Below are positions 1-34,984 of a stretch of 34,984 nucleotides of DNA, in pieces (within the stretch, counting starts at the first letter, position 1; each line of letters begins with the position of its first letter). The stretch is from the IMG/VR virus record IMGVR_UViG_3300011334_000232, positions 1 to 34,984 of that record. One strand, 5' to 3'. The notes under the pieces were generated by a model. That model worked only from the letters and a program-made list of their open reading frames with translations. It searched no databases and was not told the origin of the DNA. The translations under genes and the position numbers were made by a program. The DNA is from a virus (Duplodnaviria; Caudoviricetes).

Positions 1-604
1 TTCCAATGCGCGTGTATCGGCCTGTTGCGGTGACGGGTACTGTAGGCGGGGTGGTTGCAGTCAGCGTTCCCGTCCATGTCCCTACTTCATACCAGTTCAG
101 CAATTCGCTGGTCATGCCTGCCGCGTGGCTGTTCGCGCTGAAGTCAATGCCTTTGCCAGCAGTGCCGATTACGATGTTGCCGCCATTAACTTTAAAATTG
201 CCCGAACCATCGTCTAGCAAAAGGCTAGTACCAACGCCGACCTTGAACAACGAAAGCCCAACATTGCCGACGTTATTTTGCCCTGCGACAAACGCATAAT
301 CTTCGCCGCCTGCGCCCGTGTTCTTAATCCGCACACGAGCACTAGACTGATCGTTTCCGCGTGCTGTGATTGTGTATGACTTATTGCTGGAGTCCACCAA
401 AAGAAAACCAACATTTTCATCTGCCGTAGTACCGATAGCTGAAGCAGCAGTGGCTGTAAGCGAACTAGCAGCAACGGCGCGGCCAGCAGTCAAGTCAGCC
501 ACAGACACTTTTACCGTTGCGCCACTTTGAACGATTGGCAAAACTTCAGTGCCTGCAAGCGGTGTCGCAGCTCCAGTTAAAGCAGATATTTTTTTGTCGG
601 CCAT
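1..604 (-). CDS. Tail fibre/tail-associated protein, truncated at window edge (not in ORF track)
   Basis: Manual translation from ATG 604 (TGATG overlap with upstream stop): MADKKISALTGAATPLAGTEVLPIVQSG...LLNWYEVGTWTGTL...GRYTRIG, open to position 1. The 'YE-GTW-...YT(K/R)IG' motif is typical of phage tail fibre C-terminal modules. Confidence 0.8.
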   Translation of the reverse strand, partial: MADKKISALTGAATPLAGTEVLPIVQSGATVKVSVADLTAGRAVAASSLTATAASAIGTTADENVGFLLVDSSNKSYTITARGNDQSSARVRIKNTGAGGEDYAFVAGQNNVGNVGLSLFKVGVGTSLLLDDGSGNFKVNGGNIVIGTAGKGIDFSANSHAAGMTSELLNWYEVGTWTGTLTATTPPTVPVTATGRYTRIG

Positions 605-2586
605 CAGATAAATCCTTTAACTTTCCAATAGATCGTAGATGCTGAACTGTTAAAGGCGTTAATGCCTCGCAGCACCATTTGCGTTGTGGTAATGCTATCT
701 AAGACCGCCGCTACCGTTCCACTGCCAGAGCCGCTGGTTAGCGTTACATCGTGTGCGTCTGGGACAAACTGCCACGGAGCATCAAACGTGACTGTCACGG
801 TGTCTGATAGATACAGCGCAGCGCCGTATGTAGTGTAACCTGTAGACGGGGTTACCGCTGATCCAGATTGTTCTGAAAGCGCGACAGGCACGTTGACCGC
901 GCCGCTTTGGTCAACACAGGGAAATACACCAAAATATGTATTAAGACCAATTTGTCCGTTAGTTGGGCTAGTCAGGCTTATGCCCACCGAAGTTGCACCT
1001 GCGCCTTTGATCGTGTTGCCTGAGAATATAAATGTGTCGAGGTTCTGGAACCCGATGCCGACAGTGTTGGGTGTGTAGTTGGCCCAGAGTTCAATCACGT
1101 TTCCTGTGATGGAAACATCAGAAAGCCAGTTATTGCTGTCGCTCAGAATAGCTGCGCCTGTAAGCGCAATCTCATTTCCGGTTATAGTGATTAGCTTAAA
1201 GGTAGCAGTACCGCTTGCCCTTGTGAGCGAGATGGCGCAGGTGTCCATTAACTCAAACGAACTGTTGCTAATCAGCAGATTGGAACTGGTAGTCCCTGTC
1301 CAAGCCATGCGGTAGCCATAGCTTGCGCCTAAAAATTTACATGCAGTAATCTTCAAGCCACCGCTTGCTACTTGAAGAATGCCTGTGTTGCCGGAACTAA
1401 CAGGGTCTGTTTCAAACAAACAATCCGTAATGCAGCCGTCGCCAGAGTCCGAATTATATATGTTGTTAACTTTAACCCCCGCAACGCGGTAGTCGATGAA
1501 GTTGCAGTTAATCACTTTCCAAAAGCTGGCGGATTTAAAATCAATCCCAGTCGCAAAATTTCTGAATGTGACGTTATCAAAAGTAGATGTTTGGTTTTCT
1601 TGCTGAACCGTGCTGACAATCGGCGCAGTGACTTCAATGCACGCGCCGACGGTTTTGCCAGTAACGGCAGTCATGGCAAAATCACGGAATACAAGCGCCT
1701 TATTATCCTCAGTATCTTGGCTGTTCAGCCATAGGGCGTCGAACACCATCAGCGCATCGCTTGAAGTGTCTGTAGAGTGCAAAACCGTTAGTGTTGGGCC
1801 GTCGCCAACAATCCCGCCAGCCGTTACACTGCTCGTAAATTTGGTGAACAAATAAACGCCAGCAGGATAATAAATGAGATTTCCCGTGGCGTGCGCGGCT
1901 TCCATAGCTGCCGTGTCGTTTGTTACGCCATCACCAACAGCGCCAAAGTCCTTGATTGAAACGGTTTGCGCTAACTTGTCTTCGACGCTGGTTCCCACGC
2001 TACCTGTAAACGGTGGTTCATAGCTGACAATGGATGCGTCTACAGCGCCTGTGGTTGTCTGGATTGCTGTGGTGAACTTGACTTCGCCGCCAACGTGTAC
2101 GCCAGACGTGAACGTGACAGTGTCGCTGTCCGTTTCCAGATAGCTGTCGCCTACATACTGGTTTACGCCGTCAATGTAGACGGTCAACGAGTTTGTGCCG
2201 GGCGTGTAATTGATCGTCGATAGGTTGAACACAGTCTGGCCGGCGGTGGCCGTGATGACTTCTTCTTGGATCGTGTAGTTGACGAAGTTGGAGTTGACGC
2301 CAGTGATGTTATCGTAAGTGCCGAGCAGGATGCTGGTGGCAGTTTCGATGACAAACTTATAGACCAGACCGTCAGTCAGCCAAATCTCACCGCCCGGTAC
2401 GCGCCCTGCGCTGTCCAGAATGATAGGGTTTGCGTGCGGCGTAACGCCAGACGCGCTGGTGTATGTCGCTTGCGGCGTAGTTGTGCCGGCAGCATAAGTG
2501 TAAATCTTGCCGCCTGACAGAATAACACCGTTATTGTCAAAAAATTGTGCTGCAAAACCGCCAATGGGTGAGGGGGTTACTGACAT
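604..2586 (-). CDS. Tailspike with pectate-lyase-like right-handed beta-helix (putative depolymerase)
   Basis: 660 aa. N-terminal 'QFFDNNG..LSGGKIYTYAAGTTTP...NPIILDSAGR' virion-attachment domain, 'SIKDFGAVGDGVTNDTAA' Pectate_lyase_3-type motif, repeated 'ITGN-I' beta-helix rungs. Confidence 0.85.
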   Translation of the reverse strand: MSVTPSPIGGFAAQFFDNNGVILSGGKIYTYAAGTTTPQATYTSASGVTPHANPIILDSAGRVPGGEIWLTDGLVYKFVIETATSILLGTYDNITGVNSNFVNYTIQEEVITATAGQTVFNLSTINYTPGTNSLTVYIDGVNQYVGDSYLETDSDTVTFTSGVHVGGEVKFTTAIQTTTGAVDASIVSYEPPFTGSVGTSVEDKLAQTVSIKDFGAVGDGVTNDTAAMEAAHATGNLIYYPAGVYLFTKFTSSVTAGGIVGDGPTLTVLHSTDTSSDALMVFDALWLNSQDTEDNKALVFRDFAMTAVTGKTVGACIEVTAPIVSTVQQENQTSTFDNVTFRNFATGIDFKSASFWKVINCNFIDYRVAGVKVNNIYNSDSGDGCITDCLFETDPVSSGNTGILQVASGGLKITACKFLGASYGYRMAWTGTTSSNLLISNSSFELMDTCAISLTRASGTATFKLITITGNEIALTGAAILSDSNNWLSDVSITGNVIELWANYTPNTVGIGFQNLDTFIFSGNTIKGAGATSVGISLTSPTNGQIGLNTYFGVFPCVDQSGAVNVPVALSEQSGSAVTPSTGYTTYGAALYLSDTVTVTFDAPWQFVPDAHDVTLTSGSGSGTVAAVLDSITTTQMVLRGINAFNSSASTIYWKVKGFI

Positions 2587-2590
2587 CTAA

Positions 2591-2752
2591 TTACTCCAGC
2601 AGCAACAATCCGCCGTCCTCTTGGACGAGGTTGTCACCTATTTCAGTTAGCAGATTGCCTTGCACGGTCGCGTCAGCGTAGCCAGACAGGAAGCTAATAA
2701 TGCTTCCCAAGCCTAAAGCGATACCGTTACGGAGCGCGCCGCCAAAACCCAT
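2591..2752 (-). CDS. Small putative virion/tail-associated protein, 53 aa (not in ORF track)
   Basis: Manual translation MGFGGALRNGIALGLGSIISFLSGYADATVQGNLLTEIGDNLVQEDGGLLLLE*; fills the gap between neighbours tightly. Confidence 0.75.
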   Translation of the reverse strand: MGFGGALRNGIALGLGSIISFLSGYADATVQGNLLTEIGDNLVQEDGGLLLLE

Positions 2753-2755
2753 CTA

Positions 2756-3061
2756 TCAGTTCCGGTTGATTGGCTTGGCGTAAACGGTGCCGCCTGTTGA
2801 CACTTGGATCGCGCTCACGCGCCACGGTGCGCCAGTGGTGTTGGTTGGCAACACGAAAGGGATCGGCGTGAACGGTGGGATTGGCGTGCTGGCCGTCGTA
2901 GCGACAGCGCCGACGCCGACTTCGACGTAGCAAGCCTGATCCGACCAGACCACAACGCCCTGCGCGCCGGGCGCCCATGCGGACGTGTTACCAGCGGTGC
3001 CAGTGTAGGCTACGCTGTACGCAGGATAATCAGCTTTGCTTAGTGGGTTTAACAGTTCCAT
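2756..3061 (-). CDS. Hypothetical structural protein
   Basis: 101 aa, beta-rich A/G/T/V composition, AAGGA RBS, within the late operon. Confidence 0.7.
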   Translation of the reverse strand: MELLNPLSKADYPAYSVAYTGTAGNTSAWAPGAQGVVVWSDQACYVEVGVGAVATTASTPIPPFTPIPFVLPTNTTGAPWRVSAIQVSTGGTVYAKPINRN

Positions 3062-3070
3062 AGCGCGTCC

Positions 3071-3433
3071 TTATGCGAGAAATTTCAGTTTATACAGCGT
3101 GCTGTAATACAGGCCAAAAATCTCGTCGATAATGTTTTGGATTGGGGTGCAATCCTTATCGACGACTTTATACCGCATTTCCATCAGTTCGTCTACTTGA
3201 CCTTCAAGAAACTCGACAATGTTGTTGGTTTTCTTAGCCGACATAAGCGAAATAGGGCCAATTAGGCCATATTTGCCCTGATAGGCTTCGGCAAATTTGT
3301 CCGCCAGTTCGATCACTTCGTCGTAAAACTCGTTCAAAGCGGAGTGCTTCGCAAAGCTGCGTGTGTTCAGATGCGTCGAATGGGCTACGTCGCGTGCCAA
3401 AAACAGTGTTCCTACAAAATCAGCGCAACTCAT
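3071..3433 (-). CDS. Dps/ferritin-like four-helix protein (DUF5856-like)
   Basis: AHSTHLNTRSFAKHSALNEFYDEVIELADKFAEAYQG resembles the Dps H..HWN...LH..F.E.Y......D..AE ferroxidase pattern. Confidence 0.65.
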   Translation of the reverse strand: MSCADFVGTLFLARDVAHSTHLNTRSFAKHSALNEFYDEVIELADKFAEAYQGKYGLIGPISLMSAKKTNNIVEFLEGQVDELMEMRYKVVDKDCTPIQNIIDEIFGLYYSTLYKLKFLA

Positions 3434-5721
3434 TACATCATTCCTTCAGGCGATTGGCCGGGTTCTTCTGGCGGTGCCATTGCTTCTTCCATACCCATTT
3501 CTGGCATTGGCTGCGGCTCTTCCATGCCCATTTCAGGCATTGGTGGCTGCTGGGGCTGCATCATCTCTTCGTCCATCTCAGGCTGCTCACGCATTTCAGG
3601 TGCGCCGCCGATCAGGTCGCCTGTGTCCATCGCGGCAGCGATTGTACCCATGACGATGTCTTGGATTTGCTCAGGTGACATACTGTTCTGGACAGCCGAA
3701 ATGCGCTTCGTTTCGGCGTCGTAGGCGTCTACCTGTGCCTTGTACTCCTTAATGTCCACTTCGCGCTGCGCGACGCTGTCCTGAACATTCTGGATGATGT
3801 CTGTCATCCGGTTCAGTTCTTGCGTCATGGCTTCCATCTGCTGCTGTGCGGCCATCATCTCAGGCGACTGATCGCCTTCCGACAATACCTTTGGATCAAG
3901 AATTTTCTTGAACCGCTCCGCCATTTCTTGCGCGCCGGGCCAATCCATGTTCTTGATGAACAGATCGCCTGCAACAGACCAAAGTGCTGGGTTGGACTGC
4001 AAAATCTGGCTCATGGCGTCGAGGGCTTCTTGACGTTTCGTCATGTAGCCGGGGCCAGTTGTGACCATGACGTCGTAAGTACCAACGCCGGGGTTGTAGA
4101 CCTTTTCGATCAACGCACCCATTTCGTCGCGGATTTCCTTGACAGGCTCTTTCTGCGTTGGGTTGAACTTGACCATGTCAACGTCACCGTCAACGCCGAT
4201 GATGCGTGCAATGCGCTGCGTGTCGTAAATCTTCGGTATCAGGTCTACGATCTGGCGTGTAATGTGCCGGATGGCGCGCGCAAGGTTGTCTACGTAGTGA
4301 TACGTACCGACATCGCCCTGCTTTTCACGCGCTACAATGGCCTTGGCCGACCGTTCGTTGCCTTGTTGGCCCAGCGAGGCGTCATACTGGCCTGTGGTGG
4401 CCTTAATGTCCTCGCCAGCGCCCATTTTAGCCTGTATCAGACCTGTTTGGGGTAGCGGGGGTGCTGCACGCTGTGGAAGCGGCAAAACGGCTCCAGCGCC
4501 GTCTGTAACGTCTGGATTGACTTCCAGATACGGCCAGTTGGTCGTATTGGCAGTCTTCCACTGCATTTCGTAGCCTTCGAACTGGCCGCCGTAGCCGATA
4601 AACGGTGCTTTCGGTGCCAGCGCTAGCATTTCTGCTTCTTGGCTGGTCCAGTAGTTGTACATACGCTGGGCGTCCTTGGCGTTACGCACAAGGCCAGAGA
4701 TGTACAGCTTGCCTTCGACTTCCCATTCGTTACCAACAACGCGCACGACGGGTATCCACTTGCCGGGCCATTCGCGTTCGTCGAGGATGTCAAACCCGTT
4801 GGTCTTCATCCACATGACCTTTTGGCGGTCTACTTCGCGTGAGCGAATAGGCTTACCAAACATCATCTGCAAATTGGCGTCTTGCGGTGTGCCTTTGAAA
4901 GCTGTCTGATTGTCTGGATACAGGTTCAGCGTAGCTTTTTCATACGACTTGTAGAAGTATTCCGCGATGCGGATGGTGTCTTCAGCCAGCCATTGCGCCA
5001 TGCTTTCGTTGCCAACGCCCTGCGACATGATGGTCGAGACAGGCGATGCGTCTGGGAACATACGCTCATAGTCGGAAATCAAGATGTCTTCGGTGACAAA
5101 GCACCATTCAGCGTCTGCGCCGCATGGGTCTTGGATCGTTGGGTCCATGTAGACGCTGAATGCGTTGCGGACACGCGCAATGCGGATGTCTTGGTCAAAA
5201 CTCTCTTCGTTGCAATACTCAGTCAACAGGCGGATGTAGCCTTCGCCGTAGGTGACTTGGTTGTCGCAGGCGGTGTCATAGGCAACGTCAGCATCTGACA
5301 TATACTCGATGTGGCGCACCACACCGTTGAAAATCTCTGCTACCTGCACGTCGGCGTTGTCGTCGGCTGGGATGACCTTGCCGCTAGGGCGGTTTTGACG
5401 CTGTTCGTTGGTTACCTGACGGACGTGCTGCGGCAATTTGTTAATCGTCAAGCATGGACGTGCGTTAATTGTCTGCCCTTGGACACTTCCGCGGGTCGCT
5501 AGAACGTCAGCAGGCCACTGCCACTGGTTGTCAGGGCTACCGGCCATGAACCGCAGGTCGTCCAGTTCGTCTTCACGGCTGTCAGAGTACGCAGCCTGCG
5601 CCATTTGCAGGCGCGACCGCATGGTTGCCATCTTGTCATGGTCGTCGCCGGTCGTTTTCGGCGGGTTAGAGCCTACGTTGGCGACTTTGCCTGCTGTGTT
5701 GATGCCTGTAGGGTCGGCCAT
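3433..5721 (-). CDS. P22-like portal protein
   Basis: 762 aa; 'DLRF..G..QW', 'RPCLTINKL', 'GLVRNAKDAQRMYNYW', 'GTYDV.V.TGP.Y.TKRQE' motifs; downstream of the terminase. Confidence 0.93.
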   Translation of the reverse strand: MADPTGINTAGKVANVGSNPPKTTGDDHDKMATMRSRLQMAQAAYSDSREDELDDLRFMAGSPDNQWQWPADVLATRGSVQGQTINARPCLTINKLPQHVRQVTNEQRQNRPSGKVIPADDNADVQVAEIFNGVVRHIEYMSDADVAYDTACDNQVTYGEGYIRLLTEYCNEESFDQDIRIARVRNAFSVYMDPTIQDPCGADAEWCFVTEDILISDYERMFPDASPVSTIMSQGVGNESMAQWLAEDTIRIAEYFYKSYEKATLNLYPDNQTAFKGTPQDANLQMMFGKPIRSREVDRQKVMWMKTNGFDILDEREWPGKWIPVVRVVGNEWEVEGKLYISGLVRNAKDAQRMYNYWTSQEAEMLALAPKAPFIGYGGQFEGYEMQWKTANTTNWPYLEVNPDVTDGAGAVLPLPQRAAPPLPQTGLIQAKMGAGEDIKATTGQYDASLGQQGNERSAKAIVAREKQGDVGTYHYVDNLARAIRHITRQIVDLIPKIYDTQRIARIIGVDGDVDMVKFNPTQKEPVKEIRDEMGALIEKVYNPGVGTYDVMVTTGPGYMTKRQEALDAMSQILQSNPALWSVAGDLFIKNMDWPGAQEMAERFKKILDPKVLSEGDQSPEMMAAQQQMEAMTQELNRMTDIIQNVQDSVAQREVDIKEYKAQVDAYDAETKRISAVQNSMSPEQIQDIVMGTIAAAMDTGDLIGGAPEMREQPEMDEEMMQPQQPPMPEMGMEEPQPMPEMGMEEAMAPPEEPGQSPEGMM

Positions 5722-5724
5722 GTG

Positions 5725-5865
5725 CTATTTCTTGCCCTTCTTGGCGGCTTCCCGCTTGACGCTGTAGGCAATAGCTACAGCTTGCTTGACAGGCTTGCCA
5801 GCATTTACTTCCGCCTTGATGTTCTTACGAAACGCGGCTTTACCTGTCGATTTGACCAACGGCAT
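5725..5865 (-). CDS. Small Lys-rich basic protein, 46 aa (not in ORF track)
   Basis: Manual translation MPLVKSTGKAAFRKNIKAEVNAGKPVKQAVAIAYSVKREAAKKGKK*; the 'KQAVAIA' motif recurs in small phage proteins near portal genes. Confidence 0.8.
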   Translation of the reverse strand: MPLVKSTGKAAFRKNIKAEVNAGKPVKQAVAIAYSVKREAAKKGKK

Positions 5866-5866
5866 T

Positions 5867-6160
5867 TTAGCGTTTCTTGCCCGTTGGCGTTGGCTTCATC
5901 ATCGTCGTTGTACGAATGACTTGTGGTGCTTTTGGCATTGGTTTAGGCTTTGGTGCAGCCTTTGGAGCCATCATTTTAGATGCGGCTGCTGGGCGACCGC
6001 CGCTAGGATTTGTCGTGCCTTCGCGCATGTCAGGCTTAGGCTTCACATACTTGGCAGCAGCAGCGGCGTTTCTTTGAGCGCCTATTTCGCCAGCCATATC
6101 GCCTGCTTTGTAGAGAGCTTTGCTTTTAACGCCGTAAATATTTTTTTTACCTGATGGCAT
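5867..6160 (-). CDS. Lys/Pro/Ala-rich basic protein
   Basis: 97 aa low-complexity basic ORF packed end-to-end with its neighbours. Confidence 0.7.
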   Translation of the reverse strand: MPSGKKNIYGVKSKALYKAGDMAGEIGAQRNAAAAAKYVKPKPDMREGTTNPSGGRPAAASKMMAPKAAPKPKPMPKAPQVIRTTTMMKPTPTGKKR

Positions 6161-6319
6161 TTACTTACCTTTCTTAGCGGTTTTGGCGCTCTCTTTGAAC
6201 GCTTTGGCTGTTGGTGCGCCTTTAGCGCCGGGTTTACGCATTTTTTCGCCTGATCCGGCAGCAATACGCGCCTTTTTGGCGTGAATGTTTGCGTACAGAC
6301 CTTTTTTAGCGTCCGCCAT
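6161..6319 (-). CDS. Small Lys-rich basic protein, 52 aa (not in ORF track)
   Basis: Manual translation MADAKKGLYANIHAKKARIAAGSGEKMRKPGAKGAPTAKAFKESAKTAKKGK*; starts 2 nt after the terL stop. Confidence 0.8.
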   Translation of the reverse strand: MADAKKGLYANIHAKKARIAAGSGEKMRKPGAKGAPTAKAFKESAKTAKKGK

Positions 6320-6321
6320 GC

Positions 6322-7848
6322 CTAAGAGCCCATCCAACTTGTAGAAATTCCTTGTGGAGAATAACTGCTCATGCGTCGCTTGTCAACGCGTGCTTCGCGG
6401 TGTGCGATAGGAAATGCAAATGTAACCGCGATGGCGTCCGCAGCGTCTGGTGAGGCCAGCCCGCGCGACTTCATGTCCTTCTTGCTTTCGAGGAATATCG
6501 TCCCCTTGCTGTCAGGTTTTATCTTCGGGCTTATCAGGTCCGTTTTCAGGAACCTGTCGTTGGGTATGTGCGCCGTTTTCAGCCAATCCCGCATGGCGCC
6601 CCACATCTCAGCGCGCTTGTTGCCGTACATAAGCTGTTTCATGGCTTTATTGCCAAAGTTCACGCCGCGTATCTTGTACCGCTGCTCTTTCAGCCGGTCT
6701 ACGATGCCTGCGCCTAGCCCGCCTTCGTCGATGACGACCAGCGCAGGCTTGTATTCCTCTATCGCTTCAATGACATGGCCGACCACTTCCATAGTGTCAG
6801 CGCCTTTCAACCGCTTGATGGCGATGAGATCGCGGCCCTGCCGCACAGCGATGACGGTGGCGTCAGCGCCAAAGCGCGCAGGGTCAACACCGATAGCGAT
6901 GGGCGCCGTTTCGTCCTTATACTTGGGCCGTGCCATTGCATCGTCCACCAGATTGACGCCGATGAACTGATCGTCGCCTTCGCTGGGGAATTTACCGAAG
7001 ACTTCGACGTGCGCTTGGTAGCTGTCAGGCCCATATTCGTCGATGATGCGCTGGTACAGGTTTTTATCTGTACCCTCGACTTCACGCGCGTCGATGTTGC
7101 GCGTCTGCCAGAACGCCCGCTTGCTGTGGAATGTCTCGTAGAAATAACCCGTGTTGCGGCGCGGGTTGGAAAAGGCAACATGAAAGCGGTGCGGCGTGTT
7201 CTCTGTGAAGAAACCATCAGACACTGACCATATGGAGTCTGGAATACCGCTGGCTTCGTCGAAGATCAGCAGCACACCGTCTTCGTTGTGCAAACCTGCG
7301 TATGCGTCAGGGTTTTCTTCCGACCATAAACGCCCTTCGACCGACCAATAGCGCGTACCTTTTTTGAGTTCACGTTCTACAATCTCAGTTAGCCATTTGG
7401 CGGGCATAATACGGGTAGCCGCAATCTCATACCAATGGCTGTTAATAGCCATCGCCAACCACTTTGTGATTTCCGCCCATGTAACTGAACGTAACTGCGC
7501 TTCGGAGTTGGCCGAAACAATCACAGACCCACCTATGCGTGTGGACATCATCCAGATAACTAACCAACTGACCAGCGCCGACTTGCCGATACCGCGTCCG
7601 GATGCGACGGCAAGACGAAACGTATCGTAATCTATCTTACCGTTGTTCTGCTCAATATGGTCACGTATGGAACCTAGCACTTCACGCTGCCATCGGCGTG
7701 GGCCGGCGTGTTTTTCTAGTGGCGTGCCGGGTTCGCCCCACGGAAACGCAAGAAGCACAAACGCCAGCGGATCATCTTTAATCGCCGGCGTCCACAAACG
7801 AGCCATAAGCTCGACTTCGTCGCCTGCGCTGTATCTAGGTGCCTGCAT
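6322..7848 (-). CDS. terL: Terminase large subunit
   Basis: Walker A 'SGRGIGKS', Walker B 'LLIFDEAS', coupling motif 'FSNP', nuclease 'IGVDPARFGAD' and 'SPDAADA'. Confidence 0.95.
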   Translation of the reverse strand: MQAPRYSAGDEVELMARLWTPAIKDDPLAFVLLAFPWGEPGTPLEKHAGPRRWQREVLGSIRDHIEQNNGKIDYDTFRLAVASGRGIGKSALVSWLVIWMMSTRIGGSVIVSANSEAQLRSVTWAEITKWLAMAINSHWYEIAATRIMPAKWLTEIVERELKKGTRYWSVEGRLWSEENPDAYAGLHNEDGVLLIFDEASGIPDSIWSVSDGFFTENTPHRFHVAFSNPRRNTGYFYETFHSKRAFWQTRNIDAREVEGTDKNLYQRIIDEYGPDSYQAHVEVFGKFPSEGDDQFIGVNLVDDAMARPKYKDETAPIAIGVDPARFGADATVIAVRQGRDLIAIKRLKGADTMEVVGHVIEAIEEYKPALVVIDEGGLGAGIVDRLKEQRYKIRGVNFGNKAMKQLMYGNKRAEMWGAMRDWLKTAHIPNDRFLKTDLISPKIKPDSKGTIFLESKKDMKSRGLASPDAADAIAVTFAFPIAHREARVDKRRMSSYSPQGISTSWMGS

Positions 7849-8347
7849 TATTTTTCCTAAAAGGTTGGTGCGATGCTTCAGCGGCTTTGCGAGCCAACAC
7901 GGCGTCTTGCTTTGTGTCGTAAAGGCCTAATGTGCGCTGCTTACCGTTAGTTTTAATATCCGCCCGCCAGCGGCCAGATCGTTTATGAAAGCTGACACCC
8001 ATACATCCGCTAGTATTATGTGCAGGTAAATTTCGGTTTTGGTGGTTTTGTGCGCGCGTTACCGCCCGCAAATTAACAAGCCGATTGTCGCACCTAAGTC
8101 GATTAATATGGTCTATTTCGGCGGGCGGCCAAACTCCGTAAATGTACATCCATACTAAACGATGGGCTTTATAGTTATAGCCGTCTACCCTAAGTTGAAC
8201 GTAGTTCAAACCGTTGGAATTGCCAGCGTTGTCACCTGCGCGAACGCGTCCGCGGCTAACACGCCAGCGAAATTCGCCAGTGTCAGGGTTATATGTCAGT
8301 AGACTTTTCAGTCTGTCTTGCGTTATTAAGTTCGTAGCCATTAACAA
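7835..8347 (-). mobile_element. Free-standing HNH endonuclease with C-terminal AP2 DNA-binding domain
   Basis: 'YKAHRLVW...EIDHINRLRCDNRLVNLR' HNH motif; 'NTSG..GVSFHKRSGRWRADI....LGLYDT...A..AR' AP2 motif; sits between terS and terL. Confidence 0.9.
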
Positions 8348-8795
8348 TCTCCGTTTGTTGATCGGTCAGGAGCGTGGGGGGCGCGTCAACGCTCTCCACT
8401 TCCGTATACAGCCCTTGTATAACACGCGACTGCGCTTTTTCCAACGCAGCAATTACGCTGATCTGGCCTTCAATAGTAATCTCTACAGACTGTGCAGCTT
8501 TCCATCCATGTTGATGTCGCAAGATTTCCAACGCAGCCTTGCTGTCGCCATCGCGCGCCGCTTCGTACATCGTCTTAGCCGCTGTGTATTCGCCGTCGCT
8601 GCGACCTTTGATCTCAGCCATCTCTACCAGCGGGTCAGCGTCGGCCAACACGCGGAACTGCCGCGGGGTTAGACCTGCGGCCATCGCAAGACTGTCACCC
8701 TTGAGGCCGTAGCGAGCAGCTTCATAGATTGCCTCTAGCCGCGCCTCGGTGGCTTGCGTCCGTTCTGGTGTGAATGGCAGTGAATAGAAAGTCAT
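8289..8795 (-). CDS. terS: Terminase small subunit (putative)
   Basis: 168 aa, helical HTH-like N-terminus, 'AARDGDSKAALEILRHQHGW' motif, first gene of the packaging operon. Confidence 0.7.
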   Translation of the reverse strand: MTFYSLPFTPERTQATEARLEAIYEAARYGLKGDSLAMAAGLTPRQFRVLADADPLVEMAEIKGRSDGEYTAAKTMYEAARDGDSKAALEILRHQHGWKAAQSVEITIEGQISVIAALEKAQSRVIQGLYTEVESVDAPPTLLTDQQTEIVNGYELNNARQTEKSTDI

Positions 8796-8803
8796 TGGGC
8801 CGC

Positions 8804-8832
8804 ATACTAATCGAGTTGTGGTCGGTATGCAA
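8804..8832 (-). promoter_or_regulatory. Sigma70-type promoter for terS (near-leaderless)
   Basis: TTGCAT(8832-8827)-17 nt-TAGTAT(8809-8804), 8 nt before ATG 8795; no SD. Confidence 0.6.
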
Positions 8833-9044
8833 CAGGCTTTGGTGCAGTGAGATTTTGAAAAAATAAAAATTGTTTGCGATAGGTGCCCGTGACAGTCACG
8901 CGGCCCAAGGCCCCACCCCTCCCCCCTCCAGCCAGCCGCAAAAAGCGTTCCAATTTAGCGTGCAGATTTCAGCTTGGCCTTTTGGCTTTACGTTAACGTC
9001 AACGTAAAGAAAAACACATCGGCTAGCTATGCTGCACTGCAACA

Positions 9045-9474
9045 TGGGCAATCTAGGCTATGCAATCGACAGTCGATTGCGTGGACAATTTGCGTGGGCG
9101 AGTGGTGACTAGCCAAACTAGCCAGTTTACAATTGTTAACAAAACTAGGCGTTCTGGGTCATCGGATTACAAGTCATCCTTAGAAAGTATACATTCTAAC
9201 CATATAGGTTAATTATATACTTTTTTGTTACTGACTATACAATCCATTACCTAGAACGCCTAGTTTCCTCGCTGACACGCAGAAATCCGTCACTTTTCGC
9301 TAGGCAATTTGGGGTGAAACCATAGCCCAACAAATGACTATTTCGCCCATGTCGATTGCCCAACAATTACCCGACATTTCACCCGCGCAAAAACTAGGCA
9401 ACTTTCTGGGTCATTTGTTGGGCTATTTTTCACGCCAAATGACCCAGAAATTGCCCAGAAATATCTGTGGATAA
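9045..9474. repeat. Putative replication origin: TRGGYNAT octamer iterons, AT-rich core, DnaA box
   Basis: Ten exact and several variant octamers in both orientations; AT-rich 9180-9245; TGTGGATAA (=TTATCCACA) at 9466-9474; no credible ORF. Confidence 0.6.
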
Positions 9475-9486
9475 CTTTATTTAGTG

Positions 9487-9534
9487 CAACACATTTTGTT
9501 GTTGACACTATGACAAAGAGGGTAGATAAGAGGG
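9487..9534 (+). promoter_or_regulatory. Early promoter PE1 with upstream palindrome
   Basis: CAACACATTTTGTTG(9487-9501)-TTGACA(9502-9507)-17 nt-GATAAG; near-duplicate at 10207-10254. Confidence 0.75.
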
Positions 9535-9556
9535 TATCAACAACGGAGCTACTGCT

Positions 9557-9751
9557 ATGCCTACACTATCTGACAAAGCCCAAACGTTCTTAGCCACTAA
9601 GCCATATCTCATGGGCGTAGTCGCCGGACATAAGTTTTACGAACACCCGACGCGCGGTGACGAAAGCCCGCTGCTTGTTATTGGGCCTGACGGAAAGTTG
9701 AAACTGTCAGACCATTGGGAATTGCCCTCGTGGGATGAATTGACAGCTTAA
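9557..9751 (+). CDS. Early hypothetical protein
   Basis: 64 aa, GGAG RBS, first gene after PE1. Confidence 0.75.
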   Translation: MPTLSDKAQTFLATKPYLMGVVAGHKFYEHPTRGDESPLLVIGPDGKLKLSDHWELPSWDELTA

Positions 9752-9797
9752 TCAATCGGGCGGCCTTAGCGCCGCCCACAACATAGGAGCAACACAA

Positions 9798-9962
9798 ATG
9801 TTATACGCAGTTACCGATCCCCGCGACAATTACGCAGAGGCGTATTTTGATAGTTTAGAGCGCGCAAAAGATTACGCGCAGTTTCTCGAGACAAGCGTGG
9901 CGCACCCGTATCGCGCTTACAATGTGCGCTTAAAAGTGACGCTAGTTAAGGGGGATGCGTAA
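9798..9962 (+). CDS. Early hypothetical protein, 54 aa (not in ORF track)
   Basis: AGGAG RBS; MLYAVTDPRDNYAEAYFDSLERAKDYAQFLETSVAHPYRAYNVRLKVTLVKGDA*. Confidence 0.75.
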   Translation: MLYAVTDPRDNYAEAYFDSLERAKDYAQFLETSVAHPYRAYNVRLKVTLVKGDA

Positions 9963-9963
9963 A

Positions 9964-10191
9964 ATGACACAGACAGTTTCACAATATTACATTGAAGGCA
10001 TTAGCGAGGGCGTCTCCATGTTGAAGGCATGGAAGGCACAAGGCATGGACGATGCGGAATTGCCAGCCCTCGCGCAAGCGCATTTAGACAACATCAAGCG
10101 CACAGCGCGGACATTCGACGCACAATCACCGATTGGCCAGATGTTGCGCGGCGAACGTGATTTCTGGCGCAACAAACTAAAGAAAGCCTAA
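9964..10191 (+). CDS. Early hypothetical protein
   Basis: MTQTVSQYY... start follows the previous stop (alternative start 9955). Confidence 0.7.
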   Translation: MTQTVSQYYIEGISEGVSMLKAWKAQGMDDAELPALAQAHLDNIKRTARTFDAQSPIGQMLRGERDFWRNKLKKA

Positions 10192-10206
10192 AAACTTTTT
10201 TACTTG

Positions 10207-10254
10207 CAACAAATTTTGTTGTTGACAGTCTTAGTTTGAGGGTAGATAAGAGGG
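10207..10254 (+). promoter_or_regulatory. Early promoter PE2 with upstream palindrome
   Basis: CAACAAATTTTGTTG(10207-10221)-TTGACA(10222-10227)-17 nt-GATAAG; block GAGGGTAGATAAGAGGG identical to PE1. Confidence 0.75.
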
Positions 10255-10281
10255 CATCAACCACACAACGGGAGCCGCCAC

Positions 10282-10464
10282 ATGGTAAACGCAATTCTCA
10301 ATTTCACCTTCGCTCTAACCGGCAGCCGCGCCGTATCCGAGCTTATCGGCAAGCGCCGCATGATGGCGCGCTGGAACGCCGCGCAAGCCGCGCACCTAAA
10401 CGCCGGCGGCTATGTCGTCACAATCGAACGCAAGGGCGAAGGCGTCGAAACGCGCCTAATGTAG
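10282..10464 (+). CDS. Early hypothetical protein
   Basis: 60 aa, GGGAG RBS, first gene after PE2. Confidence 0.7.
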   Translation: MVNAILNFTFALTGSRAVSELIGKRRMMARWNAAQAAHLNAGGYVVTIERKGEGVETRLM

Positions 10465-10490
10465 TCAATCAATCAATAGGAGACAGTAAA

Positions 10491-10643
10491 ATGAAACGCA
10501 CCGACAAAAACAAGCCTAACGATTACCGCACATGGACACTAGCCGCGCTTGACGCCGCAATCATGTATCAAGTGCAATATGGCCGCGATACGCAACACCT
10601 AGATCATTTACTGGCCGCGCGCGGCAAGCGGGGTGCAGCATGA
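10491..10643 (+). CDS. Early hypothetical protein, 50 aa
   Basis: AGGAG RBS before MKRTDKNK...; the track start at 10236 lies within the promoter and is unlikely. Confidence 0.7.
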   Translation: MKRTDKNKPNDYRTWTLAALDAAIMYQVQYGRDTQHLDHLLAARGKRGAA

Positions 10644-10834
10644 ACAACCGCAACCCCGCAATCAAGGCTTTTGACGCGCAAATTGACGCGCTGACACAAA
10701 TCCGCGCGGATTATGACGCTATGGCCCAAGTTAGCACTGACAACCACGTGAAAGCGCACCTGCGCGAGCAAGCCGCGCTATTCACTGGCTATATTGCACA
10801 AGCTCGCGCTGACCGCGCGGCAATCAATTACTAA
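10640..10834 (+). CDS. Early hypothetical protein
   Basis: 64 aa helical ORF, ATGA overlap with the previous gene. Confidence 0.7.
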   Translation: MNNRNPAIKAFDAQIDALTQIRADYDAMAQVSTDNHVKAHLREQAALFTGYIAQARADRAAINY

Positions 10835-10857
10835 TCAATCAGTAGGAGCAAATTAAC

Positions 10858-11067
10858 ATGGCACAAGCAACACGCGACTATCGTTTCGTCTTAGTAGACA
10901 AGGCAAACCAAATGGGCATCACCCTTGACGGACAACCCGCCGCAATGGCTGGCGCTCGCACCAAATATGGCGTCGTCCGCCTGTTGAGCGGCAAGGGCGG
11001 CGATGTCGAGTATTCATGGCCAGCCATTGAACGCGTATTGGCTAAGGGCGGCGCATTTGTAAGCTAA
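10858..11067 (+). CDS. Early hypothetical protein
   Basis: 69 aa, AGGAG RBS. Confidence 0.75.
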   Translation: MAQATRDYRFVLVDKANQMGITLDGQPAAMAGARTKYGVVRLLSGKGGDVEYSWPAIERVLAKGGAFVS

Positions 11068-11099
11068 CACCACCACAGTAAAATAAAGGACAATTCACT

Positions 11100-11366
11100 A
11101 TGGCAGATATTTCATGCAACGGATGGCGCAACGCCGCAACGTGGACAGTTGGGCTTTGGTTCAATGACGGATGGGCTGAAATGGCAGAGGAAGGGCAGGA
11201 CATCACAGCCGATTTTTGCCGGGATCAGGTTGAGGAATACGTTAAAGACTTGATCGGCCAATGCAGCAGCAATGCCGGTTTCATCTGGGATATGCTTGAC
11301 CTTAACAGTGTGGACTGGGACGCCTTGGCGTCTCACCACCAGCCAGAACTGGACTGGATCGCATGA
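11100..11366 (+). CDS. Conserved phage hypothetical protein (NGW-N..TW motif)
   Basis: 88 aa acidic; 'NGWRNAATWTVGLWF' resembles a recurrent phage early-protein motif; AAGGA RBS. Confidence 0.75.
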   Translation: MADISCNGWRNAATWTVGLWFNDGWAEMAEEGQDITADFCRDQVEEYVKDLIGQCSSNAGFIWDMLDLNSVDWDALASHHQPELDWIA

Positions 11367-11452
11367 TCGCCCATATCGCGGCCCTAACCCTATTCGCTGG
11401 CGCTGGCGCGCTGGCGATATGGTCAATCATTCACACATTGAAAGGAAACTGA
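11363..11452 (+). CDS. 29-aa membrane peptide (not in ORF track)
   Basis: MIAHIAALTLFAGAGALAIWSIIHTLKGN*; ATGA overlap; one hydrophobic helix. Confidence 0.6.
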   Translation: MIAHIAALTLFAGAGALAIWSIIHTLKGN

Positions 11453-11455
11453 ACC

Positions 11456-11701
11456 ATGACAACGCAAACACTTCACTTGATCGACGAATACCTGATGCAA
11501 GGCGGTTACACGCCCGGCATTGACGCTGAAACGCTGGAGCGCGAAGCGCACCTAATCGCCGCCGCGCCTGACCTATTGCAAGCCCTACAATGGCTGATTT
11601 GTGAGGCTGACGAAGATATGCCTTCAGAACACCGTTCAGATAGTTTCACGAGCGCACTAGACGCAGCAATTGCAGCAATCACTAAAGCAAAAGGAAACTG
11701 A
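11456..11701 (+). CDS. Early hypothetical protein
   Basis: 81 aa with 'A.LIAAAPDLL.AL ... A.AAI.KA' motif widespread in phage early proteins. Confidence 0.8.
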   Translation: MTTQTLHLIDEYLMQGGYTPGIDAETLEREAHLIAAAPDLLQALQWLICEADEDMPSEHRSDSFTSALDAAIAAITKAKGN

Positions 11702-11705
11702 ACCA

Positions 11706-11912
11706 ATGGCACAAGACCGAACCTATTTCAGAATGCTATCCGATACCGCGCTGGCTGAAGCTGCACGCTATTGCGACAATGACTTGGCCCTAGTGCTAGG
11801 AGAGCGCCTTAGCGCGCTCACAGACGCACAGGAAGAGCTGGAGCAACTGCAAATACTATATGACCGCCTAGTGGCCGAGAATAACGCCCTGCTGGACGAT
11901 ATGGCAGAATGA
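11706..11912 (+). CDS. Early coiled-coil hypothetical protein
   Basis: AAGGA RBS before MAQDRTYF...; heptad-like C-terminus. Confidence 0.7.
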   Translation: MAQDRTYFRMLSDTALAEAARYCDNDLALVLGERLSALTDAQEELEQLQILYDRLVAENNALLDDMAE

Positions 11913-11968
11913 CAGCCCTACTGGCTGGAGCCGCCCTGTTCCTATTAACCTTACTACTGGAGGATTAA
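11909..11968 (+). CDS. 19-aa hydrophobic peptide (not in ORF track)
   Basis: MTALLAGAALFLLTLLLED*; ATGA overlap; exactly fills the intergenic gap. Confidence 0.45.
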   Translation: MTALLAGAALFLLTLLLED

Positions 11969-11971
11969 CCA

Positions 11972-12178
11972 ATGACACAATACGAAATCGCAATCGTTGC
12001 GCTGCTGTTCGCGCAAGCGTTTACCCTATATCTGCTTTGGGCGTCTGAAAAGAATAGCAGCCGCTGGCAAGCCTTGTGGACAATGACAGCCGAAGAATTG
12101 CTCTACTGGAAGCGCAACGCAATCTTGCGCGATCCATTGACCGGCAAATACCGCAAAAAGGACAAGCGCAATGGATAG
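11972..12178 (+). CDS. Early membrane-anchored hypothetical protein
   Basis: GGAGG RBS; N-terminal TM helix; basic C-terminus RDPLTGKYRKK. Confidence 0.75.
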   Translation: MTQYEIAIVALLFAQAFTLYLLWASEKNSSRWQALWTMTAEELLYWKRNAILRDPLTGKYRKKDKRNG

Positions 12179-12503
12179 GAACCTACGCGCCAAGATACGG
12201 CAACTGTCTAGCTACATCACCGACAAGTCGGCGGTTATGCAATACATCAACAGGGAGCGGAACCTCAACCTGACGCTGCGCGACATAGAAACCGCCTGCA
12301 TAGGGCAGCGCGACTACCGCCCCAACCTTAAGCCGATGATACCATCGCCGCTGATCGTGACGCACAAGCAACAGGGGTATGACGACCTAGCCCTTGCGCT
12401 GTTCAAATACCATGCCAAGCGGTCACACGGCCCTGAGCAAGCCTACTGGCTGGCGCGACTGAACGACCGCCGGCCTAAGCCTACCACAACCATAGAACTG
12501 TAA
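12171..12503 (+). CDS. Hypothetical protein
   Basis: 110 aa, AAGGA RBS, overlaps the previous gene. Confidence 0.7.
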   Translation: MDRNLRAKIRQLSSYITDKSAVMQYINRERNLNLTLRDIETACIGQRDYRPNLKPMIPSPLIVTHKQQGYDDLALALFKYHAKRSHGPEQAYWLARLNDRRPKPTTTIEL

Positions 12504-12517
12504 AGGACACCTAAACC

Positions 12518-12763
12518 ATGTTTGAGATTAAAGTAATCGACCCATCCGCCGATGATGACGAAAAAGGCATCGACGCCCAGCTTGACCTGCTACGCGTAGC
12601 CGCCCGCGCATTTAAGAAGCACGAACGGCTCAAGGCCGAAATGCAGGCCCATGAGCGGCATATGTCGCTAATCTGCCAGACCTACGGCAACGTCTATAAG
12701 GTCTGGGGGTTTAGGCCTGAGCATCTGCGCCAAGCCTGCGTCGCACGGGGGCTGTTGAAATGA
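12518..12763 (+). CDS. Hypothetical protein
   Basis: 81 aa, AAGGA RBS. Confidence 0.7.
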   Translation: MFEIKVIDPSADDDEKGIDAQLDLLRVAARAFKKHERLKAEMQAHERHMSLICQTYGNVYKVWGFRPEHLRQACVARGLLK

Positions 12764-12945
12764 TTGCGCTAACTATTATCGGCCTTGTTTTCGCCGCTGT
12801 CGCTTACCTCGTGGGATCAGTAGCGATTGCGGTATGGGCAGGCCGCAAAATTGATGACGGCGCGTTAGGCTTCGGAGTGTATGTGATTATAGTTATCACG
12901 CTCGCATCTGTCCCCTTTGCCATATTTGTGCAGGTGGCGTCATGA
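12760..12945 (+). CDS. Two-TM membrane protein
   Basis: 61 aa, two hydrophobic segments, ATGA overlaps at both ends. Confidence 0.7.
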   Translation: MIALTIIGLVFAAVAYLVGSVAIAVWAGRKIDDGALGFGVYVIIVITLASVPFAIFVQVAS

Positions 12946-13124
12946 GACCAATGATTTACCCAATGGGAACGCTAGAGGTTGGTGAAGTTGGCACTATGCC
13001 AGCCACCAAGCGCGGCGATGCAAAGCGCACCAGCCGCAACGTCTCGCAATACGGTATCAGGAACGGCAAGACGTTTAAGTGCCGCACTGTCGAAGGTGTC
13101 ACATTCATAACGAGGCTAAGATAA
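12942..13124 (+). CDS. Small basic putative DNA-binding protein (paralogue 1)
   Basis: 'YPMGTLEVGE...Y..RNGKTFKCR....TFITRLR' pattern. Confidence 0.65.
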   Translation: MRPMIYPMGTLEVGEVGTMPATKRGDAKRTSRNVSQYGIRNGKTFKCRTVEGVTFITRLR

Positions 13125-13306
13125 TGACTAAGATAAAATACCGCATGGACGCCCAGACGGGCAAGCCGTGGAAGATATACCCCAACCGTGCTGTCGTCTT
13201 GAACGATGACGGATCGACAGTGACGGAACATTATGACGAAAACGGGCGGCTATACAAAACCACCGCCAAGACAGTCCCCTACCCTGAAGATTGGAAGCCA
13301 GATTGA
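13124..13306 (+). CDS. Hypothetical protein
   Basis: GAGG RBS before MTKIKY...; TAATG overlap. Confidence 0.7.
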   Translation: MTKIKYRMDAQTGKPWKIYPNRAVVLNDDGSTVTEHYDENGRLYKTTAKTVPYPEDWKPD

Positions 13307-13363
13307 CCCTGCGCCAGTTTCTACATGAAAACTTCGGGTGGGATATTTACGATTGGAATATTG

Positions 13364-13564
13364 ATGACATTCGGTTCTGACACACGCAAATCTAAGCACG
13401 GCATAAACGCAATGGCTGTCGGTGAGGTTCGCGTCTTCGACACACCGACCGAACGCGACAAAGACATCCTGCGCCGCTCCGCACACAACCAGAACGAGCG
13501 AACGGATCGCTTCTACATGACGCGCTCCAAGGGTAAGACGCTGACAGTCACGCGGCTGCGGTGA
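13364..13564 (+). CDS. Small basic putative DNA-binding protein (paralogue 2); start 13364 or 13325
   Basis: 'MAVGEVRVF...R.AH...R..RFYMTR.....TVTRLR' aligns by eye with 12942-13124. Confidence 0.65.
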   Translation: MTFGSDTRKSKHGINAMAVGEVRVFDTPTERDKDILRRSAHNQNERTDRFYMTRSKGKTLTVTRLR

Positions 13565-13571
13565 CGCACAA

Positions 13572-13637
13572 TAAAAAACCCCCGGCGGAGTGAGGACGCC
13601 GGGGGTTTAATCAGGTCAGCGGAGCATAGCCGACCCT
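13572..13637 (-). ncRNA. Candidate two-hairpin small RNA with C/U-rich (anti-SD-like) loops
   Basis: GGGUCGGC-UAUGCUCC-GCUGACCU stem (G-U pairs favour the - strand), then CCCCCGGCG-UCCUCACUC-CGCCGGGGG-U6; promoter-like TTGACA upstream at 13670-13665. Confidence 0.55.
13573..13608. terminator. Intrinsic terminator between convergent early (+) and replication (-) operons
   Basis: 9-bp all-GC stem (12 bp with A/T), U6 tail on the - strand, TTT on the + strand. Confidence 0.85.
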
Positions 13638-13640
13638 AAA

Positions 13641-13670
13641 CACATACCATTGCAACCAAATGGTTGTCAA
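13641..13670 (-). promoter_or_regulatory. Promoter overlapping the primase stop codon
   Basis: TTGACA(13670-13665)-18 nt-TATGTG with TGn extension; palindrome CAACCA-AA-TGGTTG at 13653-13666. Confidence 0.5.
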
Positions 13671-16012
13671 TTCTTGCCTATGTTTGGCATGATGCTCGAC
13701 TTAGGCAAGTCTTCCGCCAAACGGCGCAAGTCGGACTTGTTCCGTTTCTTCACGTCAGGCGCGGCAAAGATGTGTTTCTTAGTTGGGTGGTCAACGCAAG
13801 CGATGCGCCCCATGTCAACCCAGCCAGCCTCTTTGAGCGCGTGTAGGAGCGCCGCCTGTGGTATCTTCACGCCAGCCGGCACGTTGACCGCCAGCGCGTC
13901 ACAGATGCGATGGAAAGGCCCACCAATGACGCCATTGGCAAACACGCCCGCCTTCTCGCGCATCATGTCCACAAGATAGCTTTCCGCTACGCTCATGCCA
14001 TGCTCGACCATGTTCAACTTCCATTCGGTGACAGGCGGCGCAGCGGCAGGGTTGAACCGCGACACGTCGCGCTGCCACAGCCAAGCGGCGCACTTCTCAT
14101 AGCCGCCGTTCTTATACCACGCCCATAGCTTGTTCGCTGCGGTGGCTGACATACGCGGCGCGTGCGTCCACACGCAGAACCAACGCCTGTCCTGTGTCGG
14201 CAACGTGATAGGCAGCGGATCGTTCGTGTAAGCAATCACCATCAGGCGGTTGACCAACTCATAGGGGTGCATACCCTTGCGGTTGACTGTCAGCGTTTCA
14301 GGCGGCGCAGCGATGAGCGGCTTCAGCTTGTTAGCCATCGCCCTGCGCTCCCGCGCCTCTGGTTCCTTTAATTCGTTTAGGATGACAACTTCAGCCTCAA
14401 GCGCATAGCCCCACTGGCTGTCCAAGCCGCCAGCCTCAATGACTGACCTGTTGCGCCAGTGTTGGCCGCCCAGCGCCCACAGGAACGGCTGGAACATACT
14501 GTCCTTACCGACGCCTTCGTCACCGCCGATCAGGATGGCATGGTTAATCTTGACGTTAGGATGCTGTATCTTGAACGCCATAGCGTCAAGGATATGGTCT
14601 AACTCCTCATCGTCCGCTACCAGATCGCGGCAATGCTGGAGCCACGGCTCAACGTCATGGTCGGCGATTGTGTCGCTGTCCGACACGTCAGGGCGTCCGT
14701 CCACCCAGCGGTTGCCGTAAACCAACCCGTCGCGCGTCACCAAAGTGTCATCGCCAGCGGCGAACGTCACCGCCGACAGCGCAGGCGCACCGCGGTCTTG
14801 CCGGCGCTCGTCAAAATAGATGGACGCCTGCACGCGGTTCTTCTTGCCGTGAATGGATTTGCAGTCAACGTGACGGAACAGGGCGTTGAAGACGTTGCGG
14901 GCTATCTCTTGCCGCGTCACCATGTCAAAATAGCAGTCATCGGACTGTATATAGGCGAAACGCTCAAACCATTCGCTTTGTTCCAGCCGTCCCGCTTCTT
15001 TCTTTTCGACCTCACGCACACGCGCTGCGGCCTCATCAGGAAAAGCGTCGTTCGGTGCGATTTTCTCATACATCGACGCCAGACGCTCTGCGATTAGTTC
15101 GTCACGCAAGCCCGGCGTTACCTTCGGGCCGCCTTCATTGGCTACCCAATCAAGAAAGGTGCGGCTGTCTAAGTCTTGGCAATGCCCATGATAGCAGCAG
15201 AACGAACGATCCAGCGGCTTGTAGCGCGCCTCAATCATGCCGTCGCTGTGCTGCTCATGGTTAGGGCAGACGATGCCGCACCAGCCGTCAGCGTTGACGT
15301 GCGACAAGACTAGGTTCTGTTCGGCAAGCCATGTCAGGACGTTGTCTAGCCCAGTGTCGCGCAACTGCACCGCTTTATATTCGGCTGTGTCGCCTTCCTC
15401 TGGTGTAACGTCCAGCGCCTCGCAGATTTGCCCCAGCGTGTATTCACGCTCAGGGTTGAACGATACCAGCCGCGCTGCAAAGTTATTGCGTCCTTGCTTC
15501 ATGTTGATGCTGCCGGGGATACGGCAGTTGCGGACAGCGTTGGTCGCGCCCGGATCAGTGTAGCCAGCGTCCGCGATAGCCTTGATGGCAGCGCAGAAGT
15601 CGCCCTTGCGCGGCTGTTCGCTGAACGCGTAACCCCACTGGAACGACCCTTCGCTGGTTTCCAGCACCCATGTCGGCGCCAGCGGCGGCTCTTTCGACTT
15701 CGTGCCAACGTCGTCCAGCATCATGAACAACACATACTCGACGTTGCTGGCCTTTGCCGACGGCTTGCCGTCCACAAAGCGGTCAACGATGAACGAGCCT
15801 GTGTTGACATACCATGCCTCGCCTTCTTTCATGCGGGTCTTTTCTGGCAGGAATGCAGGGAACGTCGCCTTCGGTGCGCCGTCTGCGTGGAATATCATGT
15901 TGCCGTCGCTGTCGTGCTGCGGCTTCTGACGCACAACAAGGGCTGTCTCGCCCACATTGTCCGTCGCCAATCCCGTTATATACTCTATGAACTTCGTGCG
16001 ATCCTCACTCAT
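13667..16012 (-). CDS. Primase-helicase (RepB'-type primase, Zn finger, D5/SF3-like helicase)
   Basis: 'FMMLDDVG', 'LETSEGSFQWGY' primase motifs; CPNH..H / CYHGHC; Walker A 'GGDEGVGKD', Walker B 'VILNEL'. Confidence 0.88.
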   Translation of the reverse strand: MSEDRTKFIEYITGLATDNVGETALVVRQKPQHDSDGNMIFHADGAPKATFPAFLPEKTRMKEGEAWYVNTGSFIVDRFVDGKPSAKASNVEYVLFMMLDDVGTKSKEPPLAPTWVLETSEGSFQWGYAFSEQPRKGDFCAAIKAIADAGYTDPGATNAVRNCRIPGSINMKQGRNNFAARLVSFNPEREYTLGQICEALDVTPEEGDTAEYKAVQLRDTGLDNVLTWLAEQNLVLSHVNADGWCGIVCPNHEQHSDGMIEARYKPLDRSFCCYHGHCQDLDSRTFLDWVANEGGPKVTPGLRDELIAERLASMYEKIAPNDAFPDEAAARVREVEKKEAGRLEQSEWFERFAYIQSDDCYFDMVTRQEIARNVFNALFRHVDCKSIHGKKNRVQASIYFDERRQDRGAPALSAVTFAAGDDTLVTRDGLVYGNRWVDGRPDVSDSDTIADHDVEPWLQHCRDLVADDEELDHILDAMAFKIQHPNVKINHAILIGGDEGVGKDSMFQPFLWALGGQHWRNRSVIEAGGLDSQWGYALEAEVVILNELKEPEARERRAMANKLKPLIAAPPETLTVNRKGMHPYELVNRLMVIAYTNDPLPITLPTQDRRWFCVWTHAPRMSATAANKLWAWYKNGGYEKCAAWLWQRDVSRFNPAAAPPVTEWKLNMVEHGMSVAESYLVDMMREKAGVFANGVIGGPFHRICDALAVNVPAGVKIPQAALLHALKEAGWVDMGRIACVDHPTKKHIFAAPDVKKRNKSDLRRLAEDLPKSSIMPNIGKN

Positions 16013-16024
16013 CGCGGTTCTCCT

Positions 16025-16543
16025 TTAATTAACATGTGACCAAACGCGGCCACTACGTACTGCCCAAACATGCTCCCGCGATACGCCATGTTGCAACGCA
16101 AGCACCGACGCATCTAAGTCTGAATTGCGGATGTTTCGAACCGCTGCTTCCGTTAGTTTGGCGTGCGGATGCCGCTCACCTTTTAAACGCCGCCCATGAA
16201 TTTCGGTATCGGCGTGGTTGTCCGCCGGCGACCCCCAGCGAAGGTTATTTGCGGCATTATTGTTTTTGTCACCGTCGTTATGCAGTACGTGCGCGCCTTT
16301 ATGCGGTGGTGGCCCGTGAAAAACAAGCGCCACTAATCTATGGACACACTCCTGCTTACGCTCATCTCCCGCCGTCAATGTCACGGCCCAGTAGCCGTTG
16401 TTTTTCTGGACTAGGGAAAGGTCGCGGCCTTTGCGGATTGCCACAGCACCGCCTTTAGCCCCTACGACCATGTCGCGCGAACGTACAAAACCAGCATCAC
16501 TAATTTCGTAACGAACCCATTTAGGGATGGGTAGCCAAATCAT
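16025..16543 (-). mobile_element. Free-standing NUMOD4-HNH endonuclease
   Basis: 'W.PIP....YEISD.G.VRS' NUMOD4; 'VHRLVA..F...HVLHNDGDKNNN..NNLRWG...DN' HNH; C-terminal HTH-like 'AKLTE'. Confidence 0.9.
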
Positions 16544-18528
16544 TTACCGTATCTTTCCATAATAGCCACTTCCGCATTAAGAGGTAAACCTTGGCACCAA
16601 TCGGGCGGTGTACACATGACATCTACAAGCGTTTTAGCGGCCCATTCCGCCTTTGCTTCGTCTATCTCTAACACAATTTCATCATGGATTGTTAATACCA
16701 CTTCAAGCCCCATCGCGTCAAGTCTACGTAAGGCGTAGCGCAGCAAGTCGTTAGCGACTGCCTGCGTGATGTTCTCACACGCCAGACCGCGCCACAGCCG
16801 CGCCCTTGGCCATTCCTTAGCGTCGGCGGCTGGCTTCCATGAAGCTTTAGCGTAGGTCAGGTTGCCTTCCTCGTCGAAGCGGGCGAAAGGATAACATAAC
16901 ACACGGCCAGACGGAAGAGCATACCAAAGATGCAGCCCGTCAAATAAATATGTGACGCGCCCGATGGTAAACTCGCGGCCCTTGTTCCGCATGGCGCGCA
17001 TATAGGTTTCCTCAAGGCCAGACCAGTAAGGCACGGCCCACTTGTTAGCCCTGCGCCATGCGTCCACCATGCGCCTCGCGTCGCTCTCCGACATCATCAA
17101 GCCGTAGATGCGGCCCATGCTGGCGAATGCGCCGACGCCGCCGGCGAAACCACACGCCAACTCTTGCACTTTACCGATCTGGCGCTGGTCTTTGTCAACG
17201 TCGTCATAGCCGACATGGAATGTCGCCATAGCGTTGTGCTTGTACACATCCTCACCTTTGGCAAAGATGTCTAGCTTGCTTGCACCAAAGATGCTGTTGG
17301 ACGCCCACGGCGTCACCCGCGCTTCGATGGCGGCCCAATCGGCGACGACCAGCCGCTTGCCTGTGTCGGCCATCAGCGCGGGGCGTAGCATACCTTTCAG
17401 CACGTCCGTCACGCGGCGGCCATGATCGGGAACGATCTGGTGTCCGCGCACCATAGCCTGCCGTACTAATGCCGGGTCGGCGGCGCACTTTCGGGGGAAG
17501 TTGTGAACTTGAAGCCCAAATGATGAAGCACGCCCAGTAGCGCTGCCTCCTGCAAAAACAAATGCTCCTCTAACTCGAAAATCTTCCTCATCAGCAAGCG
17601 CCGCTGCACGTTGGAACTTGGCCACGGACGATGCCCACAGATCGTCCGCGCACTGGATGACATCCGCAACTTCCGCCGGTATTTCATCTGAATTCTCCTC
17701 CGCTAACGCCAGCAAGTTGGCGCGCACGTTTTTATCTAGGCATCTATGTTTACGTTCGTTCTTGATAATCGTCATAAGTTTACGGGACTCAGGCCCGACA
17801 CGGTCCCAAACCCAATCCTTCATACGCGTGCTGCGAACGCTTGTAACCTCGCGCTGCGTTATCTCGCACACCAAGTTCTGTATCTCAACTGTTTCTGCAT
17901 TTGAATACGCAACAGCGGCCTGCGCCAGCGGCCTGTCAAGCAGGACGCCGCGGTCGTTGATGCGCTCGTTCACATGGTAGTCGGCCAACTCATCAGCCGA
18001 TAGCGGACGCTGCGCCTGCGCGATGGCGCGCATGGCACGGACATCCTGCGCTCCGTATTCACGAAACTCATCAAACAGAACCGGATCGTCGCTATACGGA
18101 GGTATACACAGTTGCCGAATAAGTTGTTTACCGCGATGGTCTTTTTTCATCGACGCGCCCATAAACCGGCCAGCATCTTCAAGACTACCGGGCGCGCAGT
18201 TAGCCCGCGACTGCGCGGCAGTGCAATACCATTGCTCTATGCGAGGGGTAGGGACGCCGTAATCGGGGCAAACCACATATTCAAATATGAGACGGTCAAA
18301 GCCAGCGTTATGGAAGCGCAGTTGGCCTCCGTCGCGGATATGTTGTTTGACGCAATCAGGAAAAGGTTTGCCGCACGACGGCCACCATTCATCTACATCT
18401 TCATCATCAAAAGCCCAGTTGAACAGTATCAATTGCGTAGACGGATGTTGAGCGTAGTTATACGAACCTGACACAGGCAGGTTGCATTCGCTGCGGGTTT
18501 CCGTATCACCCCATAAAATATTAGACAT
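16540..18528 (-). CDS. Family A DNA polymerase with 3'-5' exonuclease
   Basis: ExoI 'DTET', ExoII 'HNAGFD', ExoIII 'YGAQD'; motif A 'ADWAAIEAR', B 'RQIGKVQELACGF', C 'IHDEIV'; start at ATG 18528 after GAGTGAG. Confidence 0.95.
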   Translation of the reverse strand: MSNILWGDTETRSECNLPVSGSYNYAQHPSTQLILFNWAFDDEDVDEWWPSCGKPFPDCVKQHIRDGGQLRFHNAGFDRLIFEYVVCPDYGVPTPRIEQWYCTAAQSRANCAPGSLEDAGRFMGASMKKDHRGKQLIRQLCIPPYSDDPVLFDEFREYGAQDVRAMRAIAQAQRPLSADELADYHVNERINDRGVLLDRPLAQAAVAYSNAETVEIQNLVCEITQREVTSVRSTRMKDWVWDRVGPESRKLMTIIKNERKHRCLDKNVRANLLALAEENSDEIPAEVADVIQCADDLWASSVAKFQRAAALADEEDFRVRGAFVFAGGSATGRASSFGLQVHNFPRKCAADPALVRQAMVRGHQIVPDHGRRVTDVLKGMLRPALMADTGKRLVVADWAAIEARVTPWASNSIFGASKLDIFAKGEDVYKHNAMATFHVGYDDVDKDQRQIGKVQELACGFAGGVGAFASMGRIYGLMMSESDARRMVDAWRRANKWAVPYWSGLEETYMRAMRNKGREFTIGRVTYLFDGLHLWYALPSGRVLCYPFARFDEEGNLTYAKASWKPAADAKEWPRARLWRGLACENITQAVANDLLRYALRRLDAMGLEVVLTIHDEIVLEIDEAKAEWAAKTLVDVMCTPPDWCQGLPLNAEVAIMERYGK

Positions 18529-18553
18529 AGAAGTTCTCACTCTTCCGCTACTC

Positions 18554-18617
18554 GCCGGGGCATCAAGGCTCTAATGACAACGGTGATTACCGCCCTCGCC
18601 TTGAAGTGTGCCCCAGC
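18554..18617 (-). promoter_or_regulatory. Long interrupted stem-loop in the SSB-polymerase intergenic region
   Basis: Three stacked helices: GCUGGGGCA/UGCCCCGGC, UCAAGGC/GCCUUGA, GGCGGU/ACCGUU. Confidence 0.55.
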
Positions 18618-18629
18618 TTTCGCCCCCTG

Positions 18630-19292
18630 TTAGACTACGCGACGGCGACGACGCGCACCTTCAGGTGCTTCAGGTTCAGCGGCGACTTCCAACTCCGCGT
18701 CCTCTGTCTCTTCAACCGAAGACGTATCCATTGATACCCAATCGGTGATGTCGAAGATAGGCGTATAGATGCGTCCATAGGTCTTGTGCTGGTAATGCTC
18801 AGACTTCAGTTCGATCAACGGCACTGGCTTGGTCTGGTCTTTCTCGACCTGATCGGCGATGGCAACCGCCAAAGCCTGCACCGCACGCTTGCCGCCAACT
18901 GATGTAGCCGTGAAGCGTGCCTGCATATCCTTGTCTTCACCGTTCGTGCAAACCAGCATCATGCCGACTTGCATTTCCCAGCCGCGTTCTGCGCCTGATG
19001 GCGCAGGCTCTAACGCTGGCAGCGGCTCTGACACCGGCACCAGCTTTTCAGCCAGCACTTCGCCTTTACCCCATGCGATGTAGCCATGCACGAATGAGAA
19101 CGGATTGGCGGCCCACAGGCTGCCATCTTCCACTTCGGTCTGGTCTGCACCAAAAACCCAATGGCCTGTCTTGTCCATCTTCAGGATTACTGTGCCCCCC
19201 GGTGCGACTTCGGACTGAATGGAGCGCAGCGCGCCTGAGAGGGACTGAACGGACGGCAAGTTAGCGCCGCCAAAAGTAGTGATATTCGACAT
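18630..19292 (-). CDS. Putative single-stranded DNA-binding protein
   Basis: 220 aa between nuclease and polymerase (the SSB slot in this module); 'Y.HK.YGRIYTP.F.I..W' motif; acidic linker. Confidence 0.65.
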   Translation of the reverse strand: MSNITTFGGANLPSVQSLSGALRSIQSEVAPGGTVILKMDKTGHWVFGADQTEVEDGSLWAANPFSFVHGYIAWGKGEVLAEKLVPVSEPLPALEPAPSGAERGWEMQVGMMLVCTNGEDKDMQARFTATSVGGKRAVQALAVAIADQVEKDQTKPVPLIELKSEHYQHKTYGRIYTPIFDITDWVSMDTSSVEETEDAELEVAAEPEAPEGARRRRRVV

Positions 19293-19310
19293 TGTATTGT
19301 ACCTTCTCTT

Positions 19311-20432
19311 TTACTGGAGTTTAGACATGGCTTTGGTAAGCGTCTGTCCGATTTGCAAAACCGCTGGCCGGGGATCATTTTCCGGCGCAAGGGTAGAGCC
19401 TGTGGAGACGGCGACAATTAAGTCCGCCGGCAATTCTATTTTGGCTTTCTTCAAAGCCTTTTCCGCTTGGGCTGGTGACAGCGGCTTGGGTTCGCCCCAT
19501 GCTTCTACACCAACACCGGACAAGAAGCCTACAGCCTTATCTTCATTTGTCCACTGTCTTGTTGCGCGTTTGTTGACCAACTTCCAGCCGGGGACTTTCT
19601 GTCCCTCTTCCAGAAGTCCATGCGCCAACTGCTGCAAGTCCTTGATGAACCCTTCAATCAGCGGTGCCTGTTCCAGATAGTGTGCGATCTGGTCAACAGG
19701 TAGGGCTTCTAGCTTCACCTTCAGCGCGCGGTCTACAGCGCCTGTCATGACAGGGCAGACAGGCTTTGCCGCGCACCACTTGCAATGGTCGCCTGACGCC
19801 AACGGCGCGTCTGGCCGCTTCGCAATCTCGACGGCAGCGGCAAGCTGTTTCTCGAACCCGTCAACGCGGGCAAGGTCTGTCACCCAACGCTTGACGTAGG
19901 GCGGCTGGACAATGATTAGTTCGACTTCGGTGGCATCTTTGAAAGCCCACGATGTTTCCGGCGTGCGTTTAGCCGCCGCAGCGTAGAAGAGTAGCTGGCT
20001 GTTTTCCTCGACTTCGACAGCCACGCCATCGCCAAACTTCCAATCCAAAACAATCGCTCGACTACCAATGCGACCAAGAAGATCGGTAGAACCAAAAACG
20101 TCAGGCAGAAAATCACCAAAACCAACCCGGCTTTCAACCGCATATTCCATCTCCCCCTTAGGGTCTATTTCGTCCAGCGCACGCAGCGCCGGTATCAGCT
20201 TGTCATCGACCAATGCTTCAGTCAGCACTGTCTTTTCATAGGTCGTGCCAACCAAGCTGTACGGGTCAAGATCGCTTTCTAATATAGATGCGATGGTGTC
20301 GTGCAGGAGCGTGCCTTCGTCGGCGTAGCTGCTGCTGGGCTTTGGCGGGACGGTGTCCACCAGCGCGACGCTGCCGGGGCAGGCGATGACGCGTTTGGCG
20401 GTCGAGCCGCCGACTATCTTACTATGTTGCAT
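19311..20432 (-). CDS. Cas4-like PD-(D/E)XK exonuclease (DUF2800-type)
   Basis: Start MQHSKIVGGS (20432, GAGG RBS); 'CPGS', 'GT.LH', 'GSTD', 'DWKFG', 'QL..YA', 'CKWC.....C' (four Cys, Fe-S type). Confidence 0.88.
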   Translation of the reverse strand: MQHSKIVGGSTAKRVIACPGSVALVDTVPPKPSSSYADEGTLLHDTIASILESDLDPYSLVGTTYEKTVLTEALVDDKLIPALRALDEIDPKGEMEYAVESRVGFGDFLPDVFGSTDLLGRIGSRAIVLDWKFGDGVAVEVEENSQLLFYAAAAKRTPETSWAFKDATEVELIIVQPPYVKRWVTDLARVDGFEKQLAAAVEIAKRPDAPLASGDHCKWCAAKPVCPVMTGAVDRALKVKLEALPVDQIAHYLEQAPLIEGFIKDLQQLAHGLLEEGQKVPGWKLVNKRATRQWTNEDKAVGFLSGVGVEAWGEPKPLSPAQAEKALKKAKIELPADLIVAVSTGSTLAPENDPRPAVLQIGQTLTKAMSKLQ

Positions 20433-20462
20433 ATCGTACCTCACTCTACTGTTTGAGCGGCC

Positions 20463-20522
20463 ATAATACATACAACAAAATTTGATGCAACCCTTGAAAT
20501 GCAAAAAATTTTGTAGTAGCCC
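20463..20522. promoter_or_regulatory. Divergent promoters with two palindromic operator-like sites
   Basis: (-) TTGCAT(20490-85)-16-TATTAT(20468-63); (+) TTGAAA(20494-99)-17-TAGCCC(20517-22); palindrome variants at 20473-20487 and 20502-20516. Confidence 0.65.
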
Positions 20523-20528
20523 TTCGTC

Positions 20529-20804
20529 ATGACTGAGAAAGAGATAGAGCGGTACTTCTGTAAACGCGTGCGGGCGCTGGGCGGCTTTGCCTATAAGTTC
20601 CGCAGCATTACGCAAGTCGGCGTCGCCGACCGCATCGCCTGTATGCCCAACGGTGAGGCTTGGTTCATCGAACTAAAGAAAGCTGGCGGGCGTCTGTCTG
20701 CGTTGCAGCGTATCTTTGCAGATGAGATGACGCACACCAAGCAGCATTACGCTTGTCTGTGGTCAGTTGAAGAGGTGGACGCATGGCTCAAACGCTTCAG
20801 CTAA
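20529..20804 (+). CDS. VRR-NUC domain nuclease
   Basis: 'E.EIE', 'GVADRI', 'FIELK..GG.LS.LQ'. Confidence 0.9.
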   Translation: MTEKEIERYFCKRVRALGGFAYKFRSITQVGVADRIACMPNGEAWFIELKKAGGRLSALQRIFADEMTHTKQHYACLWSVEEVDAWLKRFS

Positions 20805-22099
20805 GAGATTATCAGCAGCAGGCGGCGACGTTCCTATACGAGCGCGACCGCGCCATGATCCTTGCGCCTGTTGGCGCGGGCAAGACGGCCATTACCCTGA
20901 CGGCGATGGACGAGATGCTGCGCGATGGCCATGTCAAACGCTGGCTGGTGGTAGCGCCGAAGCGCGTCTGTACGGATGTGTGGCCTGTCGAAGCGCCGAA
21001 ATGGTCTGGCGTCACTCCGGCGCTGGCTGTCGGCACGCCAGCGCAAAGGGTGGATGCTTTGAAGAGCAACGCCAGTGTTGTCGTCATTAACTATGATAAC
21101 CTAGATAAGCTAGAGGATTTATCCAGCTTCGACGGCATTGTGTTTGACGAACTGACGCGGCTGAAGAACCCCAGCGGCAAACGATTCAAGGCGCTGGACA
21201 AGCTGCTGGCTAACGTCAAGGTGCGCTGGGGTCTGACAGGTTCGTTCACGTCGAACGGCCTTGAGGATGTCTTCGGCCAGTGCAAGATTATTGACCAGAC
21301 GCTGTTGGGCCGCGCCAAGGGTGCGTTCATGCAGCAGTATTTCATCTGCACCAACCGCGACTTTGGCCAGTGGGTTCCGGCCGCCGGCGCGCTGGAGCAG
21401 GTTATGAAACGCATTCGCCCTGCGACGTTCGTGCTGGAGCCGGGCGAGTACAAGGACAAGCTGCCGCCCTGTCATGTTAACGAAGTGCGCGTTCCGTTAA
21501 CAAATCGTAAACCATATGATGAAATGAAGCGCGAATATGTAACACGTTTTGGCAGCGACCAGATTGTAGCGCAGAACGCAGCGTCGGTGACGACCAAGCT
21601 GCAACAGATGGCGTCAGGCTTTGTCTACAACCGCGGCGGCGATACAGGTTCGATATGGTTTAGCAGCCACAAGTTCGACCGGCTGGAAGAACTGCTGGCG
21701 GAGAACCAGCGGGCGAACACCATCGTCGCGTACACTTATCAGGAAGAGTTGGCGGAACTGAAGCGCCGCTTCCCGCACGCCAAAACGATGGACGACCCCA
21801 ACGTCATCGAACATTGGAACGCAGGGCAGGTCGAGTTGCTGCTGGCGCACCCTAAGTCGGCAGGGCATGGCCTGAACCTACAGCACGGCGGATGCCACAT
21901 GGTGTTCCTATCGCTGCCGTGGTCGCTGGAACTGTACGAGCAGACCGTTGGACGCCTGCACCGCAGCGGCCAGACTAAGGATGTCTGGGTCTACGTGATG
22001 CTGACCGAAAAGAGTATTGACGAACGTATATGGGCGGCGCTGCACGACAAGCGTGCGGTGTCCGACATAGCATTAGAGGAGTTGAAAGATGCGAACTAA
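20783..22099 (+). CDS. SNF2-family helicase
   Basis: 'LRDYQ', 'GAGKT', 'VFDE', 'LTGS', 'SAGHGLNLQ', 'QTVGRLHRSGQ'. Confidence 0.92.
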   Translation: MAQTLQLRDYQQQAATFLYERDRAMILAPVGAGKTAITLTAMDEMLRDGHVKRWLVVAPKRVCTDVWPVEAPKWSGVTPALAVGTPAQRVDALKSNASVVVINYDNLDKLEDLSSFDGIVFDELTRLKNPSGKRFKALDKLLANVKVRWGLTGSFTSNGLEDVFGQCKIIDQTLLGRAKGAFMQQYFICTNRDFGQWVPAAGALEQVMKRIRPATFVLEPGEYKDKLPPCHVNEVRVPLTNRKPYDEMKREYVTRFGSDQIVAQNAASVTTKLQQMASGFVYNRGGDTGSIWFSSHKFDRLEELLAENQRANTIVAYTYQEELAELKRRFPHAKTMDDPNVIEHWNAGQVELLLAHPKSAGHGLNLQHGGCHMVFLSLPWSLELYEQTVGRLHRSGQTKDVWVYVMLTEKSIDERIWAALHDKRAVSDIALEELKDAN

Positions 22100-22292
22100 G
22101 TTTTTTCCTTACGTCTGCCGTTATGTTAACGGCGAAGGCGCGTGGCTGGCCGCTTACTACGATAAAGATTTTGACAAGCGGCCAGCCGGCATGATGATTA
22201 AAGGCGGCGGAATTAAAGAAGGCGATGAAATCTCTATCGCGTTTCTTGAACAGCCTGCGTCGGCTAGGCAAATTGTAGGGCTTGATAAATGA
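22089..22292 (+). CDS. Hypothetical protein
   Basis: 67 aa, GAGGAG RBS. Confidence 0.65.
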   Translation: MRTKFFPYVCRYVNGEGAWLAAYYDKDFDKRPAGMMIKGGGIKEGDEISIAFLEQPASARQIVGLDK

Positions 22293-22480
22293 GTAAAATA
22301 AACTGGCGGTCGATGATTGCCGTGCTGTCTACCCTTACGGAAGACGAATTGAAGCAAGTCCTAGACGTTGAACTGGAGACGCACAAGCGACCGGCCATCG
22401 CCCGGCGACTGCATCAACGGTATTCTGCGGTGCGGACGGCGCGGGAGCGCGTCGAGATTATGAGGAAGCTAAAGAAATGA
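22289..22480 (+). CDS. Hypothetical helical protein
   Basis: 63 aa, overlaps neighbours by 4 nt. Confidence 0.7.
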   Translation: MSKINWRSMIAVLSTLTEDELKQVLDVELETHKRPAIARRLHQRYSAVRTARERVEIMRKLKK

Positions 22481-22755
22481 TAGACGACAAGAGCGATGCC
22501 GGATCGTGGGAAGAAGCGTTGGCGTTCAAGGACGCCGTCAACCCTGACCATTACAAACGCGGCGGGATTGAAGCCATCGACTACATTCAGGCCAAGCTGA
22601 CGCCGGAAGAGTTCGCCGGATACTGTCTTGGTAATATGCTGAAATACTTGAGCCGCCTAGGCCATAAGGACGAAGCGGCTCAAGAGATGCGTAAAGCTAT
22701 TTGGTATGGTGAGCGTTGGTTACAGGCGCGGGACACTCGCGCGCAGAAACGCTAG
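22477..22755 (+). CDS. DUF3310 (SaV-like) protein
   Basis: 'D.VNP.HY..GGIEAIDYI...GYCLGN.LKYL.R..HK....E..KA.WY'. Confidence 0.88.
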   Translation: MIDDKSDAGSWEEALAFKDAVNPDHYKRGGIEAIDYIQAKLTPEEFAGYCLGNMLKYLSRLGHKDEAAQEMRKAIWYGERWLQARDTRAQKR

Positions 22756-22878
22756 AGCGCCTGCGGTGAAGGCCGCGTTAGCCGCCGTAAGCAAGTCAGT
22801 GTCGCCGACCAGATAGCTGGCAGCGGCGCTGACAACACCAAGAGCAGCCATAACGTATGTGCGATAACCTTTAAGCAT
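22720..22878 (-). CDS. Putative holin / lysis membrane protein, 52 aa
   Basis: AAGGAG RBS before MLKGYRTY...; two hydrophobic segments; directly after the endolysin. Confidence 0.65.
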   Translation of the reverse strand: MLKGYRTYVMAALGVVSAAASYLVGDTDLLTAANAAFTAGALAFLRASVPRL

Positions 22879-22879
22879 A

Positions 22880-23272
22880 TTACTTCTCCTTTGGATAGAA
22901 CTTCCAAGGCAGTTCCCAATGTGGACCATCTCTAAAAGTTCGCCACGAACCCCCCCAGACAAGGGGGACTTTCTCGTCCGCCGCAGCGGACATCACGATC
23001 TTGGCCAACCTGTGATATTGCGGCCAAGCCCACGATACTTCGCCAGCTATCATCGGCGCCAAATCGACAGCGTGTCCGGTGATGTGGCGTGAGTTCATTG
23101 TCTTTGATGCGCCTTGGGCGACCAACTGCTTCTGGCGCTCGACGGTACGCAAGCCTTCCAGCACCGTAAAGTCGAGGTCGGACAGCGCAGCCGCCTTCTT
23201 GACGACGCGAACAAGGTCTGGGTGTACGCCCTCAAGCCGCGACAGACTGCGCTGGCCGAGGATGATACTCAT
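22880..23272 (-). CDS. Endolysin, M15 family peptidase
   Basis: 'EGLRT.ERQ', 'SRHITGHAVD', 'WGG.W', 'DGPHWE' Zn-binding motifs. Confidence 0.92.
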   Translation of the reverse strand: MSIILGQRSLSRLEGVHPDLVRVVKKAAALSDLDFTVLEGLRTVERQKQLVAQGASKTMNSRHITGHAVDLAPMIAGEVSWAWPQYHRLAKIVMSAAADEKVPLVWGGSWRTFRDGPHWELPWKFYPKEK

Positions 23273-23439
23273 GTGCCAGCTTTCAGCAGTATGCCGACGA
23301 GCAACAGAATGATTGTGCCCGCCACAGACATACCTATGGTTTCCAGACGCTTCAGCCGCGCGCAGATACTTTCGTACCGGAACGCGCAGACCTGTTCGTG
23401 CGTGTTGAGTTGTGCTTGGGTCTGGTCGATAGAAGTCAT
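23269..23439 (-). CDS. XhlA-like coiled-coil + C-terminal TM lysis protein, 56 aa (not in ORF track)
   Basis: MTSIDQTQAQLNTHEQVCAFRYESICARLKRLETIGMSVAGTIILLLVGILLKAGT*; ATGA overlap with the endolysin. Confidence 0.7.
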   Translation of the reverse strand: MTSIDQTQAQLNTHEQVCAFRYESICARLKRLETIGMSVAGTIILLLVGILLKAGT

Positions 23440-23453
23440 GGGTTACTCACTGA

Positions 23454-25082
23454 TTAAAAGCCAAGACTGCGGCGTTCTGCCGTTTTCTTAGCGCGTTCTT
23501 GTGCCATTACGTTTTGCTGCGCCACTGGCGACAACGCAAAGTAGCCGGGGCCGCCGGGCTTTACCGTGCCGGGGCGGCTGGCGCTTACTAAGGCTTTTTG
23601 GGCTTGAGCGCGCGACATCTTATTAGCTATGCCCCGCGCGCCTGCGCCGGCGATTTGCGTACCCAATATGGTGGCAGCAGTGCTGGGCGAATACGTAGCG
23701 CCCACGCCGAGAAACGGCATCTGTGTACCGAACAGACGCGCGCTAGGAGATAGTTTACCAAGGGCCGCCAAAACATTTTGCGTAAGGGTGCCGTTGGCAA
23801 CCTTTTTAATTAAGTCTTGTGTTTCCCTGTCGAACTTCGCCAGCTTACGTTCGTTCTTAGCCAGCTTTGTAAACTCATCGCGCAGCGCGCGAGGGAATGA
23901 CTTAGTGCTGTCGGCGGCGCTGGATGTGGCGGTTGCCTTTGTAAACGCGTCTTCCAGCGTCTGCGTCTGATAGCCGCGGCCACGGACGCCGCGCGCTTGC
24001 ATAAGGAACGCATTAGCCGCCGCCGCGTCACCGGACGTTGTCTGCGCTGGGGTCAAGCCGTCCATAAAATCATCTATGGTTTCTTCAAGCGCCTTCACCA
24101 TAGCGCGCTCGTCTGGCGTACCGCGCTTGCCGCCAGCTTCGCTGTATGGAAGATCGCGGACTGAACGCCTGAACTTCTCCAGCATGTCGAATGTCATCGG
24201 CTTGCCGGATTTTAGGTCGAACAGCTTTAATGCTTCGTTGACCACTTTGTCCGTGTCTGGATCATAGCGCAAACCGCTTAGTCTTGCGCGAGCCGCCGAC
24301 GCCAAGTCCGTCATCGCTTGCGGTGCGATGTTTACGCCTTCCGCTTCCATTTGCTTGTACAGCTTACCGGACTCTTCTTTTAGCGCGGCTGCGGATACAG
24401 GTTTAATTTTAGGTGTAGGGACTTTAGCGCCAGCAGCGCCGCCAGCCAATGAAAGACCCATGAGTGCGGCAGGGTTCGTTACGTCAAAATAGTTCGACGC
24501 AATAGATGGCGCAGCAGCAGCGCCCATCGACGCGGCGGTCTGGCCTCTGGCGTTCTGGCCCATGAGGCGCATGAAGTTCTGCGATTGAGGCGACGCAGCT
24601 ACATCAGCTAACGTCTTAAAGCCTTGCGCTTGGCCAAGACCGCTGGCGCCTGCTTCTAAGATGTCGCTGTACACTTGTTCGCCGCGCGTCTCTGGACGAC
24701 GGCCAACACCGACCGTTTCATAGCCGCGGCGGATAGTCTCCGACGGCAGCGGGACGCGCTCGCCGCCGAATAGCGGCGCAGCTAAGTTGTATATGCCTGT
24801 GCCAATGTCACCGATACCTAACGACAACACGCCACCCGCAGCACCGGGGACAGCGCCGACGCCAGCAAACGGCGCGCCAGCCGCAGCGCCCAGCCCAGCC
24901 GCCGTCGCATACGGCAACAGCGCACCGGTAGTAACGCCGGCCACTTGCGTAGCCTTGTCCATACCCGTGCGCGGGGCTTTAGCGCGCGGCGTCTTTATTT
25001 CAACGACACCCAAACCTTCATATGGGTCTACGTCTACTTGTTCGTAAGAACCTAAACCGGCGTATGGATCGTCCTGTTTCAT
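23454..25082 (-). CDS. DNA ejection/internal virion protein (third)
   Basis: Ala/Gly-rich helical; N-terminal DPYxGLG repeats; start 25082 by ATGA overlap. Confidence 0.7.
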   Translation of the reverse strand: MKQDDPYAGLGSYEQVDVDPYEGLGVVEIKTPRAKAPRTGMDKATQVAGVTTGALLPYATAAGLGAAAGAPFAGVGAVPGAAGGVLSLGIGDIGTGIYNLAAPLFGGERVPLPSETIRRGYETVGVGRRPETRGEQVYSDILEAGASGLGQAQGFKTLADVAASPQSQNFMRLMGQNARGQTAASMGAAAAPSIASNYFDVTNPAALMGLSLAGGAAGAKVPTPKIKPVSAAALKEESGKLYKQMEAEGVNIAPQAMTDLASAARARLSGLRYDPDTDKVVNEALKLFDLKSGKPMTFDMLEKFRRSVRDLPYSEAGGKRGTPDERAMVKALEETIDDFMDGLTPAQTTSGDAAAANAFLMQARGVRGRGYQTQTLEDAFTKATATSSAADSTKSFPRALRDEFTKLAKNERKLAKFDRETQDLIKKVANGTLTQNVLAALGKLSPSARLFGTQMPFLGVGATYSPSTAATILGTQIAGAGARGIANKMSRAQAQKALVSASRPGTVKPGGPGYFALSPVAQQNVMAQERAKKTAERRSLGF

Positions 25083-26734
25083 GGCCGCGTCATGATCCTT
25101 CCGTCGGTGGTTTTCCAACGCTTAACGTTAGGGTTGGCCCGCACCTGCTCCGGCGTCAAAGTAGGAATTACTGGTGTTTTGCCACCGCCGGTTGCTGCTG
25201 CGGCTTTTGGCTTTACGGGCGTCATGCCTGCGCCGCGCACCAATATGGGCAGCACCACATTCCGCCATTTCGTTGCGCGTTCGTTAGCAGGTATGTCTGC
25301 GTTGGCGATGTCGCCCATCGTGCTGGCGACAAGTCGAACGTCAGCGTCTGAAATTTGCGCGCCTAATTTGCCGCGCAGCTTTTCAAACGTCATGTTGTCT
25401 TTCAGCGACGCCAGTTGGCCCAAGGCCACACGCCCCGGCGTAGCTTTACCTGTGACAAATCCTACGGCTTCGGAACCCAGTTTTTCTAAGCCGCCGCTGG
25501 TGGACGCCTTAATCAACGGAGTGATAGAGTCCGTACCGGTTTTTGGGTTGTACTCAAACAGGTCTAGCGTTTTCTTAAACCCTTTTTCCGTTTCAGTTTG
25601 CTGAAAAGTTTTCGGTGCTGCTGCGGCTGCGCCAGCAGTGCCACGGCCTTGCGTCTGTCCTGTTTCAAATTCGCGCATAGCTTTAGCCACCACCGGAATT
25701 TGATTGGCGGCGATGGGTGCGTTCATATCGATACCGGTTTGGCGGGCGACGTAGGCCTTGTAGTTGTTGACCGACGCTGCGCTGTTTTCCGGTCCTTGCG
25801 GCGCGTAGCGGTTAATGATCTTGTTAATCGTGTTGAAGCCCTTGCCGACATAGCTGCTACGCAGCAAGTTTTCTTGTGCGGCAACGCCCGCTTGCGGCGT
25901 AGTGAACGTAGCGAACCCACCGCTTGCGCCAGCGTAGCCGGGCTGCGAACGGGCGAATGCGCTGTCTTTAATCGCGCCGGGATTGGTTTGCAGCGCAGCA
26001 GCAACGGAACCCTTTGCAGGTTCGCCGCGAGGGCCACCGACGACAGGCGGTTTATAGCCGCCCGGCGCCCCGGCAGACACGGCAAAACCTTGGCCACTGT
26101 TGGGGTCAACGATTACAGGCCCTACGCCTTCGACGTTAACCACTGTCGGTTTGATATTAACAGCAGCTTCAGAACCTTCAACAACTTCAGCCCCGCCGCG
26201 GCCATATTTAGGTGTCCGGATTACGCGAGTAGATGTACCAAGGTTCTGCGTTGTGAACTCTTGTTCGTAGCGTTTGTCGGCCTCAAGCGTGCCAAGGAAC
26301 GTCTTTTCTTTCCAAGCCTCAAATTCCGCAGGCTCAGTTGGCATAGACGCTATGGCGTCCGACAGCGTGCCTTGAAACAGCGGGTTCTTAAACTGCGGAA
26401 GACTAGCGATGCGCGTCGCCAACGCAGCCACCTGATCGGGCGAGTCCGAGTTAGATAGCGCCGTGCGAACAAACTCGTTAAAGTCCATAGCCGTTTTAAT
26501 ATCAGCGCCAGCGGCTTTAGCTTCTGCTTCCGCCAACTGCGGCTTTTCCATACGCACTGCACGCGCTTCTTGCGCTGCGTTGATGTCCATTGTCTGCTGC
26601 GCCTGCTCTGCTTGACGCTGCGCTGCACGCTGCTGCGACATCATATTCATCAATTGCGCGTTTTGCGAGATCGCAGCGCCAAGCCCCGGTGTTTGTGGAG
26701 GGCGCACCTGCAAAGCTATCATTTGGTTTGCCAT
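25079..26734 (-). CDS. DNA ejection protein with lysozyme-like insert
   Basis: Q/A-rich helical; internal 'NPGAI...FATF.TP.AG..A...LL..Y...G..TI..II.RYAP...N.....Y...V' domain. Confidence 0.7.
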   Translation of the reverse strand: MANQMIALQVRPPQTPGLGAAISQNAQLMNMMSQQRAAQRQAEQAQQTMDINAAQEARAVRMEKPQLAEAEAKAAGADIKTAMDFNEFVRTALSNSDSPDQVAALATRIASLPQFKNPLFQGTLSDAIASMPTEPAEFEAWKEKTFLGTLEADKRYEQEFTTQNLGTSTRVIRTPKYGRGGAEVVEGSEAAVNIKPTVVNVEGVGPVIVDPNSGQGFAVSAGAPGGYKPPVVGGPRGEPAKGSVAAALQTNPGAIKDSAFARSQPGYAGASGGFATFTTPQAGVAAQENLLRSSYVGKGFNTINKIINRYAPQGPENSAASVNNYKAYVARQTGIDMNAPIAANQIPVVAKAMREFETGQTQGRGTAGAAAAAPKTFQQTETEKGFKKTLDLFEYNPKTGTDSITPLIKASTSGGLEKLGSEAVGFVTGKATPGRVALGQLASLKDNMTFEKLRGKLGAQISDADVRLVASTMGDIANADIPANERATKWRNVVLPILVRGAGMTPVKPKAAAATGGGKTPVIPTLTPEQVRANPNVKRWKTTDGRIMTRP

Positions 26735-26737
26735 GAC

Positions 26738-27532
26738 TTATCCTCCTGTCCGGGGCATACCCGGCAAATAGTTCGGTGTGCTGGTGCCAAAGCCGCCTGT
26801 TGCGCCGCCGCCGCCAAAGCCGCCCGGCGCGCCGGACTTTAGATATTCCATTTGCGCCTGATACATCGGTGCCTGCACCATGTAGTTGGCGGCGCCGCCT
26901 AATGCTTGGTTGAGTGCGTTAGCTTGACCGACATAGCCAGACGCACGGGCTTGGCCAGCGGCCAACTCTGATCCGGCTAGACCTTGACCAAGCTGTCCAG
27001 CGGCGCCCGTCAGCACATTAGCTGATGACTGACCTGAACCCATCATTGATTGCAGCGGGTTCAGCTTGGCTGCGCGCTCGACCTGATAACGGTTAAATGC
27101 GTTCTGGTATTCTTGGCTGGCCAAGTCCTGACCGAAACGCTGAATGCCCTTCATGGTGCTGCCCGACATAAGATTGCCGCGCGCTGCTGCCGACCGCTCA
27201 AGAGCCTTCATGCCTTCCGATTGACGAAATGCGTAGCCGGGGTCTTGCTGGAATTGTTGCGCGCCAAATGGCTGCGCCAAGCTACCGTAGCCAGCGGCGG
27301 TCTTGTCACCGCCGATACCCAGAAGCTGCATAATTTCATTCTGCGCGGTAAGCCCGCCCTGACGAAACGGCTCTTGTAGAGCCGCCTGCTTATCGAATGC
27401 GGACTGCTGCTGTTGCGCCGCCGCCTGAGCAGCTTGCGTTTGCGCCTTAGCTGCTTTGCTGGATGCACGCGCGGATAGCGCCCCGCCGATAACGGCGGAA
27501 CCTAAAACGGCTGCTGCGGTGGAGATTGCCAT
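26738..27532 (-). CDS. DNA transfer/pilot protein (P22 gp7-like)
   Basis: G/A/Q-rich; hydrophobic N-terminus; 'DPGY.FR..EG..ALERSAAARG...SG.T'. Confidence 0.8.
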   Translation of the reverse strand: MAISTAAAVLGSAVIGGALSARASSKAAKAQTQAAQAAAQQQQSAFDKQAALQEPFRQGGLTAQNEIMQLLGIGGDKTAAGYGSLAQPFGAQQFQQDPGYAFRQSEGMKALERSAAARGNLMSGSTMKGIQRFGQDLASQEYQNAFNRYQVERAAKLNPLQSMMGSGQSSANVLTGAAGQLGQGLAGSELAAGQARASGYVGQANALNQALGGAANYMVQAPMYQAQMEYLKSGAPGGFGGGGATGGFGTSTPNYLPGMPRTGG

Positions 27533-27996
27533 CAGTTTAATCCCTTTACAAATACACGTTCTGTGGGCGCGTATCCTAAGCGTCCGTACATTTTTGCCAT
27601 AGTCGTGACGCGGTCGTTGTCCAACGCGATCATAAACATAGCTTCAGCTTGTTTACTCTTACCCCATTTTTCTATCTCTTGAAACAGCAATTTTGATGCT
27701 GCTCCGCCCCTCGCGTCTGGCTTGATATACCACCACAACTCCTGCGCCACCAGCTTTGATGGGTTGAAGTACATCGGGTACGCAATCGCCGCGGTAATGC
27801 CGACTATTTTGTCGTTATCTTCAGCCACCAAGACAACTATGTTTTCGTTGTCCAGCGCGGCTTCGACGAACGCCGCGGTGCTGTCACGGTCAAATGGAAT
27901 TATATGGTTGACAGGCGTCGTCGCCACAAATGCTTCCGCCAAGTCCATGTAACTTGGTATGTCTTCGACGGTAGCAATGCGGACTGTTACTGGCAT
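27532..27996 (-). CDS. GNAT-fold acetyltransferase-like protein
   Basis: 'VRIATVEDI', 'WWYIKPDARG', 'MYGRLGY'. Confidence 0.8.
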   Translation of the reverse strand: MPVTVRIATVEDIPSYMDLAEAFVATTPVNHIIPFDRDSTAAFVEAALDNENIVVLVAEDNDKIVGITAAIAYPMYFNPSKLVAQELWWYIKPDARGGAASKLLFQEIEKWGKSKQAEAMFMIALDNDRVTTMAKMYGRLGYAPTERVFVKGLN

Positions 27997-28331
27997 TAGC
28001 TAACCAGACGGCCTGACGCGCGGATGTTGATCGCCGACGCCGTACCAGCGATGGTGCTGATAAAGGCATTGTTAGGCAGCACTTGGCCGACCAGTTCAGG
28101 AAAGGTATACGTCTCAGACGGCTGGAGCGTTTTAGACTTGACAATCAAGTTGTCGTTGCCGGCGCTGCCCGCAGCCGTGACAAGGTTGACGCTAATTGTC
28201 GCAGCCGAGACGCTGTAGTTCGTCGCGGTAAATTTGTCGATGATCGTTTGTACGCCGTTCGACGTGTACTGCGTCGTCTGGCTATTTTCCGCCGTCTTGG
28301 CGGGAATGATGTTACTAATTGATACGGCCAT
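27996..28331 (-). CDS. Virion structural protein (beta-rich)
   Basis: 111 aa T/S/N-rich, within the tail gene cluster. Confidence 0.7.
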   Translation of the reverse strand: MAVSISNIIPAKTAENSQTTQYTSNGVQTIIDKFTATNYSVSAATISVNLVTAAGSAGNDNLIVKSKTLQPSETYTFPELVGQVLPNNAFISTIAGTASAINIRASGRLVS

Positions 28332-28332
28332 A

Positions 28333-29181
28333 TTAAGTCTCCAAAGTGCTTATGTTATCGGTCACGGTCATGATGATTGACGGTATTGCTGGATGCACCG
28401 CCGATGCCGCTTCTGCCAGCAGAATAACCGAAGTGTCGTCAACTTCCCACATCATTTCGATATAGTCGCCGTCGTTTAACTGAATGATGTAGTTCCACGC
28501 TGCAAGAGCTTCCGCGTTGTTGCCCTGAATACGGATTTGCCCCGTGCTTTCCGGCACGTTCACGCCATTTTTACGCAGCCAAACCCATACCAACCCCACG
28601 CCGCCGCTGGTTTTATCTATCTGCGCGGAAAACTGAATGTTGTATATGTTCTGTCGATCAACGTAAATACGCGATGTAGGTGTGCCGCGGGTAACGCCGT
28701 AGGACAAATCAACAGTGTCAAACGTTATGGGGTAGGCGGTGTTAATAGCCGCTGCCGTCTGCGTTAGTGTACTAAAAAACGATCCGTAGCGCGGAGTGCG
28801 AAACTGCCTAGGCGGCGGCGAGAGCGCCAGCGCCTGAAGCTGTGTCTGGATGTTAGCTATGTCGCTTTCAGACGCTGCGGGCGGAGTAGCCCCTACTGCC
28901 TGCGCCAGAGCGTCTACTTTAGCTTCTACGTCCGCCGCAGCCGAAATAGCGTCAGGCGCCGTCGCTGTCGCCTGCGCCAGCGTCTCCAGCATGGCATCAT
29001 ACGACGCCAGCAGCGACGAGGTGTCAGGCGCCAGCGTAACTTCATCTTGGTTGGATTGCGTCGCGGTCAACAACGACAAGAAGAACCGATACCATTCACG
29101 GCTGATAGCGCCCGACCGATCATCGATCAGCGCGACGCGCGGCGGCGTTAGCTGCGTAGGGTTGATCGGATTGTACGCCAT
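28333..29181 (-). CDS. Tail needle/fibre-like protein (coiled coil + C1q-like head)
   Basis: 'ISREWYRFF' N-terminus, helical middle, jelly-roll-like C-terminus ('YNIQFSAQ', 'WLRKNG', 'L..GDYIE'). Confidence 0.6.
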   Translation of the reverse strand: MAYNPINPTQLTPPRVALIDDRSGAISREWYRFFLSLLTATQSNQDEVTLAPDTSSLLASYDAMLETLAQATATAPDAISAAADVEAKVDALAQAVGATPPAASESDIANIQTQLQALALSPPPRQFRTPRYGSFFSTLTQTAAAINTAYPITFDTVDLSYGVTRGTPTSRIYVDRQNIYNIQFSAQIDKTSGGVGLVWVWLRKNGVNVPESTGQIRIQGNNAEALAAWNYIIQLNDGDYIEMMWEVDDTSVILLAEAASAVHPAIPSIIMTVTDNISTLET

Positions 29182-30611
29182 TAGGCCCGCGTTCCTGATA
29201 GCAGCAGTTCAGCACCCATGATGTAGATGCGTACAGGATCAGTACCTGACACTTCGTAAACGCGGTCACGTATCTTGAGCGTCGCACCGAGACGGCGCCA
29301 GATGGTGCGGTAGCCAGACCGGCCAATGCGCCCCATCGACTTCCAGTGTTCGTTCGACCATGTGTGGCCGCCGTCGTCCGACCAGCGCAGCATGACCTGC
29401 GGATTGTCGCCTTGACCGCTGTTCAGGCCAACACCTGTCTCGCAGTCAAGCTGCATGGAGTGCTGGATGGTACGCGCGAGATTGTTAGCGCCGGTCGGCA
29501 GCGCGCGCCACGACCGCAGCCATTTCTGCGGGTCGCCGTCGTCGGAATATGCCTCAAGGTCAAACTTATATATCTTGCCGTTCTGGTAATCGCCGATGAC
29601 AGTCGTCGCGTTGAAGAACATCTGGCTGCTGCCGCGGTGGCGGTTAAAATCACCGTTGGAAAACGACGCGCGCTCATGCCATGCGCCGGTGGCGACGTCG
29701 TACACCCAAGTCGTGTTGGCCGACGGGAAGTTCAGCACGTAGAAGCTGTGGCCGTCCTGTTGGTATGTGTAGCCGGTCGCGTCCGAGATGTCGGCGTACT
29801 CTTGCATCTGCCATTCGATAGCGTGCGTAGATACGCGCTGGCCGATGTAGCCAGCAGCGCGGTAAACGATACCCTGACCGCGGGCGTCCTTGCCCAGCCA
29901 GTAGACTTGGTTGTCCATCTTGGCGACGCTGTACGGGGCAGCGCAGCCCAGTTCGTTGAACGCGCCTTGAATACGTGTCAGCGGGAAGTCGAGCAGCCCT
30001 GCGTCGTACCAGACTTCGGTTGAGTTGCTGCCGAATACCCAGACTTCGCGGTGGTCCACAAAGACTGCAATCACATTGTCAGGGTTGCCTTCGGCGCTGG
30101 CAAACTCCAGCGGATCGACAGCCGTGCCGTCAAGCAGCGACGTCACCCAAATCTTTTGCGTGTTAGGTTCGTTGAATACGAAATAGCCGTCGATGTACCC
30201 GACTGTGCCTGCGCCGGGGAAGTCAGGATCGGTAATCTGCTGGAACACATCCGTGCTGGAGTTGTAGATGTAGCCCTGCGGATTGGCGGCGACGAATAGC
30301 TGCGTGCCGTTGTCAGCCATGCTGACAGGGCCGGTGCCGCCTACGGTGCCTTTGGCAACCGCGTTCCAGTTGCTGTCGATCTGATACAGCGTAGGGCCAG
30401 ACACGGCATAGCCGTAATCGCCGAACTGCCACAGCCCGCGGATAGGTCCGATGCCAACGGTGGCCAGACGGGTTAGCCCCGGCGCACGTTGGAGGAAGGC
30501 AGGCTCTTTGCCGCCCTCCGGTACGACTTCCGGAAAGAGGTTGACCATGCGGCTGTCGGCGGCGTTGACGCTTCTTGCGACATACGCCGACCCAAGGATC
30601 GGCGTCTTCAT
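29181..30611 (-). CDS. P22 gp10-like DNA stabilisation/tail hub protein
   Basis: 'V.MADNG.QL', 'AEG.PD', 'TWVYD..T..WH', 'LRWSDDGG.TW', 'WRRLG...DRV'. Confidence 0.88.
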   Translation of the reverse strand: MKTPILGSAYVARSVNAADSRMVNLFPEVVPEGGKEPAFLQRAPGLTRLATVGIGPIRGLWQFGDYGYAVSGPTLYQIDSNWNAVAKGTVGGTGPVSMADNGTQLFVAANPQGYIYNSSTDVFQQITDPDFPGAGTVGYIDGYFVFNEPNTQKIWVTSLLDGTAVDPLEFASAEGNPDNVIAVFVDHREVWVFGSNSTEVWYDAGLLDFPLTRIQGAFNELGCAAPYSVAKMDNQVYWLGKDARGQGIVYRAAGYIGQRVSTHAIEWQMQEYADISDATGYTYQQDGHSFYVLNFPSANTTWVYDVATGAWHERASFSNGDFNRHRGSSQMFFNATTVIGDYQNGKIYKFDLEAYSDDGDPQKWLRSWRALPTGANNLARTIQHSMQLDCETGVGLNSGQGDNPQVMLRWSDDGGHTWSNEHWKSMGRIGRSGYRTIWRRLGATLKIRDRVYEVSGTDPVRIYIMGAELLLSGTRA

Positions 30612-31321
30612 CAGTAGTTGCCCGCGAAGATGTTAAACCGCTGACGCGTCGCCACAAGGCTGTACGGCATCGACATGATGTCGTCAGGGTTGTTGATGCG
30701 CTTCAGGTTGCGCTTCGACGTCATGGCCAGACGCGAGACTTGCGGCGAAGGCTCAACGCCAAACTCAGGCGCCATCTCACAGGCCAAGTTGTAGCGGAAC
30801 GCACGCAGATAGCCGGGCGGGAAATACAGCACGGTCGCCAGCGACGCGGGCTTGGACAGTTCTTCAACCGAAATGAAGTGCCATTCCAGATCGCGCGTAG
30901 GACGCGGATAGATGTACATTTCGATGTCGGGGAACGTCATGTTGACGAAGATAACCTGCGGGAACGTAGACGTCACGGTCTTGACCGCTATGCCGTTGTA
31001 CTGCTGCTGGTTGATGAATTTGATGCCGTAGCTGATGCCGGTGCCGGGATCGCGGAAGTACGTTGAGTCCTCAAGCAGCACAGGGCGGTTGCCGACGAAG
31101 TCGCCGGTGGGGCCAAGCGTGCGAGAAAGTATGCCTGACGGCCAAATGAACACTTGGTCCTGCGTCGAGAAGACCGACAGGCGCTCAGTGTTCCAGCTAT
31201 CAATCATCTGGTTCATGGCGCGCAGTGCGTCTTGCGACGTCTCAGCCGATGGAACTTCGCCTTCTGCCAGAACGCCTAGAAGCCTAAGCGAACCGTTAAT
31301 TATGTCCCCAGCCGTTTCCAT
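30611..31321 (-). CDS. P22 gp4-like head-tail adaptor
   Basis: 'TAGDII..SLRLLGV..GE.P......AL..MN.M.D.W', 'PPGY..A..YNLA...APEFG'. Confidence 0.8.
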   Translation of the reverse strand: METAGDIINGSLRLLGVLAEGEVPSAETSQDALRAMNQMIDSWNTERLSVFSTQDQVFIWPSGILSRTLGPTGDFVGNRPVLLEDSTYFRDPGTGISYGIKFINQQQYNGIAVKTVTSTFPQVIFVNMTFPDIEMYIYPRPTRDLEWHFISVEELSKPASLATVLYFPPGYLRAFRYNLACEMAPEFGVEPSPQVSRLAMTSKRNLKRINNPDDIMSMPYSLVATRQRFNIFAGNY

Positions 31322-31324
31322 TGG

Positions 31325-31501
31325 TTAGTCTTCCTGCGTTGCGCGGCGACGCGAACGCGCCGGCATTTCGTTAACGGGCGCCTCTACAGTGGCGTTAGGG
31401 TCAAAGCGTTCCCAACCAAACTCTTCGTCGCAGCGCGCTTCTTCTTCTGAGATAGCAACTTTTGCGCCGTGGACGTCGTGAACAAGGTAGATAACAGCCA
31501 T
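31325..31501 (-). CDS. Hypothetical protein, 58 aa (not in ORF track)
   Basis: GGAG RBS; MAVIYLVHDVHGAKVAISEEEARCDEEFGWERFDPNATVEAPVNEMPARSRRRATQED*. Confidence 0.75.
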   Translation of the reverse strand: MAVIYLVHDVHGAKVAISEEEARCDEEFGWERFDPNATVEAPVNEMPARSRRRATQED

Positions 31502-31544
31502 AAAAACTCCGTAAAATGGACGGCTCGAAAGCCGCCCAGATTAA

Positions 31545-31829
31545 TTAACTAATTGCCATGAACTGCCACTTAGTGCCGTCTGCATAGAACAGCTTGCCAC
31601 GGCCAGTAGCGTTGGTTGTGATACCAAGCGAACCGACAGGTGCCGAAGTGGTGGTTGAGTTGGCTGTGATAGCCGTGCTGAGAATGTAGACGCCTGCACT
31701 TGCGTTGCTGGCTACAGCGCCGCTTGACGCAGTCGAAACAACCGAACCGGCGCTCATTGTGCCAGTGACGGAAACGCTTTCAAACTCAGGATCGGCGTAG
31801 GCAACGCCTACTGCTTTTGTATTAGGCAT
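31545..31829 (-). CDS. Putative capsid accessory protein
   Basis: 94 aa S/T/A-rich, AGGAG RBS, downstream of the coat gene. Confidence 0.65.
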   Translation of the reverse strand: MPNTKAVGVAYADPEFESVSVTGTMSAGSVVSTASSGAVASNASAGVYILSTAITANSTTTSAPVGSLGITTNATGRGKLFYADGTKWQFMAIS

Positions 31830-31842
31830 GATTGTTCTCCTG

Positions 31843-31872
31843 AAAAAAAATGCCCCGGCCTAAGCCGGGGCA
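31843..31872 (-). terminator. Intrinsic terminator
   Basis: TGCCCCGGC-TTAG-GCCGGGGCA followed by a T8 run on the - strand. Confidence 0.85.
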
Positions 31873-31878
31873 AGCCTA

Positions 31879-32274
31879 TTAGCCAGCGATACGGTACAAA
31901 GAGTAAGCCGCAGTGCCAGTTTTAACAGCGCGGAACGCTACAGCCTTGCTTGCTACGCCTGCGCCGGAGCCGACCAACGTCCAGCCTGTGCCGACTGTCA
32001 GTGTAGCTACGCCTGTGCTGGTGCACAGAAGCGAGATGTCAAAGGACGAACCGACCTTTGCGCTGGTCAATTCAGCGTCAACGCTTGCAGCAGTTGGCAA
32101 AGCCAAGTCAGCAGTGCTGCTTGACGTGTAAACAACGATTGCTTGCTCAAGGTTCAGAACAGTCAAAGTTGCACCCGCTGTGTAAGCGGTAGGAATAGCC
32201 TGAACGCCAAGCGTTGCTTCGTTCAGATTGCCATCACCAAGCTGGTATCCACCAGCACCATTAGGAAGAGCCAT
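31879..32274 (-). CDS. Putative capsid decoration protein
   Basis: 131 aa small-residue beta protein directly after the coat gene. Confidence 0.65.
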   Translation of the reverse strand: MALPNGAGGYQLGDGNLNEATLGVQAIPTAYTAGATLTVLNLEQAIVVYTSSSTADLALPTAASVDAELTSAKVGSSFDISLLCTSTGVATLTVGTGWTLVGSGAGVASKAVAFRAVKTGTAAYSLYRIAG

Positions 32275-32298
32275 AATAAAAATCCTTTAAGAAAGTTT

Positions 32299-32321
32299 GG
32301 CCCCCGGCGAACCGGAGGCCA
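32299..32321 (-). terminator. Stem-loop after the coat gene (weak terminator or stabiliser)
   Basis: GGCCTCCGG-TTCG-CCGGGGGCC (UUCG loop) followed by AAACTTTCTT. Confidence 0.55.
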
Positions 32322-32329
32322 TGATTAGG

Positions 32330-33529
32330 TTAACCCCACATCCGAACAGCCATTTGCGGGCGGATCGTGCTGTAGCCGTACAGGACGTCAATACGGCAAG
32401 GCATACGGTCGTTGTTGATGTCGTACTGACGAACAACGCGAAGCGAGATGCCGTTGTGTACCTGACGCGAAGCCATATCTACGCCCTGTGGGAGCAGAAG
32501 GTCGGCGGTTGCGAAGGTGATAGCGTCCTTGTGGTAGATGAGGTTCTGCGCGTACTGCGACGATGCTGCGCCGACGAACACAACAGCCTTGTTGTTGGCT
32601 GGGAGTGCGTTGACGGTAGCAAGCGCGTGTGCTGCCGAGTAGATCGGAGCAACAGTGACAGTTGCAGTTGTTGTAGCAGTCGTGGACGCAAGCGCGACGA
32701 ACTGGAACAACGAACCTGTGCTTTCACGGGTCTGTGGGTTGACAGCGTATACGTCAGCAATCGTGAAGACGTCGCCCGGTACGATTGTTTCGCCCGAACC
32801 AACAGTCAACGTCAGCGTGGTAGCGCCTTCCGAAGTTACAGCAGCGCCGGTTACGGTGCCGGTAGCGGCACGGGTTCCGGTGGTGAACTGCTTGATCGAC
32901 TGCGACATATTGATTTCGTCGAAACCAAGTACGCCTGTGCCCATCATGCCGTTCTTGAACTGCTTGCTGATGGTGTCGGTTGGGTTGAACAAGCCCTTCA
33001 TGCCTTCGACCAAACCAGCGTTTGCGGCTGGGTTGACGGTGGCATAACGTGGCGACATTACAGCAGCGTTTTCGTTCAGCTTCTGCTGTGCAGCAAGAAG
33101 AACAGCCGAAGTAGCTGGCGTAGTGCCGGGCGTGCCGACCGAGTTACCGATGGTGAGGAACGAGTTTGCAACGTCAGCGTCGATGCTGGAAGCAAGCTGC
33201 GAGATACGTGGCTTGAGAACGCGCTCTGCGAAGTCATCCAACTGCATGGTCAATTCAGCAGTCGTGAAGTTTACGCCGATGTGCTTCTGGTTGGCAACGG
33301 TCAGCGTTGTGAACTGTTCGTTGTCGTCCTGTACCTGAAGGGCTGCACCGTCGGTGACAAGCGCACGGTCTGGAAGACGGATACGCAGAGTTGAGCCGAT
33401 CTTGGCGCCTTCAACAGCAAAGCTGTCGTCGTACTGGCGGTTTACGTTACGTGTAAGTACGAGGTTGTTCTCGAGGATTTCGAGAGCCTTCCGCGTAATC
33501 ATATCGATTGTTAAAATGCTATTGGACAT
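32330..33529 (-). CDS. P22-like major capsid protein
   Basis: 'ITRKALEILENNLV', 'KIGSTLRIRLP', 'GDVFTIA.V..VNP', 'NL.YHKDA', 'CRIDVLYG....RP'. Confidence 0.93.
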   Translation of the reverse strand: MSNSILTIDMITRKALEILENNLVLTRNVNRQYDDSFAVEGAKIGSTLRIRLPDRALVTDGAALQVQDDNEQFTTLTVANQKHIGVNFTTAELTMQLDDFAERVLKPRISQLASSIDADVANSFLTIGNSVGTPGTTPATSAVLLAAQQKLNENAAVMSPRYATVNPAANAGLVEGMKGLFNPTDTISKQFKNGMMGTGVLGFDEINMSQSIKQFTTGTRAATGTVTGAAVTSEGATTLTLTVGSGETIVPGDVFTIADVYAVNPQTRESTGSLFQFVALASTTATTTATVTVAPIYSAAHALATVNALPANNKAVVFVGAASSQYAQNLIYHKDAITFATADLLLPQGVDMASRQVHNGISLRVVRQYDINNDRMPCRIDVLYGYSTIRPQMAVRMWG

Positions 33530-33543
33530 GGGGTATTCCCTAT

Positions 33544-34335
33544 TTAACGGTTACGTTGTGCCTCGAACTTCTTGATCTGCCGTAGCCGTTCTGCTTCGAT
33601 CCATTCCGACGTACTCATCGACTTAGTCGAGCGAGGGTCGGTCGTATCGTACTGGCTGGTGCCAGTAGAACGTGCAGTGACAGGAGCAATCGGTGCCGGG
33701 GCGGTTGAAGTTTTCTTAACCGGCGGATTAGAAGCCAATCCGGCCTCAATTTTTCCGATTTCCTTTGCTTGCAAGATTGGGTTCAAGCGAGAAATGCGAT
33801 CAGCTTCTTTGGGGTTGGTACCTAACCAGTAAAGCAGGTCAGGGCCAACGTCCGAAGACTGTATGCTTTGTGCCATGTATTCCGTGACAGGCAGGTTAGG
33901 ATTGTAGGCGACTTGGTCGAAGTCGTCATATCTATCCCGCGCCGTTTCTTCACGGTCATGATACTGCTCAAGCAATGCCTGCTGTTCTTTGGCGGTCGCC
34001 CGCCGCGCCAGCAACTCTTCCGCTTTATGCTCTGCCAAGGCATCGGCATAATCTTCGTAAGTGTCAAACTGCTCAGGGACCAAATCGGCTGGCGCTTGCG
34101 CCGGTTGCCGAGACTGGGCTTCAGCTAGTTTCTGTGCTTGCTCTCGTTCCCACTTGCGTTGTTCTCTCGCAAGTCGCTTGCCTACAATCGCGTCTAGTTC
34201 TTCTTGTGAGAAGGTCTTAGATGCTTCCTGTTCAGCAGGCGTTTCCGGCGTCGTGTTTTCTACAGGCTCGATTGCTGCCGTGGCTTCGAGTTCTGGCGCG
34301 GAGGCATCCGCTTCAATAGGAACATTATCGTCCAT
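33544..34335 (-). CDS. Capsid scaffolding protein
   Basis: Acidic coiled-coil; 'F..YEDY..ALA', 'GP.L.Y.LG.NP.EA.RI', 'S.APAPI.PV', C-terminal 'MS..EW'; directly before the coat gene. Confidence 0.88.
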   Translation of the reverse strand: MDDNVPIEADASAPELEATAAIEPVENTTPETPAEQEASKTFSQEELDAIVGKRLAREQRKWEREQAQKLAEAQSRQPAQAPADLVPEQFDTYEDYADALAEHKAEELLARRATAKEQQALLEQYHDREETARDRYDDFDQVAYNPNLPVTEYMAQSIQSSDVGPDLLYWLGTNPKEADRISRLNPILQAKEIGKIEAGLASNPPVKKTSTAPAPIAPVTARSTGTSQYDTTDPRSTKSMSTSEWIEAERLRQIKKFEAQRNR

Positions 34336-34383
34336 GTTTAACCCTTAAAGAGTTCCTGATGAGCCGCATCAGTACGGTTGTAG

Positions 34384-34415
34384 GCCAGACTACATCATTT
34401 GATGCAGTCTGGCAA
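34384..34415 (-). promoter_or_regulatory. Late promoter for the scaffold/coat operon embedded in a 30-bp palindrome
   Basis: TTGCCA(34415-10)-17-TAGTCT(34392-87); inverted repeat 34384-34397 / 34400-34413 (13/14). Confidence 0.6.
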
Positions 34416-34421
34416 TATCGG

Positions 34422-34984
34422 TTAATTGACAAGTGACCTTGATTGTTCGCGCCATTTGCCGTCGTAAAATACCATTGTAACGCCGAAATACTGTCCTGCG
34501 CTATTGCCGATTGTAGCTGATCCGCCCGCGAACTGAGCAGTTGTGCTGTCAACAAACTGAACGCCCCAAGTGTTGCCGCAAAGCTGTATCATCTGTCCTT
34601 CCATGAAAGCAACGCCATCGCTGTTCACAAGTGGAAGAATAGTGCCTGTGCGTAATGCGCCGGAGCCAGTGAAAAAGTGCGTGTCATACGAAGGGCCATA
34701 TAGCGTAACGGTTGTGCCGTTAGACGCCACGGACTGAGCGAGATAACCAACATTGCCCTTTTTGCCGTCTGAACCAACGATAGATGAACCAGCCTCGACA
34801 TAAACGCTGCCGCCGTCAACAACTGAAAGTGGACTGGTTGTGGTGTTCTGTGTTGCGGGGGAAATAAACGAGTTGGAACTTCCGCGAACGTGAACATCGC
34901 CGCCCAAGGCAATAATCGAATTGCTCCAATCAACATCGTTCAAATTTATAGTTGTCCCAACCGCGTCCACCGCGCCTGTGATGT
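34422..34984 (-). CDS. C-terminal part of a tailspike/tail fibre-like protein, truncated at window edge
   Basis: Frame is open to the window end; G/S/T/V-rich; ends '...FYDGKWREQSRSLVN'. Confidence 0.65.
   Translation of the reverse strand, partial: ITGAVDAVGTTINLNDVDWSNSIIALGGDVHVRGSSNSFISPATQNTTTSPLSVVDGGSVYVEAGSSIVGSDGKKGNVGYLAQSVASNGTTVTLYGPSYDTHFFTGSGALRTGTILPLVNSDGVAFMEGQMIQLCGNTWGVQFVDSTTAQFAGGSATIGNSAGQYFGVTMVFYDGKWREQSRSLVN

Follow-up and report, generated by a model that had tools for sequence, protein, structure and literature searches.

A candidate phage small RNA whose terminator loop changes together with sites at the starts of replication genes

Introduction

The antisense RNAs that control plasmid replication are encoded in cis and are fully complementary to one target, and RNA and target therefore change together automatically. 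Among phage RNAs, the C4 antisense RNA of P1 and P7 has icd-ant as its target. According to the sections of the account cited here, C4 is phage-encoded and acts in trans, its loops pair with non-overlapping sites of a phage message so that the ribosome-binding site is occluded, and a few base changes in RNA and target shift its specificity; it is made up of three stems, is cut by RNase P from a precursor, and serves immunity and lysogeny (PMC5320573). The plasmid RNAs (e.g. R1 CopA/CopT, pIP501 and pMV158 RNAII) control the synthesis of replication proteins, and the cited portion of the review describes pairing that often starts by loop-loop kissing with a YUNR motif, as well as loop mutations that found new specificity groups (PMC4485353). 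Few phage regulatory RNAs have been described; in the cited part of that source, lambda PreS is an Hfq-dependent RNA acting on host genes such as dnaN and OOP an antisense RNA to the cII-O message, and neither is presented as repressing several phage replication genes in trans (10.1101/2024.10.31.621285). The cuckoo (PMC4615179) and AbcR1/2 (PMC8844928) RNAs, in the excerpts cited, are chromosomal host RNAs, AbcR1/2 using two independent seeds to block the ribosome-binding sites of many messages, with transport and metabolic genes as targets of AbcR.

Here we describe a candidate RNA in an uncultured virus record (IMGVR_UViG_3300011334_000232; the whole stretch of 34,984 nucleotides that was analysed is called the window). 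The initial annotation, made from the sequence alone, had proposed a two-hairpin RNA downstream of the primase gene, with a second loop antisense to the translation starts of three replication genes, and had pointed to cuckoo and AbcR RNAs as known parallels. Like C4, the candidate has loops complementary to separate phage target sites, and loops and sites co-vary between phages. Unlike C4, it consists of two hairpins with its own predicted promoter and terminator, its seed lies in the terminator loop, and its sites belong to three replication genes. It resembles the plasmid RNAs in that control of replication-protein synthesis is predicted, here from the position of the sites, but RNA and targets lie 2.4-6.9 kb apart and have only 7-9 nt in common, and separate changes are needed in each. 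It is also akin to OOP and PreS, small phage RNAs with effects, according to the cited part of the source, on the replication region or on DNA replication (10.1101/2024.10.31.621285). With cuckoo and AbcR1/2 it shares, to judge from the excerpts cited, a short multi-hairpin build and C/U-rich single-stranded seeds, but its loop motifs are CUCACU and UUGCUCC as against CCUCCUCCC, CUCCUCCC and UUCCCCUC (PMC4615179, PMC8844928).

Materials and methods

In total, 469 loci were fetched by primase-based scans and one pattern scan. The first 450 loci gave 273 with a distinct full primase and both flanks after partial loci and exact duplicates had been dropped, and L451-L469 were read apart from the 273 (11 loci, nine of them new). 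Clustering at 90% identity yielded 104 clusters, that is, 41 ingroup clusters (primase more than 64% identical to that of the window) and 63 outgroup clusters (64% or less). All trees are quick-search trees.

Results

The phage and its replication operon

The window is a virus record estimated as 93% complete, with P22-like structural genes. On the - strand, the replication operon runs in the order DUF2800 nuclease, 220-aa gene, family A polymerase, NUMOD4/HNH gene, primase-helicase; an SNF2 helicase gene is divergent from it, and at the primase end it is met by convergent small genes of the + strand. The main features, all on the - strand, are:

20463..20490, - strand: predicted promoter of the replication operon (TTGCAT ... 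TATTAT), read off the sequence
19311..20432, - strand: DUF2800 / PD-(D/E)XK (Cas4-like) nuclease, first gene of the operon, starting at ATG 20432
16540..18528, - strand: family A DNA polymerase, starting at ATG 18528
13667..16012, - strand: primase-helicase of 781 aa, with a DUF5906 P-loop region and a weak RepB_primase match below the Pfam cut-off

The HNH gene between polymerase and primase and the 220-aa gene carry no loop-match site. For the 220-aa gene, Pfam gave no match and PHROG a single hit; to judge by position alone, it might encode a single-strand binding protein. Two HNH endonuclease genes occur in the window (16025-16543 and 7835-8347, - strand), the one preceding the primase being missing from most relatives; the ribosome site of the primase reads GGAGAA in the window and GGAGCA in most relatives. 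Amid the structural genes, a DUF5856 protein is encoded at 3071-3433 (- strand; PHROG label: starvation-inducible regulator).

No Pfam repressor or integrase was found among the 29 window proteins, and the complete relatives gave no match to PF00589 (0/4), PF01381 (HTH_3; 0/4) or PF00239 (0/5). The group apparently consists of non-integrating podophages. The phages carrying the RNA form a large uncultured group of hundreds of metagenomic contigs, mainly from aquatic samples. A genome scan for the host returned two contigs, one being a 1.4-kb piece in a Roseomonas MAG, with the capsid gene in neither genome; the promoter style hints that the host might be alphaproteobacterial.

An inverted CAAC-N6/7-GTTG box occurs at 13653-13666 (spacer of the RNA promoter described below), at 9487-9501 and 10207-10221 (upstream of two early-gene promoters) and, with one mismatch, at 20473-20487 (nuclease promoter). 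A host or phage protein may use this box as its operator; the spacer of the RNA promoter differs in many relatives. The initial annotation had suggested that the RNA possibly replaces a protein repressor; HTH_3 proteins and integrases were not found in four complete relatives, but the box, being present in several promoters, hints at a protein regulator. The start of the gene before the terminase large subunit (8795, - strand) carries the seed word in the sense of the RNA loop in many relatives and is one base off it in the window, which may be a coding coincidence.

The predicted small RNA unit

All of the elements named in the initial annotation (promoter, two hairpins, run of six U, loop and three matches) were recovered, at the following positions:

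13641..13670, - strand: predicted RNA promoter, with TTGACA at 13670-13665, an 18-nt spacer and an extended -10 TG-G-TATGTG (TG at 13649-13648, TATGTG at 13646-13641)
13573..13636, - strand: predicted small RNA of about 62-64 nt, its 5' end placed from the -10 box
13613..13636, - strand: hairpin 1, loop UAUGCUCC at 13628-13621, with weaker evidence than for loop 2
13573..13608, - strand: hairpin 2, an intrinsic terminator (paired 13608-13576) with seed loop UCCUCACUC at 13596-13588
15998..16015, - strand: target 1, primase-start hairpin GCGAU-GAGUGAGG-AUCGC, which holds the start codon (16012); loop match 16010-16002
18529..18546, - strand: target 2, polymerase leader hairpin with loop AGUGAGAA, directly 5' of ATG 18528; match 18542-18536
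20439..20446, - strand: target 3, ribosome-binding region of the nuclease (ATG 20432); 8-nt loop match

The promoter TTGACA overlaps the primase stop TGA (13669-13667), the core of the terminator loop is CUCACU, and the U-tail comprises the six U at 13578-13573. The two-hairpin unit folds at -36.1 kcal/mol (z -5.0), which none of 200 shuffles equalled. GAGTGAGGA occurs once on the - strand (16010) in the 35 kb, and GAGTGAG exactly three times on the - strand (16010, 18542 and 20446) and once on the + strand, the latter being the loop itself. Among 51 start regions (-25..+15), the top matches of the loop are the primase (9 nt), the nuclease (8 nt) and the polymerase (7 nt). In a control with random 9-mers resembling the anti-Shine-Dalgarno sequence, 103 of 4000 matched at least three window start regions over at least 7 nt, and 4 of 4000 did so inside the seven genes of the replication module. 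The probability of chance within the window is thus low yet non-negligible, since the loop itself resembles an anti-Shine-Dalgarno sequence. These statistics are suggestive, short of decisive, and relatives were therefore collected; the deciding evidence is comparative.

Searched with a covariance model of the hairpin, the window showed no second copy. Contigs of this group come from 24 sequence runs, three of which are on record as RNA; contigs from four runs comprise mixed relatives across coding and non-coding DNA alike and come without ends, strand or level, and so say nothing about expression.

Conservation of the unit in relatives

The ingroup forms one supported clade. The unit of promoter, hairpin 1 and terminator hairpin with loop core CUCACU is present in 40 of its 41 clusters. 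A TTG-N18-T-NN-TA pattern near the primase stop, mostly within primase codons, occurs in 37 of the 41 ingroup clusters (missing in L367, L183, L232 and L189), compared with 1 of the 63 outgroup clusters and 1 of 616 primase-coding windows. In relatives with 80-98% identity it is placed after the primase stop, as in the window, whereas in the clades at 66-74% it lies within the last primase codons, at an offset from the stop that varies by lineage. Since the promoter pattern is kept in this way, the RNA looks independent rather than derived from a 3' UTR, the two origins that the initial annotation had offered.

All 10 pairs of the terminator stem show changes on both sides among 40 sequences, with 87% of cells pairing and none of 500 shuffles reaching this level, although the structure was derived from the same sequences and kinship was uncorrected. 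The CTCA of the terminator loop is invariant (40/40), in line with the conservation that the initial annotation had made a test of its reading. Outgroup phages mostly have a plain terminator at this position, often in the opposite direction, and a covariance model run on 60 outgroup loci and L192 retrieved mostly generic terminators, plus a variant unit in L301/L306. In some loci (L043, L045, L052-L057, L060-L062, L072 and L073), a 20-25 nt insertion in hairpin 1 brings the RNA to about 85 nt. Several outgroup loci (L128, L130, L143, L148, L273, L279, L284 and L439) have short tandem repeats after the primase stop, e.g. units of GAAAATAGCGT or AAAAAACGGGAGCG type, which are possible origins or iterons.

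Target sites at the gene starts

The seed word is far commoner at these starts than in the outgroup phages: at the primase in 40/41 ingroup vs 3/63 outgroup clusters, in the polymerase leader in 33/37 vs 2/53, and at the nuclease in 20/32 vs 0/49. Of the three targets originally proposed, the nuclease is the weakest; its site is missing in 12 of 32 ingroup clusters and reads AAGGAAGG in many close relatives. In the window, the nuclease site can pair locally and falls outside the 16 best sites once the cost of opening is counted, so it may be masked; the polymerase site ranks 9 on that measure.

In 38 of 41 ingroup clusters, the primase start folds into a hairpin of 5 bp whose loop contains the site; the AUG lies within the stem. 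Primase codons 2-5 are identical in all 37 clusters starting with M/V-S-E (a selected set), compared with full invariance at 9 of 379 other conserved degenerate primase columns; at none of the other conserved columns for Ser (14) and Asp (26) do most clusters use AGT or GAT, respectively. Outgroup primases are without the SEDRTK extension, in which the site is encoded. The loop at the polymerase site sits on stems that change on both sides (GGAUG/CAUCC, GGUUG/CAACC, GAAG/CUUC, UGAAG/CUUCA). Primase and polymerase sites are thus both loops of hairpins, which points to loop-loop pairing; pairing within the target stems is weak (about -2 to -9 kcal/mol).

When genes are inserted, the site stays at the first start after the leader, i.e. 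at the start of the inserted gene. Three loci (L199:3526, L262:2863 and L387:1296) have inserted genes of 252-308 aa between polymerase and primase that start MSEDR...; a second primase-start hairpin opens these genes, which therefore inherit the target site. The polymerase leader also contains a long hairpin (window 18552-18615, - strand; z -3.5 for 18520-18632) ending CCCCGGC-GAGUAGC. This end is kept across the ingroup, L301 and L192, with a AGCGAGUAG trace in some outgroups, and the hairpin might serve in processing or as a switch.

Joint changes of loop and sites

Among the 273 loci with distinct primases, each of the 125 with a CUCAC loop has AGUGAG at the primase start, and the four with a CUCAA loop (CUCAAU), from two lineages, have AUUGAG only; either word is found at the primase start in 4 of 144 loopless loci. 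In L374/L375 the loop changed from C to A and the primase and polymerase sites from G to T, while the nuclease site was unchanged. In L367/L448/L450 the same loop change goes with a change of the primase site, and the polymerase and nuclease sites are missing. A single clade of these two sets is rejected (p-AU 5e-7; LG+G4, quick tree). Pairing energies follow the changes: the window loop gives -15.0 kcal/mol with the window primase site vs -8.8 with the changed site, and the L367 loop -12.7 kcal/mol with its cognate vs -8.8 with the non-cognate site. As to the variant 18-mer, three of its five viral matches proved to be unrelated contigs.

In L192-194/L414, promoter and terminator are kept, while the loop and all three sites are lost together; the first loop has an 8-nt match to the primase ribosome site of the same phages and a 6-nt match to the polymerase leader. 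L300/L301/L306 have a terminator loop AUUGCUCC, with GGAGCA at all three starts (7, 6 and 8 nt in L301). L301 and L306 were found by the covariance model, and their primases are 55-56% identical to that of the window. At the L301-type sites clear hairpin loops were not seen, the sites being plain ribosome-binding words. The lineage has a polymerase leader in common with the ingroup, yet is a long branch in the outgroup, and its loop and sites may therefore reflect module exchange. The co-variation of loop and targets that the initial annotation had named as a test is thus found in separate lineages, although there are few compensatory events (two single-base changes, one loss and one seed swap). 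In addition, the loop reads CUCACC in L165 and L232, where the primase site has stayed the same, and in L264 and L378 the loop is kept with altered polymerase sites.

Possible wider regulon and the first loop

In the clade of the window, 39/39 clusters at 95% identity leave the last C of the loop unpaired, and the G that matches it is the first base of the polymerase site in 28/28 cases vs 8/27 elsewhere. Before the variable early genes of the opposite strand, GGAGUGAG is used in this clade more often than any other ribosome-binding word. Opposite-strand GGAGTGAG..ATG gave 52 hits in 28/39 window-clade loci, ahead of many different genes, compared with 3 hits in 1/42 other ingroup loci and 1 in 1/78 outgroup loci, counts that the spread of a shared cassette leader may have inflated; the window itself has no such early-gene site. 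Being on the opposite strand, these sites could be reached only in trans. The extra exposed C and the frequency of GGAGUGAG suggest that the same RNA probably lowers early genes too in the clade of the window.

The loop of hairpin 1 is usually UUUGCUCC in relatives. GGAGCA, the word that it matches, makes up 50/256 and 76/234 of opposite-strand GGAG sites in the ingroup vs 29/286 in the outgroup, and these counts could likewise be inflated by shared cassette leaders. Loop 1 matches its cognate ribosome site over a mean of 5.05 nt vs 4.65 nt when shuffled (p=0.003, kinship uncorrected). The all-gene matrix for loop 1 had no clear diagonal, and the match to the window primase site is 4 nt only. 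A role of loop 1 as second seed, directed at ribosome-binding sites of GGAGCA type, is thus possible but no more than suggested. Two early genes of the window (9786 and 10845, + strand) have GGAGCA words complementary to loop 1 over 6 nt.

Comparison with described families

The Rfam search of the window gave eight matches at E<=5, all below threshold, one of which (NsiR1) reflects terminator likeness; the cuckoo models were not among these eight, and eight relatives gave no gathering hits. Neither the window nor the eight relatives matched the Rfam C4 model. The adjacent hairpins with variable stems (two to four) agree with the cuckoo description, but CCUCCUCCC, which by the cited excerpt occupies each hairpin loop (PMC4615179), is absent from the window loops, UAUGCUCC and UCCUCACUC. 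Of the AbcR/alpha-r15 hallmarks in the cited excerpt (PMC8844928), neither aSD1 (CUCCUCCC) in the 5' loop nor aSD2 (UUCCCCUC) between the stems was found; the L192 lineage alone has an aSD-like UUUCCCCUCC in its 5' loop. With the family motifs missing and no Rfam match, the suggested likeness to cuckoo and AbcR does not extend to membership. The ssi sites of RepB', given in the cited part of the source as two near-identical 40-nt sites in one origin, on opposite strands and read 5' of the hairpin (PMC8567376), do not describe this locus either: its four hairpins have unlike stems and flanks and occur at gene starts that are kilobases from one another. As in plasmid kissing-loop systems, RNA and target have complementary hairpin loops with YUNR in one of them (not seen in the L301 lineage), although the invariant CTCA is also demanded by complementarity alone; the cis-encoded full complementarity of those systems is lacking. 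Judged by function, C4 RNA and plasmid kissing-loop control would be nearer analogues than cuckoo and AbcR, although the structure departs from the definitions of both.

In the literature searched and in tables of the IMG/VR structured-RNA catalogue (PMC10690425), nothing matched the RNA, its motif or the neighbouring domains; the hairpin may be an unnamed candidate in that catalogue.

Discussion

The promoter pattern, hairpins and terminator, the complementary sites, the hairpins around two of them (primase and polymerase), and the joint changes of loop and sites together point to what is apparently a real and uncatalogued phage riboregulator. That the loop pairs with the sites, in whatever mode, we hold to be highly probable. 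We also think it probable, at a lower level of confidence, that the element is a small RNA acting in trans by loop-loop pairing at start regions, blocking ribosomes as a brake that depends on time or copy number. An RNA of about 63 nt with two hairpins would be transcribed as a discrete species, with a promoter of its own where the primase gene ends, and its terminator loop would pair in trans with the loops that match it where translation of primase, polymerase and nuclease begins. Pairing would begin as a loop-loop kiss, with which the invariant CUCA as a YUNR U-turn motif is consistent, and would block ribosome loading. Repression is the outcome we infer because either the Shine-Dalgarno sequence or the start codon falls within each site. 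As the RNA, probably stable, and genome copies build up, synthesis of the catalytic replication enzymes would fall, whereas the untargeted 220-aa gene of the same operon would keep being expressed. A dose- or time-dependent brake is most likely the purpose of the RNA.

The same pairing could have another outcome, namely activation or message stabilisation by the opening of start-codon hairpins, the primase AUG lying in a stem that strand invasion could open. An RNA bound at the Shine-Dalgarno sequence or the first codons should obstruct the ribosome, and the paired bases are the Shine-Dalgarno region in polymerase and nuclease and codons 1-4 in the primase; the weakness of the target stems also argues against activation, which we consider very improbable despite the precedent of lambda PreS, reported in the cited part of the source to activate dnaN by exposing its ribosome-binding site (10.1101/2024.10.31.621285). 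Another possibility is that the hairpins are read by a protein, the loop word being a priming signal for a RepB'-like primase (ssiA/ssiB type) or the RNA operator of a translational repressor with the opposite-strand transcript as decoy. This would fit the weak RepB_primase match of the primase and the two hairpin sites, on opposite strands, at which RepB' acts in the cited part of the source (PMC8567376), and shifted protein specificity would likewise give joint changes. Yet RepB' is described there as binding six bases before the hairpin, with the loop unbound (PMC8567376), while here the sites track translation starts upon gene insertion, the complementary copy is flanked by a promoter and a one-directional U-tail, and the L301 sites are plain words outside hairpins. 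Furthermore, a convergent decoy transcript would be unexpected in the L196 and L367 lineages, because their downstream gene is co-oriented with the primase. A protein reader is thus decidedly unlikely.

By a logic like the fold-back inhibition of hok mRNA, the terminator loop at the 3' end might pair in cis with the starts on its own finished message, limiting translation to the time of synthesis. The three main targets and the terminator do share one operon message, and the L367 lineage has compensated between loop and primase while lacking a recognisable promoter pattern, polymerase site or nuclease site. However, a dedicated promoter pattern is kept in most clusters, even within codons and at varying stop offsets, one loop could not hold three sites of one molecule simultaneously, and the seed word stands on opposite-strand early genes in the clade of the window. 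We therefore regard cis fold-back as unlikely, noting that cis and trans modes are mutually compatible. An ordinary terminator, its loop resembling Shine-Dalgarno-like words through chance or shared descent, would fit the anti-Shine-Dalgarno-like loop, the 103 of 4000 control 9-mers that match at least three window starts, and the plain terminators at the same place in outgroups. The separate compensatory changes, coordinated loss and seed swap, the loop invariant inside a freely varying stem, and the four frozen primase codons, with choices that never prevail at other conserved Ser and Asp columns, make it extremely improbable.

Complementarity alone is the usual basis for bacterial sRNA-target pairs. 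In this phage group there are natural compensatory mutants, with single-base swaps on two separate occasions, one coordinated loss and one exchange of the entire seed, so that a trans RNA-RNA interaction of uncultured phages can be tested by reporters in a laboratory strain without the host. If the proposed trans-acting brake is true, antisense replication control in the style of plasmids would have been rebuilt in trans for several genes, the N-terminal extension and C-terminal codons of the primase would be RNA and promoter signals rather than protein features, and a timing or exclusion mechanism would be at hand for a phage group with hundreds of metagenomic contigs. As a more speculative extension, in which we place limited confidence, these apparently non-integrating podophages might run their early-to-late switch or copy number by an RNA regulon, one 63-nt RNA with two interchangeable loop seeds silencing the replication enzymes and variable early genes through start-region hairpin receptors, one of which would consist of added primase codons; the seed variants CUCACU, CUCAAU, UUGCUCC and UUCCCCU would then be incompatibility groups. 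Were this so, an established infection could block the replication of a co-infecting relative with the same seed.
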